In this document: positions 1 to 11,242 of the stretch, one piece after another
How positions within the stretch are numbered: position 1 is the stretch's first letter
Layout: the number at the start of each line of letters is the position of its first letter
Source of the DNA: a virus
Taxonomy: Duplodnaviria; Heunggongvirae; Uroviricota; Caudoviricetes
DNA length: 11,242 nt
Strand: one strand, 5' to 3'
Virus record (IMG/VR): IMGVR_UViG_2657245509_000010
Notes under the pieces: generated by a model
What the model was told of the DNA's origin: nothing
The model's input: only the letters and a program-made list of their open reading frames with translations
Databases searched by the model: none
Translations under genes and position numbers: made by a program

Positions 1-32
1 CCGTAACGGGCCATAATTCCAGGAAGGACCCG
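1..32 (-). repeat. Terminal 32-bp repeat identical to 11211-11242; reverse complement resembles the cosQ-proximal sequence just upstream of lambda cosN
   Basis: Exact identity of window positions 1-32 and 11211-11242. Reverse complement 'cgggtccttcctggaattatggcccgttacgg' resembles the lambda right-end sequence '...ACGGGTCCTTTCCGGTGATCCGACAGGTTACG' (recalled from memory). Confidence 0.8.
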
Positions 33-65
33 ACGACACCAGACTATCAGAGCGATGGGGGCACA

Positions 66-347
66 ATGACAGAAGCCGAACTACTGGGATTAATCCGCCG
101 CGTCGCCGGAATCAGCCAGCAGCATGACGAACAGGCCACACAGCCGGACAGCGTGACCGCTGAAAATTATGTGCGTGTTGTAGCGGAAGTGATGCGCCGT
201 GATGGTATAGAACTTAATGGCGTTGATATGCGCAACATACGGAACCGCGTTCTTGAAATGCTGGCCTACAATCGCCGCGTTGAACTGTATCGGGAGAAAG
301 AAAAAATAACGTACCACTGGAAGAAGCCGGAACGGCTGCGGCGGTAA
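66..347 (+). CDS. Hypothetical protein (93 aa)
   Basis: ORF with a good Shine-Dalgarno ('tggggg') 5 nt upstream of the ATG at 66; no recognisable family by eye. Confidence 0.5.
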   Translation: MTEAELLGLIRRVAGISQQHDEQATQPDSVTAENYVRVVAEVMRRDGIELNGVDMRNIRNRVLEMLAYNRRVELYREKEKITYHWKKPERLRR

Positions 348-434
348 CTTGCTGATATTCCCGATAACGCAAAATTGCGCTGGCTACATCCTCACATCTG
401 AGGACTGTTAATCAGAAGGCCGGAATATATTCAC

Positions 435-457
435 AAACTACGAAATTTTCGTAGTTT
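435..457. repeat. 23-bp near-perfect palindrome AAACTACGAAA-T-TTTCGTAGTTT
   Basis: Read directly; one of several odd-centred palindromes in the 348-800 non-coding region (also 'cctcaatttgagg' and 'ggtcataatgacc'). Confidence 0.6.
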
Positions 458-807
458 AATTAATGGTCAGATTAATCGCTAACCCGCTGATATTTTCGGA
501 AACCTCAATTTGAGGAAGTCGGAAGCGTCACCCTTCATATTCTGAATGGTCATAATGACCACGCAGACCATCAAGGCAACCACAACGAACATCGTTACGG
601 TTGGAGCTTTTACCCCACTGGGGGAAAGGTATTACGATAATCATAACACCTACCGAACAGGTAAAACCCACCAGCCTGATTAACAGTTAACCGGAAAAAA
701 AATCCGGTAGCCCCGTTATGGGGATCCCCATATCGACATTAACGCCCCTCATGAATTGGTGCGCTTCCCCCTGGAAAGATTACCCGCCTGTATATTTCTT
801 GTGTCTA

Positions 808-868
808 TTTGTTCCACGTTGTTTCATACAGTGCACCGAACGGTGTAGTTAATGGTGTAGTCAATTTG
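808..868. repeat. Copy 1 of a ~65-bp imperfect direct repeat ending in tandem GGTGTAGTTAAT/GGTGTAGTCAAT motifs (842-865); candidate integrase arm-type binding sites
   Basis: 'ttgttccacgttgtttca...cggtgtagttaatggtgtagtcaat' recurs at 1032-1100; lies upstream of the integrase gene. Confidence 0.55.
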
Positions 869-1031
869 CTGTTTTTAGCACTTTTTGCAGTGTGGGTTGT
901 TTAATTAAATCAATGGGTTGCCTTGCTGTGGTGATAAAAGGACATATTTTATCAATTAGTGTTTTTTGCCGTTTCATAATGTTTCAGATTGTTCATTATA
1001 TTTTTGATTATAAACAGATTTGTGATTTTCC

Positions 1032-1100
1032 TTGTTCCAGCTTGTTTCACGTTGTAGCCCTTTGTGCAACGATCGGTGTAGTTAATGGTGTAGTTAATTG
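1032..1100. repeat. Copy 2 of the ~65-bp direct repeat with tandem GGTGTAGTTAAT x2 (1075-1098), directly abutting the integrase start
   Basis: Direct sequence comparison with 808-868. Confidence 0.55.
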
Positions 1101-1120
1101 TGATGACCGGAATCAAAATT

Positions 1121-2350
1121 ATGAGCAGAGCACTTAACAAACTGAGCGATACACAGCTGAGGAAAATCAACGGCACACCCGCCCAAAAAACAGCCTTTCT
1201 TAATGACGGTGGAAACCTGAGCGTCAGGCATTCAACCAGTGGCCTTTTAACCTGGTATTTCACTTACAGGGCCGGAACGGGAAGGGGGGCACCACCGGAA
1301 CGCATTAAGCTGGGAAATTATCCTGATCTGAGCCTGAAATCAGCCAGGGAAAAAGCCGCCCAGTGTCGCGCATGGCTGGCAGAGGGGAAAAATCCACGTC
1401 ATGAGCTTAATTACACCGTACAGGAAGCGTTAAAGCCGGTAACGGTTGGCGATGCGCTCACCTACTGGCTTGAGTCGTACGCAAAGGAAAACCGCGTGGA
1501 TTATGCCGCCCTGAAAAAGCGCCTTAATAATCACGTAATACAGCACATTGGTGCTATGCCGCTGGATAAATGCGAGCTACGGCACTGGCTGGCCTGTTTT
1601 GACCAGGTGGCAAAGCGAACGCCTGTTACTGCCGGATTCTTGCTACAGACGTGCAAACAGGCGCTTAAGTTCTGCCGGAGGCGGCGCTATGCAATCAGCA
1701 ACGTTCTTGATGATATGAGTGTGGCGGACGTTGGGAAAAAACCGGATATAAGCGAGCGTGTCTTAAGCACCAAAGAACTGGGCGAATTATTGCAGGCACT
1801 GGACAAAAAAATATTCTCCCCCTACTACATCGCGTTAATCCGCCTCCTGATTGTGTTCGGATGCCGGACGGTAGAACTGAGGTTATCGGAGATCAGCGAG
1901 TGGGATTTTACCGAAATGCTCTGGACCGTTCCGAAGGAGCACAGCAAAACGAAGGTAGCCATATTCCGGCCTATACCGGAAGCAATACTGCCGTTCATCA
2001 CGCAGCTGGTGGAGCAGAACAGGCACACGGGCTTATTGCTGGGGGAAGTGAAACAGGAGGCCAGCGTATCGCAGTATGGAAGATTAGCGCACAGGAGGCT
2101 TAATCACCCTCACTGGTCACTGCATGACATCCGGCGCACCTTTACAACCATGCTGAACGATTTAGGCGTTGATCCGCATGTCGTGGAGCAGCTTACAGGC
2201 CACCAGATGCCAGGAATGCAGCGAGTTTATAATCATTCCCGTTATCTGGATGCGAAACGCAATGCGCTGGATATGTGGACGGAGCGGTTAGGGATACTGG
2301 CGGGAACACATGAAAACGTAACCACGCTACCAGTAGCCAGAAGAAAATAA
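1121..2350 (+). CDS. int: Tyrosine site-specific integrase with arm-binding N-terminal domain (P4/PICI-type)
   Basis: N-terminus 'LSDTQLRKINGTPAQKTAFLNDGGNLSV...GNYPDLSLKSAREKAAQCRAWLAEGKNP' fits the arm-DNA-binding domain pattern; C-terminus has 'HDIRRTF' and 'RVYNHSRYL' as in catalytic tyrosine recombinase domains. Start is ambiguous (ATG at 1100, 1103 or 1121); the end is firm. Confidence 0.9.
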   Translation: MSRALNKLSDTQLRKINGTPAQKTAFLNDGGNLSVRHSTSGLLTWYFTYRAGTGRGAPPERIKLGNYPDLSLKSAREKAAQCRAWLAEGKNPRHELNYTVQEALKPVTVGDALTYWLESYAKENRVDYAALKKRLNNHVIQHIGAMPLDKCELRHWLACFDQVAKRTPVTAGFLLQTCKQALKFCRRRRYAISNVLDDMSVADVGKKPDISERVLSTKELGELLQALDKKIFSPYYIALIRLLIVFGCRTVELRLSEISEWDFTEMLWTVPKEHSKTKVAIFRPIPEAILPFITQLVEQNRHTGLLLGEVKQEASVSQYGRLAHRRLNHPHWSLHDIRRTFTTMLNDLGVDPHVVEQLTGHQMPGMQRVYNHSRYLDAKRNALDMWTERLGILAGTHENVTTLPVARRK

Positions 2351-2367
2351 TTTTTTTCGTGTTTTTT

Positions 2368-2383
2368 CAGTATGCGCATACTG
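2368..2383. repeat. Perfect 16-bp palindrome CAGTATGCGCATACTG in the int-alpA intergenic region
   Basis: Read directly. Confidence 0.6.
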
Positions 2384-2404
2384 GATATGCGAACAGATAC
2401 AACG

Positions 2405-2443
2405 TGCAACAATGAGCAACAATGTGGAACAACTACGAACAAG
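2405..2443. repeat. Short tandem direct repeats (GCAACAATG x2, then GAACAAC and GAACAAG); candidate protein-binding array
   Basis: Read directly in the 364-bp int-alpA intergenic region. Confidence 0.5.
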
Positions 2444-2714
2444 AGGCGAAAAAGCGTACGGATTTATAAGTAGCTGATTTTTAATGTGTTACTGGTTTTT
2501 TATACACTAGCGAATCACTCTTTAAAGAGCGAGAAAAAAGGCATGGAACAATATTTTATGCCTTTGTATTAACATGAATTTAAAAGATTTTATTCTTACT
2601 TTTTCATTTTCTGTAAATCATACATCCTCAGTATTTGCCATTCATCACTCTAGCGGGAACAATACGACACAATAAGACACCTGATGACTCTTTAAGAAAC
2701 GAAAGGGGGCAATA

Positions 2715-2903
2715 GTGTTAAGCACTGATCGGTTTATACGTGAAAAAGAATGCGAAAAACTAACCGGCCTTAGCCGTACGTGTCGCTACCGCCTGGAAAA
2801 GGCCGGACAATTCCCATCACGTCGTAAACTTGGCGGTCGTTCCGTTGGCTGGTCTTTATCCGAGGTTCTGGCCTGGAAGGATAGCTGCAAGGCAGTTCAT
2901 TAA
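2715..2903 (+). CDS. alpA: AlpA-family transcriptional regulator / excisionase-like protein (GTG start)
   Basis: 'LTGLSRTCRYRLEKAGQFPSRRKLGGRSVGWSLSEVLAWK' matches the AlpA/phage-excisionase HTH pattern; strong SD 'agggggc' 5 nt upstream of the GTG; located just after int as in Gram-negative PICIs. Confidence 0.85.
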   Translation: MLSTDRFIREKECEKLTGLSRTCRYRLEKAGQFPSRRKLGGRSVGWSLSEVLAWKDSCKAVH

Positions 2904-3049
2904 TCACGCTGGCGGCACACAGCCGCCACACATCAATCATCTGAACACAGAGCTATAACCATGAAGATTGAATATACGCCAGAACGTGGGCGGGGATTCG
3001 TTCGCCCTGGTGAGACTGGAAAACCACAAAATTGGGGTTTTTCAGGCAT

Positions 3050-3078
3050 AAAAAAAGCGGCCCCGAAATGGAGCCGCC
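3050..3078 (-). terminator. Probable rho-independent terminator for minus-strand transcripts (GC stem then T7 on the minus strand)
   Basis: Plus strand 'aaaaaaagcggccccgaaatggagccgc'; on the minus strand a gcggc/gccgc stem is followed by TTTTTTT. Confidence 0.45.
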
Positions 3079-3172
3079 TTTCTGAACAGATAACCCGCTG
3101 CGCCTTATGTGTATATGATCCCAAACATAAGCACGGGGATGATAGCCGCTATCAGGCTGGTGGGCAATGCTA

Positions 3173-3361
3173 TCAGTCTGGTTCAGTTCGTTGCCATACC
3201 TGCAATGGGCGCGTTTCCCTGTACTCTTTAAGGAATTGCTCAAGGGCAAAAGCACATGGCGCGAATCTTTCTGATTCATGCTCTATCTTTCTGCGCCGTC
3301 TTTTCCGTGCCGGTGATAATGTTTTGGTCAATTCTTTATCGGTCATTGTGTTGTCCTGCAT
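3173..3361 (-). CDS. Hypothetical small basic protein, downstream of the RHH gene on the minus strand (start uncertain; possibly ATG at 3346)
   Basis: ORF-track ORF; arginine/lysine-rich segment 'ARKRRRRK'; no strong SD, so low confidence. Confidence 0.3.
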   Translation of the reverse strand: MQDNTMTDKELTKTLSPARKRRRRKIEHESERFAPCAFALEQFLKEYRETRPLQVWQRTEPD

Positions 3362-3403
3362 AGCAATGCGCCGTAATACCTCACACCACGGCGCTGATAG
3401 TTT

Positions 3404-3577
3404 TTATCCTTTGGGTTCTATGCCGCGTTGCTGTAATTCTTTGCGGAGAACGCGTTTAATCCAAGTGGCTAAAGATGTGTCGCCATCGGCCTTAGCAGCT
3501 TCTTCTAGCTGCGCTCTGAAGTCTTCCGGTAATCGCATTTGGTATGGAGGCGAACGTTTTTCTAATGGTGTTGACAT
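3404..3577 (-). CDS. Arc/MetJ-type ribbon-helix-helix transcriptional repressor (57 aa); not in the ORF track
   Basis: Minus-strand translation 'MSTPLEKRSPPYQMRLPEDFRAQLEEAAKADGDTSLATWIKRVLRKELQQRGIEPKG' fits the Arc-family pattern (beta-strand 'YQMRLP', then two helices). Divergent from the rightward operon, with palindromic operators at its 5' end. Confidence 0.75.
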   Translation of the reverse strand: MSTPLEKRSPPYQMRLPEDFRAQLEEAAKADGDTSLATWIKRVLRKELQQRGIEPKG

Positions 3578-3645
3578 GGTAATTACCCTTTATTGCTATA
3601 CCTACATGGTAATTACCATTGTACTTGCCATTACACAAAAATCAA
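3571..3645. promoter_or_regulatory. Divergent control region with two copies of the palindrome GGTAATTACC (3578-3587, 3608-3617) and a minus-strand promoter (-10 TACAAT 3618-3623, -35 TTGATT 3640-3645); a perfect TTGACA on the plus strand at 3571-3576
   Basis: Both palindromes are preceded by 'ACAT' and are 30 bp centre-to-centre. One abuts the RHH start codon and the other abuts the putative -10, the classic autorepressor layout. The plus-strand -10 is weak. Confidence 0.6.
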
Positions 3646-3707
3646 CGCCCCGCAGTGCTGGGAACACATACGGGGCGTCTAACCAACAACGTAAACTAGG
3701 AGCCGTT

Positions 3708-3905
3708 ATGGTTGCCGTAAATCATATACCACACCTTGTACACACACAAACGGCCTTTGTGTGGCGTTTTCTGGCACTGAGTGCCGGAGAATCTCAAATC
3801 ATCCACGTAACCGCCTGGACGGAACGCGAAGCGCGTAACCGTTGCCCGTCCGGTTGTGTTGCTGTATTTGCCGCCCGTATTCGTCAGGAGGTGCGCCATG
3901 ATTAA
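3708..3905 (+). CDS. Icd-like (host cell division inhibitor-like) small protein, 65 aa
   Basis: 'FVWRFLALSAGESQIIHVTAWTEREARNRC...VFAARIRQEV' resembles the Icd-like proteins of enterobacterial P4-like and PICI elements (from memory). RBS 'aggag' 6 nt upstream. It is the true gene inside the chimeric 314-aa track ORF. Confidence 0.6.
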   Translation: MVAVNHIPHLVHTQTAFVWRFLALSAGESQIIHVTAWTEREARNRCPSGCVAVFAARIRQEVRHD

Positions 3906-4110
3906 TCTGTCACTTACTGACCTTAACCGCATTCAGTTTCGTGAGAAATTCACAGGGCAGCTACTGGTCAATGTGGATAAAGGTCGCGTGGTGTGTAATT
4001 ACCACTTACCAGATGAAGCAATTGTCGCCACAAGGGAATCATTACAGGAAATCACAAAACGTGCCGGAATGATTAACACGAATATTCAGGGGATGCTTTA
4101 TGCACAATAA
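3898..4110 (+). CDS. Hypothetical protein (70 aa)
   Basis: ATG overlaps the stop of the upstream gene (translational coupling); no family recognised. Confidence 0.5.
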   Translation: MINLSLTDLNRIQFREKFTGQLLVNVDKGRVVCNYHLPDEAIVATRESLQEITKRAGMINTNIQGMLYAQ

Positions 4111-4564
4111 AACCACACCGGACGCAGCCGCCGAAGCCATCAAAACGCTGATGCACGCGCTGATTGATATTTCTGTTATCGCGGACAGGGCACATAAGCA
4201 CGCCACCAGCGAAACAGAATATGCCGGTGCTTTCGTTCCTCACTCACTGGCTGTCATGCAATTTAGTGCTGATACGGCGCTGAATGAGGCCAAAGCTATC
4301 CTGATTGCTGATTGTGAAAATGGGGGGGTTATGCGTGATGATCGTTTTAATTCCCTGAAACAGGAATTTTCCGGCGTTCCTGATGATGCGGCTGATGCGC
4401 TTTCGTCAATGCCAGAACTTATTAGAGCGGCTTTTTTCTTACTTTCCACGAGAGAATATAAATCAACGGGGCTTGATGTACTGAATATCGCCGCCGATTA
4501 TGCGGAATATGTGGCAGAGGCGCGTTATAGAAGAAAATTTCCTGAGGATGTAAGCCATGCGTGA
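4100..4564 (+). CDS. Hypothetical protein (154 aa)
   Basis: Start overlaps the preceding stop; no recognisable motifs. Confidence 0.6.
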   Translation: MHNKTTPDAAAEAIKTLMHALIDISVIADRAHKHATSETEYAGAFVPHSLAVMQFSADTALNEAKAILIADCENGGVMRDDRFNSLKQEFSGVPDDAADALSSMPELIRAAFFLLSTREYKSTGLDVLNIAADYAEYVAEARYRRKFPEDVSHA

Positions 4565-4790
4565 TATTTACCACCAAACAATAGACCGCGCATTTCTTGC
4601 ACTTTCTCACAGTGAAAACATGATGGAAATATTGCGCATATGGCTTGAAACACTTGGCGACAATGAACGCGACAAACAAAAATCAAGAATTGCCACGGCA
4701 TTAATAACGCTTCTTGAGCCTGTAATAATGGAACTGCAAGAAATAGATCTATTGCACGACAGATATAAAGAACAGCACACCGGAGAATAA
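4557..4790 (+). CDS. Hypothetical protein (77 aa)
   Basis: 8-nt overlap with the upstream gene; SD 'gagga' upstream. Confidence 0.55.
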   Translation: MRDIYHQTIDRAFLALSHSENMMEILRIWLETLGDNERDKQKSRIATALITLLEPVIMELQEIDLLHDRYKEQHTGE

Positions 4791-4795
4791 AAATA

Positions 4796-5095
4796 ATGAA
4801 ACTTAAATATTCTGGCTTAACTGCCAGTGGCAACACTCACCCTAAATTTACGCGCGGTGATATTTACCGCGACCAGTACGGCGGCACGGTAATGATTAAG
4901 GGCGTGGAAGAACGGCGCGTAACCTACCGCCGTGAAGGTTACGAATATGATTGCGTGATGCCTGTTTATCAGTTCCGGCGTGATTTTTCTCTGGTACAGA
5001 CCGCGCCGCATAACGTGCCCACCAGCAACGCCAGGGCACGGGCAAACATCCAGAAGCTGAAAACCATGGTTAACGGATTCAGGGGCAAGAAATGA
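4796..5095 (+). CDS. Hypothetical protein (99 aa)
   Basis: SD 'ggaga' about 10 nt upstream; stop overlaps the start of the replication ATPase gene. Confidence 0.6.
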   Translation: MKLKYSGLTASGNTHPKFTRGDIYRDQYGGTVMIKGVEERRVTYRREGYEYDCVMPVYQFRRDFSLVQTAPHNVPTSNARARANIQKLKTMVNGFRGKK

Positions 5096-6492
5096 AAAGC
5101 GCACCGAACTTAAAAAAACAGCCTTACGACAAGATGACCGAAGTCATTATTTTTGCGGGTAGTGATGCCTGGGCACATGCGAAACAGTGGCAGGAACAGG
5201 ACGGGCGACTGGCTGGCGATAATGTGCCTCCCGTTGTGCTGGCTGATGATCAACTGGATGAACTGGCAGAACTGAGAATCATCGACGAGGGGCGCTATTG
5301 TGTCCGGCTGTACAAGGCAGGCCACATCAGGCCATCAAATATTAATGCCATTGCGCACAAGCTGGCGGCGGCGGGTGTAACTGATGCGAATTATTACCCC
5401 GAAGGGATGCACAGCCATATGCGGGAGAACTGGCGCGAATACCTGGAACGGGTGCGCGGGAAAGAGCCGGCGGAAGAAAAAAACCACCAGCGAAAAACCA
5501 CGCTACCGATGAGCGTTGGATCTACCGGATACGACACGCAACTGGATTACGTGGTTAAGGGGATTATTCCGGCGGTATCGCTATGCAGCATATACGGGGC
5601 TAGCGGGTCCTATAAATCATTCCTTGCCGGATCGTGGGCGTGCCATGTTGCCACTGGTCGCCAGTGGGGAGGCCGCAGGGTTGCACATGGTGCGGTTCTC
5701 TATGTGGTTGGTGAAGGCGGTATAGGTGTTCCGCGTCGTGTAAAAGCCTGGGAGGTTGTGCACGATGAGCAGGTGAAAAATCTGTATCTGGTAAACCGCC
5801 CCATCTTTCCGGCTGCCCCGCTTGATGTTGATGAAATGGTTATCGCTGCCCGTCAGGTGGAGCGGGAAACGGGTAAACCTGTACGCATGATTATTCTGGA
5901 TACGCTGGCGCGTTGCTTTGGTGGGAATGATGAAAATGATTCCCGTGATATGGGGGCGTTTATCCGTGGTTGTGACGAACTGAAACGACGCACAGGGGCC
6001 ACGGTGCTGGTGGTTCACCATTCCGGCAAGGATGAGACGAAAGGCGCGCGCGGTTCCAGTGCATTTCGTGCTTCGCTGGATGCTGAATACCGGATACGCA
6101 GGGAGGACGCAGGAAGCGAAGCGCTGGTTATCTCATGCACCAAAATGAAGGACGCGGAGGAACTCAAAGAAGCCGCATATGACTTACGCGTGGTGGAGCT
6201 TTTTACCGACGCTGACGGTGAATTAATCACGTCGCTGGTGGTGGTGGATGATCCGCGCCCTCCTGTTGAACTGGAGCGCATCGAGGAGGCAGGGAACAAG
6301 ACGGAAAACCATACCGCGCTATGGGGGTGCATCCGTTCACGCACACAGAACGGCGACAAGTGCACGATCCCGCTGTTACGTGATGACATGAAAAAGCTGG
6401 GGTATGAAATGAAAAACTTCCGGCGCTGGCTGTACAAGCTGGAAAAAGATGGGGTTATTCGTATCGATGGGGATGATGTAGCGCCGCTATAA
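5092..6492 (+). CDS. RepA/DnaB-like RecA-fold replication ATPase (satellite replicase-helicase) with a probable C-terminal winged-helix domain
   Basis: P-loop-like 'GASGSYKS', Walker-B-like 'MIILDTLARCFGG', and 'VLVVHHSGKDETKGARGSSAFRASLDAEYRIRRE' typical of RepA-like helicases; C-terminus 'WLYKLEKDGVIRI' looks wHTH-like; an iteron array lies immediately downstream. Confidence 0.8.
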   Translation: MKSAPNLKKQPYDKMTEVIIFAGSDAWAHAKQWQEQDGRLAGDNVPPVVLADDQLDELAELRIIDEGRYCVRLYKAGHIRPSNINAIAHKLAAAGVTDANYYPEGMHSHMRENWREYLERVRGKEPAEEKNHQRKTTLPMSVGSTGYDTQLDYVVKGIIPAVSLCSIYGASGSYKSFLAGSWACHVATGRQWGGRRVAHGAVLYVVGEGGIGVPRRVKAWEVVHDEQVKNLYLVNRPIFPAAPLDVDEMVIAARQVERETGKPVRMIILDTLARCFGGNDENDSRDMGAFIRGCDELKRRTGATVLVVHHSGKDETKGARGSSAFRASLDAEYRIRREDAGSEALVISCTKMKDAEELKEAAYDLRVVELFTDADGELITSLVVVDDPRPPVELERIEEAGNKTENHTALWGCIRSRTQNGDKCTIPLLRDDMKKLGYEMKNFRRWLYKLEKDGVIRIDGDDVAPL

Positions 6493-6684
6493 AAGTGAGG
6501 AGCAAAAGCGAGGGGGATAGAAAGAGGGCCAAAATTAGCCCGCTCTCCCTCACTTTTCGACCTGTATACATCCTCAAAAGTGAGGGGTAAAAAAATACTT
6601 ATGAAACACACACATAGAAAAACCGAAAATCCCAACTGCGACGAAGTGAGACGCTTGAAAAAGTGAGGCGAAAAAGTGAGAGGT
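6491..6684. repeat. Iteron array (at least six copies of AAGTGAG(G/A) in both orientations); putative replication origin
   Basis: Copies at about 6493, 6549 (inverted), 6579, 6643, 6660 and 6674, immediately 3' of the replication ATPase gene. Confidence 0.65.
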
Positions 6685-6692
6685 TGCGAGAA

Positions 6693-6944
6693 ATGACCCA
6701 AAAACGCAGAGACAGAACAGAGCCAAAATATAAAGCGTTAGACATGACTGAGCACACCTTAAAGGTGGCAATCAGAACGATAGACCGCCACACGCGGGAA
6801 GGATACGCGAAGGAACATCCCGACCTGATAAGCGCATTCATGACCACGGCGGCGGCAAACTTTGCCACGCTGACAGAACGGGAGATTGCCGAAGCGGAAC
6901 AGGTAACAACCATCAACGTTAAAACCGGAGAGGTGGAATTATGA
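6693..6944 (+). CDS. Hypothetical protein (83 aa; alternative GTG start at 6663)
   Basis: ATG with SD 'gagagg'; the upstream in-frame extension would overlap the iterons. Confidence 0.5.
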   Translation: MTQKRRDRTEPKYKALDMTEHTLKVAIRTIDRHTREGYAKEHPDLISAFMTTAAANFATLTEREIAEAEQVTTINVKTGEVEL

Positions 6945-7351
6945 CGGCACAGATAGCCGCTTACGGGCGGCTGGTGGACGACCCGCAGGTAAAACAGACC
7001 AGCAAGGGCACACCGATGACGCTGGCGCGTATGGCGGTATCTTTGCCATGCAGCCAGGCACAGGACGGACAGGCGACGTTATGGTTATCGGTCATCGCAT
7101 TTGGCAAACAGGCCGGCTTCCTGGCTAAACATCAAAAAGGCGATGTTGCCAGCGTATCCGGCACGATGCAGGTAAGCCAGTGGACCGGACAGAACGGAGA
7201 AACGCGGCAGGGCTGGCAGGTTATCGCAGACAGCGTAATCAGTGCCCGCGCGGCACGTCCAGGCGGGAACAGACGCAAAACCACAGGCACACAGGGTAAT
7301 CAGCCACCAGCGGGAGGCGATGACCCTTACGGTGATGATATTTCGTTCTGA
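6941..7351 (+). CDS. ssb: Single-stranded DNA-binding protein (SSB-like OB fold with acidic C-terminal tip)
   Basis: Glycine/proline-rich linker and C-terminal 'DDPYGDDISF', comparable to E. coli SSB '...DDDIPF'; OB-fold-like N-terminus; start overlaps the upstream stop. Confidence 0.75.
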   Translation: MTAQIAAYGRLVDDPQVKQTSKGTPMTLARMAVSLPCSQAQDGQATLWLSVIAFGKQAGFLAKHQKGDVASVSGTMQVSQWTGQNGETRQGWQVIADSVISARAARPGGNRRKTTGTQGNQPPAGGDDPYGDDISF

Positions 7352-7361
7352 GGGGGTGACG

Positions 7362-7634
7362 ATGGTACATGACCGCATAGCGGAGGAACTGGAGGCGAAA
7401 GGCTTTTACCGGAGGGCGGCGGCGCGATGGGGTGAAGTCATGCAGCTGGTGGAGACAGACAAGGAACGGCATCACATCACGATGCGACGGCTGGAATGTT
7501 CAAGGAAGGCACAGAGGGCACCGGAGCCGCCGGATAATTTCGGAGACCTGAAAAAGGCAGTCGATCGCACTTATGCCGAAATGGGTATAGATGGTGCTGG
7601 TGATGAAATATGGCGCAATTACCAGGACAGCTAA
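7362..7634 (+). CDS. PerC-family transcriptional regulator-like protein (90 aa)
   Basis: 'AEELEAKGFYRRAAARWGEVM' matches the PerC/Pch hallmark (LExKG-W/Y-RRAA-xW). The true start is the ATG at 7362 with SD 'gaggggg'; the longer track ORF (7242-) would overlap ssb. Confidence 0.6.
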   Translation: MVHDRIAEELEAKGFYRRAAARWGEVMQLVETDKERHHITMRRLECSRKAQRAPEPPDNFGDLKKAVDRTYAEMGIDGAGDEIWRNYQDS

Positions 7635-7640
7635 TCAAAC

Positions 7641-7664
7641 AGCCGGAGAAATCCGGCTTTTTTT
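7641..7664 (+). terminator. Rho-independent terminator (GCCGGA-GAAA-TCCGGC then T7)
   Basis: Stem-loop plus T-run directly after the perC-like stop. Confidence 0.8.
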
Positions 7665-7760
7665 GCACCAGTTGAAACGGTATGGCGCATTACCGGGTTT
7701 TCGTCACGGTCAGGCATAGTTACTATCTGAAACAAACAGACACAACAGAGGAAAAAAACA

Positions 7761-7985
7761 ATGCCGATGAAATTTGATGAGATATTAAAACAGCGTGATA
7801 AATACCATGCTGACAACATGGAGACGATGAGCATCAATGATTACCGCGCATTCCTGGAGACGGGCGCACTGATTGAAAAGGATCAGCATGGTTTTGTGAG
7901 ATGTGCTCTATCCGGTGAAATGCTGGCGGTAAATCCTGAACAGATAGATGCATTGATAGAATTTCTGAAAGAGATCAGAGACTGA
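7761..7985 (+). CDS. Hypothetical protein (74 aa), an isolated transcription unit
   Basis: SD 'gagga' upstream; flanked by terminators at 7641-7664 and 8005-8075. Confidence 0.55.
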   Translation: MPMKFDEILKQRDKYHADNMETMSINDYRAFLETGALIEKDQHGFVRCALSGEMLAVNPEQIDALIEFLKEIRD

Positions 7986-8004
7986 GCCAGCACACAGCAC
8001 ACAT

Positions 8005-8027
8005 AGCCGGAGCAATCCGGCTTTTTT
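8005..8027 (+). terminator. Rho-independent terminator (GCCGGA-GCAA-TCCGGC then T6)
   Basis: Variant of the same hairpin as at 7641 and 10278. Confidence 0.75.
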
Positions 8028-8033
8028 GCGCCC

Positions 8034-8075
8034 AAAAAAAGCCCGATAAGGTCAGAGGGTTCTTATCGGGCTTTT
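8034..8075. terminator. Second hairpin, possibly bidirectional (A7, 10-bp stem GCCCGATAAG/CTTATCGGGC, T4)
   Basis: Read directly; A-run upstream and T-run downstream. Confidence 0.6.
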
Positions 8076-8148
8076 GCATATGAGGTTTTTGGATGCACTG
8101 GCGTTCGTGATCGGGATAATCATTTCATAATTTGCAACATAACTCAAT

Positions 8149-8201
8149 ATCATTGCATAAAATGCAATTCTGATTATAATCAGGACTGGATAAACATCCA
8201 G
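8149..8201 (+). promoter_or_regulatory. Putative promoter of the capsid operon (-35 TTGCAT 8153-8158, 16-bp spacer, -10 TATAAT 8175-8180) embedded in three consecutive palindromes
   Basis: Palindromes ATTGCAT-AAA-ATGCAAT, CTGATTATAATCAG (contains the -10) and CTGGAT-AAAC-ATCCAG; first promoter-like signal after the double terminator. Confidence 0.55.
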
Positions 8202-8236
8202 TTATGATTTTTTTAGTCGAAGAGGAATTTCTTACT

Positions 8237-8443
8237 ATGGCTGAAGAGAAAAAAAGCGGTGTTTCGGTGTACATAAGCCCCGAAATCGTGGAGGTGCTCA
8301 AGCAGCGCCACAAAAAAAACTATGAAGCTGGCGTTGCGGCTGGACTGGATCCGCTGATGACGCCGGAGCCGTCGATAGGTTCACTTGTACGCTCTTATTT
8401 ACTTGCGGCGCTTGGGATGCATAAAAATTATGGGGGTGAATAA
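8237..8443 (+). CDS. Hypothetical protein (68 aa) translationally coupled to the major capsid gene (alternative start 8204)
   Basis: Stop and start overlap as TAATG at 8441-8445; position corresponds to where scaffold or head-accessory genes sit in head operons. Confidence 0.5.
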   Translation: MAEEKKSGVSVYISPEIVEVLKQRHKKNYEAGVAAGLDPLMTPEPSIGSLVRSYLLAALGMHKNYGGE

Positions 8444-9498
8444 TGGCAGGCAAAGCAACGGCACTTAACACTAACCAGCTTTTCATGTACCTGAATCGCG
8501 GGGATATTGCGGATTTTAAATTCAGCCCTCTGTTTACCACGCTGTTTTTCCCGAACGTGGCGACATTCAGCACGCAAAACATCATGCTGGATACCCTGGA
8601 CATTGAAGAAGTCACCATGTCGGCGTTTTGTTCGCCTATGGTGGGTAGCCAGGTTCAGCGCGATAAAGGGTACGAAACCAGCACAATCAAACCTGGCTAC
8701 ATGAAGCCAAAGCACGAAATCGATCCAACGAAAACCATCATGCGCATGGCTGGAGAAGATCCGGCACAGCTTAACGACCCTACCTATCGCCGTATGCGCC
8801 TGATTACTGGCAACATGCGCCGCCAGATAAACGCCATTAAGGCACGCGTGGAATGGCTGGCGGTGAATGCGGTAACGACCGGAAAAAACATCATTGAGGG
8901 CGAAGGCATAGAACGCTATGAAATCGACTGGAAAATACCGGAAAACTGCATCATAGAGCAGGCCAAGGGTAAAAAATGGTCCGAGCAGGATAAAGACATG
9001 CACGACCCAATCTATGACATCGAGCTTTATGCTGATCAGGCTGGTTGCCCCGCAAACGTCATGATTATGGGCGCTGAGGTATGGCGCACATTACGCAGCT
9101 TTAAAAAATTCCGTGAGCTGTACGATCTTTCCCGTGGTTCAGAATCCGCCGCCGAACTGGCCTGTAAAAACCTGGGCGAAGTGGTGAGCTTTAAAGGCTA
9201 TCTTGGTGATCTGGCCCTTATCGTCTATTCCGGCAAATACACTGACAGCGATGGTACCGAAAAATATTTCCTTGAGCCTGATTTGCTGGTCCTGGGTAAC
9301 ACCAACAATAAAGGGCTGGTGGCCTATGGTGCGATAATGGATCAGGAAGCGGTAAGAACGGGCGCAACACAAAACATGTTTTACCCGAAAAACTGGATTG
9401 AGGACGGCGATCCGGCGATTGAGTACGTGCAGACACACAGTGCACCGCAGCCGGTACCGGCAGATATTCGCAAATTTGTTACCGTCAAAATTGGTTAA
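8443..9498 (+). CDS. Major capsid protein, lambda gpE-like (HK97 fold family)
   Basis: Blocks 'KFSPLFTTLFF', 'PGYMKPKHEIDP', 'DPTYRRMRL', 'FRSFK', 'YPKNWIEDGDPAIEY' align with lambda gpE 'KFDPLFLRLFF', 'PGYVKPKHEVNP', 'DPAYRRRRI', 'FRSFK', 'YPKNWVTTGDPAREF' (recalled sequence). 351 aa against about 341 aa for gpE. Confidence 0.9.
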   Translation: MAGKATALNTNQLFMYLNRGDIADFKFSPLFTTLFFPNVATFSTQNIMLDTLDIEEVTMSAFCSPMVGSQVQRDKGYETSTIKPGYMKPKHEIDPTKTIMRMAGEDPAQLNDPTYRRMRLITGNMRRQINAIKARVEWLAVNAVTTGKNIIEGEGIERYEIDWKIPENCIIEQAKGKKWSEQDKDMHDPIYDIELYADQAGCPANVMIMGAEVWRTLRSFKKFRELYDLSRGSESAAELACKNLGEVVSFKGYLGDLALIVYSGKYTDSDGTEKYFLEPDLLVLGNTNNKGLVAYGAIMDQEAVRTGATQNMFYPKNWIEDGDPAIEYVQTHSAPQPVPADIRKFVTVKIG

Positions 9499-9510
9499 CG
9501 GGGGGATTCT

Positions 9511-9846
9511 ATGGACACTCCATACATTGAGTTATTTGCAGGCAGTCAGCAGGTATCCACGACGTTGGTACATTTTGCCGCTGATGCTGGCGTTATTCAG
9601 GAATTTACCCCGCTGATGCTGGCAGACAATGGCGAGTTTAAGCCGTGGGATGGTCAGGAATCTGGCAAGGCTGTTTATCTGACCTCGTACCCTGTGGACA
9701 CGTCAAAGCAGAAATCAGCACAGTGTTACAAGACGGGGATATTCAATATTGCCGCCGTTAACTGGCCTGAGAGCGTCGACACCGATGCGAAAAAATGCGC
9801 CGCCTTTGCGGGTTCCGGCGTATCCGTTCAGCCGCTGGCCCGATAA
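9511..9846 (+). CDS. Head decoration protein, lambda gpD-like
   Basis: 'TPLMLADNGEFKPWDG...KKCAAFAGSGVSVQ' aligns with gpD 'TPLMLDTSSRKLVAWDG...KKRTAFAGTAISIV'; 111 aa against 110 aa. Confidence 0.85.
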   Translation: MDTPYIELFAGSQQVSTTLVHFAADAGVIQEFTPLMLADNGEFKPWDGQESGKAVYLTSYPVDTSKQKSAQCYKTGIFNIAAVNWPESVDTDAKKCAAFAGSGVSVQPLAR

Positions 9847-9858
9847 GCAGGGGGAACG

Positions 9859-10272
9859 ATGGCAACGAATGAAAGCATCATGACGCTACCGCTGGCGAGT
9901 AAATTTAAAGTCGAAGCGCGGGCAATGGCTGACAGAGGTTTATCAACCTATGAGGCCGTATATCAACTAAACAAACTGGAAGAGCAGGACAAGCCGTGCG
10001 CTGATGCGATTATGGCGCTTCATGAGCATAAAGACTATCAGCCGCTGTTGCGTGCAATGGCAAACGTGCCTTGTATCGATGTTGGTACGGCTAAAAGCAT
10101 CCTTAGCATGACCATAGAGCAGGAACGTCCGAAGGTTGCGCCGGAACTTACCGCAGCCTTTGAAAACTTTATGGACATGCACAGCCCGCAAGCCGTATCA
10201 GCTGGCATGGCATACGATGGCAGAAACCAGGGCGATGACGGCGACATCGATCGCATACTGAAAACCATCTGA
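9859..10272 (+). CDS. Hypothetical protein (137 aa) between the decoration gene and cos
   Basis: Good SD 'aggggga'; no resemblance to lambda FI/FII by eye. Confidence 0.6.
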   Translation: MATNESIMTLPLASKFKVEARAMADRGLSTYEAVYQLNKLEEQDKPCADAIMALHEHKDYQPLLRAMANVPCIDVGTAKSILSMTIEQERPKVAPELTAAFENFMDMHSPQAVSAGMAYDGRNQGDDGDIDRILKTI

Positions 10273-10277
10273 GACAA

Positions 10278-10300
10278 GGCCGGAGAAATCCGGCTTTTTT
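10278..10300 (+). terminator. Rho-independent terminator (GCCGGA-GAAA-TCCGGC then T6), third copy of the hairpin family
   Basis: Immediately 5' of cos. Confidence 0.8.
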
Positions 10301-10368
10301 ACGGGTCCTTCCTGGAATTATGGCCCGTTACGGGGCGGCGACCTCGCGGATTTTCGCTATTTATGAGC
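10301..10368 (+). other. cos site (cosQ-cosN), lambda-like; predicted 12-nt cohesive end GGGCGGCGACCT at 10333-10344
   Basis: 'acgggtccttcctggaattatggcccgttacg|gggcggcgacct|cgcggattttcgctatttatga' against lambda 'ACGGGTCCTTTCCGGTGATCCGACAGGTTACG|GGGCGGCGACCT|CGCGGGTTTTCGCTATTTATGA' (from memory); located about 135 bp upstream of the Nu1-like gene. Confidence 0.85.
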
Positions 10369-10438
10369 CTTTTCAGGGTGGTGGTGGTGGTTTTGTTGTT
10401 TGATCTATCTTTATGAATGAAAAGGGAAAGATGCAAGC

Positions 10439-10476
10439 AATACACCAACCTGAAGCAGTAATTAAGTTGGTGTATT
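10439..10476 (+). promoter_or_regulatory. 11-bp inverted repeat AATACACCAAC-N16-GTTGGTGTATT abutting the terS start codon; candidate element-specific cosB R sites or translational control hairpin
   Basis: Read directly; sits where lambda has the inverted R2/R1 Nu1-binding sites before Nu1. Confidence 0.5.
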
Positions 10477-10477
10477 A

Positions 10478-11020
10478 ATGAAATCTCATCTGATGAACAA
10501 AAAAAACATGGCGAAAAGCTGCCGTGTAAGTGCGACAGCGTTCGACAAGTGGGGAGTAACTCCCGTTGAGCGTAAAGGCCGTGAGGCGTTTTATGATGTT
10601 GCCAGCGTGATAGAAAATAGGGTTAACAATGCAATTAGCCAGCTTATAAACGACAAAGGCGAGATTGACGATGATGAACTTTTACGAGTCAGGATCAGAT
10701 TACTGACAGCACAGGCAGAGGCGCAGGAACTTAAAAACGATCGCGATCGCGGTGACGTGATTGATACTGAGTTTTGCCTGTACGCGCTTTCAAAGCTGGC
10801 GAGTCAGATTTCATCAATCATGGACAGCCTCCCGCTTACTATGCAAAGGAGCTTCCCACAGATTACCCCCGCCATGCTGGACAGGCTTAAAAGGGAAGTG
10901 GTTAAAGCCTGTAATGCCAGTGCCAGAGTTGCCGACAACCTCCCACAGATACTGGCTGATTACTTGAAAGAAACAACCGGAAACGTACCGGAAAAGTTGC
11001 TACAGAAGAAAGGCGAGTAA
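10478..11020 (+). CDS. Terminase small subunit, lambda Nu1-like
   Basis: 'LTAQAEAQELKNDRDRGDVIDTEFCLYALSKLASQISSIMDSLPLTMQRSFP' aligns with Nu1 'LTRAQADAQELKNARDSAEVVETAFCTFVLSRIAGEIASILDGLPLSVQRRFP'; N-terminus 'NKKNMAKSCRVSATAFDKW' against 'NKKQLADIFGASIRTIQNW'. 180 aa against 181 aa. Start may be the ATG at 10493. Confidence 0.9.
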   Translation: MKSHLMNKKNMAKSCRVSATAFDKWGVTPVERKGREAFYDVASVIENRVNNAISQLINDKGEIDDDELLRVRIRLLTAQAEAQELKNDRDRGDVIDTEFCLYALSKLASQISSIMDSLPLTMQRSFPQITPAMLDRLKREVVKACNASARVADNLPQILADYLKETTGNVPEKLLQKKGE

Positions 11021-11039
11021 CAGACGCGCAATTATTGAA

Positions 11040-11242
11040 CAAAAATGAGAAAGGATCTGATAATGGCATTTTCTGGCTAAAATGCCTCGTGTCAGATCCT
11101 TTCTTTTTTTAATATTTTCATTGTTAAACAGTCTGTTACAGAGAAGAAGATCGGATCTGACTTTTGCCGGAAAATTCTCATAAACAGATAAAAACCGCGA
11201 GGTCGCCGCCCCGTAACGGGCCATAATTCCAGGAAGGACCCG
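11040..11242 (-). other. Second cos site in inverted orientation (cosN reverse complement at 11200-11211) with a full-length lambda-like cosB arm; cosQ part is the terminal repeat
   Basis: Reverse complement reads 'cgggtccttcctggaattatggcccgttacg|gggcggcgacct|cgcggtttttatctgtttatgagaattttccgg...tcttcttc...', tracking the lambda left end 'CGCGGGTTTTCGCTATTTATGAAAATTTTCCGG...TTCTTCTTCG' further than the 10301 cos does. Confidence 0.8.
11048..11110. terminator. Nested inverted repeat AGAAAGGATCTGA...TCAGATCCTTTCT followed by T7; likely terS terminator and, on the other strand, lambda-like cosB R2/R1-type sites
   Basis: 13-bp arms at 11048-11060 and 11093-11105 with an inner GGCATTTT/AAAATGCC hairpin; the reverse complement aligns with the lambda cosB region 'GAAAAGAAAGGAAACGACAGG...CCTCTGTCGTTTCCTTTCT'. 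Confidence 0.6.

Follow-up and report, generated by a model that had tools for sequence, protein, structure and literature searches.

The 11,242-nt stretch of DNA analysed here (the window) very probably represents EcCIRM12579 after excision and circularisation; this 11.2-kb element of E. coli is a classical Gram-negative PICI (phage-inducible chromosomal island). The element is not new: it was catalogued as a PICI under that name in 2018. Its gpE-like, gpD-like, and Nu3-tail-like genes are a conserved accessory module, dispensable for transfer in the sister island EcCICFT073.

Identity and Boundaries

When the window is opened at its 10-bp att core, it matches EcCIRM12579 with 99.89% identity over 11,220 bp (BLAST, NC_017656.1 1438155-1449376; 10 mismatches and 2 gaps), and an island of strain EC4115 with 100% identity over its full length (BLAST, NC_011353 1535498-1546717). 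Fillol-Salom et al. (2018, ISME J; PMC6092414) list the first of these intervals as EcCIRM12579 in their Table S1 and enter the EC4115 island in Table S2 as an 11.2-kb PICI; accession and coordinates in both tables agree with the BLAST matches. The island of O157:H7 EC4115/TW14359, EcCIRM12579, and the window are the same element, alike in att core, insertion site, size, rgdR, and perC, except that the RM12579 annotation splits a 154-aa ORF of the window into two genes. A literature search by name found no published experiments on EcCIRM12579 itself.

The two ends of the window overlap by 32 bp, so that it closes to a circle of 11,210 unique bases and is a circular permutation rather than an integrated copy; the integrated island is 11,220 bp long. 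The integration site of EcCIRM12579 in E. coli O55:H7, O157:H7, and related strains is GGACATATTT, lying between ycfD/roxA and phoQ, and the same att core is given for both EcCIRM12579 and EcCICFT073 in Table S1 (PMC6092414). Since roxA(ycfD) bounds the element on one side and phoQ on the other, nothing is hidden just outside the window, in particular no portal, large terminase (TerL), or protease genes, whose presence there would have counted against the reading in the initial annotation. Around the core, each of the two 75-nt repeats of the attP region ends in a tandem pair of GGTGTAGTYAAT (at 842, 854, 1075, and 1087), found in four copies where 0.06 would be expected by chance; these flanking pairs are presumed arm-type integrase sites. 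Among complete E. coli genomes, 364 contain at least 80% of the window.

Gene Content and Class Membership

The genes named in the initial annotation (integrase, AlpA, RepA-type ATPase, SSB, and gpE-, gpD-, and Nu1-like proteins), together with the iterons and cos, were all recovered by Pfam, BLASTP, or sequence matches (Table 1). The + strand is fully taken up by identified genes, and transcription is essentially rightward. The backbone is not entirely co-oriented as had been described, two small conserved ORFs (3173-3361 and 3404-3577) lying on the minus strand, but the rest does run rightward. AAGTGAG occurs six times in the window, always within 6493-6680, directly 3' of repA, and nowhere else. 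AlpA is an excisionase-like activator in Gram-negative PICIs (PMC6092414); RgdR, a regulator of LEE type III secretion (PMC3378721), and PerC are accessory virulence regulators.

Table 1. Features of the window, with coordinates counted from its first base.
Feature	Coordinates	Strand	Evidence or remarks
Terminal redundancy	1..32		bases 1-32 repeat 11211-11242
93-aa conserved hypothetical protein, phrog_1561	66..347	+	last gene of integrated island; 88% identical to EcCICFT073 counterpart
attP region	792..1099	+	two 75-nt direct repeats, 792-866 and 1025-1099
att core GGACATATTT	940..949	+	joint of right and left ends of integrated island
Tyrosine integrase, arm-binding N-terminal domain	1121..2350	+	Pfam Arm-DNA-bind_3 and Phage_integrase
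AlpA regulator	2715..2903	+	Pfam, 5e-17
Small ORF, 62 aa, phrog_21027	3173..3361	-	conserved in EcCICFT073
Small ORF, 57 aa, Arc-like / YlcI-YnfO family	3404..3577	-	weak matches
Icd-like host cell-division inhibitor homologue	3708..3905	+	
Three small conserved hypothetical genes (70, 154, and 77 aa)	3898..4790	+	PHROGs without assigned function
RgdR (DUF4222, 99 aa, RGD at residues 20-22)	4796..5095	+	sequence; Table S1 of PMC6092414
RepA-family AAA_25 replication ATPase	5092..6492	+	Pfam, 2e-43
Replication origin, AAGTGAG iterons	6491..6683		five direct, one inverted
83-aa conserved hypothetical protein, phrog_1231	6693..6944	+	
Single-stranded DNA-binding protein (SSB)	6941..7351	+	Pfam, 9e-16
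PerC/Pch-family transcriptional activator	7362..7634	+	
Two small conserved hypothetical genes	7761..8443	+	7761-7985 and 8237-8443
gpE-type (HK97-fold) major capsid protein homologue, 351 aa	8443..9498	+	Pfam Phage_cap_E, 5.5e-50
gpD-type head decoration protein homologue, 111 aa	9511..9846	+	Pfam HDPD/gpD, 5e-18
137-aa protein, c1501 homologue	9859..10272	+	C-terminal homology to gpC/Nu3; no protease domain
cos1	10302..10477	+	cosQ-like sequence, cosN GGGCGGCGACCT (10333-10344), island-specific cosB region; terS next, as in lambda
Full-length Nu1-type small terminase subunit (TerS), 180 aa	10478..11020	+	Pfam Phage_Nu1, 3e-23; at rppA position of EcCICFT073
cos2, inverted	11021..11242	-	cosN 11211-11200, lambda-architecture cosB

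These features place the element among the Gram-negative PICIs, in agreement with the authors' own listing (Fillol-Salom et al., 2018). It is a discrete island within the usual ~8-15 kb, with att repeats at a non-prophage site; it has int at the left end, followed by alpA and, the two minus-strand ORFs excepted, rightward transcription; it encodes its own replication initiator (RepA AAA_25) with an iteron origin directly 3'; and it lacks lysis and tail genes and has an incomplete packaging set, which in this class consists of cos, TerS or Rpp, and often a capsid homologue. Helper induction, specific high-frequency transfer, and helper interference are on record only for the sister EcCICFT073. 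With the Rpp-type cos PICIs (Fillol-Salom et al., 2019) it shares lambda-type cosQ/cosN with an island-specific cosB, but not an Rpp protein binding helper TerS. Of the set that defines capsid-forming PICIs (capsid, protease, portal, connectors, HNH, TerS, and TerL; Alqurainy et al., 2023) it has the capsid homologue and TerS only, and none of the P4-like satellite set (Sid, Psu, Delta, and alpha primase-helicase with integrase) was found by Pfam or PHROG search.

The Capsid Module

The capsid homologue covers positions 16-328 of the 329-position Phage_cap_E profile, a full-length homology. In direct BLASTP comparisons it is 43% identical to lambda gpE over 327 aa (5e-92), and the decoration homologue 36% identical to lambda gpD over 76 aa (3e-13); no phage protein in the collection searched is more than 47% identical to the capsid homologue. 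Homology to the C-terminal end (~80 aa) of lambdoid gpC/Nu3 protease-scaffold proteins covers residues 49-131 of the 137-aa protein (phrog_53, 4.7e-9; 39% identity, 3e-11). The initial annotation had reported the absence of portal, protease, scaffold, TerL, and tail genes; this stands for portal, TerL, protease domain, and tail, which no ORF of the window matches in Pfam or PHROGs (nor do any match head-tail connectors or HNH), but not for scaffold, given this Nu3 C-terminal homology. The module order, E-D-Nu3tail-cos-terS, differs from that of lambda.

The capsid region is 94% identical in nucleotide sequence to that of EcCICFT073, and the module proteins 96-98% identical (96.6% for the capsid homologue and c1499, 98.2% for the decoration homologue, 96.4% for the 137-aa protein). 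About 11% of complete E. coli genomes contain capsid-family genes of Gram-negative PICIs, and 592 of the 598 E. coli genomes with the module have all three of its genes intact. The module is under purifying selection, with dN/dS of 0.03-0.4 in most comparisons (0.06-0.16 for the capsid homologue, 0.03-0.18 for the decoration homologue), and so has some function that the label "accessory, dispensable" leaves unexplained.

The c1499 (capsid) and c1500 (head decoration) genes of EcCICFT073 were described by Fillol-Salom et al. (2018; PMC6092414). Deletion of either left both transfer and interference unchanged; transfer of an island carrying cat in place of c1499 reached 1e5-1e6 per ml; and all packaged DNA was phage-sized (PMC6092414). 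Of the 29 Gram-negative PICIs used as reference, 21 carry a capsid gene (PMC10111431), and the SatelliteFinder PICI model includes capsid morphogenesis and TerS among its core components. The view that classical PICIs carry no major capsid gene therefore holds only for the Gram-positive SaPIs. Because this exact island was already listed as a PICI, capsid genes are common in its class, and the deletions had no effect, neither the suggestion that the gene set fits no known satellite nor the prediction of a self-built gpE-type shell is supported, though the latter keeps a small probability for EcCIRM12579 itself or with other helpers.

cos Sites and Small Terminase

Two perfect lambda cosN 12-mers, one on each strand, lie inside a ~76-bp inverted repeat, and about 30 further bases are common to the window and lambda cos. 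The cosB of cos2 has three R-like elements (R3 11163-11148, R2 11104-11089, R1 11063-11048) with the common core TCAGATCC; this clean, lambda-like R3/R2/R1 layout is absent from cos1. Both sites are conserved with cos1 and cos2 of EcCICFT073, in which cos1 is essential and cos2 is not. Action of TerS at cos1, as proposed below, fits a natural variant, strain 400625, that has kept TerS and cos1 and lost cosB2; the R-element layout of cos2 speaks against it, as does another natural variant with a point mutation in cosN of cos1 and an intact cos2.

By direct BLASTP, residues 6-166 of TerS align with residues 3-180 of lambda Nu1 at 36% identity (1e-33); phrog_57 covers residues 1-174, and the best phage identity is 44% (N15). 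The homology to Nu1 is full-length, from the winged-helix region at the N-terminus to the TerL-binding region at the C-terminus, and binding to cosB R elements and to TerL is predicted. The C-terminal two-thirds, the TerL-binding part in lambda, reaches 41% identity with lambda and 49% with PhiR12, but the last 38 residues are just 29% identical to lambda Nu1, so that pairing with a lambda-type TerL is not assured.

Helper and Proposed Life Cycle

A co-resident lambdoid prophage, which the initial annotation had suggested seeking, is indeed present: EC4115 carries a lambda-type prophage at icd, about 8 kb from the island, whose Nu1, gpE, and gpD are 97.8, 98.8, and 99.1% identical to those of lambda and whose cosN is the same. 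The helper of EcCICFT073 is likewise located at icd (PMC10111431), and that island is induced and transferred by lambda, phi80, and one resident prophage (PMC6092414); its interference with lambda was mapped to rppA.

From the EcCICFT073 experiments and the anatomy of the island we infer the following steps for EcCIRM12579. A lambdoid helper would activate AlpA, after which Int would excise the island, and RepA and SSB would replicate it from the iteron origin to yield concatemers. The helper's lambda-type TerL could then cut the lambda-identical cosN of the island, with packaging specificity coming from the island's own Nu1-type TerS and not from an Rpp protein. TerS would most likely bind the island-specific cosB beside cos1, while the phage-type cosB of cos2 could serve the helper's own TerS. 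The DNA would most likely be packaged as a multimer into full-size heads made by the helper; four copies come to 44.8 kb.

Comparison with Other Satellites

EcCIRM12579 is the sister of EcCICFT073, the studied model Gram-negative cos PICI, with the same ycfD-phoQ site and att core and the same gene order (int-alpA-...-rgdR-rep-ori-ssb-perC-capsid-decoration-137aa-cos1-X-cos2-93aa). The two differ in the inter-cos cassette X, which is RppA (144 aa) in EcCICFT073 and Nu1-type TerS (180 aa) in the window, each with its own cosB, and in the replication protein, a primase in the former and a RepA AAA_25 ATPase in the latter. In other O157:H7 strains the same chromosomal site holds EcCIEDL933 (Sakai Sp7, O-island 51), a capsid-forming PICI of 15.4 kb. 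The left half of Sp7 shares order and annotation with the window (int, rgdR, ssb, and the PerC homologue PchE), but Sp7 has a different major head protein gene, a prohead protease, portal, head-tail adaptor, TerS, and TerL, whereas the window is without portal, protease domain, adaptors, HNH, and TerL.

As proposed here, redirection of helper TerL to satellite DNA by a satellite TerS resembles SaPI1 and SaPIbov1, and a satellite-coded capsid-protein homologue is shared with SaPIbov5 (Ccm). SaPI TerS, however, directs headful (pac) packaging, whereas the window has a cos system with lambda-type cosN; and, unlike for SaPIs, no size redirection has been shown for the Gram-negative PICI family to which it belongs. 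The P4-type integrase, AlpA/Vis-like regulator, ~11 kb size, and cos held in common with the helper recall P4, but the window lacks homologues of Sid, Psu, Delta, and alpha primase, and its helper is lambda-like, not P2-like.

Alternative Interpretations

If the satellite did build its own, possibly smaller, gpE-type and gpD-decorated shell around helper portal, protease, and TerL, it might package a monomer or dimer. A full-length capsid homologue and a decoration homologue are consistent with this, as is a Nu3-tail-like product with a possible affinity for capsid protein, all three being kept intact under purifying selection, and the divergence of the capsid protein from those of phages points to a long independent satellite history. 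Both published marked islands also bear the marker inside the module (c1501::tetA, c1499::cat), so the small-capsid tests may have used a disabled module, with lambda rather than a natural helper. Yet the c1499::cat island still transfers, loss of c1499 or c1500 alters nothing, the packaged DNA is phage-sized, and a shell only 41-47% identical to the helper capsid would still have to be compatible with the portal, protease, and head-tail joining proteins of the helper; we regard self-built shells as very unlikely. The module could instead interfere with or remodel helper heads, its products co-assembling or competing with the capsid or scaffold proteins of particular lambdoid phages to poison heads or, with helpers other than those studied, redirect their size. 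The 137-aa protein has only the C-terminal tail of gpC/Nu3, which by analogy follows the logic of CpmB. CpmB, the scaffold mimic of SaPI1, has in common with the phage scaffold the end that binds capsid protein. An analogy to Ccm, the SaPIbov5 capsid homologue, was raised already in PMC6092414; the nearest phage relatives of the capsid protein, Nu3 tail, and TerS C-terminus all belong to one group, PhiR12/PhiR5, and the cosB of EcCICFT073 cos2 is nearly identical to that of PhiR12. Purifying selection would fit as well. Such a role nonetheless seems unlikely, as deletion of c1499 or c1500 left lambda interference, which maps to rppA, unrelieved, and no small capsids were seen with lambda (PMC6092414). 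A combined version, in which the trio is a working remodelling or shell-forming device only with natural helpers (PhiR12-like, for example), missed because of in-module markers and tests with lambda and phi80, and in which TerS in place of Rpp is the ancestral state of Rpp, is in our estimation improbable.

The Nu1-like protein, for its part, might act as Rpp proteins do, forming a hetero-complex with helper TerS that blocks phage packaging, instead of as a stand-alone TerS. Its gene sits exactly at the rppA position between cos1 and cos2, and Rpp is thought to be TerS-derived, with a TerS-like DNA-binding domain. But no window protein, this one included, has detectable similarity to RppA or to the RppC structure, whereas RppA as positive control finds RppC at 5e-31; and the protein is full-length, with an alignment to Nu1 that extends across the part responsible for TerL binding in lambda. 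An Rpp-like action is thus distinctly unlikely, and a stand-alone TerS is preferred. As for a decayed lambdoid prophage that has retained E, D, Nu1, and cos, the structural genes are of lambda-type families, the cosN is identical to lambda's, and such O157 islands were for a long time annotated as defective prophages. This origin is refuted by the precise boundaries with att core and arm-type repeats, the recurrence of the same 11.2-kb unit in 364 genomes, the unlambda-like gene order, the divergence of the proteins from phage homologues (at most 47% identity) under purifying selection, and the PICI-type replicon and regulators, and has next to no chance of being correct; the initial annotation rightly treated the element as a discrete satellite and not a prophage fragment.

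Implications

With the island, its class, and its partial head kit all published in 2018, the element carries little weight as a discovery. It does touch two of the field's stated questions: the role of capsid-family genes in Gram-negative PICIs, and the origin of Rpp proteins together with the reason for two cos sites. Being nearly isogenic with EcCICFT073, the laboratory model for Gram-negative PICIs, and having a full-length Nu1-type TerS in place of Rpp, it is a natural comparison for both the capsid and the Rpp/cos questions. In enterohaemorrhagic E. coli it also carries the LEE regulators RgdR and PerC.

Identity and integration site

The island is already catalogued as a PICI, and its gene set is typical of the family. 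By megablast against complete E. coli genomes, the window is 100% identical over its full length in many O157:H7 strains, and at least 80% of it is covered in 364 of 5,426 genomes. The match to strain EC4115 is in two pieces, with window 940-11242 running from chromosomal position 1535498 on and window 1-949 running up to 1546717, so that the window is the integrated island circularly permuted, with the joint at a 10 bp core. In Table S1 of Fillol-Salom et al. (2018; PMC6092414), EcCIRM12579 of E. coli O55:H7 RM12579 (NC_017656.1, 1438155-1449376, 11.2 kb) is listed with att core GGACATATTT, location ycfD-phoQ, and accessory genes rdgR and perC. Over 11,220 bp, the linearised window aligns to that interval at 99.89% identity, the differences being 10 mismatches and two gaps. 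In Table S2 of the same paper (PMC6092414), the EC4115 island is entered as a PICI of 11.2 kb at 1535498-1546717 (the end coordinate, as extracted, has one digit too many), the coordinates of the megablast match, and the TW14359 island and two O145:H28 islands are entered as “same as EC4115.” Identification with Sakai SpLE2 or O-island 51 was considered, but is wrong: the site in Sakai and EDL933 holds the capsid-forming PICI Sp7/EcCIEDL933.

The integrated island is flanked by roxA (ycfD) and the 3′ end of phoQ, with housekeeping genes on both sides, so there are no head or tail genes just beyond it. The initial annotation, made from sequence without database searches, was right to call a satellite: this is a discrete island, with its att core between roxA and phoQ. 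On each side of the core is a tandem pair of GGTGTAGTYAAT (four copies, vs. 0.06 expected by chance), the layout expected of arm-type sites for an integrase with an arm-binding domain. The core also lies between two direct repeats of 75 nt, each terminating in the 26-mer CGGTGTAGTTAATGGTGTAGTYAATT, which Table S1 (PMC6092414) gives for a different PICI, EcCIDi14, as its “att site core.”

The window ends overlap by 32 bp (1-32 repeated at the 3′ end). The window begins with the final base of the cosN 12-mer of cos2, one of two inverted cos sites on either side of terS, so that the window starts no more than one base from the end of a cos2-cut molecule. The source contig could have come from packaged or excised DNA, or this start could be due to chance or to rotation by the assembler.

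Gene content

Genes were identified from a six-frame ORF listing with Pfam and PHROG scans.

Features of the island, in window coordinates
Feature	Position	Strand	Basis or remark
93-aa hypothetical protein	66-347	+	ORF listing
75-nt direct repeats	792-866, 1025-1099		76% identical
GGTGTAGTYAAT tandem pairs	842-865, 1075-1098		
att core	940-949		GGACATATTT
Integrase with arm-binding domain	1121-2350	+	Pfam/PHROG
AlpA	2715-2903	+	Pfam/PHROG
phrog_21027 small ORF	3173-3361	-	against otherwise unidirectional transcription
Arc-like/YlcI-YnfO-like small ORF	3404-3577	-	against otherwise unidirectional transcription
Icd-like gene	3708-3905	+	
154-aa ORF	4100-4564		phrog_5146 and phrog_24341
99-aa DUF4222 protein	4796-5095	+	RGD at residues 20-22
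RepA-type AAA_25 ATPase	5092-6492	+	Pfam/PHROG
AAGTGAG heptamers	6493-6680		six copies
SSB	6941-7351	+	Pfam/PHROG
PerC-family regulator	7362-7634	+	Pfam/PHROG
Phage_cap_E capsid protein	8443-9498	+	E = 5.5e-50
gpD-type decoration protein	9511-9846	+	5e-18
137-aa protein	9859-10272	+	ORF listing
cos1 cosN	10333-10344	+	zero mismatches
Phage_Nu1 small terminase	10478-11020	+	3e-23
cos2 cosB	11048-11163	-	three R-like elements
cos2 cosN	11200-11211	-	zero mismatches

The gene set is compact, with several small conserved genes besides the Icd-like one, and leaves no room for more on the coding strand. All genes had been described as co-oriented; this holds for nearly all of them, the exceptions being the two small minus-strand ORFs. 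RefSeq annotates both of these on the minus strand in CFT073, and an Icd-like pseudogene on the plus strand over the same stretch in EC4115. The 154-aa ORF matches its two separate PHROGs end-to-end and is annotated as two genes in RM12579, having been either fused in the window or split in RM12579, a difference that may explain the two alignment gaps. The 99-aa protein is identified by its RGD motif as RgdR, a LEE regulator (Flockhart et al., PMC3378721). All copies of AAGTGAG in the window are directly downstream of repA.

In direct comparisons, the capsid protein is 43% identical to lambda gpE over 327 residues, the decoration protein 36% identical to gpD over 76 residues, and TerS 36% identical to Nu1 over its full length. 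No ORF in the window matched portal, large terminase, protease-domain, tail, or lysis families by Pfam or PHROG; PADLOC found no defence genes in it, Rfam no RNA families, and ARAGORN no tRNAs. Pfam and NCBIfam have no family for the 137-aa protein, the 93-aa protein, or the small hypothetical proteins. The gene set noticed initially was thus confirmed by the ORF listing, the family scans, the lambda comparisons, and two perfect cosN sites, and the absence of portal, TerL, protease, and tail genes was borne out, extending past both ends of the island into roxA and phoQ.

Relatives at the same site

EcCICFT073, the laboratory model for Gram-negative cos PICIs, is at the same site in strain CFT073 and has the same gene order. 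Across 7987-10373 the two islands are 94% identical at the nucleotide level, and protein identity is 96.6% for capsid, 98.2% for decoration, and 96.4% for the 137-aa protein. The islands differ in two modules. As replication protein, CFT073 has a primase and the window a RepA ATPase; between the cos sites, CFT073 has rppA (144 aa; the Rpp proteins of PICIs bind helper TerS) and the window the gene for a 180-aa Nu1-type TerS. In Sakai and EDL933, the roxA-phoQ site is occupied by Sp7 (EcCIEDL933), a 15.4 kb capsid-forming PICI (Sakai region L003, 34712-49001). Its left half (int, rgdR, ssb, pchE) is ordered as in the window, while the right half is taken up by a complete head and terminase module of HK97 type, with genes for major head protein, protease, portal, adaptor, TerS, and TerL. 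Three related satellites that differ in their packaging modules thus share a single attachment site.

The capsid module

A satellite with its own capsid gene had initially been taken as novel, on the premise that classical PICIs carry none, and was proposed to build a gpE-type shell of its own. The premise is wrong for Gram-negative PICIs, because 21 of 29 reference examples have a major capsid gene, which is dispensable for transfer (PMC10111431, published in 2023), and because SatelliteFinder counts capsid-morphogenesis and TerS genes as core PICI components. Published evidence from EcCICFT073 is also against a self-built shell: deletion of c1499 (capsid) or c1500 (head decoration) left both lambda interference and transfer unchanged, an island with c1499 replaced by cat was transferred at 1e5-1e6 per ml, and the packaged DNA was all phage-sized (PMC6092414). 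The model island is packaged as ~45 kb concatemers (PMC10111431). A caveat on these negative results is that the marked islands are named c1501::tetA and c1499::cat (PMC6092414), so that both markers appear to be inside the capsid module; c1501 is the 137-aa gene. A self-built shell retains a small residual probability.

The capsid module is not decaying, and there is evidence of purifying selection: in pairwise comparisons of four alleles, dN/dS was 0.06-0.16 for capsid, 0.03-0.18 for decoration, and 0.21-0.63 for the 137-aa gene, with 0.17-0.19 for TerS. The three-gene block is found in 598 of 5,426 genomes, with at least 80% coverage in 592 of these. The terS cassette is in more genomes (766); it follows that there are islands, such as those of O26:H11 and O145 strains, with this TerS and either a diverged capsid module or none. 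Among the proteins of 50,697 phage records, none is more than 47% identical to the capsid protein or 44% to TerS, so these are old satellite lineages rather than recent captures.

The 137-aa protein went unrecognised in the initial annotation. Its residues 49-131 match the last ~80 residues of the PhiR12-type gpC/Nu3 protease-scaffold protein at 39% identity (E-value 3e-11 pairwise, 4e-5 in the database search), and there is a match to the PHROG profile “head maturation protease” at its C-terminal end (4.7e-9). The protein lacks a peptidase domain and does not align with lambda Nu3 itself by BLASTP, the homology being seen only against the PhiR12-type protein and the PHROG profile. The initial statement that neither scaffold nor protease is encoded therefore stands for a protease domain, but has to be qualified for this protease-scaffold tail. 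The PICI papers cited here assign the protein no function in their text. Gene order is E-D-Nu3 tail in the island vs. C/Nu3-D-E in lambda.

The cos sites and small terminase

The lambda cosN 12-mer, GGGCGGCGACCT, is present in two perfect copies, both within a ~76 bp inverted repeat bracketing the terminase gene. In cos1 the order is cosN, an island-specific cosB, then terS, as in lambda; this cosB has no match in the phage collection. The R-like elements of the cos2 cosB are located at +49, +108, and +149 relative to cosN (vs. +49, +109, and +151 in lambda), with the common core TCAGATCC where lambda has TCGTTTCC. This 8-mer is found in the window only at those three positions, vs. 0.35 occurrences expected. 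Phage SerU-LTIIb, with an AGATCC core common to its R elements, has a cosB 72% identical to that of cos2; the cos2 cosB of EcCICFT073 (L002, 8160-8352) is nearly identical to the cosB of PhiR12-type phages (PhiR12_2_star cos; L005, 840-1080). It is also in PhiR12-type phages that the capsid protein and Nu3 tail are closest to the island's. Together, these likenesses suggest PhiR12-like phages as natural helpers.

In our reading of the sequences, cos1 would be an island-specific site and cos2 a phage-type one; natural variants point both ways on their roles. Strain 400625 retains TerS and cos1, and has lost cosB2 and part of cosN2 (L009, 3329-4160); in strain 2011C-4251, cosN1 is point-mutated to GGGCGGAGACCT and cos2 is intact (L010, 3329-4340). 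Inversion of the segment between the cos repeats to give a lambda-like cosB-terS order was rejected, terS being convergent with the R elements in both orientations.

The alignment of TerS with Nu1 extends across the part to which TerL binds in lambda, and the C-terminal two-thirds of TerS is 41% identical to lambda and 49% to PhiR12. A far more diverged N-terminus was considered, but against lambda it is 36% identical; only against PhiR12 is there a contrast (16% vs. 49%). TerS has no similarity to RppA or to the RppC crystal structure sequence, in a comparison where RppA finds RppC at 5e-31 as a positive control. Searches of PDB sequences with TerS and the 137-aa protein gave nothing meaningful.

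A probable packaging pathway

In the most likely pathway, the induction, replication, and TerL-cutting steps are taken from EcCICFT073, and TerS specificity and multimer packaging are inferred from sequence. AlpA would be activated by a lambdoid helper, Int would excise the island, and RepA and SSB would replicate it from the iteron origin. The helper's lambda-type TerL would then cut the island cosN, which is identical to lambda's, with packaging specificity presumably coming from the island's own TerS. Four genome copies (44.8 kb) would make a lambda-sized headful; three (33.6 kb) would be under-length.

The genomic context, which the initial annotation had singled out for inspection, does include a co-resident lambda-type prophage, at icd in EC4115, 8 kb from the island. 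Its Nu1, gpE, and gpD are 97.8, 98.8, and 99.1% identical to lambda's, and it has the same cosN. The helper of EcCICFT073 is likewise at icd (PMC10111431). In the EC4115 prophage (L006, 388-35183), the lambda-like head and tail region is complete, replication gene O is truncated, and no repressor region is visible; the prophage may supply structural proteins while unable to propagate itself.

These results add modestly to the picture of these PICIs, with a Nu3-tail homology, a lambda-like layout of R elements in cos2, the exchange of TerS for Rpp between near-isogenic islands, and evidence of purifying selection on the capsid module.

Follow-up and report, generated by a model that had tools for sequence, protein, structure and literature searches.

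The stretch of DNA analyzed here, in the following termed the window, comprises 11,242 nucleotides and encodes, as assigned with Pfam and PHROGs, a tyrosine integrase with an Arm-DNA-bind_3 domain (1121..2350, plus strand; RefSeq start, the ORF being open from a GTG at 1100), AlpA (PF05930; 2715-2903), an AAA_25/RepA-type helicase (5092-6492), an SSB (6941-7351), a PerC-family regulator at the position of the RgdR-type genes (7362-7634), a lambda gpE-like major capsid protein (8443-9498), a gpD-like decoration protein (9511-9846), a 137-aa protein resembling the C-terminus of a head maturation protease, possibly Nu3-like (9859-10272), and a full-length Nu1-type small terminase of 180 aa (10478..11020, plus strand; PF07471, phrog_57, and synteny with CFT073). 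Genes for a portal, TerL, a protease, tail or lysis proteins were not found in the window. The features expected of a PICI are largely present, namely a size of ~10–15 kb (here 11,210 bp), an integrase gene placed terminally next to a specific att site whose core is duplicated at roxA/phoQ, AlpA downstream of int and followed by the replication module, a packaging module near the right end lacking a full structural or lysis set (only gpE-, gpD-, possibly Nu3- and Nu1-like genes), and two cos sites combining phage-like cosQ and cosN with divergent cosB. What is missing is an Rpp redirecting the helper TerS, as the respective slot is occupied by the Nu1 homolog.

Some further observations concern the gene inventory itself. 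The 314-aa ORF at 2961-3905 is probably not a gene; RefSeq has only Icd-like fragments there, i.e., a pseudogene equivalent to 2961-3554 and a 65-aa gene at 3708-3905. The 137-aa ORF matches positions 495-567 of the 583 positions of phrog_53 (head maturation protease). In lambda-like phages, the C-terminal part of this protease corresponds to the nested scaffold (Nu3), and homologs of capsid, decoration and scaffold proteins may thus be encoded by an island that has no portal of its own; the 137-aa gene is apparently missing from the island of E. coli JNE151685. Furthermore, a GCCGGAG-N-AATCCGGC hairpin followed by a T run occurs in three copies (7637-7666, 8001-8030 and 10274-10303), which look like intrinsic terminators, and the third of them continues straight into the cosQ of the first cos site.

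The island belongs to an already described satellite family. EcCICFT073, the prototype of the Gram-negative cos-type PICIs (PMC6092414, PMC6739421), resides at the same roxA-phoQ site with the same att core and has the gene order of the window, i.e., int, alpA, replication genes, SSB, PerC-type regulator, gpE-like, gpD-like and 137-aa genes, a slot gene and a 93-aa gene. Differences are found in the replication protein, which is a primase in EcCICFT073 versus the AAA_25/RepA-type helicase of the window, in the cosB sequences, and in the slot: the 144-aa c1503 of CFT073 is rppA, whereas the 180-aa Nu1 homolog takes this position here, with undetectable similarity between the two proteins. An assignment of the slot protein as Rpp was consequently rejected, since it lacks similarity to CFT073 RppA and is instead a homolog of lambda Nu1 with 36% identity over the full length (E=1e-33); a comparison with solved structures yielded no significant match. 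Some PICIs are known to have a terS homolog in place of Rpp (PMC6092414). Like P4, the island is an integrative satellite of ~11 kb with a P4-type integrase (Arm-DNA-bind_3), an AlpA/Vis-type regulator and a cos site, relying on the structural genes of a helper (PMC6092414). In contrast to P4, it features lambda-type instead of P2-type cos, two cos sites, and capsid, decoration and Nu1 homologs, and Gram-negative PICIs are treated as distinct from P4 (PMC6092414).

The Nu1-homolog gene is framed by two cos sites in opposite orientation. The lambda-type cosN GGGCGGCGACCT is located at 10333..10344 on the plus strand (cos1, upstream of the ORF) and at 11200..11211 on the minus strand (cos2, downstream), the latter being identical to lambda cosN at 12 of 12 positions according to Fig. 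S5 of PMC6092414, and the cosB sides face one another across the ORF. In cos1, the cosQ-side flank covers 10302..10332 and the cosB side 10345..10477 (both plus strand), the cosB side being unrelated to its cos2 counterpart past ~+32 from cosN. The cosB side of cos2 (11021..11199, minus strand) contains three copies of a GTCAGATCC/GGATCTGAC motif, which are putative TerS-binding sites. The two sites form a 76-nt inverted repeat of 91% identity (left arm 10302..10377, right arm 11167..11242) with an exact 48-bp core, CGGGTCCTTCCTGGAATTATGGCCCGTTACGGGGCGGCGACCTCGCGG, at 10302-10349 and 11195-11242. In both, CGGGTCCTT precedes cosN by 31-23 nt and can be aligned with lambda ACGGGTCCTTTCC at the position of cosQ. 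The similarity to lambda comprises the complete cosN, GGGTCCTT at the cosQ position and ~30 bp past cosN, as well as the presence of a Nu1-type gene behind cos, as seen after cos1. Unlike lambda, however, the window has two opposed cos sites, of which cos2 faces the 3' end of terS, and the lambda R-site sequences are absent; cos2 carries the three GTCAGATCC-type repeats and cos1 other repeats.

This arrangement is common in the family. Exactly one cosN on the plus strand followed by one on the minus strand 524–868 bp further on was found in 47 of 80 relatives in viral contigs, and most of the remaining ones are truncated contigs. EcCICFT073 likewise has an oppositely oriented pair around its slot gene (cosN(+) upstream and cosN(-) downstream of c1503); in the supplement of PMC6092414 (Fig. 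S5), 'CFT073 cos.1' is the plus-strand site and 'CFT073 cos.2' begins with TCGTCGGGTCCTTCCTGGAATTATGGCCCGTTACGGGGCGGCGACCT. The main texts of PMC6092414 and PMC6739421 leave the opposed orientation of these sites without comment. A further difference from EcCICFT073 is the exact match between the cosQ arms of cos1 and cos2 over 31 nt in the window, compared to the usual 9 nt. Such a 31-nt exact arm was observed in only 3 of 43 distinct cos pairs, namely the window and two relatives (L048 and L073), and looks like the result of gene conversion between the two cos sites. Regarding phages, the part of cos2 close to cosN (window 11126-11217) is 77–80% identical to the cos of Stx1a-converting and other lambdoid phages and 88% identical to that of phage 21, and cos1 (10322-10366) is 96% identical to PhiR12 phages. 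Judging from these matches, Stx1a-converting, lambdoid, phage 21- and PhiR12-type phages represent candidate helper specificities.

A direct repeat is found at the very ends of the window, where positions 1-32 equal 11211-11242 base for base (CCGTAACGGGCCATAATTCCAGGAAGGACCCG) in a self-comparison. This is the longest prefix identical to a suffix, and its extension is blocked by an A at base 33 and a C preceding 11211; by our own arithmetic, the chance of such a 32-mer match in 11 kb is in the order of 1e-12. Subtraction of the overlap leaves 11,210 bp of unique sequence. On the minus strand, the 32-mer reads CGGGTCCTTCCTGGAATTATGGCCCGTTACG, then G, followed by GGCGGCGACCT, and together with its continuation GGCGGCGACCTCGCGG it aligns to lambda cos through cosQ and cosN into the cosB-proximal region. 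The copy at 1..32 (minus strand) is therefore the cosQ-side flank of cos2 and exactly matches the beginning of the 'CFT073 cos.2' printed previously, i.e., the cosQ side of cos2 of EcCICFT073. A third copy lies inverted at 10302-10333, on the cosQ side of cos1, consisting of the cos1 flank plus base 10333. If the geometry of lambda, which is established knowledge, is applied to cos2, base 1 of the window would pair with the first base of the 12-nt cohesive end and would lie 1 nt from a lambda-type nick. The initial annotation had recognized the same 32 bp at both ends as the cosQ side of an inverted cos and had placed the boundary of the repeat within 1 nt of the cosN nick; the exact match and the lambda alignment bear out the former, and the cosN 12-mer at 11200-11211 the latter, with lambda geometry assumed. 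The observation of the terminal repeat is therefore correct, though ordinary.

How the window relates to the bacterial chromosome became evident from complete genomes. At least 80% of the window is present in 364 of these. Many E. coli O157:H7 chromosomes carry a 100% identical island of 11.2 kb between roxA and phoQ, and the window is this island in circularly permuted form. In strain EC4115, base-level mapping revealed window 940-11242 followed directly by 1-949, again with 100% identity (L001, 4001-14303 and 14272-15220, respectively), giving an integrated span of 11,220 bp, that is 11,210 plus 10 bp. These 10 bp represent the core GGACATATTT, which bounds the integrated island as attL after roxA and as attR overlapping the stop codon of phoQ. 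At the point where the ends of the window meet, the chromosome has a single 32-mer (L001, 14272-14303) in addition to the inverted copy in cos1. Consistently, a synthetic empty site consisting of the left flank, one core and the right flank matched without interruption in 4,822 of the 5,426 genomes, among them O157:H7 strains with 100% identity.

In the window itself, this core is located at 940..949 (plus strand), as supported by the mapping, the empty attB and the same core in CFT073, and marks the position at which the chromosome is joined upon integration. It is flanked by two tandem pairs of the arm-type site GGTGTAGTYAAT, of which four copies exist in the window versus 0.06 expected: the P-arm pair (842..865, plus strand) is found at the attR end in the chromosome and the P'-arm pair (1075..1098, plus strand) at the attL end beside int. 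The chromosome has the two pairs apart, at attR and attL, respectively, whereas they surround the core contiguously in the window, in line with the attP-like region with arm-type repeats upstream of int proposed at the outset. The contiguous attP is an indirect sign of excision. Independently of this, a TTGTTCCACGTTGT-type motif present in both att arms (797-823 and 1032-1056) recurs inverted in the int-alpA intergenic region (2398-2444) and may be a shared site for a regulator or a recombination directionality factor.

A bare terminal direct repeat would also be the mark of attL and attR in a chromosomal segment, and target-site duplication by the 32-mers had been the alternative considered initially. 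This option is refuted and retains practically no probability: the element is bounded by GGACATATTT at roxA/phoQ, attP is contiguous, and the window lacks any roxA or phoQ sequence. At this place, the chromosome has the 32-mer only once, inside the island, so it is no target-site duplication; the repeat found at the junctions is GGACATATTT. The initially preferred reading, a circle of ~11,210 unique bp with a 32-bp overlap, is in contrast supported by both the permutation in EC4115 and the single chromosomal 32-mer. A true target-site duplication by the 32-mer, with arm sites divided between the two ends of the window, had been named at the outset as refuting the circle, and neither was seen. 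The window shows a complete excised satellite genome rather than a fragment of the chromosome.

The exact attP junction (32 nt) had no match in the viral, metagenome and genome contig collections, no second copy of the exact circle was recovered from them, and, among contigs that encode the exact TerS, the island is integrated in each of the ten longest. The plasmid collection contained no identical small circle, but only large records with integrated copies and a distantly related circular record of 10.8 kb. Among the side observations, a circular 'plasmid' of 10,790 bp in a finished E. coli genome (NZ_CP148328.1), which is devoid of a lambda-type cosN and carries int, an HTH regulator, an Icd-like gene, DUF4222, a primase and a protease-capsid fusion, looks like another satellite caught in the excised state. 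One might further consider that the record derives from a chromosomal tandem duplication of the island or from an integrated copy circularized in silico, as a tandem array also contains an attP-type junction and the chromosomal copies are 100% identical to the window. Such an origin appears quite improbable, however, with no tandem copies among the loci inspected and no cause for an in silico join to open at the edge of the inverted repeat with an overlap of 32 bp.

This edge turned out to be the key to the ends of the window. When a de Bruijn graph was modeled on the 11,210-bp circle for various k, repeated canonical k-mers at k ≥ 25 came only from the exact repeat shared by cos1 and cos2. 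With k=33, positions 11195-11210 are the starts of the repeated k-mers at cos2; the last of these (11210-11242) ends on the final base of the window, and the k-mer after it, beginning at 11211 and thus at base 1 of the window, is the first unique one. If a walk around the circle is opened at this single branch node, it yields exactly the window with an overlap of k-1 = 32, and an equivalent node-centered graph with k=32 begins and finishes on the branching 32-mer; no other k tested reproduced both ends. Both ends of the window lie exactly on the outer edge of the cos1/cos2 inverted repeat. A single parameter, k, explains the length of the overlap, its start and its end, and from this geometry we infer an assembler working with k of 33 or 32. 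The circle was presumably opened at this position because the 48-bp exact inverted repeat is the sole repeat of at least 25 bp and hence the sole branch point.

Taken together, we consider it likely, with a probability of roughly 85%, that the window is the O157:H7 allele of an excised island of the EcCICFT073 family and that its terminal 32-mers are one piece of DNA doubled by the assembly of a circular path. This reading combines the observed repeat, permutation, att sites, cos homology and graph geometry. The template would have been a circle or a head-to-tail concatemer of the excised island, on which the assembler presumably closed a circular path and left an overlap of k-1 (or k), the contig starting at the first unique k-mer past the repeat and ending at the last repeated one. 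The copy at 11211..11242 (minus strand), being the same physical sequence as 1..32, would accordingly be the overlap closing the circle. It should be considered that a head-to-tail tandem or concatemer yields the same contig as a monomeric circle, and that a start 1 nt from the expected cosN nick is also obtainable from a cos-cut end. The proximity of the boundary to the nick is best explained by assembly and not by terminase cutting, because the cos1/cos2 homology sets in at cosQ, at a distance of 31 nt from the nick, and k-1 equals 32 by coincidence. The coincidence with the nick had been taken as an argument in favor of the circle; this argument falls, as both ends lie on the graph branch at the edge of the inverted repeat instead.

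If the ends of the contig were physical ends of virion DNA cut at cos2, the overlap would have to stem from a minority of uncut or re-annealed molecules. The position of base 1 just 1 nt from the lambda-type nick would fit, as would the unbroken run through attP, which is compatible with a sample rich in excised DNA, and cloned cos2 of EcCICFT073 supports transfer by lambda and phi80 (PMC6092414). We nevertheless regard physical ends as unlikely. The contig would be expected to start at 11200 if the 5' cohesive end had been filled in and at base 2 if it had been trimmed, but not at base 1, and the location of the other end at the outer edge of the inverted repeat as well as the overlap of 32 are left unexplained, whereas the k=33 graph gives both ends exactly with one parameter. 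In addition, the window is contiguous over the cos2 nick (11167-11242), implying that uncut cos2 was present, and an independent circular relative opens at att and not at cos. The same form would also be seen in a linear packaged genome with genuine terminal redundancy, like the direct terminal repeats of T7-like phages, but this is highly improbable for an element with a lambda-type cos, a 12-nt cosN and a Nu1-type small terminase and with a repeat ending at a branch point of the assembly graph. Lambda-type cos sites and Nu1-type terminases give cohesive and not duplicated ends.

The independent relative is a metagenomic element of 11,098 bp (IMGVR_UViG_3300045988_152974; 87–93% identical), which represents a closed circle as well. 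Its terminal overlap of 119 bp ends at the position of the att core rather than at cos. This break is likewise at a natural branch point, between integrated and excised forms, with an overlap of k-like length. Its core sequence is unlike GGACATATTT, which suggests integration at a different site. Overlaps of circular contigs annotated as 'DTR', a signature by which viral contigs are recognized as complete circles, share the properties seen here, i.e., an exact identity of prefix and suffix, a k-like length, a single copy in the molecule and a location at a branch point. The only peculiarity of the window is that its branch point is a biological inverted repeat, which makes the overlap resemble a cos end.

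Previous work on the family offers a framework for how the island might operate. Helper phages induce PICIs of this family via AlpA, Int excises the island to a circle, in this case at GGACATATTT, replication gives rise to concatemers and the helper terminase packages from cos (PMC6092414, PMC6739421). For EcCICFT073, spontaneous excision and circularization were demonstrated by PCR with outward primers, together with covalently closed circles and concatemers (PMC6092414). Both of its cos sites function when cloned, and cos1 is needed for transfer, with a complex of RppA and TerS recognizing its cosB; deletion of cos2 even increases transfer (PMC6092414, PMC6739421). In the O157 allele, the Nu1 homolog of the island and the large terminase of the helper could together recognize one cosB; with the lambda arrangement as a guide, the cosB of cos1 is the most likely one, cos1 being located immediately in front of the Nu1-homolog gene. 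The second site, cos2, could possibly be used by the helper terminase directly, because ~75 nt near its cosN are 77–88% identical to phage 21, Stx1a-converting and lambdoid phages. Following the lambda model, the 32-mer would be the part of cos2 from cosQ to the nick and would serve to end a packaging run arriving on the minus strand from the side of 33 to 10301; the helper terminase would read it upon termination of the run and nick the adjoining cosN.

Apart from the ends of the window, the segment between the two cos sites deserves attention. The orientation of this cassette (window equivalent 10345-11199) is polymorphic, as both orientations exist among near-identical islands and finished genomes. 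A query with the flipped junction led to E. coli JNE151685 (NZ_AP027258.1), whose island occupies the same site with the small-terminase gene on the opposite strand; here, positions 3561-4094 of the locus (L094) are the reverse complement of window 10709-11242 at 92% identity, joined at cosN to an unchanged left cosQ arm. Within the 524-bp spacing class, a 512-bp cassette is found in one orientation in five relatives (L074, L079, L081, L090 and L043) and reverse-complemented at 99–100% in four others (L077, L080, L085 and L087), with unchanged flanks (95–100%) except for the right side of L080, where the contig runs out. Both types of junction are present in finished genomes with 99–100% identity and full coverage. 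Orientation is not monophyletic: L079 is nested in a clade of the opposite orientation with a divergence of 1.4–2.4%. At least two switching events are implied. When the cassette of L087 is flipped at both cosN sites, L079 is reproduced with zero mismatches at the junctions, and the breakpoints are therefore bounded to the 25-bp core cccgttacg-GGGCGGCGACCT-cgcg. The cosQ arms remain with the flanks and the cosB arms travel with the cassette.

In the sample of relatives examined, gene-bearing cassettes nearly always have one orientation. The cassette of the window itself was not found flipped at high identity in any of the 5,426 genomes; three full-length matches (93–95%) represent a different cassette type. 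Between the same flanks, spacing classes of 524, 530, 625, 739, 759, 867 and 950 bp occur among the relatives, which suggests exchangeable cassettes for packaging specificity. Segments bounded by inverted repeats and occurring in both orientations are also known from the isomers of plastid inverted repeats and from Hin/Gin/Cin. Unlike Hin/Gin/Cin and the shufflon, which have a dedicated adjacent recombinase, the cassette of the relatives is without an invertase gene or domain in or beside it, containing only terS, rpp or no ORF. It further differs from such flip-flop segments in that the repeats are packaging sites and the breakpoints fall into the cosN core. The literature searched contained no description of an inversion between paired cos sites, a prior description still being possible.

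The plain explanation for this switching would be homologous recombination inside the shared core. A more speculative and rather doubtful option is that a double cut by terminase frees the cassette with Rpp or small terminase plus cosB, leading to inversion or module exchange, either driven by terminase or stimulated by the cut. Going by the sequences, cutting of both cosN sites would leave the two ends of the cassette with the same 5'-GGGCGGCGACCT overhang and those of the backbone with its complement. The freed cassette could then re-join in either direction or be swapped for that of another island or phage. If true, this would explain why cos2 is conserved despite its deletion raising transfer, why identical flanks enclose cassettes of many sizes, and why there are two orientations, with the breakpoints restricted to the 25-bp cosN core.

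For the record itself, these findings mean that the true genome comprises 11,210 bp and that the terminal 32 bp should be trimmed before annotation. More generally, a biological inverted repeat can set the break point of a circular contig and imitate a packaging end, which calls for caution wherever contig termini are taken for cos or pac ends. RgdR-type genes of O157 islands have been linked to the control of type III secretion (PMC6092414), and the O157 allele in its excised form, carrying a PerC/RgdR-type regulator with this link, bears on the mobility of the element harboring the regulator. The invertible cassette bounded by cos sites may be the sole part that merits follow-up, and its occurrence in two orientations opens a testable route to the so far unexplained function of cos2 in these islands.

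Follow-up and report, generated by a model that had tools for sequence, protein, structure and literature searches.

Results

The DNA analysed here, referred to as the window, is a stretch of 11,242 nucleotides in which int, alpA, a replication module, perC, lambda-type capsid and decoration genes, and a Nu1-like gene follow one another, all rightward, over ~11 kb. Genes were assigned from the annotation of identical RefSeq copies and from Pfam. They comprise int, alpA, Icd-like genes, a DUF4222 gene, and genes for a RepA-type helicase, SSB, PerC, a lambda gpE-type major capsid protein, a decoration protein, and a Nu1-type small terminase homologue. The gene order matches that of EcCICFT073, a 97%-identical relative, and the window is 99.89% identical over 11,220 bp to EcCIRM12579 of E. 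coli O55:H7 RM12579. A megablast search against complete E. coli genomes found the first 2.4 kb of the window at 100% identity in E. coli NCCP 13894. In E. coli, the element is integrated between roxA (ycfD) and phoQ, where its target is the phoQ 3′ end and its core is GGACATATTT, the attachment site specific to these phage-inducible chromosomal islands (PICIs). A tRNA target was rejected, as ARAGORN gave no tRNA or tmRNA gene in the window; an Rfam search of the whole window gave zero matches. SpLE2 was also rejected as the identity of the roxA-phoQ element, because SpLE2 lies at cobU-yeeB and the roxA-phoQ element is a separate entry. Two lambda-type cos sites are present as an inverted repeat (10302–10377 / 11167–11242) that contains GGGCGGCGACCT; cos1 and cos2 of EcCICFT073 are functional. 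The window element therefore has all of the defining features that can be tested from sequence and is essentially EcCIRM12579, a PICI of the EcCICFT073 family. Helper-phage-dependent induction, packaging, and transfer have been demonstrated experimentally for EcCICFT073 only.

The int gene encodes a protein that is identical to EcCICFT073 Int at 397 of 410 residues and shares its accession with EcCIRM12579 Int. The integrase had been described in the initial annotation as one of the arm-binding kind, and it does begin with an N-terminal arm-DNA-binding domain (PF13356, E 5e-18), together with PF22022 and PF00589. This N-domain resembles that of a CP4-like integrase (PDB 3JTZ/3RMP). The RefSeq copies place the int ATG at 1121. 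The product of alpA is likely a recombination directionality factor (RDF) as well as an activator. Two open reading frames that overlap the attachment region, 892–1137 (+) and 952–1263 (−), were taken as spurious because they are unannotated in the RefSeq copies and span the recombination core. A search of genome contigs with Int gave one near-identical Shigella locus, one irrelevant match, and nothing more; divergent relatives were gathered by a pattern scan of IMG/VR. Table 1 lists the features of the region.

Table 1. Features of the attachment region and the adjoining genes, in window coordinates.
Feature	Position	Strand	Sequence or content	Basis
P-arm copy of duplicated block	792–866	+	TTGT-box array and two 12-mers	Shuffle test
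P-arm TTGT array	799–836	+	TTGTGTCT, TTGTTCCA, TTGTTTCA, degenerate CAGTGCAC	10-bp phase; kept in relatives
P-arm tandem 12-mers, candidate P1 and P2	842–865	+	GGTGTAGTTAAT GGTGTAGTCAAT	Motif scan; conservation
Candidate IHF bend site	908–920	+	AATCAATGGGTTG, preceded by an A/T tract	Exact match to IHF consensus WATCAANNNNTTR
Core with flanks	932–954		TGATAAAA (932–939), spacer GGACATA (940–946), TTTTATCA (947–954)	Sequence reading
Identity block common to attP, attB, attL, and attR	940–949		GGACATATTT	Junction comparison
Three weaker repeats, core-proximal P′ arm	969–998	+	GTTTCA/GTTCA, 10-bp spacing	Sequence reading
P′-arm copy of duplicated block	1025–1099	+	Goes with attL beside int	Repeat search
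P′-arm TTGT array, four boxes	1032–1069	+	TTGTTCCA, TTGTTTCA, TTGTAGCC, TTGTGCAA	10-bp phase
P′-arm tandem 12-mers, candidate P′1 and P′2	1075–1098	+	GGTGTAGTTAAT twice	Motif scan
int, tyrosine integrase	1121–2350	+		Arm-DNA-bind_3, Phage_int_M, and Phage_integrase domains
Third TTGT array, in the gap between the int stop and alpA	2399–2442	−	Five inverted TTGT boxes, without 12-mers	10-bp phase
alpA, Phage_AlpA family	2715–2903	+		Pfam and literature

A direct repeat of 75 nt lies upstream of int, with copies that are 76% identical and 233 bp apart from start to start. The initial annotation had placed this feature at 800–1105, with blocks of ~65 bp spaced ~230 bp apart and tandem motifs in both; those coordinates are essentially correct, and the motifs are present in both blocks. 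The stretch between the clusters had been called AT-rich, and its GC content is indeed 27–35%, as compared to about 50% in the flanks. Scored without gaps at +1/−2, the repeat in 700–1120 reaches 27, whereas 200 dinucleotide-preserving shuffles give 9.1 ± 1.1 with a maximum of 15. Both copies end with two abutting 12-mers of the form GGTGTAGT(T/C)AAT, the second pair ending 22 bp ahead of the int ATG. Allowing up to two mismatches, GGTGTAGTTAAT has five matches in the 11.2-kb window versus 0.72 expected, a number reached in 0 of 200 shuffles. The four good matches, at 842, 854, 1075, and 1087, are all on the + strand and make up two adjacent pairs. Ahead of each pair stand phased TTGT boxes, starting at 799, 809, 819, and, in degenerate form, 829 in the left block and at 1032, 1042, 1052, and 1062 in the right block. 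The register is the same in both, with the last box starting 13 bp ahead of the first 12-mer. Three TTGT at a 10-bp phase match six times in the window (one match at 799–822) versus 0.02 expected, and these triples are confined to three places: the two arms and the array at 2399–2442. Each block combines two distinct families of repeats, and probably just one of them serves as the integrase arm site.

The initial annotation had proposed that the region is an intact attP and that chimeric attL and attR junctions, each with half of it, should exist in bacterial genomes. The left, inter-copy, and right junctions of NCCP 13894 were aligned, the inter-copy junction being the same as the window. The left junction, attL, leaves the roxA upstream region and equals the window from base 940. 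The right junction, attR, equals the window through base 949 and then enters the phoQ stop codon. The same two junctions occur in a deletion remnant (Z1323PEC0011) and in CFT073. In NCCP 13894, CFT073, RM12579, Z1323PEC0011, and others, window 700–949 adjoins phoQ as attR and 940/946–1120 adjoins int as attL, and in ~889 genomes the region is split at 946–949, with its left half beside phoQ and its right half beside int. The left block thereby remains with attR beside phoQ in integrated copies. The two halves overlap at 940–949 only, between the repeat clusters, just as predicted, and the integrated copies examined have zero junctions outside 932–954; none has its att core elsewhere. An empty attB was rebuilt from the two host flanks with a single copy of the core between them. 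O157:H7 F8798 and others contain it without interruption at 100% identity, and a coverage of ≥80% is reached in 4822 of 5426 E. coli genomes.

Strand exchange can be placed inside GGACATATTT because this is the sole sequence common to attP, empty attB, attL, and attR. Since the chimeric halves overlap only between the repeat clusters, an intact attP is present, as the attL/attR chimeras and the empty attB together bear out: its crossover core lies between the two blocks, the left block being the P arm and the right block the P′ arm. The core was derived from the junctions before the published 10-mer was found. Table S1 of Fillol-Salom et al. 2018 (PMC6092414) gives GGACATATTT as the att core of EcCICFT073 and EcCIRM12579 at ycfD-phoQ. 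In the same study, integration from a plasmid was obtained with the int-attPI cassette of EcCICFT073 but was lost when int or attPI was mutated (PMC6092414).

The flanks of the core, TGATAAAA and TTTTATCA, form a perfect 8-bp inverted repeat around 7 bp. They are candidate core-type sites C and C′, with GGACATA as the putative overlap region, an arrangement of inverted flanks around a 6–8 bp overlap that is typical of such cores and can be read directly from the sequence. Relatives with other targets retain these flanks as T(T/G)ATAWAT and (A/T)TTTATCA, with the intervening 7 bp replaced. A second intact attP occurs in EC444, a capsid-forming PICI with a 91% identical Int that is present as a tandem dimer inside tqsA. 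Its arms are about 95% identical to those of the window, with ~30 bp left of and including the core replaced. The attL, attP, and attR of EC444 share the 9-bp ATAACAGCA at the position equivalent to the window core, and this is the published core for tqsA (Table S1, PMC6092414). Other relatives from the IMG/VR pattern scan target the region upstream of clpS, sharing GATAGTTAT, and at least four further sites; the published core for clpS-site islands is ATGATAGTTAT.

The intact attP had also been taken to mean that the element was an excised circle. The first part of that claim stands, but the second does not follow, because the junction between the two copies of a chromosomal tandem dimer has the very same sequence as the window. 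Bases 1–32 of the window equal bases 11211–11242, a 32-bp terminal overlap that gives a period of 11,210 bp, and NCCP 13894 contains two identical head-to-tail copies between roxA and phoQ. Intact attP and terminal overlap fit an excised circle, a concatemer-derived contig, or a tandem dimer equally well. That the window is the repeat unit of a chromosomal tandem dimer (attL-PICI-attP-PICI-attR) or comes from replicating concatemers, with attP as the inter-copy junction, has a probability that falls just short of even. It equals positions 14001–25242 of the NCCP 13894 locus (L001) exactly, with both copies identical; EC444 was likewise deposited as a tandem dimer, and PICI replication is described in the literature as yielding concatemers. 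However, a 32-bp overlap with an element-length period is also what a circularised contig looks like, and the assembled tandem dimers could themselves be artefacts produced by long reads of concatemers. Moreover, circles are a documented form of this family: EcCICFT073 forms them spontaneously, as detected by PCR, and covalently closed circles are found after induction (PMC6092414).

To compare the arms across the family, 12 P arms from at least seven integration sites were aligned. The longest nearly invariant stretch is CGGTGTAGTyAnTGGTGTAGTyAwT, and the distance from the 12-mers to the variable overlap is constant at ~75 bp; the P′ arms behave alike. The four 12-mers are thus repeats unlike the core sites, placed on both sides of the core. 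Their variants track the N-domain of Int: VRHSTSGLL occurs with (T/C)AAT and VKYLTSGKL with CA(C/T)T in 10 of the 10 loci containing both. The window and EC444 integrases differ at 36 positions, 21 of them within the first 100 residues, and the change from VRHSTSGLL to VKYLTSGKL falls in the predicted sheet of the N-domain. In EC444, (T/C)AAT is replaced by CA(C/T)T in all four 12-mers together. In a relative at the clpS site (L075), Int is 77% identical overall, the sheet segment is identical, and the 12-mers are unchanged. AGTCACT, the heart of the lambda arm sites, is part of the EC444-type 12-mer and also occurs in the Int-binding regions annotated in lambda attP. These comparisons suggest that the 12-mers are probably the integrase arm-type sites, with the co-variation of Int and 12-mer amounting essentially to one evolutionary event that links two N-domain types to two motif types. 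A full-text literature search for the 12-mer and its variants returned unrelated papers only, the 12-mer itself appearing only in a PDF supplement, and searches with lambda and Tn916 arm-site strings were uninformative.

The three TTGT clusters are also found in CFT073, clone D i14, RM12579, and EC444. AlpA is 100% identical between the window and EC444, and the boxes are unchanged. In L075, AlpA is 61% identical and the boxes read TTGTTCG in both arms; the strict three-box 10-bp pattern is present in the P arm of this locus and absent from its P′ arm and int-alpA region, where two loosely matching boxes are visible. AlpA of EcCICFT073 activates its own promoter, PalpA, and its overexpression leads to int-dependent excision. 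On these grounds, the TTGT arrays are probably AlpA sites, and the array at 2399–2442 is a candidate AlpA operator of the autoactivated alpA promoter. The double dissociation, of Int with the 12-mers and of AlpA with the TTGT boxes, favors the 12-mers as Int sites and the arrays as AlpA sites, although it rests on very few independent events, with the AlpA/TTGT co-variation coming from one divergent lineage.

The opposite assignment, in which the 12-mers are AlpA (excisionase) sites and the phased TTGT boxes are Int arm-type sites, is improbable. Both repeat families are direct repeats present on both arms; however, the third TTGT array stands upstream of AlpA-activated alpA and has no 12-mers. 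The P′1–P′3 arm sites of lambda are also roughly helically phased direct repeats, but RDF sites typically recur as direct repeats at intervals of one helical turn, in arrays of three or more, and it is the 12-mers that resemble lambda arm sites and adjoin Tn916-type integrase genes elsewhere. A further observation concerns the int promoter. AlpA has no effect on a Pint-lacZ fusion in EcCICFT073, which is unexpected if AlpA is bound to the four P′ boxes, placed as they are between the probable int promoter and the ATG, depending on the extent of the cloned fragment, and is easier to understand if AlpA does not bind the box array. Against this, the 12-mer variant follows the Int N-domain type in elements whose AlpA is 100% identical, and a diverged AlpA is accompanied by altered TTGT boxes and an unchanged β-sheet segment of Int. 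We therefore retain the 12-mers as the probable Int sites and the TTGT arrays as the probable AlpA sites.

Between the P arm and the core, AATCAATGGGTTG is the only exact match to the IHF consensus in the window. At least one such match arises somewhere in 97 of 200 shuffles, and because a single match is not significant as a count, the IHF site stays a candidate. An equivalent AATCAAT..GTTA is retained in EC444 and in the relatives L066 and L069. A scan of 600–1250 for promoters and terminators gave one promoter-like site, at 973–1002, which is not above chance, and no convincing int promoter. In the prophage, the host DNA ahead of int belongs to roxA, which is divergent, so the int promoter must lie within the P′ arm, somewhere in 955–1120. 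The P′ block then separates the int promoter region from the int start codon, and Int may therefore autoregulate as in KplE1.

This position raises the question of whether the repeats are only operators that regulate int or, alternatively, replication-origin iterons, with no recombination role in either case. We consider both very unlikely. An attL that overlaps the int promoter is known to autoregulate (PMC2951348), and the P′ block is suitably placed ahead of the int ATG. The second block, however, lies across the core and, after integration, is at the far island end, ~11 kb from int; at that distance, the P block is unable to regulate int. In addition, the constant distance between block and core across at least seven targets points to a recombination complex. 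As for iterons, a separate, unrelated set, AAAGTGAGG (6491–6683), occupies the usual place of a PICI origin, just past the repA-type helicase gene. The blocks are 4 kb from that gene and flank the core, and the origin-iteron reading was rejected. Roles of the blocks in regulation and in recombination can coexist. Finally, the notion that the two blocks are a neutral relic or are similar by chance, to which the mere 76% overall identity of the 75-nt copies might lend itself, has next to no probability, given a repeat score far beyond the shuffles, 12-mers that are nearly invariant and altered in concert in all four copies of the EC444 lineage, and a box-to-12-mer register alike in both arms.

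Discussion

The feature is a real, canonical attP of a heterobivalent tyrosine integrase, and it is largely known already, its core, target site, and functional int-attP cassette having been published. What is new is a map, at the level of sequence, of where the integrase, AlpA, and IHF are likely to bind. We regard it as highly probable that window 790–1100 is a complete attP, with 12-mers for Int, boxes for AlpA, a candidate IHF bend site, and core-type sites. In the mechanism that we propose, the four 12-mers would be bound by the N-terminal Arm-DNA-bind_3 domain of a heterobivalent Int, which would bridge the arms and the core in the intasome. The 12-mer pairs, ~80–100 bp to the left and ~130–155 bp to the right of the core and in one orientation, would serve as the arm-type sites. 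IHF at 908–920 would bend the DNA such that the P arm folds back. AlpA on the phased TTGT boxes would act as directionality factor and activator, like the dual-purpose RDFs 186 Apl and P2 Cox, which are among the RDFs that also bind control regions. Integration sends one block to each end of the island.

The closest known system is the attPI of EcCICFT073 and EcCIRM12579 (PMC6092414), which has the same site and the same core; in CFT073, these blocks are likewise found on the attL and attR halves. Nothing essential differs, except that the attP in the window is contiguous rather than split into attL and attR. The published account gives the core and a functional int-attPI and leaves arm-type, core-type, IHF, and AlpA sites undescribed, the word "arm" being absent from its supplements (PMC6092414). 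No description of such sites was found in the literature consulted.

The proposed organization is also similar to that of lambda attP, in which inverted core-type sites surround a 7-bp overlap, the sites on both arms differ from the core sites, and an IHF-consensus site, in the window a candidate, lies between the P-arm sites and the core, all within an AT-rich region of about 250–300 bp. The arm motifs are themselves similar, as the AGTCACT of the EC444 variant is found in lambda CAGTCACTAT. Several features set the two apart. Lambda has arm sites P1 and P2 and P′1–3 (2 + 3), with those of P and P′ in opposite orientation, whereas here two tandem sites per arm share one orientation. The N-domain of Int belongs to another Pfam family (PF13356), the RDF is of the AlpA type and not Xis, and int is positioned on the opposite side, with its transcription directed away from attP.

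P2 Int reportedly has two direct arm repeats per arm, with one IHF site in the P arm. Phages P2 and 186 resemble the present element in that the sites of their RDFs, Cox and Apl, are helically phased direct repeats found both at att and in a transcription control region. They differ in that Cox and Apl are unrelated to AlpA and that they repress, whereas AlpA activates its own promoter. For KplE1 attL/intS (Panis et al. 2010, PMC2951348), the likeness lies in an int transcribed away from att with P′-arm sites in the int promoter or leader, and negative autoregulation is predicted. KplE1-type autoregulation of int is plausible here. KplE1 targets a tRNA gene and the window element the phoQ 3′ end, and the lack of an AlpA effect on Pint in EcCICFT073 counts as a further difference from KplE1.

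A pattern of the same kind extends beyond these elements. Of the 120 IMG/VR loci with tandem GGTGTAGTAAnT GGTGTAGTAAnn, 32 have the pattern no more than 300 bp from a Tn916-type integrase gene. The DR2 arm site of Tn916 is GAGTAGTAAATTC. The Tn916 family, with a PF02920 N-domain, is nevertheless another integrase family from other hosts, low-GC phages, and the sites in those contigs come after the int 3′ end. It is conceivable, although we think it rather unlikely, that tandem pairs of GGTGTAGTnAnT are a general, predictable arm-site signature and that each arm is a portable module of AlpA boxes and an Int pair. As a signature, the pairs may belong to integrases with three-stranded-sheet N-domains, both the P4/CP4-type PF13356 of enterobacterial PICIs and the Tn916-type PF02920 of low-GC phages. 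As modules, the arms may have stayed fixed while ~30 bp around the core were swapped, retargeting the island to at least seven chromosomal sites.

The map bears on att cores that have been assigned elsewhere. Table S1 (PMC6092414) gives CGGTGTAGTTAATGGTGTAGTTAATT as the "att site core" of EcCIDI14. In clone D i14, however, the IS110 gene that the island interrupts breaks off ~133 bp left of the P′ pair at one end and ~77 bp right of the P pair at the other, at points that adjoin TTATAAAT-ATCGTGA and TTTTATAA. The published core of EcCIDI14 is therefore the arm repeat, and the true ends of the island shift outward by about 80 and 130 bp. The tandem "cores" of the yejM-luxR islands (TTTGTAGTTATACG twice) and of NmCIFF6 resemble this error. 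Arm sites, and not the crossover core, can thus be what the direct repeats at the edges of such islands represent. Likewise, an intact attP in an assembly is on its own no proof of an episome, because deposited genomes contain chromosomal tandem dimers.

As a textbook-type attP of a published satellite, the region carries small weight for basic biology. Its map defines the probable minimal attP for use in PICI-based delivery vectors and provides clear targets for mutagenesis. If the tandem pairs do prove to be a general signature, arm sites, and hence true attP boundaries, would become callable from sequence, and several published PICI "att cores", that of EcCIDI14 and probably those of the yejM-luxR group, would need correcting.

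An Arm Repeat Published as an att Core

The att site core published for EcCIDI14, CGGTGTAGTTAATGGTGTAGTTAATT (Table S1 of PMC6092414), is the tandem arm repeat rather than the crossover core. In E. coli clone D i14, the interrupted IS110 gene is split beyond both copies of this repeat, ~133 bp from one and ~77 bp from the other. The same published table gives a tandem "core," two copies of TTTGTAGTTATACG, for the PICIs at yejM-luxR; this assignment and the tandem "core" of NmCIFF6 may be errors of the same kind.

Dimeric and Damaged Copies

Perfect head-to-tail PICI tandem dimers (attL-PICI-attP-PICI-attR) are present in two deposited chromosome assemblies. The repeating unit is the window's own 11.2-kb PICI at roxA-phoQ in E. 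coli NCCP 13894 (L001) and a 15.3-kb capsid-forming PICI at tqsA in E. coli EC444 (L003-L005). These dimers could reflect either genuine tandem integration or concatemers assembled from long reads.

Other copies are damaged. In the remnant found in E. coli Z1323PEC0011, the attL-int side ends at window base ~2244 and is fused directly to ~704, within the P arm, followed by attR; the remnant still has the two att junctions as well as both repeat blocks. In typical O157:H7 genomes, the match to window positions 940-2400 is broken into two segments, and the annotation beneath it includes an IS3-family transposase (matches H5-H25), which indicates that the O157:H7 copy carries an IS insertion within int or close to it. 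The WP_001332680.1 reading frame in EC444 spans the P' arm and the start of int, and is probably a spurious gene call across attP.

Other Noncoding Features of the Island

The TTGT boxes upstream of alpA are the reverse complement of those in the att arms, and the array lacks the accompanying 12-mers. It is kept in CFT073, RM12579, D i14, and EC444, and is likely an AlpA operator. The two cos sites of the window are inverted relative to each other, forming a 76-nt repeat that is 91% complementary, and window base 1 corresponds to the final position of the second cosN. Two functional cos sites, cos1 and cos2, have already been published for EcCICFT073. The iteron region is the probable replication origin of the PICI. 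The segment 3' of the palindrome (~455-520) is conserved in the EC444 element.

Positions of features in the window and at related loci
Feature	Location	Strand	Remarks
Palindrome ACTACGAAATTTTCGTAGT, near-perfect	window 437-455		noncoding, between ORF 66-347 and P arm
TTGT-box array, five boxes	window 2399-2442	-	exact 10-bp spacing; just 3' of int stop codon, upstream of alpA
RepA-type helicase gene	window 5092-6492
Iterons, AAAAGTGAGG-type, at least 5 copies	window 6491-6683		directly 3' of RepA-type helicase gene
cos site, first, lambda-type	window 10302-10377	+	cosN GGGCGGCGACCT at ~10334-10345
Nu1-like gene	window 10478-11020		enclosed by inverted cos repeat
cos site, second, lambda-type	window 11167-11242, running on into 1-32	-	cosN GGGCGGCGACCT at 11200-11211
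Island remnant, 1.5 kb	Z1323PEC0011 (L002) 14001-15545
Hypothetical protein WP_001332680.1, 60 aa	EC444 (L003) 14023-14205	-	equivalent to window ~950-1135; RefSeq annotation
Tandem arm repeat copies	D i14 (L129) 1549-1572 and 12165-12188

The Tandem Motif beside Tn916-Type Integrases

The same tandem motif as in the att arms, GGTGTAGTAAnT GGTGTAGTAAnn, occurs within 300 bp of genes for Tn916-type integrases, which carry a PF02920 N-domain, in 32 of the 120 pattern-bearing viral contigs from IMG/VR; loci with this arrangement include L009, L012, L016, L043, L067, L087, L098, L102, L119, and L124. The motif usually lies directly 3' of the int stop codon at these loci, and a third copy sometimes joins the pair. 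This shared sequence suggests similar recognition of arm sites in a distant integrase family.

Follow-up and report, generated by a model that had tools for sequence, protein, structure and literature searches.

The immI region of phage P22 comprises the ribbon-helix-helix (RHH) repressors Mnt and Arc, the promoters Pant and Pmnt, and the antisense RNA sar (PMC2629481). Replication of plasmid pMV158 is controlled by the RHH repressor CopG together with the antisense RNAII (PMC4485353). RNA regulators head an icd or icd-like operon in the immI region of P1 (C4 RNA-icd-ant) and in P4 (CI), and RNAs of the C4/isrK type have been reported in some Gram-negative phage-inducible chromosomal islands (PICIs), where their "zone" lies after alpA and ahead of the replication genes (PMC10111431). 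The SaPI repressor Stl and the Gram-positive repressor Rpr are transcribed away from the replication operon and have intergenic sites; induction of Gram-negative PICIs needs AlpA, a helper-dependent and self-activating activator, and whether these islands have a global repressor has been described as "unclear" (PMC6092414). Over-expression of AlpA is reported in the literature to drive EcCIEDL933 reproduction. A later paper on capsid-forming islands goes no further than to mention, downstream of alpA, a "gene of unknown function" that is variable, and no protein repressor of Gram-negative PICIs, whether RHH, YlcI or YnfO, is described in the papers that we could search. Here, we describe a module that heads the replication operon in such an island and consists of a previously unnoticed, predicted and conserved cis-antisense RNA of ~80 nt and an RHH gene paired with putative operators. 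Judged from sequence comparison, this RHH module is probably the "off switch" thought to be missing from Gram-negative islands.

The window analyzed (the whole stretch of 11,242 nucleotides) is an EcCICFT073-like PICI that occurs with 100% identity in many chromosomes of E. coli O157:H7. It has both the int-alpA-replication module-capsid/terS organization and the specific attachment site of Gram-negative PICIs of the EcCICFT073 type: int, alpA, icd-like, DUF4222, RepA-family helicase, SSB, PerC, capsid, decoration protein and TerS genes lie between roxA and phoQ, and the prototype EcCICFT073 has the same site and gene order. The alpA gene (2715-2903, plus strand; Pfam Phage_AlpA, 5.4e-17) is co-directional with the replication operon and convergent with a minus-strand unit made up of the RHH gene and a small basic ORF, orf62. 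The rightward replication operon opens with the icd-like gene (3708-3905, plus strand; NCBIfam phage_ICD_like, 5.2e-18), which is the proposed target of the switch and is followed by small ORFs and then by DUF4222, the RepA-family helicase and SSB.

The 57-aa minus-strand ORF claimed in the initial annotation is present at 3404-3577, with the complement of its ATG (CAT) at 3575-3577, and its product, MSTPLEKRSPPYQMRLPEDFRAQLEEAAKADGDTSLATWIKRVLRKELQQRGIEPKG, is the candidate repressor. A search of 5.8 billion proteins returned 93 homologues of 54-98% identity, nearly all of them 56-58 aa long, from four gammaproteobacterial orders (Enterobacterales, Pasteurellales, Aeromonadales and Orbales); a few bear the name "Arc family DNA-binding protein". 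The family is compact at the sequence level, with 36 representatives found in 1.84 billion clusters by exhaustive profile search. RefSeq records of O157:H7 leave the ORF without annotation, and PGAP places a plus-strand "Icd-like" pseudogene over it (2961-3554). It could be argued from these records that the RHH ORF is no gene and that the real feature is the plus-strand ORF 2961-3905 (variously labelled by PGAP as Icd-like pseudogene, "ash family protein" or hypothetical protein), since that frame is open for 945 nt and is annotated in this way in RefSeq. The pattern of variation places selection in the minus-strand frame instead. Among 26 unique 57-codon alleles, the variable sites at the three codon positions of the RHH gene number 32/22/53, and single-base codon differences are synonymous in 5430 cases vs. 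nonsynonymous in 1473 (3.7:1). The plus-strand frame finds its sole family match, in NCBIfam and PHROG, in the C-terminal Icd part; it runs across promoters, operators and an RNA hairpin; and its portion antisense to the RHH gene is open in 19 of 26 relatives and interrupted in the other 7, whereas the minus-strand protein is kept across four orders. We therefore rejected the long plus-strand ORF and its PGAP pseudogene as an antisense artefact, a spurious reading that masks true genes, and the chance that it is the real feature is negligible. On its codon pattern, the RHH ORF is a genuine gene under purifying selection.

The product is an RHH-fold, Arc-like protein that stands outside curated Pfam Arc membership, with modest scores for the fold. 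An AlphaFold2 model built with the family alignment has an extended N-terminus and helices at 18-31 and 36-50 (pLDDT 75); only the monomer was modelled, and the N-terminal beta-strand is not formed in it. The topology of the RHH superfamily (Arc/MetJ/CopG), strand-helix A-turn-helix B within ~45 residues, is found here, as are the G-x-(S/T/N) turn and the alternating polar/hydrophobic N-terminal strand; in the family, DGD(T/S)S is nearly invariant and the strand Q-Y-Q-M-R-L is conserved. Aligned to P22 Arc, the family profile stays in register over the beta-strand and helix A (KMPQFNLRWPREV...ENGRS against RSPQYQMRL.EEF...DGDT), the Arc sequence having been checked against 1arq. A profile search of the PDB with the family matched only designed helical-repeat proteins, which we regard as spurious helix-hairpin matches, and fold comparison was used in its place. 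The RHH signature noted initially is thus borne out by the predicted helices, the fold comparison and the Arc-register alignment together with PHROG 228 "Arc-like repressor" (1.5e-6). HMM searches, which had been proposed as a check, gave a divided answer: the PHROG match favors an Arc-like repressor, whereas against the Pfam Arc-like DNA-binding domain (PF03869) the window protein scores 14.3 bits (E 0.038), below the gathering threshold of 20.4, and Pfam and NCBIfam returned sub-threshold matches only. Eight of 46 family members match Pfam Arc at E<=0.01, the best at 1.5e-4.

Two exact copies of the palindrome GGTAATTACC precede the gene, as initially claimed: 10 bp each and 30 bp apart, with one at the start codon. 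The candidate operator O1 (3578-3587) adjoins the RHH ATG, and the candidate operator O2 (3608-3617) is the core of a perfect 14-bp palindrome (3606-3619). Each belongs to a 17-nt repeat, ACATGGTAATTACC(C/A)TT, with a start-to-start spacing of 30. At one mismatch or fewer, the window contains three sites vs. 0.30 expected, and three or more occurred in 0 of 200 shuffles. The third is a near-site, TGTAATTACC, at 3994-4003, which is seen only in near-identical loci. In 66 loci of other species, two palindrome copies likewise precede the RHH gene, one of them adjoining the ATG; the position of O1 is conserved in ~40 loci, and in most loci the second copy lies 30-35 bp upstream of the first, which is ~3 helical turns.

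Two promoters are predicted around these sites. The rightward promoter P_R (3571-3599, plus strand) has a perfect -35 TTGACA (3571-3576), a 17-nt spacer that contains O1, and a weak -10 TGCTAT (3594-3599). The -35 lies over the start codon of the RHH gene and is formed by the complement of its ATG-TCA-A. Of 45 loci, 40 have TTGACA at this position, and Ser2 is encoded by TCA in 40 of 40 loci, whereas the other Ser codons of the gene are mixed (TCT 25, TCA 20, TCC 11, TCG 7, AGC 3, AGT 2). The hexamer 17 nt downstream of TTGACA is TATGAT, TATTAT, TATTTT or CATAAT in relatives. The window hexamer is without the key A at position 2 and is unique among 40 relatives; a relative of 86% identity carries TACTAT there, and P_R may be weak or decayed in this O157:H7 allele. 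A strict promoter scan of the window missed P_R, and its assignment rests on conservation. The leftward promoter P_L of the RHH gene was found by promoter scan (3618-3645, minus strand; TTGATT-16-TACAAT), with a predicted start at ~3610-3613, inside O2. The TACAAT of the initial annotation does flank the second palindrome, at 3618-3623, but it would be the -10 of the RHH gene's own minus-strand promoter and not of the rightward operon. Nor is the arrangement classically divergent, as had been claimed; P_R and P_L are predicted to overlap face-to-face. Conservation leads us to place O1 within the P_R spacer and O2 over the start sites of P_R and P_L alike.

The sequence of the sites changes with that of the protein. 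Four operator classes go with four forms of the N-terminal beta-strand: GGTAATTACC with KRSP(Q/P)(Y/F)QMRL, TGTAATTACA with KTDQYQ(I/L)RL, GGTATATACC with KRSPQFPMRL, and GTGTAATGACAC with GNPPFQFRL. Sites that overlap the regulated promoter and covary with DNA-reading residues mark an immunity-type repressor, and both are seen here, the promoters being predicted and the classes of site and strand numbering four each. The same exchange is visible between two O157:H7 islands. On either flank, the window matches EcCIEDL933 at 95-100% identity, and only across 3420-3660 does identity fall to 48-66%. This segment spans the part of the RHH gene for DNA recognition together with repeats, promoters and one half of the hairpin described below. 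The EcCIEDL933 allele has 63 aa, a TTG start and 46% identity to the window protein (E 2e-15), and its repeats are GTGGTCACCT. The swap is confined to the recognition part and the sites, and protein and sites are thus likely to be inherited and exchanged as one unit, in the manner of phage immunity regions. On this comparative evidence, the RHH gene and its putative sites are an immunity-type repressor/operator cassette.

AlpA is a DNA-binding protein encoded ~700 bp away, and RHH binding is itself predicted from the covariation; one could accordingly suppose that the palindromes are bound by AlpA, the integrase, or a host or helper-phage factor, or that they are replication or packaging signals, with the adjacent RHH gene incidental. 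The two islands, however, encode identical AlpA (WP_000953272.1) and have different repeats, so the sites do not track AlpA. Across lineages, the repeat sequence changes with the RHH beta-strand, and the placement of the sites with respect to the RHH start codon and the promoter hexamers is constant. We regard such an incidental adjacency as highly improbable. The comparative evidence supports the twin palindromes as putative operators of the RHH protein. It also favors the control switch at the head of the replication operon that was claimed initially, in which repression itself is what we infer.

The prototype EcCICFT073 has a YlcI/YnfO protein (NF041551) of 59 aa at the same locus, with the same size, orientation and neighbors as the window RHH. 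It is preceded by the same antisense-RNA element and by two direct repeats, GTGGGCCACACCT, placed around TTGACG-18-TATAGT; these repeats differ from those of the window. This protein is RHH-like, but its similarity to the window RHH at the sequence level is marginal: the window RHH scores 18.7 bits against NF041551 (cutoff 30), and hhalign to EcCICFT073 YlcI/YnfO gives an E of 0.099. The prototypes EcCICFT073 and EcCIEDL933 carry what are to be read as allelic versions of the module.

A second component, which the initial annotation missed, is found to the right of O2. A hairpin at 3645-3678 is conserved in all loci. RNAalifold gives nine pairs for it, six of them with compensatory changes; in the minus-strand alignment, 93.6% of cells are paired and 11 of 13 pairs have compensatory double changes. 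This level of covariation was reached by 0 of 500 shuffles (slid controls gave 30-48%), a statistic that overstates independence because the rows of the alignment are phylogenetically related. The strand can be read from the mismatches. In the core pairs, the minus strand has 17 G-U pairs and 6 mismatches vs. 2 and 21 on the plus strand; for the extended pairs, the counts are 57/25 vs. 1/81. A leader structure of the rightward mRNA was considered for this hairpin and rejected, since 15 of the 21 plus-strand mismatch cells are G-U on the minus strand and the U-tract is found on the minus strand only. The hairpin is predicted to be the terminator of a minus-strand RNA; it is followed by UUGAUUUUU, and this U-tract overlaps the -35 of P_L.

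The predicted RNA has ~80 nt (3630-3715, minus strand; from ~3714 to ~3637) and covers the Shine-Dalgarno sequence and AUG of the icd-like gene. It would fold into two hairpins (-33.6 kcal/mol, z -3.8): a 5' stem-loop that exposes the anti-Shine-Dalgarno CUCC in its loop of 12 nt, and then the terminator. The -10 of its predicted promoter is TATGAT (3721-3726, minus strand), inside icd-like codons 5-7. In each of the 36 unique sequences, TAnnnT lies upstream of the reverse-complemented ATG belonging to the first rightward gene, at a distance of exactly 10 nt, and 33 of the 36 have G at -14. TAnnnT is kept despite 17 kinds of encoded tripeptide and despite differing downstream genes (icd-like, P4-alpha-like primase and others). 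A covariance model built from the 36 sequences found full-length matches on the RHH strand directly upstream of the RHH gene in loci outside the training set, including EcCIEDL933 (58.5 bits), EcCICFT073 (53.1 bits), Pasteurella Pmp8 and Aeromonas. The marks of a cis-antisense RNA, i.e. its own promoter, an intrinsic terminator and a conserved structure opposite the ribosome-binding site of the target, are all present as predictions. A search of Rfam with the whole window, on both strands and at E<=1, gave no family match, including C4 and isrK, and the absence of a match at this permissive threshold argues that the RNA is not a relative of C4, CI or isrK. The conservation of this RNA directly beside the RHH gene supports its being part of the same switch.

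The RHH gene is followed on the same strand by orf62 (3173-3361), which probably encodes 57 aa from a start at Met6 (3346) and matches PHROG 21027 at 3e-16. An intrinsic terminator at 3050-3083 (minus strand; GCGGCUCC-AUUUC-GGGGCCGC, then U7; -22.4 kcal/mol, z -3.2) lies between the RHH-orf62 unit and the convergent alpA, and would end the unit. The initial annotation had offered, as an alternative, that the two genes form a toxin-antitoxin pair with the RHH protein as antitoxin, the small ORF as toxin, and the palindromes as the autoregulatory operator of the pair. The two genes are indeed adjacent, on one strand, and share one promoter and one terminator, and in E. coli islands a related small ORF trails three different RHH-type genes. 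The small ORF family, which has the conserved core EHESERFAPCAFALE-FLKEY, is nevertheless restricted to E. coli and Shigella, and the small ORF is absent beside the RHH gene in other genera, where the latter stands alone or beside unrelated ORFs. An identical small ORF behind unrelated RHH alleles is also unlike co-evolving toxin-antitoxin partners. Type II systems are recognized by a conserved adjacent toxin and a C-terminal toxin-binding extension of the antitoxin; here, the RHH protein ends ~7 residues past helix B with no such extension, and outside E. coli and Shigella there is no conserved partner. The small ORF has no match in Pfam, NCBIfam or PADLOC, its sole match being the unnamed PHROG, and PADLOC finds no defence-system match for the RHH gene or its other neighbors. 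AlphaFold2 predicts, at low confidence, a mostly disordered small protein with a single helix. Distribution, RHH size and fold leave the toxin-antitoxin alternative unsupported and, in our view, quite improbable. The small ORF looks like a lineage-specific accessory gene that would be co-transcribed with the RHH gene.

The RHH gene keeps its place in distant hosts. Pasteurella, Aeromonas and Gilliamella share the order int ... alpA -> [<- RHH] -> small ORFs -> primase, and the RHH gene is the sole opposite-strand gene between alpA and the primase operon. The deposited "Pasteurella phage Pmp8" is a capsid-forming PICI, and its RHH protein, 79% identical to that of the window, is annotated as hypothetical. 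At least 80% of the window's RHH-leader segment is present in 535 of 5426 complete E. coli genomes, and 1167 of these genomes have a partial match, mostly to the RNA/icd junction.

The module can now be set beside the systems described above. It is like P22 immI in joining a small RHH repressor candidate to a short, predicted cis-antisense RNA over the ribosome site of the controlled gene. The operators lie inside overlapping, opposed promoters in P22, as is predicted here. The window differs from P22 in having one RHH gene rather than two, a protein below the Pfam threshold for Arc, a predicted antisense-RNA terminator that overlaps the -35 of the repressor promoter, and a controlled operon that runs from an icd-like gene into the replication genes, whereas P22 controls an antirepressor. 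In pMV158, CopG represses an operon of which copG itself is the first gene; the window RHH gene lies opposite to the operon and has a predicted promoter of its own, and the element is an integrated phage satellite with immunity-like allelic types rather than a plasmid. The window resembles P1 and P4 in having an RNA regulator at the head of an icd-like operon, and the zone beyond alpA is the same. The C4 and CI RNAs, however, arise by processing from the strand of their target and act in trans through short boxes of complementarity, whereas the window RNA is predicted to be cis-antisense and is accompanied by a candidate protein repressor. Transcription away from the replication operon and intergenic sites are shared with Stl and Rpr, the role of the window RHH protein being presumed; Stl and Rpr are large HTH proteins of an unrelated fold, and the need for AlpA in Gram-negative PICI induction sets the window apart from them, as does the lack of a known helper-phage antirepressor for the window RHH.

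From these comparisons, we consider it probable that the RHH protein is a dimeric repressor and an immunity-type regulator of the EcCICFT073-like PICI, with an added antisense-RNA layer and an override by AlpA. RHH dimers would read O1 and O2 through their N-terminal beta-strands. With O1 in the P_R spacer, O2 over both starts and the promoters overlapping, the bound protein would shut off both the operon and itself: the path from P_R through the icd-like gene to the helicase/primase replication operon would be silent, and RHH synthesis from P_L would be limited by autoregulation. An antisense RNA of ~80 nt would be made constitutively from the extended -10-type promoter within the first icd-like codons and would end at the terminator just upstream of P_L. 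In leaky rightward transcripts, it would pair with the ribosome-binding site and AUG and so block translation. When a helper phage turns on alpA, the switch would probably be overridden. The alpA gene is co-directional with the operon and convergent with the RHH gene, and AlpA-dependent read-through could thus bypass P_R and disturb RHH transcription. A partial basis for this step is that Pseudomonas AlpA is a processive antiterminator. Over-expression of AlpA alone induces related islands, and the RHH protein therefore cannot be the sole control.

The last point is also central to another reading, in which the RHH protein and antisense RNA provide CopG/RNAII-like control of copy number or dosage after induction, or contain an Icd-like toxicity, and quiescence comes from the lack of AlpA. 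The sufficiency of AlpA expression for induction of related islands agrees with it, as do the weak P_R of the window allele and the shared logic with pMV158, where CopG and RNAII both limit the initiator. Immunity-like swapping of cassettes and divergent specificities are, however, typical of maintenance or immunity repressors, and the RHH gene, being opposite to the operon with a promoter of its own, could be expressed in the quiescent state. We hold post-induction dosage control or toxicity containment to be unlikely, though less so than any other alternative to the immunity-type repressor weighed above.

The repressor reading can be carried further, with more reserve. It is possible, although we would sooner doubt it than rely on it, that the RHH protein, twin operators and antisense RNA together make up a master immunity switch, hitherto missing, for Gram-negative PICIs, capsid-forming PICIs and related P4-like satellites, in exchangeable specificity types. 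If so, the window, EcCIEDL933 and EcCICFT073 would carry three such types, and helper phages would induce the islands by defeating the RHH switch, either through AlpA-driven transcription crossing the repressor gene convergently and entering the replication operon, or through a phage protein that targets the conserved RGIEPKG tail of the repressor. The "activator-only" model of Gram-negative PICI induction would then be incomplete.

The conserved pair of RHH gene and putative operators, with the predicted RNA, falls at exactly the place downstream of alpA that the paper on capsid-forming islands assigns to a variable gene, also in the prototypes EcCICFT073 and EcCIEDL933. In the automatic annotation of these two, the module is hidden beneath a spurious plus-strand ORF or is named only YlcI/YnfO, and the present analysis points to a systematic fault in how hundreds of E. 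coli genomes are annotated. Phage-inducible islands of Gram-negative bacteria are vehicles for the spread of virulence, defence and resistance genes. The module described here bears on how such islands are kept silent, how related islands coexist, and how they are woken by helper phages.

The regulatory cassette comprises the gene for the predicted Arc-like ribbon-helix-helix (RHH) repressor, its twin operators O1 and O2 and an antisense-RNA element. Between the window and EcCIEDL933 (L069) there is a sharp mosaic, with 95-100% identity on either flank and 48-66% across 3420-3660, a stretch that holds the recognition part of RHH, the operators and the promoters. The junctions of this mosaic lie in the RNA hairpin and in the conserved 3' end of the RHH gene, which encodes RGIEPKG (window 3404-3424, minus strand). 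This C-terminal tail is kept across alleles, including RHH alleles of only 46% identity elsewhere, and is also found in a tandem paralogue at locus L005. It might anchor recombination, serve in oligomerisation, or be the target of degradation or of an antirepressor.

In some of the islands there is a tandem pair of regulatory modules. E. coli 88-3493 (L070, 3240-4560) has RHH with a small ORF and, after it, YlcI/YnfO with a small ORF, each module having its own antisense-RNA element, and several Photorhabdus loci (L033-L037) have two RNA-model matches apiece. Past the cassette, otherwise different first genes, encoding icd-like proteins or a P4-alpha-like zinc-ribbon primase, have in common their first ~15 codons, MA..Q/H.TQTRPKF/Y (loci L007-L024 from Xenorhabdus/Photorhabdus, L005, L014, L051 and L054). 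These shared starts suggest that the cassette recombines at a point downstream of the embedded antisense promoter.

Within the cassette, the rightward promoter P_R of this O157:H7 allele has TGCTAT as its predicted -10 (window 3594-3599), a hexamer that is without the critical A at position 2 and is unique when compared with 40 relatives (TATGAT, TATTAT or TACTAT). In this island P_R may be weakened, or may depend on AlpA entirely. Further sites lie to the right of O2. A terminator-like plus-strand hairpin, CACACAAACGGCCTTTGTGTG followed by GCGTTTTCTG (window 3743-3763), is located ~35 nt inside the icd-like gene, where the antisense promoter is presumed to have its -35 region, and overlaps that region; it could be an attenuation site, or merely coincide with the FVWRFLA codons. 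A third near-operator with one mismatch, TGTAATTACC (window 3994-4003, plus strand), is within a hypothetical gene (3898-4110) ~390 bp right of O2. Its conservation is uninformative, the site having been seen in near-identical loci only, and it may be a chance match.

Among the comparison loci, OR544139.1 (L068; 15.3 kb) was deposited as 'Pasteurella phage Pmp8' in the phages collection. The genes listed for it include an integrase remnant, an AlpA-like excisionase, primase, terminase, portal and protease, and neither tail nor lysis genes are named; the record looks like a capsid-forming PICI and not a phage.

The small basic ORF orf62 (window 3173-3361, minus strand) belongs to a family limited to E. 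coli and Shigella, with the invariant core ERFAPCAFALE-FLK; for most of its members in the databases the second Met is the start, giving 57 aa. Antisense to orf62 and the RHH gene runs a very long open frame (window 2961-3905, plus strand; L069 2804-3547; L072 5267-6553), which in the window crosses both genes, the operators and the RNA hairpin and continues into the icd-like gene. PGAP gives this frame different labels ('Icd-like' pseudogene, 'ash family protein', 247-aa hypothetical protein), and across hundreds of E. coli RefSeq genomes these plus-strand calls mask the genuine genes of the minus strand.

Follow-up and report, generated by a model that had tools for sequence, protein, structure and literature searches.

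A conserved iteron array 3' of an SF4-type rep gene as the probable replication origin of an Escherichia coli O157:H7 PICI

Within the 11,242-nt stretch of DNA analyzed here (hereafter "the window"), the array of short iterons at positions 6491-6691 is very probably the replication origin (ori) of an EcCIRM12579-type PICI, bound by the island's own Rep. This reading brings together the anatomy of the array, its conservation among relatives and coupling to Rep alleles, the identity of the element, and a predicted winged-helix fold at the Rep C-terminus. A preliminary description of the raw sequence had proposed a candidate satellite origin 3' of rep, which agrees with the published PICI/SaPI layout (PMC6092414, PMC9371898), with the conserved position of the array, and with the way its sequence changes with the Rep allele; that description appears to have been right about where the origin lies in this satellite, which most E. 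coli O157:H7 genomes carry. Both the element and this type of origin organization are already in the literature, with all PICIs identified in PMC6092414 presenting iteron sets that flank an AT-rich region just 3' of rep, and the finding is correct and known in kind. The supplements of that paper contain no iteron sequences as text, and a literature search with the iteron string returned unrelated papers only. The additions made here are modest, and include the helicase class of Rep, the breadth of the array across Enterobacterales, and a correspondence between Rep residue 442 and one base of the iteron.

The window is a classical Gram-negative PICI of the EcCIRM12579 type, located between roxA and phoQ in E. 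coli O157:H7. Segment 5000-7400 matches many E. coli O157:H7 chromosomes at 100%, with >350 identical copies mostly derived from one clonal lineage (O157:H7), and in strain TW14359 the element is flanked by roxA (ycfD) and phoQ. The supplement of Fillol-Salom et al. 2018 (PMC6092414) has an 11.2-kb PICI entry for exactly this TW14359 interval, and gives the O55:H7 copy the name EcCIRM12579, with the att core GGACATATTT. This att core is present in the window at 940-949. Compared to EcCIRM12579, 465/466 Rep residues and 230/231 positions of the origin region are identical (about 99.6-99.8% identity), and these matches bear out the earlier suggestion that the element is a satellite. Its size falls in the range of Gram-negative PICIs (~10-15 kb), with an integrase at the left end, a PICI att site, and alpA followed by rep in a unidirectional (+) arrangement. 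The gene order in TW14359 is integrase, AlpA-like regulator, Icd-like genes, small unknown genes including DUF4222, "helicase RepA family protein", 83-aa unknown, SSB, PerC, lambda E-like capsid, decoration protein, and TerS. The neighboring icd-like gene is annotated as a pseudogene, and the rest of the island's genes are intact. Induction, replication, and packaging that depend on a helper phage have been published only for EcCICFT073 and a few other islands. The main genes referred to below are as follows, with the island SSB a probable accessory of the replicon.

1100-2350, + strand: int (ORF, Pfam/RefSeq annotation)
2715-2903, + strand: alpA-like gene (ORF, Pfam/RefSeq annotation)
5092-6492, + strand: rep, encoding a 466-aa putative initiator-helicase (Pfam AAA_25, 2.4e-43; RefSeq "helicase RepA family protein")
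6693-6944, + strand: downstream 83-aa gene (phrog_1231), which bounds the origin and is an inconstant partner of the array
6941-7351, + strand: SSB (Pfam SSB, 9.3e-16)
10478-11020: TerS homologue, island-encoded

The array fills the 200-nt gap between the end of rep (6492) and the next ATG (6693). All six exact matches to AAGTGAGR in the 11,242-nt window fall in 6493-6681 (189 nt), five on the forward strand (6493, 6578, 6644, 6661, and 6674) and one on the reverse strand (6548-6555). Only 0.47 matches are expected in the whole window, none of 200 dinucleotide shuffles reached six, and no second cluster of this motif occurs anywhere in the 11,242 nt. A longer repeat unit, AAAAGTGAGG, is present in four exact copies. 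Overall, seven to eight iterons can be recognized, in two sets around a ~47-nt AT-rich stretch, with four sites on the left (6491-6585) and three to four on the right (6642-6691):

6491-6500, + strand: iteron 1, AAAAGTGAGG, overlapping the TAA stop codon of rep and found at the same offset in relatives
6504-6513, + strand: iteron 2, AAAAGCGAGG, one mismatch, 13 nt after iteron 1; relatives have a consensus iteron there
6548-6557, - strand: iteron 3, reading CCTCACTTTT on the + strand, left arm of an inverted pair and the most conserved site across all relatives
6558-6575: 18-nt spacer of the inverted pair, with the palindrome TGTATACA at 6563-6570
6576-6585, + strand: iteron 4, AAAAGTGAGG, right arm of the inverted pair
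6586-6632: AT-rich stretch between the two iteron sets, from base composition
6642-6651, + strand: iteron 5, CGAAGTGAGA, from motif search
6659-6668, + strand: iteron 6, AAAAGTGAGG, from motif search
6672-6681, + strand: iteron 7, AAAAGTGAGA, 13 nt after iteron 6
6684-6691, + strand: degenerate iteron 8, TTGCGAGA, overlapping the ribosome-binding region of the next gene

The preliminary description had reported at least six AAGTGAG(G/A) repeats in both orientations within about 200 bp, directly 3' of a RepA-like gene; the repeat count and orientations were recovered here, its coordinates (6491-6684) proved accurate, and iteron 1 even overlaps the rep stop. The inverted pair formed by iterons 3 and 4 has 11-nt arms that are 100% complementary, and its spacer includes a TATA(T/C)A core kept across genera (TATATA in the 80% consensus line of relatives). 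The AT-rich stretch at 6586-6632 is a probable melting site, with 40-nt windows at 6583-6631 reaching 72-75% AT, within the top 2% of the window (window mean 51%). Two of the eight sites, iterons 2 and 8, are degenerate, and the iteron 8 site reads TTGTGAGA in EcCIRM12579 and GGTGAGGAA in relatives.

The protein encoded directly upstream combines an N-terminal domain (aa 1-125), a RecA-type SF4 core (AAA_25, aa 148-315), and a predicted C-terminal winged helix (aa ~400-466). The N-terminal domain had no family match, and the same domain is found in the otherwise unrelated Pri-Rep of EcCICFT073. For the core, the sole match in a PDB sequence search was a weak one to the RSF1010 RepA core (1g8y, E 0.0055), and an NCBIfam search gave sub-threshold RadA matches only. 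Pfam recognized no primase domain in the window Rep, which counts against the origin model, and ~700-aa Rep homologues from other genera have a Zn-ribbon primase plus Toprim domain ahead of the core, as in T7 gp4. Phage homologues annotated as primase-helicase or DnaB-like match residues ~143-395 only, and not the winged helix (396-466). Two features of this C-terminal region are used below:

6289-6489, + strand: region encoding the predicted winged helix (aa 400-466), from AlphaFold model and Foldseek
6415-6417, + strand: codon of Asn442, in the first turn of the predicted recognition helix (aa 440-452)

AlphaFold gave a full-length model of mediocre overall quality (pLDDT 65), with confident regions at residues 1-125 and 400-466, the latter at a pLDDT of 84-96 (about 90), and the isolated C-terminal 76 residues were modeled with a pLDDT of 87. 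The predicted topology consists of a helix (405-419), a short strand, two further helices (426-435 and 440-452), and a beta hairpin (456-465). Helix 3 spans 440-452 in the full-length model and 443-452 in the C-terminal model, so that residue 442 is placed either in its first turn or directly ahead of it. The best Foldseek matches in the PDB were winged-helix DNA binders only (MotA, MexR, PcaR, IdeR/DtxR, Fur, LexA, MCM8, ORC2, and DnaD), with TM scores of 0.6-0.76, probabilities of 0.9-0.99, and non-significant E-values (0.07-0.3), such values being expected of a domain this small (76 residues). These models and matches support a winged-helix domain at the Rep C-terminus, as the preliminary description had anticipated, at the level of a predicted fold. 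An SF4 (RepA/T7 gp4-like) helicase with a winged-helix tail is a modest addition, and differs from the tested initiators of SaPIs and EcCICFT073.

The array is conserved well beyond E. coli. Scanning one genome per species yielded 80 loci with Rep homologues at 49-72% identity, from Xenorhabdus, Citrobacter, Kosakonia, Kluyvera, Pantoea, Pectobacterium, Serratia, Morganella, Dickeya, and other genera, and the position of the array is kept in about 90 related Enterobacterales loci. Nearly all loci display 4-10 related repeats in the 250 nt past the rep stop, at shared offsets of roughly +1/+14 (forward), +56 (reverse), +86 (forward), and +168/+180 (forward), including the pattern of a single reverse copy, and the motif is ~20x denser past rep than in the other 0.5 Mb of the loci. 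A lack of conservation of the iterons in related elements had been named beforehand as an observation that would argue against an origin, and the opposite was found, with the same offsets across ~90 loci. Compared with six E. coli relatives, the window shows 81-89% identity in iteron columns and 51-64% in spacer columns. The 83-aa gene, DUF4222, SSB, PerC, and TerS are missing from most related loci, leaving Rep as the only constant partner of the array. The relatives include a circular 16,971-bp K. pneumoniae "plasmid" record, which corresponds to a related capsid-encoding island with the same replicon type, and has Ser at the 442 position and nine GTGCGGC repeats past rep. The same origin architecture reaches a wide range of genera, among them Xenorhabdus, Pectobacterium, Serratia, Morganella, Kosakonia, Pantoea, and Klebsiella.

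Comparison with EcCICFT073 further links the repeats to Rep. This island occupies the same chromosomal site, with a 94% identical AlpA and similar flanking genes, and its Rep shares the first 122 aa with the window Rep (62% identity). The remainder of the two proteins is unrelated, that of EcCICFT073 being D5_N/DUF5906/Pox_D5 (SF3, P4 alpha-like) and not AAA_25, and the intergenic repeats found at the same position 3' of rep are TGTCTACC/GGTAGAYA. Since AlpA and the flanks are alike while the Rep body and the repeats differ, the repeats follow the Rep body. In EcCICFT073, a rep-ori fragment maintains a plasmid, and deletion of either rep or ori abolishes this maintenance (PMC6092414); rep-ori function was demonstrated in that paper for EcCICFT073 only.

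Coupling between Rep and iterons is also visible at the level of a single residue. Each element uses one iteron variant throughout its copies, either GTGAGG (window and Xenorhabdus), GTGGGG, or GTGCGG. A search for specificity residues based on columns ≥85% conserved per iteron class was unproductive, as both His and Lys occur within the G class; residue 442 instead came to light by comparing close E. coli relatives. In strain E2863 (locus L085), Rep is 95-98% identical to the window Rep up to residue 395 and 83% identical over the last 70 aa, and all iterons are GTGGGG (A to G). For loci with a clear array only (n = 71), the residue aligned to Asn442 (motif K-N-F-R-R-W-L) and the variable iteron base were distributed as follows:

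Asn at residue 442: iteron base A, 25/25 loci
His at residue 442: iteron base G, 11/11 loci
Lys at residue 442: iteron base G, 28/28 loci
Ser at residue 442: iteron base C, 7/7 loci

The residue thus corresponds to the base in 71/71 loci, with zero exceptions. On a neighbor-joining tree built from the helicase core alone (residues 135-395), the residue changes at least 9 times and the base at least 8 times, always jointly. In an out-of-sample set of 6 loci, for which proteins were picked by residue 442 (Asn, His, or Ser) and contigs then checked, 5/6 arrays were clean, and 1/6 was mixed but had the predicted base in most of its copies. GTGAGG arrays accompanied two Asn proteins, GTGGGG arrays two His proteins, and a GTGCGGC array one Ser protein, and the mixed array belonged to the Asn protein P0013 (L091), with a majority of A and two G sites. 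An additional Gly class was associated with a GTGCGCG array.

The region encoding the winged helix adjoins the origin, and block recombination alone would yield some of this co-variation without any contact. Two observations nevertheless speak for a function, namely the uniform base within each element and the return of identical residue-base pairs in differing helix sequences. From these sequence comparisons, we infer a direct contact between residue and base, and consider it about evenly balanced whether residue 442 sets the base at iteron position 6 by direct readout, with Asn specifying A, His or Lys specifying G, and Ser or Gly specifying C. The suggestion made at the outset that the winged helix could bind the iterons gains from this tracking of the variable base by a helix 3 residue across 71 loci. 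Rep-specific iteron sequences, as expected of a PICI/SaPI origin, are seen both in the contrast with EcCICFT073 and in the residue 442 correspondence.

By analogy with SaPI Reps, helicases that load themselves and bind iterons of this sort through a C-terminal winged helix (PMC9371898), and with EcCICFT073, the window Rep would bind the array, melt the DNA, and load itself. In the proposed scheme, a helper phage would induce the island, leading to its excision, after which the island's own Rep would bind the iterons through the recognition helix of its winged helix, with Asn442 reading the A of GTGAGG. The resulting local crowding would lead helicase rings to assemble at the inverted pair and AT-rich stretch, where the DNA would melt and the SF4 helicase load itself. 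The island SSB would then cover the single-stranded DNA, and the host would supply priming and polymerase activities to complete replication.

Other functions of the array were weighed against this origin reading. The array could provide transcriptional or translational control for the downstream operon (83-aa gene, SSB, PerC, and capsid), bound by Rep or another regulator, a role that would fit both the tendency of plasmid iteron-binding initiators to autoregulate and the overlap of the last sites (6672-6691) with the ribosome-binding region of the gene at 6693. We consider control in place of an origin unlikely: no sigma-70-like promoter was found in 6300-6900, the array follows rep even where the downstream genes are unrelated, the repeats of EcCICFT073 are entirely different despite its 94% identical AlpA, and the corresponding site of EcCICFT073 acts as an origin (PMC6092414). 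As a secondary function of the origin, a regulatory role may exist. Several other features were sought in and around the array. An Rfam scan of the whole window with E-values up to 1 had no match, and DnaA boxes occur at the expected rate in the window (24 matches vs. 23.7 expected), with none in the origin (6480-6700). The one terminator candidate in 6300-6900 is a minus-strand hairpin at chance level, and the antisense ORFs 6015-6701, 6574-6771, and 6599-6916 (- strand) had no Pfam match and are absent from the RefSeq annotation. As alternative binders, AlpA, the 83-aa protein, DUF4222, SSB, PerC, and TerS were rejected, since each either fails to follow the array from locus to locus or stays the same where the iterons differ.

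Some pac sites contain repeats and the island encodes a TerS homologue (10478-11020), yet a packaging site (pac or cos-like) for the island small terminase is a very improbable reading of an array that accompanies the 3' end of rep in every relative and co-varies with a Rep residue. Strain E2863 has an unrelated TerS while its iterons differ by a single base, and a homologue of the window TerS is absent from the short flanks of every other locus, although this is a weak test. The array could also be the decayed, non-functional origin of a degenerating island in the O157:H7 lineage, given that iterons 2 and 8 carry mismatches that relatives lack, that the icd-like neighbor is annotated as a pseudogene, and that the >350 identical copies largely represent one clonal lineage. 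Such decay is improbable for an island in which Rep is intact and nearly identical to that of EcCIRM12579 (465/466), other genes are intact, and six exact iterons, the inverted pair, and the AT-rich center are all present. Finally, the region has a strong excess of A on its top strand (AT skew 0.39-0.52), and a purine-rich low-complexity region arising by chance and without specific function could be imagined, but the 0/200 shuffles with six matches, the positions kept across genera, and the concerted base changes make this extremely improbable, the comparative data refuting it.

PICIs move virulence and defense genes, and it is their replication after induction by a helper phage that makes this transfer efficient. 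If the residue 442 correspondence does reflect direct readout, the winged helix and origin would be swapped as one cassette among the SF4-helicase satellites of Enterobacterales, defining replication-specificity groups that would let related islands coexist or avoid cross-activation. Such a code between initiator and origin would be natural, minimal, and re-programmable, and would operate in a helicase class that had not been characterized before as a self-loading satellite initiator. Direct readout predicts that Rep prefers the A-type AAAAGTGAGG over AAAAGTGGGG and AAAAGTGCGG, and the correspondence predicts that a single-residue swap in Rep would switch origin specificity.

One of the closest known systems is the Gram-negative PICI origin of EcCICFT073, with which the window shares island family, att site (GGACATATTT), gene order, an ori directly 3' of rep, and an AT-rich stretch surrounded by short iterons of either orientation. 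The two differ in their Rep, an SF3 D5-type protein in EcCICFT073 vs. AAA_25 (SF4) in the window, and in their iterons (TGTCTACC vs. AAAAGTGAGG). SaPI origins (SaPI1, SaPI5, and SaPIbov1; PMC9371898) similarly combine a helicase-initiator bearing a C-terminal winged helix (predicted in the window) with 6-12 short iterons directly past rep and an AT-rich center, and have no separate loader or initiator evident. Their Reps are SF3 or MCM-like AAA+ proteins from Gram-positive hosts, without sequence similarity to the RecA-type SF4 Rep of the window. Their iterons also lie on two sides of the AT-rich region in opposite directions (PMC9371898), whereas the window has a single reversed copy (6548-6557) and a right set that is entirely forward, an inexact fit to the SaPI pattern.

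T7 gp4-type primase-helicases and RSF1010 RepA belong to the same RecA-type core class (AAA_25) as the window Rep, but have no sequence-specific DNA-binding domain and use other recognition factors (RepC for RSF1010). The alpha protein of phage P4 joins a primase, an SF3 helicase, and a C-terminal winged-helix origin binder that reads octamer repeats, and requires a second cluster, crr, ~4.5 kb away. Like the window, P4 is a satellite replicon in which one polypeptide is both helicase and C-terminal winged-helix binder (predicted in the window); unlike the P4 ori-crr system, the window has an AAA_25 (SF4-type) core, no recognizable primase, and a single repeat cluster. Iteron plasmids (pPS10, R6K, RK2, and F) also place repeated initiator sites beside an AT-rich unwinding element, but these iterons are 17-22 bp long and usually located upstream of rep together with DnaA boxes, vs. 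8-10 nt and 3' of rep in the window. Their Rep_3-type double winged-helix initiators recruit host DnaB, whereas the proposed binder in the window would be the helicase itself, and the window has 8-10 nt units, no DnaA box in 6480-6700, and no Rep_3 match in Pfam. By the features tested, the window origin is neither an iteron-plasmid nor a P4 ori/crr origin, and belongs to the PICI/SaPI type, with at least six short iterons in two sets flanking an AT-rich region directly 3' of rep, and a C-terminal winged helix as the predicted fold of Rep.

The head-gene module of the island lies downstream of the origin-proximal genes and includes a 137-aa protein that weakly resembles the C-terminal end of head maturation proteases:

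window 8443-11020: lambda gpE-like major capsid, gpD-like decoration protein, 137-aa protein and TerS

Neither a portal nor a large terminase is present in the window, so the head module is partial, and the island is a classical PICI rather than a capsid-forming one. Three E. coli relatives of the island (L083, L086 and L088) share its replicon, but downstream of the origin they have a gene fusing a ClpP-like prohead protease to a major capsid protein in place of the lambda E-like capsid gene. Since the window-type replicon stands beside this fusion, the replication module is common to classical and capsid-forming islands. The same replicon type, with nine GTGCGGC iterons, occurs in CP018459.1, a K. 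pneumoniae entry of 16,971 bp that was submitted as a non-mobilizable circular plasmid:

CP018459.1 4867-5080, minus strand: origin

This record encodes an integrase, an AlpA-like gene, Rep, capsid, adaptor and terminase; what was labelled a plasmid is in fact a PICI-like island that encodes a capsid. Its replicon type and iterons suggest that the assembly captured an episomal form.

Among related loci, iteron variants can be set against Rep residue 442. The origin of one metagenome contig (L091, 2192-2476) is mixed, with a majority of GTGAG sites and two GTGGGGA sites, one of which forms the inverted pair's left arm, despite Asn at position 442 of its Rep (P0013). This mixed array may reflect a recent recombinant, or the mismatch may be tolerated. 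Enterobacter-type Reps carry Gly where residue 442 aligns (context R-K-G-F-K/T-R-W-L) and pair with another iteron variant, (A/G)TGCGCG, which differs at the following iteron positions too:

L095 2195-2480: Gly-type locus with (A/G)TGCGCG iterons
L096 1740-2025: Gly-type locus with (A/G)TGCGCG iterons

The left spacer of the window origin contains a small hairpin whose sequence is not conserved among E. coli relatives:

window 6526-6541: GC-stem hairpin, GGGC-CAAAATTA-GCCC

The top strand is markedly A-rich across 6451-6900 (AT skew 0.39-0.52), a bias that runs past the iterons into the first gene downstream. Near matches to the DnaA box occur at chance level across the whole window. Two perfect matches, spaced ~120 nt apart, lie just upstream of an ORF starting at 4100:

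window 3972-3980 (-): perfect DnaA-box match, TTATCCACA
window 4098-4106 (+): perfect DnaA-box match, TTATGCACA

At 2961-3905 lies a 314-aa ORF that RefSeq annotates as two features, a truncated Icd-like pseudogene and an Icd-like gene of 65 aa.

The final 60 residues of this 314-aa ORF match phage families labelled transcriptional repressor.

The N-terminal domain of Rep had no match in Pfam and is confidently predicted to adopt an alpha/beta fold:

window 5092-5466: Rep residues 1-125
L002 5242-5616: counterpart

At this position, Reps from other genera have a Zn-ribbon and Toprim primase, or nothing. With a module lacking a Pfam match in place of Zn-ribbon and Toprim, the window Rep therefore has no recognisable primase. 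These first 125 residues share 62% identity with the N-terminus of the SF3 Pri-Rep of EcCICFT073, a PICI at the same chromosomal site, while the remainder of the two proteins is unrelated; the role of this common module may be tied to host or helper.

Follow-up and report, generated by a model that had tools for sequence, protein, structure and literature searches.

What does a PerC-family gene do on a phage satellite of Escherichia coli: does it act on the virulence genes of its host, on the satellite's own capsid operon, or on something else? The locus considered here lies in a DNA of 11,242 nucleotides (the window). A preliminary description of its open reading frame (ORF) at 7362-7634 had put forward a PerC-family regulator carried by a satellite, which might couple satellite induction to virulence through the LEE or control the capsid operon promoter downstream.

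Over its full length the window matches, at 100% identity, a chromosomal island that many E. coli O157:H7 genomes (EC4115 and TW14359 among them) carry between roxA (ycfD) and phoQ, the site of O-island 51 (OI-51, CP-933C, Sp7), a phage-inducible chromosomal island (PICI). Its genes run in the order int, alpA, Icd-like genes, a DUF4222 gene (the RgdR homologue), a RepA-type helicase gene, a small ORF and ssb, followed by the PerC gene, a small ORF, genes for a major capsid protein, a head decoration protein, an unknown protein and the terminase small subunit (TerS), and a last small ORF. Pfam matches identify the lambda E-like capsid protein, the D-like decoration protein and the Nu1-like TerS, and these are the only morphogenesis genes found on the island. 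The presence of int, alpA, a replication protein with an iteron origin and an att site, the length of 11.2 kb (about 10-15 kb for PICIs of the EcCICFT073/OI-51 type) and the absence of tail and lysis genes are those of a PICI, and with these neighbours and the roxA-phoQ site the gene is indeed located on a satellite, as had been described. Helper-phage induction and high-frequency transfer have been published for EcCICFT073 and for the capsid-forming PICI (cf-PICI) EcCIEDL933, not for the present variant (PMC6092414, PMC6739421, bioRxiv 10.1101/2022.09.08.507074).

Relative to the island the window is circularly permuted: its bases 1-949 are the chromosomal right end, and 940-11242 start at the left end. 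The 10-bp att core (GGACATATTT) sits at the junction (940-949), 32 nt are common to both window ends (11211-11242), and the window looks like an excised or circularised form of the island. An Rfam scan of the whole window gave no match at E<=0.1. The gene under study and the features upstream and immediately downstream of it are as follows.

6491-6692, no strand assigned: iteron/AT-rich PICI-type origin, with three direct copies and an inverted copy of AAAAGTGAGG and an AT-rich core
6693-6944, plus strand: orf83, ECs_1586 homologue (PGAP annotation; phrog_1231)
6941-7351, plus strand: ssb (Pfam SSB, E 9e-16), immediately upstream of pchE
7351-7356, plus strand: Shine-Dalgarno-like AGGGGG, read from the sequence, a good ribosome-binding site; it overlaps the stop codon of ssb (7349-7351) and leaves 5 nt to the ATG
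7362-7634, plus strand: perC/pchE ORF, ATG start, stop codon included, 90 aa
7641-7665, plus strand: strong intrinsic terminator, a GC-rich hairpin (7641-7658) whose 7-bp stem (AGCCGGA/TCCGGCT) encloses a loop of 4 nt, then T7; 7 nt after the pchE stop

The Pfam PerC profile (PF06069) matches the 90-aa product at E 3.9e-43 with 146.1 bits (gathering score 22.6), residues 1-89 falling on model positions 1-89 of 90, and RefSeq labels the product of 7362-7634 'PerC family transcriptional regulator' (WP_000233304.1). This end-to-end profile match bears out the family assignment of the preliminary description. The protein is 40% identical over its full length to PerC of EPEC E2348/69, encoded on plasmid pMAR2 (E 6e-25). 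We read the conserved columns from a 39-sequence alignment of the window protein, EPEC PerC and 37 family representatives taken from the output of an exhaustive HMMER search over 1.84 billion cluster representatives; a 59-sequence alignment agrees. All invariant or near-invariant columns are kept in the window protein (D4, A7, L10, E11, G14, R17, R18, A19, R22, W23, C46, M74 and G75), and with them the family core L-E-x2-G-x2-R-R-A-x2-R-W, C46 and M-G at 74-75. Because the HMMER search returned only 105 clusters at E<=1e-3, we regard the PerC family as small and enterobacterial.

The reading frame itself is well defined. Between the window and Sakai alleles dN/dS is 0.23 (10 synonymous and 9 non-synonymous changes), which marks 7362-7634 as a selected coding gene and no chance ORF. 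An in-frame ORF with a GTG start (7242-7634, 130 aa) was considered and rejected, since 110 nt of it would lie within ssb and the family members align from M1 of the 90-aa form; the coordinates 7362-7634 are therefore correct. A 42-codon ORF at 7591-7719 (plus strand), a RefSeq hypothetical protein with a frameshifted 'trigger factor' label in another genome, overlaps the 3' end of pchE and crosses the terminator, and is probably a spurious call.

At the equivalent position strain Sakai has ECs_1586, ECs_1587 (ssb), ECs_1588, annotated as 'transcriptional regulator PchE', and ECs_1589. The two genes share the roxA-phoQ site, the place directly after ssb, the order ECs1586 homologue-ssb-pchE-ECs1589 homologue with equal flanking genes, the length of 90 aa and the terminator, and the proteins share 81 of 90 residues without gaps. 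From this matching position and identity we take the window gene to be an allele of pchE, the sole 'group 3' PerC homologue of O157:H7, although it does not encode the identical protein. The nine substitutions (window residue first) are Q28L, H38Q, I39V, R52K, A53P, K64R, A79V, G80S and Q88P, none of which falls at a conserved column. PchE is the name given to the OI-51 PerC homologue in PMC3378721, and the gene is thus already known in substance as the named, experimentally studied pchE, of which the window carries a 90%-identical allele.

The islands around the two alleles differ in their other modules. After pchE and ECs_1589, Sakai and 86-24 carry genes for an HK97-type capsid, protease, portal, connectors, HNH, TerS and TerL, a layout that is the capsid-forming PICI architecture of EcCIEDL933 (bioRxiv 10.1101/2022.09.08.507074); the window was considered as such a cf-PICI and rejected, having a lambda E/D/Nu1-like module where Sakai and 86-24 have the HK97-type one. 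For replication the window has a RepA-type helicase with AAAAGTGAGG iterons, whereas Sakai has a DUF927 primase with TAACCCGCA iterons, and in the alignment the origin region 6491-6692 is not conserved with the Sakai allele, whose iterons are unrelated and matched to the different replication protein. In one slot at a common att site we observed three replication proteins, a RepA/AAA_25 helicase, a DUF927 primase and a 'DNA primase family protein' (slot coordinates compared: window 5092-6492, locus L036 6601-8733, locus L034 5683-7437), and within E. coli the OI-51-type islands show, on this comparison, strong modular mosaicism.

By its place in the sequence, pchE is the last gene of a rightward alpA-replication-ssb gene string. 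No convincing plus-strand intrinsic terminator was seen between alpA and pchE, the terminator at 7641-7665 is the first canonical one on that strand downstream of alpA in the terminator scan, and no sigma-70-like promoter was detected in 6400-8100. The overlap of the Shine-Dalgarno-like element with the ssb stop codon suggests that translation of pchE is probably coupled to that of ssb. In O157:H7 strain PA20, RACE has traced one polycistronic RNA through ECs1586, ECs1587 and pchE, with its start 10 nt before ECs1586 (PMC7369912), and by position this published 5' end maps into the window's origin region (6491-6692). We considered and rejected the RACE-mapped promoter for the window: in the alignment with Sakai it has no counterpart of the -10-like TATATATA block found ahead of ECs1586 there, so that the published Sakai-type promoter is not simply transferable to the window allele. 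A reasonable alternative is that the window pchE would be transcribed by read-through from the replication operon.

What is published on pchE points to effects on the host. Over-expressed pchE represses csgD over 7-fold and csgA over 280-fold, and lowers biofilm formation and HEp-2 adhesion independently of ler (PMC6265319); it also reduces expression of eae, lpfA1 and stpA and increases that of flhDC and fliC as well as motility (PMC7369912). Expression from the integrated island is low and steady, and on SOS induction pchE promoter activity and transcripts drop 2- to 7-fold (PMC7369912). Most of the phenotypes were obtained by over-expression from plasmids, and deletion had slight effects (PMC6265319, PMC7369912). 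The experiments used the Sakai/EDL933-type allele or strain PA20, while 9 of the 90 residues are different in the window allele.

We consider it likely that the window ORF is the pchE allele of an OI-51/Sp7 PICI and a host-directed accessory gene, and no dedicated regulator of the capsid operon. PchE would be the product of a lysogenic-conversion-type accessory gene with low steady expression from the integrated island, going by the 90%-identical Sakai/EDL933-type allele; because the Sakai-type promoter is not conserved in the window, such expression in the integrated state is no more than presumed for the window allele. It would act in trans on host regulons, with csgD/curli, eae, lpfA1 and adhesion going down and flhDC/fliC and motility going up, and would have little or no effect on LEE1, as published for the Sakai/EDL933-type allele.

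The fold of the protein bears on how it could act. An AF2 model of PchE (mean pLDDT 85.5) has helices at residues 5-13, 16-29, 33-50 and 60-74, and the protein is predicted to be all-helical, the first three of the four helices being TPR-like, with no classical DNA-binding fold. A PDB sequence search with PchE gave only chance coiled-coil matches, to PACSIN F-BAR domains at E about 0.01. To our knowledge no PerC or ANR structure has been solved.

Residues 7-52 of PchE align to the whole of the 54-position ANR model NF033650, which 49 of 59 PerC-family members match at E<=0.01 (best 3.2e-7), below the family cut-off. The N-terminal 50 residues are also shared with four PHROG 'transcriptional activator' families. 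ANR proteins are small three-helix anti-activators without DNA-binding activity that bind AraC-type activators and H-NS (PMC4983702, PMC5570504). An ANR assignment calls for a score over the curated cut-off, a size under 10 kDa, three helices only and an AraC/XylS-family activator alongside; PchE scores 20.4 bits against a cut-off of 32 and, at 90 aa, has a fourth helix, and no AraC-family gene is present in the RefSeq annotation of the island (10 island ORFs were also scanned with Pfam). PchE thus resembles the ANR proteins (Aar, Rnr, Cnr) in three predicted helices and in the absence of a DNA-binding motif, and differs from them by an extra linker and the fourth helix (residues 51-90). We take its N-terminal domain to be homologous to ANR, yet PchE itself to be no ANR member.

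The absence of a DNA-binding fold, together with the ANR-homologous TPR-like helices, leads us to propose a protein-interaction mechanism, in which PchE would remodel H-NS/StpA/Hha nucleoprotein complexes or titrate a partner regulator. PchA could serve as a precedent for nucleoprotein remodelling and Aar for partner titration: PchA activates LEE1 only by relieving silencing by H-NS/StpA/Hha/YdgT (PMC4764244), and Aar, a protein of three helices, binds AggR and H-NS but not DNA (PMC5570504, PMC4983702). PchA associates with DNA in vivo and H-NS was not co-precipitated with it, competitive DNA association being the mechanism favoured by Fukui et al. (PMC4764244), and for this reason a protein-protein mechanism is something that we infer. 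For work on Pch and PerC proteins, the family-wide relation to ANR and the predicted TPR-like N-terminal domain would favour a mechanism through protein interaction.

EPEC PerC (pMAR2/pEAF perABC) and the EHEC prophage proteins PchA/B/C have the Pfam family and all conserved residues in common with PchE, and the action of PchE on H-NS-silenced promoters is probably of one kind with theirs. They differ in their effects: activation of LEE1, the activity after which the family is named, is a property of PerC and PchABC but reportedly not of PchE, whose effect on adhesion is the opposite one (PMC6265319, PMC7369912). They also differ in context, PerC and Pch being encoded in a plasmid operon with the AraC-type PerA or on lambdoid prophages and the window gene in a PICI replication operon. 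Gram-negative PICIs with PerC variants were noted in 2018 (PMC6092414), and in 2025 a LEE1-silencing PICI PerC homologue was published, with its weak ANR resemblance remarked (PMC11773190). This protein, EcCIMP1_025 of the PICI EcCIMP1, is likewise PICI-borne (about 40% identity per PMC11773190) and silences LEE1 in Citrobacter rodentium (PMC11773190), an activity unreported for PchE.

We collected 30 PerC loci with an 11-sequence alignment from one-genome-per-species contigs of many Enterobacterales genera, among them Escherichia albertii, E. ruysiae, Atlantibacter, Kluyvera, Shimwellia, Enterobacter, Klebsiella, Pantoea, Erwinia, Lonsdalea and Chimaeribacter. In at least 13 of the 30, perC comes directly after an ssb homologue or a short way behind it; an integrase gene lies 8-9.5 kb upstream on the same strand in at least 11, alpA and rgdR homologues are frequent, and in two more loci a zinc-ribbon/Toprim/DUF927 primase is encoded just before perC. 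We count about 19-21 of some 28 informative loci as satellite-like, and the remainder adjoin pgaAB, a YscJ/FliF-type gene, a fimbrial usher operon or tnaAB, or lie with perB on pEAF. PchE has matches at E<=1e-3 in 7 of 50,697 phage records, against 138 plasmid records.

The genes that follow perC in other genera are variable and include a lipoprotein gene, a ~1000-aa tape-measure-like ORF and small conserved ORFs. In satellite-like islands of Enterobacter, Pantoea, Erwinia, Lonsdalea and Leclercia, perC is followed by the lipoprotein gene, two small conserved ORFs and an ORF of ~900-1100 aa. This last (L011 9984-12983; L017-L022) is, from a look at its sequence, a candidate tape-measure protein and would be an unusual PICI cargo. 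Some islands have an ORF of 158-180 aa between ssb and perC (L004 9462-9998; L019 9535-10011; L005), which we suspect to be ProQ/FinO-like.

This distribution could also mean that PerC is primarily a gene of the satellite life cycle, working in counter-silencing of the island or in interference with helper-phage or host regulators, with its effects on host adhesion and motility secondary. In the 19-21 satellite-like loci perC ends an int-alpA-(rgdR)-primase/helicase-ssb string, 8-9.5 kb from int and on the same strand, as the terminal gene of an operon that AlpA is thought to switch on, and bona fide phage genomes are almost without perC, as the seven phage records show. We nevertheless find such a primary role unlikely. 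The gene is absent from an otherwise intact-looking sister island (L034), and its presence varies among EcCIMP1-like elements (PMC11773190); pchE is expressed uninduced and drops on SOS induction (PMC7369912); and the family members near fimbrial, T3SS/flagellar or pga loci, or with perA on pEAF, fit host-directed regulators. The PICI literature consulted describes no role of perC in induction, packaging or interference, and the name 'PerC' does not occur in the Rpp study.

A broader form of this idea joins the ANR relation to the distribution: the PerC family would be an extended ANR branch native to the replication operon (int-alpA-primase-ssb-perC) of pan-Enterobacterales satellites, would primarily serve the satellite by modulating H-NS-type silencing or a partner regulator, and would have given rise to PerC and PchABC as later exaptations. 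We assign this reading a low probability because perC is absent from otherwise intact sister islands.

The suggestion that the satellite PerC homologue activates the LEE (ler), coupling satellite induction to virulence, fares worse, and we regard it as highly improbable. It draws on family membership, EPEC PerC and PchA/B/C being proteins that do activate LEE1 (PMC4764244), on a rise of ler of about 2-fold in PA20 under pchE over-expression (PMC7369912), and on the gene layout, in which, with no strong plus-strand terminator between alpA and pchE and no sigma-70-like promoter of its own, read-through or a rise in copy number on induction could raise PchE. Published tests on the sister allele contradict activation of ler: only the group 1 Pch proteins (A, B and C) were essential for ler/espA expression and adherence, those of groups 2 and 3 being dispensable (Iyoda and Watanabe 2004, as cited in PMC6265319), and LEE1-lacZ fusions were unaffected by PICI-borne PerC-like genes (Porter 2005, as cited in PMC11773190). 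PchE moreover lowers eae and adhesion (PMC7369912), and the PICI PerC homologue EcCIMP1_025 silences LEE1 (PMC11773190). Against the coupling to induction, pchE promoter activity and transcripts fall, not rise, on SOS induction (2- to 7-fold; PMC7369912), and in EDL933 the island does not seem to be induced by the prophages that the strain carries (cf-PICI preprint, bioRxiv 10.1101/2022.09.08.507074).

The window also encodes a DUF4222 protein (4796-5095, plus strand, 99 aa) with an RGD motif (R20-G21-D22) that is 81% identical to Sakai ECs1581. ECs1581 is RgdR, an experimentally proven positive regulator of the LEE and type III secretion (T3S) encoded by OI-51 (PMC3378721). If the satellite touches the LEE, the RgdR homologue rather than pchE is the documented route. 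A PerC-family match on an E. coli satellite is thus not to be read as a LEE activator; the LEE activator is its RgdR neighbour, and the experimentally studied pchE allele has the opposite effect on adhesion and leaves LEE1 essentially untouched.

The second proposal of the preliminary description, control of the capsid operon promoter, depends on what lies between pchE and the capsid genes. Three features occupy this interval beyond the first terminator.

7761-7985, plus strand: orf74, ECs_1589 homologue (phrog_1957), function unknown, travelling with pchE
8000-8027, plus strand: second copy of the terminator element, 28 nt, 89% identical, from the repeat and terminator scans, marking the end of orf74
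8037-8075, no strand assigned: third hairpin, AAAAGCCCGATAAG / CTTATCGGGCTTTT, an inverted repeat with 14-nt arms that are 100% complementary

The third hairpin is bidirectional and terminator-like and stands between the perC cassette and the capsid promoter. orf74 is present alongside pchE in the window, Sakai and 86-24, and in 17 of 19 IMG/VR loci that bear the window pchE allele; both genes are absent in L034. Window and 86-24 are near-identical from the pchE stop to the second terminator and then diverge completely, and in L034 the terminator element comes directly after ssb and alignment with the window resumes at the third hairpin. From this terminator-bounded pattern of match and divergence, pchE and orf74 behave as a small terminator-bounded cassette that recombines among island variants. 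For PICI work it may be of note that perC stays last in the replication operon in different genera and yet, within a cassette bounded by terminators, is exchanged independently of the packaging module.

The 28-nt element, AGCCGGAG[A/C]AATCCGGC followed by a T-run, occurs at 7636-7663, where it ends pchE, and at 8000-8027, where it ends orf74. In L034, which is without pchE and orf74, it occurs at 8421-8470 and ends ssb. These 28-nt repeats may be the recombination points at which the perC-orf74 cassette is inserted or deleted.

The predicted capsid-operon promoter (TTGCAT-N16-TATAAT, 8153-8180, plus strand) lies 520 nt downstream of pchE, and this proximity, with two promoter palindromes that look like operator sites for some further factor, is what speaks for its regulation by PchE, the least probable of the readings considered and one that we all but discount. 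Three terminator hairpins and one gene intervene. Of 19 IMG/VR contigs in which the 5' end of pchE is of the window type, the E-type module occurs in at least 14 and the HK97 cf-type, with a 100% identical PchE, in 2, so that identical PchE precedes a lambda E-type or an unrelated HK97 cf-PICI capsid module, and the regions upstream of these modules have no similarity. L034 (strain GN02050, same integration site) keeps the promoter, palindromes, leader hairpin and E-type capsid operon and has neither perC nor orf74. In the 30 other-genus loci no homologues of the window capsid, decoration or TerS proteins were detected in the flanking DNA examined (up to 10 kb on each side of perC), and the predicted fold of PchE has no DNA-binding domain. 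The intervening terminators, the module swaps, L034 and the other-genus loci together disfavour PerC control of the 8153-8180 promoter, and the comparative evidence argues against an obligate link between pchE and this promoter, action in trans aside.

The two palindromes, ATTGCATAAAATGCAAT (8152-8168) and CTGATTATAATCAG (8170-8183), are perfect and overlap the 8153-8180 promoter. Between the promoter and the PGAP start of orf79 (8237), the leader has a terminator-like hairpin at 8184-8203 and a T-run. This order of promoter, terminator and gene (8152-8236) resembles a lambdoid PR'-tR' late unit and is conserved in L034; by analogy, and speculatively, a helper antiterminator might allow read-through of the capsid leader.

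Follow-up and report, generated by a model that had tools for sequence, protein, structure and literature searches.

A predicted LexA-operated sigma-70 promoter before the capsid cassette of an EcCICFT073-type PICI of Escherichia coli

The intergenic region in front of the capsid genes of an EcCICFT073-type PICI is proposed here to hold the sigma-70 promoter of a self-contained capsid cassette, with an operator for the host repressor LexA lying across the start of transcription and with release of the cassette by the SOS response. We give this full model a probability of about 0.6. It is built on observed sequence features, on their conservation, on the match of one palindrome to the LexA box and on the boundaries of the cassette; from these we predict that the promoter is active, where transcription starts, that LexA binds there and that SOS induces the cassette.

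Results

The island and its capsid cassette

From its gene content and similarity, the window (the whole stretch of 11,242 nucleotides that was analysed) is an EcCICFT073-type PICI of E. coli O157:H7. Many O157:H7 chromosomes are 100% identical to this 11.2-kb window, which is homologous to EcCICFT073, the prototype Gram-negative PICI, and has roxA/phoQ as its insertion site. The gene order runs from the integrase (1121-2350) and AlpA (2715-2903), through small ORFs that include the DUF4222 protein RgdR (4796-5095), to a RepA/AAA_25 helicase (5092-6492), SSB (6941-7351), PerC (7362-7634) and an ORF of 74 amino acids (7761-7985) placed directly before the intergenic region studied here. The cassette consists of four plus-strand genes: orf68 (8237-8443) is the first, and Pfam and PHROG matches assign the others as a lambda E-like major capsid protein (8443-9498), a D-like decoration protein (9511-9846) and a Nu3/scaffold-like ORF (9859-10272), which resembles the Nu3/scaffold end of the lambda head protease. 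The whole transcription unit that we assign to the promoter (orf68, capsid, decoration and scaffold-like genes) covers 8237-10272 on the plus strand. The start codon of orf68, ATG 8237, and its Shine-Dalgarno sequence AGAGGA at 8221-8226 (+) were placed from the annotated start and from conservation. Outside the cassette, cosN (GGGCGGCGACCT) is found at 10333-10344 (+) and, as an inverted second copy, at 11200-11211 (-), and a Nu1-like Rpp/TerS gene is found at 10478-11020. The architecture and the integration site are those of EcCICFT073, in which the cassette is c1498-c1501, followed by cos1 and rppA, and the intergenic region is about 88-90% identical between the two islands. On the CFT073 chromosome (NC_004431) this region corresponds to 1385208-1385461, with the predicted -10 at about 1385400-1385405, the predicted LexA box at 1385409-1385428 and the predicted start at about 1385412. 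Unlike EcCICFT073, which has a primase, the window codes for a RepA-type helicase, and one additional ORF separates perC from the promoter.

The capsid cassette has terminators on both sides. Upstream, terminator T1 (8005-8028, +; hairpin 8005-8022), made of AGCCGGAGCAATCCGGCT and then T6, ends the gene at 7761-7985; its fold reached -12.5 kcal/mol (z -3.7), and the sequence of its hairpin occurs also at 7641-7658 and 10279-10294. Terminator T2 (8034-8079; hairpin 8037-8075), with a 14-bp stem and a fold of -21.7 kcal/mol, bounds the capsid module on the left: its foot, 8035, is where many of the E. coli matches to the module start. The long T-run of T2 is that of the minus strand, with A7 on the left (8034-8040) and only T4 on the right, and T2 should therefore be stronger for minus-strand transcripts. 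In CFIA511 and in Salmonella, the hairpin sequence of T2 is replaced and the minus-strand U-run retained. Downstream, the cassette is closed by a terminator composed of GCCGGAGAAATCCGGC and then T6 (10279-10300, +), which precedes cosN and the Nu1-like rpp gene. The sequence-only reading had located the promoter directly after a double terminator. The two terminators do lie upstream, but they are not adjacent to the region, because the -35 hexamer begins 78 nt past the second hairpin.

Several other features were discarded for this region. The exact cosN occurs only at the two positions given above, and since it sits elsewhere the palindrome region is not a cos site. ATG 8204 was rejected as a gene start, as it is GTG or deleted in relatives and its ORF is not conserved, and the start codon of a 33-aa minus-strand ORF (8153-8052) is not kept in relatives. 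A search of Rfam gave no match at E <= 1 across the whole window, and no tRNA was found in the window.

Conservation of the region and mobility of the module

Homologues of the region were obtained from nine E. coli genome variants, from 80 IMG/VR contigs matched through the capsid protein and from 77 contigs matched through a promoter pattern. Three Salmonella islands were reached via distant orf68 homologues; a peptide-pattern scan of species-representative genomes with the capsid protein returned zero relatives, and the IMG/VR contigs and exact-protein look-ups took its place. The collection contained about 50 distinct E. coli versions (53 collected).

A core of 96 nt, 8119-8214 (its right end is approximate), was under strong constraint. 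Compared with Salmonella, the core showed 79-80% identity, the capsid gene 69% (46% at third-codon positions) and the 100 nt upstream of the core 45-55%. The distance from the core to orf68 was fixed at 84 nt in 77 of 77 contigs. The genes upstream of the core differed, with PerC present or absent, varying replicases and, in Salmonella, an integrase. The capsid module, from 8035 on, thus recombines freely with different upstream modules, and its regulators should therefore be encoded by the host or inside the module. When the region was compared by blastn with 50,697 phage records, only chance matches were found, which argues that it was not borrowed from the late promoter of a helper. In CFT073, the genes c1498-c1501, exactly the four cassette genes, are co-induced by a shift from 23 to 37 C without helper induction (PMC12890032). 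We conclude from the fixed distance, the varying upstream genes, the closing terminator and this co-regulation of c1498-c1501 that the region is the head of an autonomous transcription unit.

Three palindromes around a predicted sigma-70 promoter

The three perfect palindromes and the TATAAT that had been noticed in the sequence beforehand were all recovered exactly. Palindrome P1, ATTGCATAAAATGCAAT (8152-8168), has the 7-bp arms ATTGCAT and ATGCAAT around the 3-nt centre AAA; palindrome P2, CTGATTATAATCAG (8170-8183), is made of two 7-nt halves with no spacer; palindrome P3, CTGGATAAACATCCAG (8186-8201), has 6-bp arms, or 7-bp arms if taken as ACTGGAT/ATCCAGT at 8185-8202. The density of dyads is unusual: with arms of at least 6 and a spacer of at most 4, the 106 nt of 8131-8236 hold 3 distinct perfect palindromes, for a mean of 0.22 in dinucleotide-preserving shuffles (n = 5000), only 7 of which reached three or more. 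Perfect TATAAT hexamers number only five on both strands of the 11.2-kb window, and one of them, at 8175-8180, lies within P2.

Across relatives, the invariant parts were smaller than the palindromes seen in the window. The inner two pairs of P1 vary without compensation. Only a 12-bp core of P2, TGATTATAATCA (8171-8182), is kept, and its outer pair 8170/8183 is unconstrained (AU 21, CG 12, other 17). In P3, the arms are kept and the centre is variable. The dyads that are constrained resemble operators, and the core is conserved far above its flanks and above synonymous sites; the suggestion of an operator-controlled promoter for the capsid operon thus appears right in outline.

The best reading of the promoter is TTGCAT-16 bp-TATAAT, of the sigma-70 type, with a start near 8188. 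The predicted -35 hexamer, TTGCAT (8153-8158, +), matches the consensus at three of six positions and has an invariant TTGC; the predicted -10 hexamer, TATAAT (8175-8180, +), has the A and the T required at its second and sixth positions and is invariant except for a TAAAAT in one relative. The 16-bp spacer between them is constant in about 50 E. coli variants and in the three Salmonella relatives. Promoter geometry, which puts the start 7-9 nt past the -10, predicts it at 8187-8189 (+). The -35 hexamer was missed by a consensus scan because the scan requires four matches of six. The only promoter called by the scan, TTCATA-18-TATCAT (8124-8153), was rejected: its -10 is lost in many variants and in Salmonella. 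Motifs for sigma-54, Fur, NsrR, ArgR, DnaA, PhoP, IHF and lambda CII, compared by eye, gave no fit.

In EDL933, the same chromosomal site is occupied by the capsid-forming EcCIEDL933, whose late module differs and whose late promoter is unrelated; no LexA box was found at that late promoter. The Cappable-seq starts of EDL933, the sole start-site map for this chromosomal site, are thus not applicable to the module studied here.

P3 as a predicted LexA operator

P3 with its flanks, GACTGGATAAACATCCAGTT (8184-8203), is best read as a near-textbook LexA (SOS) binding site. It presents the 16-bp CTG-N10-CAG dyad with an A/T-rich centre (8186-8201). A heterology-index matrix was built from the 18 documented boxes of PMC3009722 Table 4, which score between 0.27 and 9.29 themselves; the 20-mer 8184-8203 scored 6.26, close to ruvA (CGCTGGATATCTATCCAGCA, 6.54), uvrB (6.62) and cho (5.70). 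Random sequence (2 Mb), composed either like the window or like the AT-rich spacer, yielded no site with a score of 6.3 or better. The index was 5.2-9.2 in all 50 distinct E. coli variants and 6.7 in Salmonella, and a box with an index of at most 9.2 was kept in 168 of 171 locus copies, a count that includes repeat fetches of some contigs. Exceptions were the divergent E. coli variant L007, without the box, and L054, with a 1-nt insertion in its centre; both retain P1 and P2, so LexA control would not be universal. Variation within the box falls in the centre and the flanks, and a recurrent change of CCAG to ACAG breaks the dyad yet brings the site closer to the LexA consensus.

The arms CTGGAT...ATCCAG, or CTGG...CCAG, are also those of the ruvAB and cho (ydjQ) boxes. 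The SOS box of ruvAB is CTGGATATCTATCCAG (PMC3009722 Table 4); P3 and ruvA have identical arms, and their 16-mers differ only at three of the four central bases. Unlike ruvAB and cho, which are chromosomal DNA-repair genes, P3 belongs to the capsid cassette of a mobile element and is accompanied by two more dyads. P3 with its flanks would span about -2 to +14; it overlaps the predicted start, and 35 nt separate its end from the ATG. Overlap of the LexA box with the start site is characteristic of genes that depend tightly on LexA (PMC8072944).

In the proposed mechanism, host RNA polymerase with sigma-70 would start at about 8188, and in undamaged cells LexA bound to P3 would repress the promoter. 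This repression is probably leaky, as the box belongs to the weaker CTGG...CCAG class found at ruvA and cho, and it should not be tight since c1498-c1501 are expressed in uninduced cells. The match of the -35 to the consensus at only three of six positions speaks against the model as a whole. DNA damage would cleave LexA and free the cassette, and because DNA damage also induces lambdoid helper prophages, its release would be simultaneous with helper induction. If P3 is a LexA box, the cassette is therefore probably switched on by the SOS signal that wakes the helper prophage. The regulator thought possible in the sequence-only reading was encoded by the helper or the satellite, whereas the sole palindrome that could be identified matches the LexA of the host.

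The LexA model does not explain P1, P2 and box 1 (described below), which are as conserved as P3, and the conserved T-run and ATGATT after P3 are outside its explanatory reach.

A terminator-like hairpin over P3

On the plus strand, P3 is part of an extended dyad, AATCAGGACTGGAT/ATCCAGTTATGATT followed by T7 (8178-8214; stem 8178-8209), which forms a terminator-like hairpin. The fold reached -15.3 kcal/mol in the window, -17.7 in CFT073 and -14.1 in Salmonella, with z between -3.9 and -6.3. As the left arm precedes the predicted start, the hairpin could terminate only transcripts that start upstream of 8178. It might then act as an RNA insulator or attenuator, the stem 8178-8209 and the T-run 8208-8214 being a third intrinsic terminator that halts transcripts leaking past T1 and T2. 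Two partners would compete for the right arm of P2 (AATCA), namely its own left arm and ATGATT at 8204-8209, so that alternative structures would form, and transcripts from the cassette's own promoter, made without the left arm, would escape. This explanation is compatible with LexA control, and we regard it as rather unlikely. The site is called terminator-like by the consensus scan, the hairpin is stable in E. coli and in Salmonella (-14 to -18 kcal/mol), ATGATT and the following T-run are conserved as far as Salmonella, and L054 tolerates a 1-nt insertion in the loop. Pair 8183/8204 exhibits UA (20), CG (4), GC (2) and UG (3) types, but it is mismatched in 21 of 50 variants. Moreover, two strong terminators are already present upstream, no promoter for a transcript with the full hairpin is conserved (the TTCATA-18-TATCAT candidate is the one rejected above), and the dyad symmetry of a LexA box yields a hairpin anyway. 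A long-range helix in the 5'-UTR, between the U-run and the A-rich start of orf68, was predicted in the window and is absent from the consensus fold; it was not retained.

A possible leftward RNA

Because the P2 core is symmetric, TATAAT is present on both strands. The promoter might thus be bidirectional and drive a leftward small RNA of about 134 nt (8034-8167, -), which would be driven by the symmetric -10, start near 8166, make the P1/box 1 helix first and end at T2. Such an RNA would be compatible with the main model, and we hold it to be unlikely. Bidirectional promoters of E. coli reportedly follow from the symmetry of the -10 element, as Warman et al. are said to have described in 2021. 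Like those, the symmetric core can serve both strands, with divergent starts about 21 bp apart; unlike those, the leftward transcript is hypothetical here, and the offset of the hexamers is 2 bp, which is not known to be the commonest class.

The behaviour of T2 speaks in favour of the leftward RNA: it travels with the capsid module and keeps a long U-run on the minus strand in every lineage despite three unrelated hairpin sequences. The minus-strand -10 and the U-run of T2 predict an RNA of 132-137 nt for the E. coli lineages, 147 nt for CFIA511 and 134-135 nt for Salmonella, although the sequences of the linker and the hairpin are unrelated. However, no dedicated RNA is required to account for a bidirectional terminator at the edge of a module. 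In the 17-pair, G.U-rich helix between box 1 and P1, standard pairs make up 85% of cells when it is read on the minus strand and 68% when it is read on the plus strand, a comparison which is biased, since the helix was derived from minus-strand folds, and which rests on closely related sequences. The helix has an invariant U.G pair, and pair 8151/8139 is AU in 13, GU in 12 and GC in 9. A leftward RNA would also account for the conservation of the asymmetric box 1. On the other hand, the minus strand offers only a poor -35, TGGATG or CTGGAT, neither of which has TTG, and no Rfam match was found. P3 covers the position of this -35, so the leftward RNA would be under LexA as well. That a LexA-gated bidirectional promoter drives a conserved, SOS-inducible RNA of about 134 nt, of a kind undescribed in Gram-negative satellites, seems to us quite unlikely; were it true, the target of the RNA might be the helper phage or the cassette.

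Candidate regulators of P1, the P2 core and box 1

Box 1, ATCATTTCATAATTTGCAAC (8119-8138), repeats the P1 region in degenerate, direct form (direct repeat D1); it lies 30 bp upstream and is centred at about -58. Two copies only of the repeat motif are found in the window, for 0.02 expected, and box 1 is nearly invariant in the 50 E. coli variants and in Salmonella. P1 spans the -35 hexamer and half of the spacer; its ATTGC/GCAAT arms and AAAATGCAA are conserved, and positions 8157-8158 vary freely. In one Salmonella relative, the outer pair of P1 is G...C, which gives the symmetric form GTTGC...GCAAC. P1 with box 1 and the symmetric core of P2, constrained elements over the -35, the spacer and the -10, most likely serve one or more further dimeric regulators, which would be encoded by the host or by the module.

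The motifs of P1 and box 1 are absent from the rest of the island, the alpA promoter included, and from the phage records searched. Together with the frequent absence of PerC and the swapping of modules, this makes PerC, AlpA and helper proteins poor candidates for the regulator and points to a host factor or to orf68; orf68 is a doubtful candidate for a ribbon-helix-helix autoregulator.

A late promoter under a helper- or satellite-encoded regulator, for which PerC and AlpA had been put forward, is highly unlikely in our view, also in the form of a loading site of the lambda Q or P. aeruginosa AlpA type with a terminator downstream. AlpA is a known activator of EcCICFT073 genes (PMC6092414). 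In P. aeruginosa, the loading element of AlpA lies between -35 and -10, and AlpA lets transcription pass a terminator that immediately precedes the first gene (PMC7969949). That element and the conserved right arm of P1 occupy the same position, and a terminator-like hairpin precedes orf68. Nevertheless, PerC is absent from many islands with the same promoter, and the repeat motif of the region occurs nowhere else in the island and not at the alpA promoter. Similar DNA was found in no phage record, the same core stands behind unrelated upstream modules, Salmonella included, and c1498-c1501 need no helper for their expression. As its left arm is upstream of the predicted start, the hairpin is unable to terminate the transcript of the cassette's own promoter, and the -10-like TATGAT (8203-8208) loses its key A in many variants. 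We rejected an antitermination loading site of the Q or AlpA type, for which only the position of the P1 right arm fits, TATGAT being unconserved and the terminator not wholly in the transcript; TATGAT was likewise dismissed as a sigma-dependent pause element, as it is not conserved.

Host metabolic regulators are another candidate, P1 being then a CytR-type operator and the TGAT-N4-ATCA of the P2 core a site of the CRP/FNR family over the -10. The swapping of modules favours host factors. The CytR octamer is reportedly GTTGCATT, from published SELEX work, and P1 has two TTGCAT cores, the right half matching the octamer at 7-8 of 8 positions. The conserved right half of P1, AATGCAA(T/C), is the complement of (A/G)TTGCATT, and in Salmonella it is the exact complement of the octamer. 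TTGCAT/ATGCAA cores are also present in the CytR-controlled K-12 promoters deoP2 and udp, and P2 matches the FNR core at 8 of 10 positions. In known CytR promoters such as deoP2, strong CRP sites near -41 and -93 flank or adjoin the operator, but no flanking CRP sites are found here, and the symmetry of P2 is partly imposed by TATAAT. We consider this reading, whose biological logic is hard to see, very doubtful.

Discussion

The LexA-operated promoter that we propose would make the cassette look like a Gram-negative counterpart of operon I of the SaPIs, the packaging and capsid-remodelling operon, which is LexA-controlled according to Ubeda et al. 2007, whom PMC5052747 and PMC6092414 cite. 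In both cases, a satellite morphogenesis or interference module stands downstream of the replication module and has its own promoter, and the host SOS repressor LexA ties expression to the signal that induces the helper, a link which is predicted for the cassette. The differences are that the host is Gram-negative and the operator of the E. coli type, CTG-N10-CAG; that the genes are homologues of lambda E, D and Nu3 here and cpmAB, pti and terS in SaPI; and that LexA control of the cassette is read from sequence alone, with a few variants lacking the box.

In the published work on EcCICFT073-type islands, an unknown helper signal acts through AlpA to turn the island on, and c1498-c1501 are without reported phenotype or regulation. 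A text search of the 2018 and 2019 EcCICFT073 papers (Fillol-Salom et al.) gave no description of this promoter. Our literature search returned nothing that links EcCICFT073-type islands to LexA, a broader search for PICI and LexA likewise gave nothing relevant, and in the EcCICFT073 papers searched, LexA appeared only in reference-list citations concerning SaPI operon I.

If P3 is a LexA operator, the capsid-like genes would have a second input, independent of the helper. The host SOS response would pre-arm the homologues of capsid, decoration and scaffold proteins as resident lambdoid prophages are induced, and the stand-alone architecture of the cassette would be explained. Mitomycin C and lexA alleles would then offer a simple handle on the role of these orphan capsid genes. 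The other two conserved dyads and box 1 point to at least one more regulator, or to an RNA. For satellites at large, LexA control of morphogenesis would extend from Gram-positive cocci to enterobacteria.

Capsid cassette and orf68

The unannotated ORF of 137 aa located 3' of the decoration gene (9859-10272) matched phrog_53, the PHROG head-maturation-protease family, with an E value of 4.7e-9, and the alignment covered the C-terminal (Nu3/scaffold) part of that family. The cassette therefore includes capsid, decoration and scaffold homologues, without portal or protease. Its first gene, orf68 (8237-8443), exists as two E. coli alleles, with a DNA identity to the window of about 98% and about 78%, and both are preceded by the same promoter core. 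The orf68 family was found in Escherichia and Salmonella only, with an N-terminal insertion rich in Gly/Ala/Asn in the Salmonella versions, and had no match in Pfam.

Terminators and module junctions

The T2 hairpin (8034-8079), the second of the two terminators ahead of the promoter, marks the edge at which the capsid module recombines. As this hairpin has A7 on its left side and T4 alone on its right side, T2 would be mainly a minus-strand terminator. In the E. coli lineage CFIA511 and in Salmonella, the hairpin sequence is changed and the minus-strand U-run is retained. Some E. coli islands, those of elppa4 and BEC1 (L004 and L006, about 1310-1480), carry an insertion of ~170 nt which separates the first and second terminators and contains a GC-rich hairpin together with a stretch rich in AT, with the promoter module left unaltered.

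We found also a near-identical terminator hairpin, GCCGGAG(A/C)AATCCGGC, in three copies in the window: 3' of perC (7641-7658), 3' of a 74-aa ORF (8005-8022) and 3' of the scaffold-like ORF (10279-10294). The near identity of these copies suggests that the module junctions re-use one terminator unit. Beyond the last copy, an exact lambda-type cosN lies on either side of the Nu1-like rpp gene, at 10333-10344 (plus strand) and 11200-11211 (minus strand), the two being inverted relative to each other; their counterparts in EcCICFT073 are cos1 and cos2.

EDL933 island and int-alpA spacer

In EDL933, the attachment site used by the island of the window is occupied by the capsid-forming island EcCIEDL933. 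The capsid gene of EcCIEDL933 has a Cappable-seq start at 1687918, active in 7 of the 8 uninduced conditions, and no LexA box was found in its promoter. Three GTTGTTC repeats lie just upstream of this start (L090 8380-8419; NZ_CP008957 about 1687879-1687918) and are mirrored by the GAACAA repeats of the int-alpA spacer of the window (2400-2445). These repeats may form a common binding site for AlpA or Int.

The same spacer carries a second LexA-box-like site, TAGTGTATAAAAAACCAGTA (2490-2509, minus strand), with a heterology index of 4.99 with the LexA-box matrix and GTG replacing CTG in one half-site. This site is kept in the CFT073 island (L001 3076-3095) and in the capsid-forming island of EDL933 (L090 2199-2218). 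The alpA start sites, as inferred from EDL933, are located ~170 nt downstream of it, and an SOS response of alpA was reported to be absent.

Other ORFs of the island

The 314-aa ORF on the plus strand at 2940-3905, which overlaps a stretch assigned in RefSeq to an Icd-like pseudogene and in part left without annotation, is probably not a genuine gene; perfect palindromes lie within this stretch at 3140-3154 and 3606-3619. The DUF4222 ORF (4796-5095) encodes 99 aa with a TRGD motif at residues 19-22. This agrees with what has been published on the RgdR/ECs1581 family, namely 99 aa, an RGD motif including R20 and an orthologue in CFT073. The family, described for O-island 51, is a prophage regulator that acts on LEE type III secretion and on motility (PMC3378721).

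Follow-up and report, generated by a model that had tools for sequence, protein, structure and literature searches.

An 11.2-kb phage satellite of Escherichia coli O157:H7 carries a pair of facing lambda-type cos sites with a small terminase gene (terS) between them, and we think it probable that the region is a dual-specificity packaging module whose inverted orientation would secure complete units from either cos. Two functional cos sites have been known in the EcCICFT073 family of satellites since 2018–2019, and the O157 island is a further member of that family, with terS in place of rpp. EcCICFT073-family satellites hijack lambdoid phages and carry virulence and defence genes between enteric bacteria.

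A circular satellite with facing cos sites

The window, by which we mean the whole 11,242-nt stretch of DNA analysed here, is 100% identical to an island lying between roxA and phoQ in E. coli O157:H7, and is evidently the excised circular form of an 11.2-kb EcCICFT073-family phage satellite (PICI). The roxA/phoQ island with facing cos sites is present in 219 O157:H7 records at ≥99% identity, all of them complete chromosomes, most of which were closed with long reads. Since the first 32 bases of the window equal its last 32, the window represents a unit of 11,210 bp in circularly permuted form; positions 1–949 correspond to 14272–15220 of the chromosomal locus L001 and positions 940–11242 to 4001–14303 of the same locus. 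A circular form of this kind is compatible with excision and is no proof of it. The features of a PICI are present, namely int, an HTH regulator, a RepA-family helicase and SSB, together with the length of 11,210 bp and the roxA/phoQ site. The capsid block encodes a gpE-like major capsid protein (PF03864, E = 5.5e-50), a gpD-like decoration protein (PF02924, E = 5e-18) and a third product of 137 aa resembling the C-terminal (scaffold) end of a head maturation protease. Portal and TerL were absent from the ORFs, annotations and Pfam and phrog matches of the island, its head genes being only the gpE-, gpD- and scaffold-like ones, whereas a cf-PICI such as EcCIEDL933 has a full head module including portal, protease, head-tail adaptors and large terminase. 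That the island is a deposited phage was ruled out, as a megablast of the whole window against the phage collection gave only cos matches of 45–57 nt.

The cosQ segments and cosN of the two sites lie in a perfect inverted repeat of 48 bp, far beyond chance in 11 kb. The preliminary description had its length right and its left arm off by one, the arm 10301–10348 given there failing an exact comparison. Beyond the exact 48 bp the similarity runs on for 28 further bases with 7 mismatches, and not for about 18 bp as had been stated, giving an extended repeat of 76 nt (10302–10377 against 11167–11242) with 69/76 matches (91%). The 12-nt lambda cohesive-end sequence was correctly placed in both copies: GGGCGGCGACCT occurs once per strand, each time with GTTACG on its 5′ side and CGCGG on its 3′ side. 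Alignment with lambda and phage 21 puts cosQ CGGGTCCTTCC, defined after supplementary Fig. S5 of PMC6092414, in both copies at the lambda distance from cosN. The inverted pair around terS proposed in the same description is borne out as well, for cos1 and cos2 both read as complete lambda-type sites (cosQ-cosN-cosB), with cosQ outside, cosB inside and the Phage_Nu1 ORF in between (Table 1).

Table 1. Features of the packaging region and of the ends of the window (positions in the 11,242-nt window)
Feature	Position	Strand	Remark
Circle-closing overlap	1..32	.	copy of 11211-11242
93-aa ORF	66..347	+	phrog_1561, E = 3e-58; conserved; adjoins cos2 in every relative
att core, 10 bp	940..949	.	attP junction of the excised, circularised island
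Capsid block, 5′ of cos1	8443..10272	+	PF03864, PF02924, phrog_29, phrog_49, phrog_53
Hairpin and T-run GGCCGGAGAAATCCGGCTTTTTT	10278..10300	+	capsid gene block ends here; directly abuts cos1
Left 48-bp repeat arm	10302..10349	+	cosQ segment, cosN and 5 bases
cos1 cosQ-containing segment, CGGGTCCTTCC...GTTACG	10302..10332	+	type B variant
cosN of cos1, GGGCGGCGACCT	10333..10344	+	12-nt lambda cohesive-end sequence
cos1 cosB-like arm	10345..10477	+	I2-like stretch 10345-10367, R3-like box, palindrome
terS, 180-aa Nu1-family small terminase	10478..11020	+	Pfam, phrog, RefSeq annotation
R1 box of cos2 cosB, TCAGATCCTTTCT	11048..11060	-	predicted from sequence
R2 box of cos2 cosB, AAAGGATCTGACA on cos2 strand	11090..11102	-	predicted from sequence
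R3 box of cos2 cosB, GTCAGATCCGATCTTCTTC	11143..11161	-	predicted from sequence
cos2 I2-like stretch, CGCGGTTTTTATCTGTTTATGAG	11177..11199	-	87.7% match to phage 21 cos region
Right 48-bp repeat arm	11195..11242	-	exact reverse complement of left arm
cosN of cos2, reverse complement of GGGCGGCGACCT	11200..11211	-	12-nt cohesive end
cos2 cosQ-containing segment, type B	11212..11242	-	identical to window 2-32

The contig break coincides with the outer boundary of the right repeat arm, outside which similarity ends (window position 33 onwards against 10301 downwards). The start of the window lies one base from the nick of cosN2, and its reading as a virion DNA end was rejected on two grounds: the 32-bp overlap reaches precisely to the outer boundary of the repeat, as fits an assembly-graph break, and from a filled-in cohesive end one would expect an overlap of 12 bp, at 11200–11211.

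An inverted cos pair had been described as no normal feature, which is true of cos phages and not of this satellite family. Phages have a single cos followed by terS and terL along the direction of packaging, whereas in the island cos2 is directed into terS from its 3′ end. The sites face inward in every one of the 28 two-cos loci that were fetched (22 distinct, EcCICFT073 included), with 0 direct and 0 divergent, and the inward-facing layout is to all appearance conserved and ancestral for the family. Common descent alone could be the cause of this invariance, since inversion between inverted repeats keeps the sites facing inward. The GGCCGGAGAAATCCGGCTTTTTT hairpin forms the capsid-side flank of all relatives. 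The type B cosQ is found in relatives only on the right-hand cos and in the O157 island also on the left, and the shared perfect repeat is only 24–37 bp in the other relatives compared; the 48-bp identity appears restricted to a small number of lineages whose left cosQ was converted to the right-hand type.

Unlike cosB arms and a mosaic TerS

The two sites are evidently not equivalent copies, as their cosB arms differ in predicted specificity. The arm of cos1 looks like an N15-type cosB, to which TerS would bind. Its only R-like box, the R3-like GGTGGTGGTGGTT at 10380–10392, lies at bp 48–60 from the nick, as does R3 of phage N15 (PMC9026076), whose cosB has a single R3 (Feiss et al. 2015, as reviewed in PMC9026076). 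Both cosB arms are short with a G/T-rich R3, which in N15 reads GAGGTTGTTGTTT. The arms differ in that the one in the island is longer and has an extra palindrome, and the cohesive end of N15, beginning with the 12 bases GGGCGGCGTCCG, differs from that of lambda by the N15 record's own note. This palindrome (ATACACCAACC / GGTTGGTGTAT, at about 10440–10475, just 5′ of terS) was rejected as a conserved TerS site and is kept as a candidate only, because it is degraded in two flipped islands. The N15-type arm accompanies terS in 4/4 terS islands. Such arms are also found in islands lacking terS (L008, L009), so a division into "private" and "helper-type" cos sites is not clean. A consensus scan of the cos1 arm gave no convincing promoter for terS; the gene is intact in both orientations of the cassette, which suggests expression from inside it.

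The TerS product matches Phage_Nu1 (PF07471; E = 3e-23, 82.6 bits against a cut-off of 30) and phrog_57 (E = 8e-53), carries the RefSeq label terminase small subunit, and can be aligned end to end with lambda Nu1, 21 gp1 and N15 gp1. It is apparently a mosaic, with a DNA-binding domain like that of N15 gp1 joined to a middle and C-terminal part resembling PhiR5_1. Its N-terminal part is 59.6% identical to N15 gp1 and 28–37% to lambda, 21 and PhiR5_1, its C-terminal part is 56% identical to PhiR5_1, and the middle and C-terminal parts are nearer to PhiR5_1 than to N15. A sequence search against solved structures returned nothing meaningful for TerS (best E = 0.035, an ankyrin repeat design), and local BLASTP found no match to Rpp in either the N-terminal or the C-terminal parts.

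The cos2 arm follows another plan, that of lambda, 21, phi80 and PhiR5_1 (cosQ-cosN-I2-R3-I1-R2-R1, then Nu1), with an identical cosN and a similar cosQ and I2 region. Its three R boxes stand in lambda order, orientation and spacing, R2 being opposite to R3 and R1, and the R-box core is CAGATCC, where lambda has CGTTTCC and phage 21 has TGTCGG. These boxes and their spacing match the cosB of one group of lambdoid (pro)phages, as judged from alignment. Against the cos of a phage contig of ~50 kb with the CAGATCC type, the R boxes are identical at 43/45 positions and the spacers at 44/69, with 0 gaps, and this difference between boxes and spacers, together with the exact spacing, is the pattern expected under selection. 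The cos-terS region of the CAGATCC phage is found at ≥80% query coverage in 223/5,426 E. coli genomes. O157:H7 genomes match it over just 46% of the query, and the one resident O157:H7 prophage inspected has a cosB of 21-type, not CAGATCC, so a matching helper is not evident in O157:H7. At least 87 phage-like loci with a single cos share the box type of CFT073 cos2, and the distal arm of IHE3034 is instead like the cosB of PhiR5_1/21. There are at least four types of cos arm in the family, three of which match cosB types of real phages.

EcCICFT073 shares with the O157 island the roxA/phoQ site, the facing lambda-type cos sites around a small packaging-specificity gene, a right-hand cosQ and flank of identical type, and the gene order int, HTH regulator, Icd-like, replication genes, SSB, PerC, gpE-like, gpD-like, 137-aa protein, cassette and 93-aa ORF. 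The trait of two cos sites with a cosB unlike that of the helper is found in the O157 island too. The two differ in the cassette gene (Rpp of 144 aa in EcCICFT073, a full-length Nu1-family TerS of 180 aa in the O157 island), in replication (a primase-family protein against a RepA-type helicase), in the cos arms (Rpp-type and CCGGACATG-type against N15-type and CAGATCC-type) and in the exact repeat, which is 25 bp in EcCICFT073 and 48 bp in the O157 island, where the left cosQ is converted to the right-hand type. The searched text and supplements of the 2018–2019 publications make no mention of the orientation of the EcCICFT073 cos sites; in CFT073 we find cos1 and cos2 inverted around rpp, both matching the published sequences. 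EcCIIHE3034 resembles the O157 island in its capsid block, its terS (97.6% identical), its proximal arm (97%), its orientation and the 867 bp between both cosN, and differs in being integrated next to clpS and in a distal cosB arm of PhiR5_1/21-type that is 65% alike. Family members encoding TerS were already recognised in 2018, when transfer of two such islands, IHE3034 and 18098, went undetected (PMC6092414). The principle of redirecting helper terminase to satellite DNA is also that of the SaPIs, by TerS piracy in pac SaPIs and in cos SaPIs such as SaPIbov5 and SaPIbov4, although in another host and with another terminase family; two putative cos sites have been reported for SaPIbov4 (PMC6092414).

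Packaging from either cos

If the region is indeed a module of dual specificity, cos1 would be the satellite's own signal, read by its TerS, whose PhiR5_1-like C-terminal part would recruit the large terminase of the helper, and cos2 would be a helper-type signal directly usable by a matching helper terminase. With an own signal and a helper-type signal, packaging of the satellite need not be confined to a single kind of terminase, and the O157 island appears to combine a satellite TerS and a copied helper cos in one module. Lambda-type packaging is unidirectional and terminates only at a cos that is met cosQ-first, and a motor started at one cos would therefore ignore the inverted one. A packaging run begun at cos1 or cos2 would stop at the next copy of that cos, one unit length on in the concatemer, and each particle would thus receive a full unit with the cassette. 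From lambda genetics, loss or duplication of the intervening segment would be expected if both cos sites pointed the same way.

The suggestion in the preliminary description that both sites are used draws its support from homology. In EcCICFT073, cos1 and cos2 are each functional for transfer, which is lost when both are deleted, and it is cos1 that depends on Rpp (PMC6092414, PMC6739421). The cos2 of EcCICFT073 supports plasmid transfer, and its deletion increased transfer by lambda and phi80 (PMC6092414), from which it follows that a second cos can be costly with some helpers.

This last result also fits the view that cos2 is a functionless leftover from the entry of a terS-cos or rpp-cos cassette, by cosN recombination with a phage or island, which is harmless because inverted and hence tolerated. 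The view agrees too with the lack of an evident CAGATCC-type helper in O157:H7 and with the position of the arm-exchange breakpoints at cosN. We nevertheless consider it unlikely, if deserving of serious weight. Against it stand the pattern of the cos2 boxes, spacers and spacing, which is that expected under selection, and the two complete cos sites kept in 28/28 islands with their several arm types, three of them those of real phages; in EcCICFT073, moreover, cos2 both supports plasmid transfer and, as the sole cos, still permits transfer of the island.

It could be argued that cos2 is instead a device of interference, a multicopy cos of helper type that titrates terminase or provokes cutting or opposed packaging, and so lowers helper yield. 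Its mimicry of a helper cosB would serve this end, improved transfer of the satellite after cos2 deletion would be expected if cos2 has another, costly purpose, and satellites of the family do block helper packaging through Rpp (PMC6739421). Rpp already explains the known interference of the family, however, and a terminase engaging cos2 would package the satellite as well, which makes interference hard to tell from piracy; we regard this explanation as improbable.

Inversion and arm exchange across the family

Inversion of the terS cassette, raised in the preliminary description, is seen across the family and not in the O157 island. The terS-type cassette is flipped in 5 genomes and not in 488, the rpp-type cassette in 15 and not in 68, and the flipped cassettes were confirmed by annotation. 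Among the 217 records of O157-type islands at ≥99% identity, 0 were flipped; the flips come only from other lineages, three of the flipped terS records having 91.5–91.6% and two 90.3% identity to the query, and all 15 flipped rpp records 97.7%. The predicted swapping of cosB arms between the sides is also found. In the flipped terS islands the cosQ stays with its flank and the cosB arms change sides, with the breakpoints of exchange at cosN. There are also what look like signs of gene conversion: the islands of O157 and KGu016 have a type B cosQ at each of their two cos sites, and IHE3034 carries a chimeric cosQ. The short inverted repeat at cosN has evidently acted as a substrate for recombination, by which, judging from these alignments, the cassette has been inverted and cosB arms exchanged repeatedly across the family. 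The converted and chimeric cosQ sequences favour homologous recombination or gene conversion, and cutting by terminase followed by religation was rejected as the main route of inversion.

Both orientations thus exist in nature, even in near-isogenic islands with an identical Rpp protein, and terS is undamaged in either, as would suit a programmed switch in which frequent flips within a population alter terS expression or the pairing of cosB with flank. Such a switch is very unlikely. No invertase is present among the ORFs and annotations, the sole recombinase being an att-specific tyrosine integrase, the repeat is a conserved cos core with the gene-conversion footprints typical of homologous recombination, and the orientations come in whole groups of records of the same identity and not scattered over single genomes, with none flipped among the O157-type islands. 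That the inverted copy is an assembly artefact, a fold-back or collapsed circular junction of the kind the preliminary description allowed for, can be dismissed: the break at the repeat edge and the 32-bp terminal overlap do mean that assembly from short k-mers alone could not have resolved the orientation of the cassette, but an identical arrangement (100%) is present in more than 200 complete O157:H7 chromosomes, beyond the 48 bp the arms run into different cosB types, and the layout is kept in 22 distinct sequences.

A more speculative idea, to which we would give only a small chance, is that the facing cos pair makes the packaging-specificity gene a cassette mobilised by terminase, through cohesive-end cassette exchange. 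Cutting at both cosN would free a fragment of ~0.87 kb with a 5′-GGGCGGCGACCT overhang at both ends, and the remaining island would have the complementary overhang at both of its ends. With such matching overhangs the fragment could be ligated back either way round, or into the cos pair of another co-resident island or phage, without homologous recombination. If true, such exchange would add a new way of shuffling modules and could explain the free reassortment of cosB arms, terS, rpp and orientation in the family.

The range of phages able to move an island depends on the cos sites it has, and the retention of a second cos in this family had lacked an explanation since cos2 of EcCICFT073 turned out to be dispensable with lambda and phi80. 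Packaging of dual specificity would offer an explanation, one cos serving the satellite's TerS or Rpp and the other copying the cosB of a particular group of phages. Typing both arms should aid the prediction of helper range, including that of the O157:H7 island, for which there is no known helper. The natural flips and arm swaps show recombination at cosN to be a means by which packaging specificity changes, which may also be of relevance to engineered PICI-based delivery vehicles.

An island of the EcCICFT073 family

Complete E. coli O157:H7 chromosomes carry an island that matches the window at 100% identity (219 records at at least 99% identity), and at least 80% of the window is covered in 364 genomes. 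In strain EC4115 this island lies between roxA and phoQ and is annotated with a tyrosine integrase, an HTH regulator, Icd-like proteins, a RepA-family helicase, SSB, PerC, a major capsid protein, a head decoration protein, a 137-aa protein, a terminase small subunit and a 93-aa protein. The island's right end corresponds to window bases 1-949 and the remainder to 940-11242; these two parts share a 10-bp att core (940-949), which makes the window the excised, circularised form of a chromosomal island. The top match among E. coli genomes, NCCP 13894 (NZ_CM167691.1), spans 12,159 bp as against ~11,220 bp with a higher summed score, which suggests a partial duplication or insertion in that copy.

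EcCICFT073 is the best-studied Gram-negative PICI. Our island is a satellite of its family with TerS in place of Rpp: the roxA/phoQ site (in CFT073) and the gene order are the same, but EcCICFT073 has rpp (144 aa) where the island has terS. That members of this family have two cos sites, and that these function, is known from published work. EcCICFT073 carries two, each of which confers phage-mediated transfer on a plasmid; deletion of cos1 lowers island transfer, deletion of cos2 raises it and the double deletion abolishes it (Fillol-Salom et al., PMC6092414). The Rpp-TerS complex recognises cos1 (PMC6739421). Family members with TerS were on record from 2018, and those tested at that time were not mobilised (PMC6092414).

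We located the published cos sequences in the CFT073 locus (L011), where they flank rpp, cos1 at 15559 (plus strand) and cos2 at 16298 (minus strand). Among all fetched loci with two cosN within 3 kb (28 loci, 22 distinct sequences), cosB points inward and cosQ outward in 28/28, with no direct and no divergent pair. Inverted cos pairs, which the preliminary description called no normal feature of cos phages or cosmids, are thus the conserved layout of this satellite family. Between the sites lies terS forward (O157, IHE3034), terS reversed (2014C-4587, PM4-5), rpp (CFT073, LR-58-2) or no gene (CEA601S), and the arms are of N15, Rpp, CAGATCC, PhiR5_1/21-like or CCGGACATG type. The words 'inverted' and 'orientation' are absent from the main text and searched supplements of PMC6092414 and PMC6739421, and the Murialdo and Feiss review (PMC9026076) mentions neither cos2 nor 'inverted', using 'orientation' for the recognition helix only. 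In the literature searched we found no explicit statement that the two cos are inverted in all family members, and nothing on a second arm copying the cosB of identifiable phage groups or on a cassette naturally in both orientations with reassorted arms.

Features of the island and of one resident prophage
Feature	Position	Strand	Remarks
cosN GGGCGGCGACCT (cos1)	10333-10344	+	single occurrence on this strand
cosN GGGCGGCGACCT (cos2)	11200-11211	-	single occurrence on this strand
R3-like GGTGGTGGTGGTT of cos1	10380-10392	+	bp 48-60 from nick
terS ORF, 180 aa	10478-11020	+	Nu1 family: PF07471 82.6 bits (cut-off 30); phrog_57 E=8e-53
cos2 R3	11143-11161	-	lambda-like box
cos2 R2	11090-11102	-	lambda-like box
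cos2 R1	11048-11060	-	lambda-like box
Direct repeats, two of 75 nt	792-866, 1025-1099		76% alike; flank att core; each ends in GGTGTAGTTAATGGTGTAGT
AAAAGTGAGG-rich repeats	6491-6534, 6659-6702		directly past helicase gene (5092-6492)
PerC-family regulator	7242-7634		PF06069 E=1e-42
Hairpin + T-run GCCGGAG[A/C]AATCCGGCTTTTTT, three copies	7637-7666, 8001-8030, 10274-10303		island right half
Major capsid protein, gpE-like	within 8443-10272		PF03864 E=5.5e-50
Decoration protein, gpD-like	within 8443-10272		PF02924 E=5e-18
137-aa protein	within 8443-10272		matches C-terminal, scaffold end of head maturation protease family phrog_53, E=5e-9
Resident lambdoid prophage, O157:H7 NE 1169-1	L254 1559-2291		21-type cosB

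The 75-nt repeats, each matched by an inverted partner shortly downstream of int (2398-2444; repeat pairs I3, I5), are probably arm-type binding sites for the integrase or an excision factor. In satellites of this kind the replication origin usually lies directly after the helicase gene, where the island has its AAAAGTGAGG-rich repeats. A second PerC-family gene adjoins the cos of the O157:H7 lambdoid prophage (L254 739-1053). The third hairpin copy closes the capsid block and adjoins cos1. CFT073 has the same three capsid-block genes, contrary to the 2018 paper, in which EcCICFT073 was said to lack capsid morphogenesis genes and to be packaged in full-sized capsids (PMC6092414); their products may remodel the capsid.

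Two cos sites with different cosB types

The module holds two complete cos sites of different cosB types, one accompanied by an N15-like TerS and the other matching a phage group. As first described, both copies contain the cohesive-end sequence GGGCGGCGACCT; both also have a cosQ CGGGTCCTTCC, a GTTACG|GGGCGGCGACCT|CGCGG core and an I2-like stretch, as aligned with lambda and phage 21, past which they diverge.

No lambda-type R boxes are present in cos1. The single R3 of phage N15 lies precisely at bp 48-60 (Murialdo and Feiss 2022, PMC9026076) and reads GAGGTTGTTGTTT in the N15 sequence; the R3-like box of cos1 occupies the identical position. Residues 1-52 of the island TerS are 59.6% identical to N15 gp1, compared with 28-37% to lambda, 21 and PhiR5_1, while PhiR5_1 is nearest for the middle and C-terminal parts (66% and 56%); by these identities the protein is a mosaic. 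The cos1 arm adjoins the terS 5' end in all four terS islands compared, and cos1 would be the site that the island's own TerS reads. N15-type arms are also present in islands without terS.

The three R boxes of cos2, on the minus strand, are ordered, oriented relative to one another and spaced as R3, R2 and R1 are in lambda, but their core is CAGATCC rather than CGTTTCC (lambda) or TGTCGG (21). A scan of viral contigs for CAGATCC boxes found ~20 single-cos loci, several on 30-50 kb contigs, with the same boxes between cosN and a 182-aa Nu1-family terS. Against one such phage locus, gapless from cosN to R1, the R boxes of cos2 are 43/45 identical and the spacers just 44/69, so cos2 looks like a maintained copy of that phage group's cosB. 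This phage's cos-terS region occurs, at at least 80% query coverage, in 223 of 5,426 E. coli genomes, and the one O157 prophage inspected (L254) has a 21-type cosB. The TerS of the L254 prophage is a mosaic as well, with 83% overall identity to lambda Nu1 and a 21-like N-terminus; TerS domain shuffling is thus common in potential helpers also.

The CCGGACATG type, which is the CFT073 cos2 arm, is shared by at least 87 phage-like loci with a single cos. The EcCICFT073 cos2 boxes, CCATGTCCGG / CCGGACATG in three copies, are common to many single-cos, phage-like contigs (IMG/VR loci L192, L135 and ~85 more); in the single contig read through, L192, cosB is followed by a gene that has a GTG start and encodes a helix-turn-helix-like N-terminus, ATQTEVARHLSLTDRQLRRL, that does not resemble Nu1. 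This cosB group may be the natural helper type for EcCICFT073 cos2.

Inversion of the cassette and exchange of arms

The two sites share an exact 48-bp inverted repeat (10302-10349 and 11195-11242), as previously described in length and right arm, with the left arm shifted by one base; the arms remain alike out to 76 nt (69/76 matches). Bases 1-32 of the window copy its last 32 (11211-11242), making it a circularly permuted 11,210-bp unit with its break at the right arm's outer edge. Contig ends on the outer edge of an inverted repeat are what an assembly-graph branch would give, and with the break at the repeat this assembly by itself does not fix the cassette's orientation. The possibility of an assembly artefact is ruled out by the same arrangement, at 100% identity, in complete O157:H7 chromosomes, of whose island the window is the excised circle.

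Inversion of the cassette had been proposed, together with a swap of the cosB arms between sides, and relatives show both. A query with 10302-11242 reversed and its natural flanks kept aligned in one piece, at 100% coverage, with five complete genomes (90-92% identity), as against 488 for the natural arrangement; for two of these five, annotation confirms that terS and the capsid genes are on opposite strands. The distal arms of these two islands differ (64% alike), yet each is almost identical (96.1% and 99.4%) to an arm found in an unflipped island, so there must have been either two or more events or a single one with a later arm exchange. With a query built likewise for the CFT073 module, 15 genomes are flipped and 68 natural. 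KGu016 (L255 2501-3850) is near-isogenic with CFT073 (L011 15259-16609) at the same roxA/phoQ site, with the rpp cassette inverted and the identical Rpp protein (WP_000565609.1) encoded on the other strand; cassette and right flank are 100% identical, and all differences fall in the left flank (25) and left cosQ segment (8), the latter being of right-hand type in KGu016.

In the flipped terS islands cosQ remains with the flank and cosB moves, which places the exchange point within the shared cosN core. The right-hand cosQ type stands on both sides in the O157 and KGu016 islands, the IHE3034 cosQ is chimeric, and the exact repeat in the relatives compared reaches 24-37 bp at most; on this comparison, the island's 48-bp perfect repeat is a homogenised state of the arms. 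Together these are signs of homologous recombination and gene conversion acting between the arms. A programmed invertible switch is unlikely, since we found no flipped copy among O157-type islands at at least 99% identity and the island encodes no invertase.

How the module may work

Lambda DNA is packaged from cosN towards cosB, and termination occurs solely at a cos met cosQ-first; Feiss and colleagues reportedly worked on cosQ and polar termination, and Emmons on early cos-duplication phages. A cos pair in direct orientation yields chromosomes without the intervening segment or with it duplicated. Arguing from lambda biology, a run from either of two facing sites would ignore the other and end at its own copy one unit on, and the facing orientation would thereby avoid loss or duplication of the segment between them. 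Common descent alone could also account for the invariant layout. It seems rather improbable that terminase cuts both cos to release a cassette with two identical cohesive ends, which could be religated either way or into another element.

We know of no helper for the island. We infer that the module offers the satellite two terminase entry points: at cos1, the island TerS would read the site and hand the DNA to a helper TerL, and at cos2 a helper of matching specificity would use the site directly.

Follow-up and report, generated by a model that had tools for sequence, protein, structure and literature searches.

A putative private cosB and Nu1-family small terminase subunit in a probable phage-inducible chromosomal island of Escherichia coli O157:H7

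Satellites are known to gain access to the packaging machinery of their helper phages by carrying a copy of a helper cos or pac site, by encoding a pac-type small terminase subunit (TerS), as SaPIs do, or by encoding Rpp, which reprograms the TerS of the helper; SaPIs also encode Ppi, a blocker of helper TerS. In EcCICFT073, a phage-inducible chromosomal island (PICI) with two cos sites, the cosB of cos1 is specific for Rpp (PMC6739421), cos1 is the site required for transfer, and deletion of cos2 raised transfer (PMC6092414, PMC6739421). Binding of Rpp to TerS depends in part on mimicry of the dimer contacts made by the TerS DNA-binding domain (PMC9026076). Work on phage N15 showed that packaging of N15-specific DNA by the terminases of lambda and 21 is at most 5e-4, that lambda DNA is packaged by an N15-specific terminase at ~50% efficiency, that a TerS chimera with the N-terminus of N15 and the C-terminus of lambda is functional with the large terminase subunit (TerL) of lambda, and that termination does not require cosB (PMC4669245).

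We consider it probable, as one joint reading, that the stretch of 11,242 nt analyzed here (the window) represents a PICI from Escherichia coli O157:H7 in its excised circular form and that positions 10303-11020 constitute a self-contained packaging-specificity module, in which a lambdoid-type cutting site, a private cosB, and the island's own Nu1-family TerS are combined. The element shares with the Rpp-type cos PICIs (EcCICFT073 and others; Fillol-Salom 2018, 2019; Murialdo and Feiss 2022) the order of integrase, replication genes, lambda E-like capsid gene, and cos, and in both the specificity gene follows a cos1 whose cosQ and cosN are lambda-like and whose cosB is private; both also have a second cos, which in the window is inverted. 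The specificity gene itself differs, encoding a 180-aa TerS with a predicted C-terminal TerL-binding region in the island and an Rpp of 135-153 aa that borrows helper TerS in the PICIs, as does cosB, which in the island follows the N15/Monarch type and has both R3 and R2, whereas the cosB of the Rpp-type PICIs resembles it neither in orientation nor in sequence and has only one proposed R3. Directly after cos1 the window has a gene for a Nu1-family TerS and not rpp, whereas islands at the same chromosomal site have Rpp instead of terS between the same two cos sites; in one of these relatives (L003), a homolog of RppC (E 5e-31) is located exactly at the terS position. Because relatives have Rpp in the place of terS, we regard the island as a variant of the known Rpp-type cos PICIs that carries TerS. 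No description of a TerS/private-cosB module was found in the literature searched.

The PICI packaging and morphogenesis genes present in the window are an E-like capsid gene, a D-like decoration gene, an Nu3-like gene, and terS. None of the window ORFs scanned matched a portal protein, protease domain, TerL, or HNH protein in Pfam or PHROG, and the full capsid and packaging gene set of cf-PICIs is not present. The RefSeq annotation of the region has scattered phage-like genes only, and most O157:H7 genomes have the island, as do many other pathogenic E. coli. A reading of the window start, 1 nt from the cos2 nick, as a physical DNA end was rejected in favor of an assembly-graph node (k = 33), because the 32-bp terminal repeat stops exactly where the perfect 48-nt inverted repeat of cos1 and cos2 (10302-10349 and 11195-11242) stops. 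A hairpin with a T-run (GGCCGGAGAAATCCGGC TTTTTT; 10278-10300, forward strand), read from the sequence as the end of the capsid-gene operon just upstream of cos1, occurs in three copies (repeat family D2) and is absent from the list of a consensus terminator scan. No sigma-70-like promoter was found between this hairpin and terS.

Like a lambda-type cos, cos1, on the forward strand, has a 12-nt cohesive end, a cosQ ~30 bp upstream, and a conserved bp 13-46. Its cosQ (GGGTCCT, 10303-10309) is located 30 bp before the cohesive end, the same distance as in lambda, and is almost invariant across the island family. The 12-nt cohesive-end sequence of cosN (GGGCGGCGACCT, 10333-10344) is identical to that of lambda; in the family only 6 of its 12 columns are invariant, with variants including GGGCGTCAGGCG and GGGCGGAAGGCG. 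Comparison with lambda identifies bp 13-46 (10345-10378) as the counterpart of the I2 region, and 25 of these 34 columns are invariant in the family. Identity to lambda is 12/12 over bp 1-12, 21/22 over bp 13-34, and 7/12 over bp 35-46, and falls to chance level further on. The original prediction had placed the departure from lambda after cosN plus about 25 bp, which is accurate because the match, 33/34 bp past the nick, drops to 7/12 at bp 35-46.

The region beyond this point was predicted to contain a GGT tract and an 11-bp inverted repeat, and both are present. The (GGT)5 tract (10377-10391) is the longest period-3 tract of the window, a length reached in 0.25% of shuffles. It had been given no role, yet it occupies the critical R3 position: conservation and the N15/Monarch position lead us to propose that (GGT)5 followed by TTTGTTGTT (10377-10400, forward strand) is R3, with an invariant block at bp 50-68 (10382-10400; GGTGGTGGTTTTGTTGTT). 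R3 of N15 was mapped by mutagenesis to bp 48-59, with bp 54-59 as the critical part (PMC4669245). At bp 51-61 cos1 has GGTGGTGGTTT where N15/Monarch phages have GGTTGTTGTTT (9/11 identical). The inverted repeat is composed of AATACACCAAC (10439-10449) and GTTGGTGTATT (10466-10476), pairs perfectly over 11 bp across a 16-nt spacer, and ends 1 nt before the ATG of terS (10478); 0.12 perfect inverted repeats of such size and spacing are expected per shuffled window. Its left arm is the proposed R2 (10439-10454, minus strand and hence inverted), again on the basis of conservation and of a Monarch-type position: bp 107-118 of cos1 (AATACACCAACC) match in 11 of 12 bases the AATACAACAACC found in Monarch-type prophages at the same distance from cosN. 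The right arm (AGTTGGTGTATT; 10465-10476, forward strand), an 11/12 match to the reverse complement of R2 that overlaps a weak Shine-Dalgarno-like GGTG of terS, is the proposed R1. These two are the sole window matches to the 12-mer at 0 or 1 mismatch, and R3 agrees with their consensus at only 8/12 positions. The conserved blocks of cos1, at bp 50-68 and bp 107-120, have the cosB arrangement of an R3 at ~bp 50-65 with an inverted R2 ~55-60 bp on, both as predicted sites. The spacer between them (10401-10438) has no IHF site (I1) when searched for WATCAANNNNTTR with at most one mismatch, and N15 likewise is without an IHF site between R3 and R2 (PMC4669245). A candidate for an N15 rR2-like remote site within terS (TTTGTCGTT, 10648-10656, minus strand, 1 mismatch from TTGTTGTTT) was rejected because it matches the island R consensus at only 6/12 positions in a by-eye comparison.

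The inverted repeat could instead act at the RNA level, as a hairpin of the terS leader that masks the ribosome-binding region and start codon and so controls translation, and not as protein-binding DNA. The predicted folding energy of 10420-10520 is -20 kcal/mol (z-score -2.9, not equalled by any of 200 shuffles), and the stem covers a GGUG 8 nt upstream of the AUG as well as ending next to it. We nevertheless consider an RNA hairpin very unlikely: across 22 distinct variants none of the 11 pairs shows covariation and seven depart only by lost pairing, the stem is perfect in five variants and retains 7-8 of 11 pairs (-4 to -9 kcal/mol) in the rest, there is no Rfam family match, and satellites of other genera keep the left arm alone without the right arm. 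An intermediate conclusion that the repeat is non-functional, adopted because it lacks covariation and is perfect in 5/22 variants only, was dropped. The repeat was reinstated because its left arm fits a Monarch-type R2 in sequence and position and is kept across genera, and the lack of covariation is no objection because covariation is not to be expected between two sites bound by one protein. Conservation of the repeat is confined to its left arm; the right arm, which resembles an R1, is intact in this E. coli lineage only and in just 5 of the 22 variants.

terS (10478-11020, forward strand) encodes a full-length Nu1-family small terminase subunit of 180 aa, as judged by Pfam Phage_Nu1 (PF07471; 82.6 bits, cut-off 30), PHROG 57 (E 8e-53), and an hhalign comparison with lambda Nu1 (99.9% probability over residues 6-166). 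Homology places a predicted DNA-binding domain at residues 1-55 (10478-10642) and within it a proposed recognition helix, SATAFDKWGV (10529-10558), both on the forward strand. Residues 1-55 are 54% identical to N15 gp1, with which they have the shorter wing loop in common, and 31% identical to lambda Nu1; residues 101-180 are 39% identical to lambda Nu1, with the lambdoid Nu1 of phage PhiR5_1 being closest at 53%. The C-terminal two-thirds is thus not closely Nu1-like, contrary to the original prediction. The statement that the N-domain is more diverged is true relative to lambda (31% vs 39%) and not within the island family, where it is the most conserved part, and rather than a diverged lambda domain it is, judging from its sequence, a member of a separate, known class, that of N15/Monarch. 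The structural model of TerS consists of a strand, helices at residues 8-14 and 19-25, two strands, and a helix at residues 41-54, and is of low confidence (mean pLDDT 61; block means of 64-80 for residues 1-50). A Foldseek search of this model against the PDB yielded no significant match, the best weak hits being MerR-type winged-helix proteins, and phmmer with TerS found no solved Nu1 domain at E <=1.

The C-terminal part of TerS (~101-180) aligns with the TerL-binding region of lambda Nu1 (LPQILADYL vs IPGLLSEYI). The best phage match to it is at 53%, and no helper with a closely matching C-terminus was found. This segment bears on a further alternative, in which the island TerS acts like Rpp by forming mixed complexes with helper TerS, so that helper packaging is blocked and the mixed terminase is redirected to cos1, instead of merely taking the place of helper TerS. 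Such an action would fit the fact that Rpp and TerS replace one another between the same two cos sites, the 40-49% identity of the central region of TerS to helper-type Nu1 proteins, and the mimicry by which Rpp contacts TerS. We find it unlikely, in that the island TerS, unlike Rpp, retains a segment aligning with the TerL-binding end of Nu1. Because it keeps this Nu1-like C-terminal segment, the island TerS would probably not need helper TerS to reach TerL.

The N15/Monarch class is represented by ~30 prophages and phages of many genera in which a TerS helix SVQAFDKW goes together with GGTTGTTGTTT at ~bp 50-61 and, in loci with a complex cosB, with AATACAACAACC at ~bp 107-118; a TerL-sized ORF follows TerS in all but three short or unclear loci. 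The island shares with this class the AFDKWGV helix, the short wing, and an R3 at the same distance from cosN, and with complex Monarch-type cosB an inverted R2 at bp 107-118. It differs from the class in the helix, where the window has SATAFDKWGV and not the N15 helix SVQAFDKWGV (T, in all satellite lineages, where phages have Q, and A or V where phages have V), in the R sites, where the island has G and phages have T (GGTGGTGGT vs GGTTGTTGT, ACACCAAC vs ACAACAAC), and in that no TerL follows terS. The N15/Monarch R3, GGTTGTTGTTT at ~bp 50-60, is itself not found in cos1, and because GGTGGTGGTTT is only 9/11 identical to it we assign cos1 to a sister subclass and not to the N15/Monarch specificity. 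All examples of this subclass that were examined are in satellites.

To assess conservation in E. coli, we used 47 distinct sequences from 81 loci. Mean identity in the R3 block is 98%, as opposed to the few invariant columns of cosN, and 13 of the 14 columns of R2 are invariant, while synonymous divergence of terS beside R3 and R2 reaches 0.25-0.8. Variable columns in TerS number 9/55 in the N-domain and 42/74 in the C-domain, and the parts of the module that vary in the family are cosN, the TerS C-terminus, and the cosB of cos2. Relatives were recovered by a scan of genome contigs with an alignment as query. Seven satellite lineages that have no TerL downstream were also compared; three come from E. 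coli, and Enterobacter, Citrobacter, Kosakonia, and Superficieibacter contribute one each. Their TerS identity to the window protein is ~55-58%, and all have the helix (A/V)TAFDKW together with GGTGGTGGT(T/G)TTGTTGTT and AATACACC(A/C)AC at identical distances from cosN, although the spacer between R3 and R2 is unrelated. In the satellites of the four other genera, R2 is kept as AATACACCCAC at bp 107-117, and neither the right arm nor cos2 is present.

This pattern also bears on the possibility that the module is only what is left of a defective N15/Monarch-like prophage, inert and without a current role. That the RefSeq annotation of the region has nothing beyond scattered phage-like genes would suit a remnant. 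This reading was already disfavored, and we consider it highly improbable given that terS is intact in every locus read over its full length, with a dN/dS of 0.11-0.20 overall and 0.03-0.13 in the N-domain, that the non-coding R3 and R2 are invariant while nearby synonymous sites have diverged, and that the same module is present in satellites of five genera. A broader interpretation, which we put forward tentatively and regard as possible, is that a T-helix TerS and a cosB with GGT-type R3 and R2 form a specificity confined to satellites that has spread across at least five enterobacterial genera with a frozen recognition pair, while helper-facing parts were exchanged and a private and a public cos were set in opposition. 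A single clade split, and not a series of independent changes, underlies the association of the T-type helix with the GGT-type sites.

The second cos (cos2; 11040-11242, minus strand) is inverted relative to cos1, with arms of 76 nt that are 91% complementary. Its cosN (11200-11211) and cosQ (11235-11241) form an inverted repeat with those of cos1, and its cosB (11047-11162) contains R3 (11147-11162), an IHF-like site matching the WATCAANNNNTTR consensus with at most one mismatch (11110-11122), R2 (11089-11104), and R1 (11047-11062), all on the minus strand. Described originally as lambda-like, cos2 is so in this architecture but not in its R sequences, which have the core TCAGATCC of the class of phage SerU-LTIIb instead of CGTTTCC. 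The terS stop codon is bp 192-194 of cos2 and adjoins the position of the Nu1 ATG in lambda (bp 191-193). These comparisons assign cos2, as a complete phage-type cos, to a rare lambdoid class. It is exchanged between islands and often lost: a phage-type cos2 is present in 32/82 loci, whereas cosB2 is precisely deleted in 10, nothing is found in 25, and the remainder are degenerate (10) or too short (5), and the cosB of cos2 has been exchanged among SerU-type, PhiR5_1-like, and 21-type classes in otherwise near-identical islands. Inversion of the cassette between the cos arms, which would flip terS, was rejected on the basis of a single orientation in 81/81 loci, counted among the loci with a readable upstream flank and with terS downstream of the same upstream flank types.

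It is conceivable that cos2 is the site in use, recognized by unmodified helper terminase as in P4 and SaPIbov5, with cos1 and TerS having an accessory role or acting chiefly in interference with the helper. Use of cos2 would fit its full set of R3, IHF-like site, R2, and R1 at lambda spacing, the swapping of its cosB between classes as if tracking helpers, and the occurrence of SerU-class prophages with their own TerS in 38 of 5,426 E. coli genomes. Yet cos1 is present in all loci of the island family, most of which have no phage-type cos2, and no close SerU-class cosB/TerS match occurs in O157:H7 genomes among the matches listed (best 30 of 41). In addition to the satellites of other genera, a helper-embedded relative in strain 20KM2222, located inside the portal gene of a prophage with a cosB and Nu1 nearly identical to those of lambda, has no cos2. 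Together with the requirement for cos1 and the effect of cos2 deletion in EcCICFT073, these observations make this use of cos2 quite unlikely.

We therefore return to the private pair of cosB and TerS that the original prediction had envisaged as directing helper terminase to satellite DNA. This idea, as far as sequence comparison can reach, is supported and withstood every comparative test able to contradict it, drawing on the N15/Monarch-class N-domain, the GGT/GTT block and left arm at Monarch-type R3 and R2 distances from cosN, the constancy of R3, R2, and the TerS DNA-binding domain in the 81 related islands and in satellites of four other genera, and N15 specificity and chimera genetics (PMC4669245). 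The natural pairing in 20KM2222 of an island relative with a lambda-like prophage, and the presence of Rpp instead of terS in islands at the same site, also speak for this reading. In the mechanism we propose, cosQ, cosN, and bp 13-34 of cos1 would copy lambdoid helpers, and the recognition part of cosB would be private. The predicted winged-helix domain of TerS, with helix ATAFDKWGV, would bind R3 (bp 50-68) and the inverted R2 (bp 107-118) and, in the window lineage only, also R1 just before the terS start, whereas the C-terminal domain would recruit the large terminase subunit of the helper, leading to nicking of cosN. Packaging of island concatemers would then proceed to the right, starting on the terS side, until a second cut at the next cos1; for termination only cosQ, cosN, and I2 would be needed, not the specificity of cosB. 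A helper terminase containing its own TerS of the lambda, 21, or SerU type would be unable to start at cos1, and cos2 would be a separate, optional signal open to direct use by an unmodified helper of the matching class. Because an N15-specific terminase packages lambda DNA, the island TerS may not exclude helper DNA.

The module would resemble SaPI TerS-S in that a satellite-supplied TerS acts with helper TerL on a site carried by the satellite alone; it differs in that SaPI packaging is headful (pac) and not cos, and the SaPI proteins are unrelated to the island TerS. With P4 and SaPIbov5 the island has in common a copied full phage-type cos of one lambdoid specificity class, cos2, but its copied cos is optional, inverted, and next to a private cos with its own TerS. 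The island module would thus be a fourth route for lambda-type cos packaging, consisting of a complete Nu1-family TerS, a recognition domain and cosB unlike those of every lambdoid helper class, and a helper-compatible cutting site. It is a natural experiment on the joint change of TerS recognition helices and R sites, and existing lambda, 21, and N15 genetics make the system easy to test. If the broader interpretation of a satellite-confined specificity is correct, an island with oppositely pointing private and public cos sites would be packageable by two terminase specificities, and cosN, the TerS C-terminus, and the optional inverted phage-type cos would be swapped to suit local helpers. 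The wide occurrence of the island in O157:H7 and other pathogenic E. coli makes its transfer route relevant to how such islands spread.

The forward cos (cos1), which lies upstream of terS, carries the cosN cohesive-end sequence GGGCGGCGACCT at 10333-10344 and a cosQ (GGGTCCT) 30 bp upstream of it, as in lambda. The original prediction, that this cos departs from lambda through a GGT tract and an 11-bp inverted repeat that stops 1 nt short of the terS ATG, held in both respects. The tract is (GGT)5 at 10377-10391 (bp 45-59 of cos1, counting from cosN), the longest period-3 tract in the window, a length reached in 0.25% of shuffles. The repeat is perfect (AATACACCAAC at 10439-10449 and GTTGGTGTATT at 10466-10476), with 0.12 inverted repeats of this kind expected per shuffled window; the same search also returned, as a parallel case, the R2/R1 pair of the inverted second cos (cos2) downstream of terS.

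In phage N15, the single critical recognition site of cosB is R3 (bp 48-59, GAGGTT GTTGTT), and scrambling bp 54-59 cuts yield about 100-fold; Monarch-type relatives share the N15 recognition helix but have a complex cosB composed of R3, an inverted R2, and R1 (PMC4669245). We aligned from cosN 34 loci of many genera whose TerS has an AFDKW helix. About 30 of the 34 encode a TerS with the SVQAFDKW helix, paired with GGTTGTTGTTT at about bp 50-61 and, except at three short or unclear loci, followed by an ORF the size of the large terminase subunit (TerL); where the cosB is complex, AATACAACAACC is found as well, at about bp 107-118. The window reads GGTGGTGGTTT at bp 51-61, identical in 9 of 11 positions to the N15/Monarch-type sequence at the R3 position, and AATACACCAACC at bp 107-118, identical in 11 of 12 to the Monarch-type inverted R2. 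These matches place the GGT tract at R3 and make the left arm of the repeat a predicted inverted R2. The right arm, AGTTGGTGTATT, agrees with the reverse complement of R2 at 11 of 12 bases and has the direct orientation expected of R1; R2 and this arm are the only matches in the window to the 12-mer with zero or one mismatch.

The 180-aa TerS belongs to the Pfam family Phage_Nu1 (82.6 bits, cut-off 30), and its residues 6-166 align with lambda Nu1 at 99.9% probability. Its N-terminus had been described as diverged: residues 1-55 are indeed unlike those of lambda Nu1 (31% identity, as for PhiR5_1 Nu1), but they are 54% identical to N15 gp1 and thus represent another known class rather than simple divergence. 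This domain has the shorter wing loop of N15, and its recognition helix reads SATAFDKWGV versus SVQAFDKWGV in N15. The C-terminal part, by contrast with the earlier description, is not closely Nu1-like, as residues 101-180 are only 39% identical to lambda Nu1 (N15 gp1, 40%; PhiR5_1 Nu1, 53%). In a low-confidence structure model of TerS (mean pLDDT 61), the N-domain shows a strand, two helices, a two-strand wing, and a third helix in the expected order; a PDB fold search returned nothing significant, the top weak matches being MerR-type winged-helix proteins. With dN/dS of 0.11-0.20 overall and 0.03-0.13 in the N-domain, at synonymous divergence of up to 0.8, terS is under purifying selection.

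TerS is present at 80-100% identity in 80 IMG/VR loci and several E. coli genomes, and cos1 conservation was assessed in 47 distinct sequences from 81 loci. Invariant columns number 13 of 14 in R2, 13 of 19 in the R3 block (bp 50-68, mean identity to the window 98%), and 6 of 12 in both cosN and R1, the R1 arm being intact in five of 22 distinct variants. None of the base pairs of the inverted repeat covaries in these variants, evidence against the alternative of a conserved RNA hairpin. In satellites of Enterobacter, Citrobacter, Kosakonia, and Superficieibacter, TerS is about 55-58% identical and is not followed by a TerL; GGTGGTGGTGTTGTTGTT (bp 51-68) and AATACACCCAC (bp 107-117) are retained there, with an unrelated R3-R2 spacer and no R1. 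Across the TerS family, 9 of 55 N-domain columns vary versus 42 of 74 in the C-domain, a pattern indicating that the recognition pair is fixed and the parts that would fit the helper are variable. Some islands (L060-L068, L079, L083, and L088) have the same TerS N-domain and cosB with other cohesive ends (GGGCGTCAGGCG, GGGCGGAAGGCG, GGGCGGCAGACG, and GGGCGGCTGACG), which probably suit helpers of different groups.

The window closes into a circle of 11,210 bp, its bases 1-32 being identical to 11211-11242 (a 32-bp overlap). E. coli O157:H7 genomes carry a matching island between roxA and phoQ, 100% identical over the segments compared, and its right end is joined to its left end in the window at about 940-949; the window is therefore the excised form of the island. 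Relative to the chromosomal island the window is circularly permuted, and identity to the right flank reaches 949 and that to the left flank begins at 940, which gives an attachment core of about 10 bp. The match ending at 949 spans 600 bp and overlaps the annotated phoQ gene of O157 genomes, and the joined junction is contiguous in one genome, NCCP 13894, perhaps as a tandem copy. A 75-nt direct repeat (792-866 and 1025-1099, 76% identical) just upstream of the integrase gene and, between its copies, a perfect IHF consensus, AATCAATGGGTTG, at 908-920 adjoining the core are likely parts of the attachment site.

The main genes are all on the plus strand and follow the plan of Gram-negative PICI satellites (PMC6092414, PMC10111431): integrase, a helix-turn-helix protein, Icd-like proteins, a RepA-type helicase, SSB, and a PerC-like regulator, then genes for a lambda E-like major capsid protein (8443-9498), a D-like decoration protein (9511-9846), and a protein like the C-terminal, Nu3-like part of a head protease (9859-10272), and terS (10478-11020) between the two cos sites; a 93-aa ORF (66-347) follows cos2. 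A 137-aa protein from this capsid region (8443-10272) matches head maturation proteases at their C-terminal, Nu3-like end (phrog_53, E 4.7e-9); no portal, protease domain, or TerL was found among the ORFs scanned. Direct repeats of the AAAAGTGAGG type (6491-6534 and 6659-6702) immediately follow the helicase gene, a location in which PICIs have their replication origins. Three near-identical GC hairpins with T-runs (GCCGGAGNAATCCGGC TTTTTT; 7637-7666, 8001-8030, and 10274-10303) lie within the capsid-gene operon and at its end, a recurrence of terminators that points to a need for antitermination of the late genes.

On the minus strand, 11242-11021 forms a complete phage-type cos2 with cosQ, cosN, R3 (bp 50-65), an IHF-like site with one mismatch (11110-11122), R2 (bp 108-123), and R1 (bp 150-165); the terS stop codon at bp 192-194 adjoins the position of the lambda Nu1 ATG (bp 191-193). 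In its R core, TCAGATCC, cos2 agrees with phage SerU-LTIIb, which has its own lambda-like TerS; prophages of this class are present in 38 of 5426 E. coli genomes. In islands whose TerS is almost the same, the cosB of cos2 is SerU-type in 17 loci, PhiR5_1-like in 13, 21-type in two, precisely deleted in 10, absent in 25, and degenerate in 10, with the flank too short to tell in five. Judged from these states, cos2 appears to be a helper cos copy that can be exchanged and dispensed with, and not the partner of the island TerS. Its cosB is swapped as a cassette between islands with near-identical flanks (L016, L019, L039, L002, and L050-L059), and in one island group its precise deletion fuses the terS stop to a truncated cosN.

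This module is the TerS-bearing counterpart of that in islands encoding Rpp, a PICI protein that redirects helper TerS. The model Rpp island, EcCICFT073, has two cos sites, of which cos1 has a private cosB recognized by the Rpp-TerS complex and cos2 is dispensable, its deletion even improving transfer (PMC6092414, PMC6739421, PMC9026076). At the chromosomal site of the window's island, strain FCI5 carries one that shares its capsid genes and both cos sites, with a 144-aa RppC homolog (E 5e-31 to PDB entry 6HLK) in place of terS. In the Rpp-type relative (L003:2544-2645), bp 54-65 of cos1, the proposed position of R3, read CACCACCACCAC, the opposite-strand GGT repeat of TerS-type islands, which may reflect coincidence or shared origin.

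In strain 20KM2222, a cos2-less relative lies inside the portal gene of a prophage whose cosB and Nu1 are nearly identical to those of lambda; satellite and surrounding helper match in cosQ, cosN, and bp 13-34 and differ in cosB, a natural pairing that, at the level of sequence, supports the model of TerS with a private cosB. TerS-type satellites are embedded in lambdoid prophage late genes, within capsid gene E in Enterobacter-type and Citrobacter relatives from metagenome and genome contigs (L125-L128) and within the portal gene in E. coli 20KM2222 (L129), the same helper-embedded arrangement as in PMC10111431, where the example reportedly lacks terS.

We consider it fairly probable that TerS dimers would bind R3 and R2, and also R1 in the lineage of the window, that the TerS C-terminus would recruit helper TerL, which would nick cosN, and that packaging would proceed rightwards and stop at the next cos1. 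This mechanism is plausible because of the published behavior of N15-specific cos: the terminases of lambda and 21 package N15-specific DNA at no more than 5e-4, and a TerS with the N15 N-terminus and lambda C-terminus is functional with lambda TerL (PMC4669245). The island and gene are already annotated in RefSeq, and N15/Monarch cosB, two-cos Rpp islands, and SaPI TerS are known; in the literature searched, we found no description of a cos-type PICI that encodes a Nu1-family TerS of its own together with a private cosB to match.

Follow-up and report, generated by a model that had tools for sequence, protein, structure and literature searches.

PICIs are vehicles for the spread of virulence and defence genes among enterobacteria. 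For a given island, the phages able to mobilise it are largely unknown. Those of the EcCICFT073 family interfere strongly with the packaging of their helpers. For EcCICFT073 itself two cos sites have been published (Fillol-Salom et al. 2018, ISME J, PMC6092414; Fillol-Salom et al. 2019, Mol Cell, PMC6739421), of which the upstream copy is termed cos1 and the inverted downstream copy cos2 (Fillol-Salom et al. 2019, PMC6739421, sequence supplement). cos1 is needed for the transfer of the island and is read by a complex of RppA and TerS. cos2 is functional but dispensable: plasmids carrying it are transduced by lambda and phi80 at a low level, its deletion raised the lambda-mediated transfer, and transfer of the island was abolished only by the double deletion of cos1 and cos2 (PMC6092414, PMC6739421). 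The interference maps to RppA and not to cos2, and deletion of the gpE-like and gpD-like genes of the island left it unrelieved. The published model for the family, with Rpp and phage TerS acting at cos1, leaves the second site unexplained, and the review by Murialdo and Feiss treats cos1 only. These three sources describe the island cos sites as lacking any evident phage cosB or R repeats, and the cosB of cos2 was called completely divergent from phage cosB by its authors (PMC6092414, PMC6739421).

Here we analyse the inverted cos of a related island, contained in a window of 11,242 bases (by window we mean the whole stretch of DNA that was analysed). A sequence-only reading of the window had described this site as an inverted cos of helper type with a full lambda-like cosB, in which the 3' end of a convergent terS takes the place of Nu1. 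We refer to the site as cos-down and to a second cos upstream of terS as cos-up.

Results

The window and its island

Many E. coli O157:H7 chromosomes contain a segment with 100% identity to the window. Direct comparison with EC4115 identified it as a rotated circular form of the integrated element: window positions 940-11242 correspond to NC_011353.1 1535498-1545800 and positions 1-949 to 1545769-1546717, with the att junction at ~940-949, where ~10 bp are common to both mapped segments. The element lies between roxA and phoQ, and Fillol-Salom et al. 2018 (PMC6092414, Table S1) include the EC4115 interval among their PICIs, with a size of 11.2 kb. The element codes for an integrase, an AlpA-like regulator, a RepA-type helicase, SSB, PerC, a 137-aa protein, a gpE-like major capsid protein, a gpD-like decoration protein, the 180-aa Nu1-family TerS and a 93-aa protein. 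The gene order matches that of the CFT073 island gene for gene, with rppA (144 aa) filling the terS slot there. The major capsid and decoration genes are located at window positions 8443-9846, and EcCICFT073 has both of them too.

Positions 1-32 duplicate positions 11211-11242, and by this 32-bp terminal overlap cos-down wraps onto the beginning of the window. Base 1 is bp 1 of the cohesive end of cos-down, and base 11242 coincides with the outer boundary of a perfect inverted repeat of 48 bp. The window ends may be breaks of the assembly graph at this repeat, or the result of a deliberate rotation, rather than virion termini; an artefact of assembly or processing is just as likely an explanation of them as virion ends.

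Architecture of the inverted cos

In a global alignment, the minus strand from position 11242 to about 11020 is colinear with the left end of lambda. cos-down contains cosQ, cosN, an I2-like block, R3, I1, R2 and R1 (Table 1), and each of these subsites is at most one base off the lambda spacing. Its cosQ is found ~30 bp upstream of cosN, as in a lambdoid cos. The I1-like element between R3 and R2 resembles an IHF site by its sequence; an I1 annotation is carried by the phage 434 record. The blocks 'aattttccgg' and 'tcttcttc', named in the sequence-only reading, are real and align to lambda. The extent given there (11040-11210) omits the cosQ arm (11212-11242), with which cos-down reaches the end of the window.

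Table 1 Features of cos-down, cos-up and terS in the window. Positions within cos-down are counted on the minus strand with bp 1 at 11211.
Feature	Window position	Strand	Position in cos (bp)	Sequence, lambda counterpart or basis
93-aa gene	66..347	+		Comes after cos-down across the window wrap
cos-up (cosQ, cosN, island-specific cosB)	10302..10477	+		Self-comparison and lambda alignment; homologue of EcCICFT073 cos1
cosN of cos-up	10333-10344			GGGCGGCGACCT
48-bp perfect inverted repeat	left arm 10302..10349, right arm 11195-11242			Self-blastn and alignment
terS, full-length Nu1-family small terminase, 180 aa	10478..11020	+		Pfam PF07471
Junction	11021..11046			CAGACGCGCAATTATTGAACAAAAAT, between the terS stop and R1
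Hairpin, candidate intrinsic terS terminator	11047..11111	+		RNA fold
cos-down, complete inverted lambdoid cos	11047..11242	-		Lambda alignment, register, phage blastn, comparison with CFT073 and the published cos2
R1-like	11047..11062	-	150-165	TATCAGATCCTTTCTC; lambda R1 at 151-166
R2-like, inverted relative to R3 and R1	11089..11104	-	108-123	AGAAAGGATCTGACAC; lambda R2 at 109-124
I1-like (IHF-site-like)	11126..11138	-	74-86	TAACAGACTGTTT; lambda TAACTTAATGTTT at 74-86
R3-like	11148..11163	-	49-64	AAGTCAGATCCGATCT, followed by TCTTCTTC; lambda R3 at 49-64
Block	11179-11167	-		GAGAATTTTCCGG; lambda alignment
cosN, cohesive end	11200..11211	-		GGGCGGCGACCT; exact match to lambda bases 1-12
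cosQ-like	11232..11242	-		CGGGTCCTTCC, aligned to lambda ACGGGTCCTTTCC; the lambda cosQ string is published

The box TCAGATCCNNTCT is present in three copies in the window, all of them inside cos-down, compared with a chance expectation of 0.08; none of 200 shuffles gave three copies. A significant alignment to a known cosB, on which the sequence-only reading had staked its claim, was obtained with blastn against 50,697 phage records, where 91 lambdoid records match cos-down at 72-83% identity and with E-values down to 1e-17. In comparison with lambda, the 12-nt cohesive end is identical, cosQ is present, R3, I1, R2 and R1 are at most one base apart in position and R2 is inverted in both, whereas the R box is TCAGATCCNNTCT in cos-down and CGTTTCCNTTCT in lambda, and the identity over cosB is 60%. 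The two sites also differ in what follows. While lambda continues into Nu1, with its ATG at bp 191-193, cos-down runs into the convergent terS, whose stop codon (11018-11020) lies in complement at bp 192-194. This is the replacement that had been claimed, and no forward Nu1-type ORF was found on the same strand just past R1.

The terS gene and a candidate terminator

The island TerS scores 82.6 bits against Pfam PF07471 (cut-off 30) and is 36% identical to lambda Nu1 from end to end and 44% identical to N15 gp1. The alignment with lambda Nu1 extends through the C-terminal TerL-binding region. Among solved structures, RppC included, no sequence match to the island TerS was found. The assignment of the 180-aa product as an Rpp protein was rejected because it has no match to RppC and aligns end to end with lambda Nu1, and identity with RppA was rejected because the CFT073 RppA occupies the same slot but is a different protein of 144 amino acids.

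On the terS strand, the R1 and R2 arms of cos-down can form a hairpin, in which 11047-11062 pairs with 11090-11105 and encloses an inner hairpin (GGCATTTT/AAAATGCC). The outer stem of 16 bp and the inner stem of 8 bp are followed by a run of seven U. The fold of 11021-11125 has a free energy of -35.4 kcal/mol (z = -6.2), and none of 200 shuffles was equally stable. A scan with a simple terminator pattern did not call this hairpin because its loop exceeds the limit of the scan (8). From its sequence, the R1/R2 inverted repeat with the U run is a plausible candidate for the terS terminator. In relatives without cos-down the 93-aa gene begins only 11 nt past the terS stop, and the two genes are probably co-transcribed there. 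Therefore, the cos-down cassette may be polar on the 93-aa gene.

The upstream cos

The view of cos-down as an orphan cos overlooks the conserved cos-up, the homologue of EcCICFT073 cos1. In the self-comparison of the window cos-up was recognised over 10302-10377. The cosQ-cosN arms of cos-up and cos-down make up the 48-bp perfect inverted repeat. After ~bp 35 cos-up departs from lambda (GGTGGTGGTGGTGG...), and R boxes are absent. It has the invariant boxes GGTGGTGGTTTTGTTGTT and ACACCAACCTGAA, the first at ~bp 51-68 from cosN; the boxes fall within window positions 10380-10400 and 10455-10470. ACACCAACC is also counted as a cos-up box, and an inverted repeat (ATACACCAAC/GTTGGTGTAT) stands directly ahead of terS. 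We regard the boxes and the inverted repeat as candidate binding sites of the island TerS. For Rpp-type islands, an R3 equivalent was proposed by Murialdo and Feiss at the location of the cos-up boxes, and EcCICFT073 cos1 has ACACCACCACCAC at the same place as the cos-up box. Probably, cos-up is both the primary site and the one cognate to the island TerS.

The cosQ-cosN arm of cos-up in the window (CTTCCTGGAATTATGGCCCG, 10302-10332) is of the type usual in the downstream copy, and most relatives have CTTTCCGGCATATGGACCCG upstream. The presence of CTTCCTGGAATTATGGCCCG upstream points to an exchange of sequence between the two inverted cos copies. In several related loci (L010, L062-L071, L081, L085, L090) the cosN of cos-up differs (GGGCGTCAGGCGCG, GGGCGGAAGGCGCG) with an unchanged island-specific cosB. 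This pattern points to cosN tracking the helper TerL and cosB the island TerS.

Variation among related islands

The comparison of related islands covered 80 loci from IMG/VR with a relative of the island TerS (80-100% identity), 73 of which could be classified downstream of terS. A scan of genome contigs with the TerS protein gave no confirmed relatives. The first 45 residues of TerS from MNKK, which comprise the winged helix-turn-helix, are essentially invariant across the loci. cos-up is nearly always present, and the region after its cosN is strongly conserved even where cosN differs. Downstream of terS the picture is varied: 16 loci have a site with AGATCC-type boxes as in the window, 13 a site of the CATGTCGTTTC type, two a 21-like site, nine a truncated site and 33 none. 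cos-down is thus lacking in 45% and truncated in 12% of the related islands and, being absent or truncated in 57%, it appears to be dispensable. All 33 loci without cos-down keep cos-up, and their 11-nt spacing between terS and the 93-aa gene is also seen in two complete genomes. The truncated copies have lost cosB and half of cosN. In the nine clean truncations (L052-L061) the terS stop is directly followed by CCGCCGCCCCGTAACGG, that is half of cosN and cosQ, with the whole cosB gone.

Where present, the cassette is an accessory module of ~275 bp that separates terS from the next gene. Its junctions are identical in all copies, and the stretch between the terS stop and R1 is common to all of them, whatever the cosB class. 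Each class has a phage counterpart over cosB: the AGATCC class of the window (class a) matches the AGATCC phage L151 best (77%), the CATGTCGTTTC class (class b) PhiR5_1 (71%) and the 21-like class (class c) an O157 21-type prophage (80%). The cos-up sites are at background (43-56%) against phage cosB. Copies of class a are 97-100% identical across islands whose TerS proteins differ by up to 11%. A second class of island TerS (~50% identical) combines a 21-like DNA-binding domain and 21-type R3/R2/R1 upstream with an AGATCC cassette downstream. In the loci of this class (L105, L108, L109, L122, L123, L129) the terS 3' end and the junction are as in the window. Because these are common to both TerS classes, the part of terS encoding the C-terminus and cos-down appear to form one recombination module.

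Hence, the R-box class of cos-down does not covary with the DNA-binding domain of TerS, whereas the cosB of cos-up does. Since the cosB class of cos-down changes or vanishes with an identical TerS domain, cos-down is not the own site of the island TerS. Since it matches phage cosB classes, 'helper-type cos', the term used in the sequence-only reading, remains its best description. On the strength of these sequence comparisons, cos-down is a complete phage-type cos of defined specificity. It is separated from the terS gene that belongs to it, stands in inverted orientation, is optional and is swapped as a cassette.

Phages with the same R-box class

The lambda-like R2/R1 pair that had been proposed is confirmed in its inverted-repeat layout and its register, but the boxes are of the AGATCC class and not of the lambda type. 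This class is that of lambdoid prophages with a SerU-LTIIb-type Nu1, and lambda itself is therefore not the matching helper. Among deposited phage records, the partial prophage SerU-LTIIb is the only one to span the whole cosB, with the boxes GCAGATCCGTTCTTCT, AGAAAGGATCTGGCAG and TTGAGATCCTTTCTTC. When IMG/VR was searched by pattern for the AGATCC R2/R1 pair, at least 120 stretches were obtained, 80 of which were read. Sixty of these are phage-type, with a forward Nu1 gene starting 19-45 nt after R1; 13 are island-type, with a reverse terS ending 32 nt after R1; and seven fell in neither group. The Nu1 of the phage-type stretches is closest to SerU-LTIIb Nu1 in 57 cases (64-98% identical) and to lambda Nu1 in three. 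A lambda-type cosN is joined to an AGATCC cosB in 19 of the 60 phage-type contigs, and over 170-200 nt these are 78-82% identical to cos-down, with a single one at 71%. In the one phage contig checked for this (L151) the subsite positions are the same as in cos-down. Of 5426 complete E. coli genomes, 223 (~4%) contain an AGATCC phage cos together with Nu1.

An alignment to phage cos regions, suggested earlier as a way to the best-matching helper, thus leads to SerU-LTIIb-like lambdoid prophages (78-82%) and not to lambda (cosB 60%). The cos sites of the prophages of this type (KU052038; L151, L117, L098; E. coli OkiPb01694) share the R-box class of cos-down, and many share its lambda-type cosN. 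In these prophages cos is followed by Nu1 and then by the large terminase gene, whereas cos-down is detached from these genes and inverted. The SerU-LTIIb-type Nu1 is only ~31-34% identical to the island TerS. In SerU-LTIIb (L008) and in one island cassette (L089) a different cosN (CACCGGGGGT...ACGCGC) is joined to AGATCC-type cosB; as the window has a lambda-type cosN with the same type of cosB, cosN and cosB evidently reassort.

Other candidate helpers compared by their cosB were rejected, as the identities of the lambda-type (lambda and the Stx1 phage) and of the 21-type (CFT073 phage 4 and the O157 Z866 prophage) are within the range of 53-60%. N15 was compared by its TerS protein, and its match is at this level only. 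The two O157 prophage cos sites that were read are lambda-type (Stx1 phage) or 21-type and neither is AGATCC-type, so the present host may hold no cognate helper.

Discussion

On sequence comparison, cos-down is the positional homologue of EcCICFT073 cos2. The two islands belong to the same family, use the same roxA/phoQ site and have the same slot between the specificity gene and the 93-aa gene. The two-cos arrangement is repeated around rppA, where the inverted cos is the published cos2 sequence, and this shares with cos-down its orientation, the junction on the cosQ side and the lambda-type cosN. The differences concern the neighbouring gene, which is a full-length Nu1-family terS in the window and rppA in EcCICFT073, and the cosB. 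While that of cos-down is a canonical R3-I1-R2-R1 array, belongs to the AGATCC class and has a clear counterpart in phages, cos2 carries CCGGACAT repeats, of which only those at R3 and R2 are in register. Three such repeats are found (L006 16100-16310): the first and the second, at ~bp 47-63 and 107-120, are mutually inverted as in the R3/R2 register, and the third, at ~bp 137-150, is oriented like the second. None of the six phages compared comes close to cos2 (48-52% identity). Since two inverted cos sites are already published for the EcCICFT073 family, cos-down is not new in kind. What appears to be undescribed in the literature consulted is a second site in the form of a canonical R3-I1-R2-R1 cosB, the swapping of several phage cosB classes independently of the island TerS or Rpp, and the covariation of the cos-up cosB with the specificity protein.

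We infer that cos-down would function as a packaging site cut by terminase and as an entry point for a helper. We consider it probable that it represents a modular second cos of helper type, through which the terminase of a cognate helper gains access to a PICI of the EcCICFT073 family. This would give the island two entry points. cos-up would be read by the Nu1-like TerS of the island, which recruits a hijacked helper TerL, and cos-down would be read directly by the terminase of a cognate helper, in competition with the phage's own cos. At cos-down, a helper TerS that reads AGATCC boxes would assemble the unmodified terminase, the helper TerL would nick cosN at 11200-11211, and concatemers of the island would be packaged leftwards, terS end first, up to the next copy in the same orientation. 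For lambda it is established that packaging terminates at a cos only if cosQ is encountered before cosN. Owing to the inverted orientation, packaging begun at one cos would not be ended at the other, and the packaged DNA should for this reason be a whole number of genomes. Four island units make up 44.8 kb or 92% of lambda, which would be enough for a head of lambda size. In addition, the R1/R2 inverted repeat with its U run, read on the terS strand, probably ends the transcription of terS. As to lateral transduction, the source paper states that cos phages do not perform it and contains nothing on these cos sites.

A different origin of cos-down would be a scar of a past recombination with a helper at cos, which is now neutral or mildly harmful and whose effects, such as the termination of terS, are incidental. 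The site is missing in 33 and truncated in nine of the 73 related islands, and 11 nt separate terS from the 93-aa gene in the relatives without it, for which reason cos-down is to be seen as an insertion. A relic would also fit with the increase of lambda-mediated transfer on deletion of EcCICFT073 cos2, with the lack of a matching cosB in both O157 prophage cos sites read and with the strong hairpin and U7 on the terS strand. Nevertheless, we hold this explanation, though it keeps real weight, to be rather unlikely. Decay predicts scattered damage to the R boxes, whereas the cassette is found either intact or cleanly deleted. Furthermore, all seven subsites are intact and at most one base off the lambda register in three independent cosB classes, the 97-100% identity of class a copies is maintained among islands with TerS proteins up to 11% different, and the same inverted placement recurs next to three specificity genes, namely those of both TerS classes and rppA.

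It is very improbable that the island's own TerS reads the R boxes of cos-down, although the site adjoins terS, has the classic layout of three R boxes bound by Nu1-family proteins and stands opposite a cos-up without obvious triple repeats. This cognate role was rejected for lack of covariation: one and the same TerS DNA-binding domain is followed by three R-box classes or by none, the 21-like TerS has an AGATCC cassette downstream and 21-type boxes upstream, and it is the cosB of cos-up that is invariant along with the TerS domain. Moreover, AGATCC boxes precede a phage Nu1 in every phage-type stretch read, with SerU-LTIIb as the closest in 57 of 60. We also see little probability in a role as an interference decoy, in which a helper-type cos on a multicopy island soaks up terminase or triggers unproductive cutting and so lowers the phage yield. 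A helper terminase should indeed bind a phage-type cosB, and PICIs of this family are strong inhibitors of helper packaging, but in EcCICFT073 this effect maps to RppA rather than cos2, and packaging from a cos that is complete and has its cosQ correctly ordered would be productive and not abortive. Any such effect would be a by-product of the helper entry point and not an alternative to it.

Going further, we tentatively suggest a packaging with two keys, for which we see slightly less than even chances. cos-up would be locked to TerS or Rpp, and cos-down would be a hot-swappable helper cos that tracks the circulating lambdoid phages by recombination and sets the helper range. If this is true, cognate helpers package the island without its specificity protein, and EcCICFT073 cos2 is explained. 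If cos-down works as a direct entry point, its cosB class would be a predictor of helper range that can be read from the sequence. The contrast between cos-up and cos-down is moreover a natural experiment on how terminase specificity is encoded.

Packaging by a copy of the helper's packaging signal is known from other satellites. The cos-type SaPIs (SaPIbov5, and SaPIbov4 with two putative cos) are packaged in this way, as is the satellite P4 with its P2-type cos. In the related satellite HE-PICI 11capE, in which 258 bp are 90% identical with the cos of its helper, the copied helper cos likewise serves packaging. The island in the window resembles these elements in its copied cos. However, the SaPIs, 11capE and P4 use a copied cos alone, whereas the island adds its own TerS and an island-specific cos, so that the copied cos would be a second and optional key.
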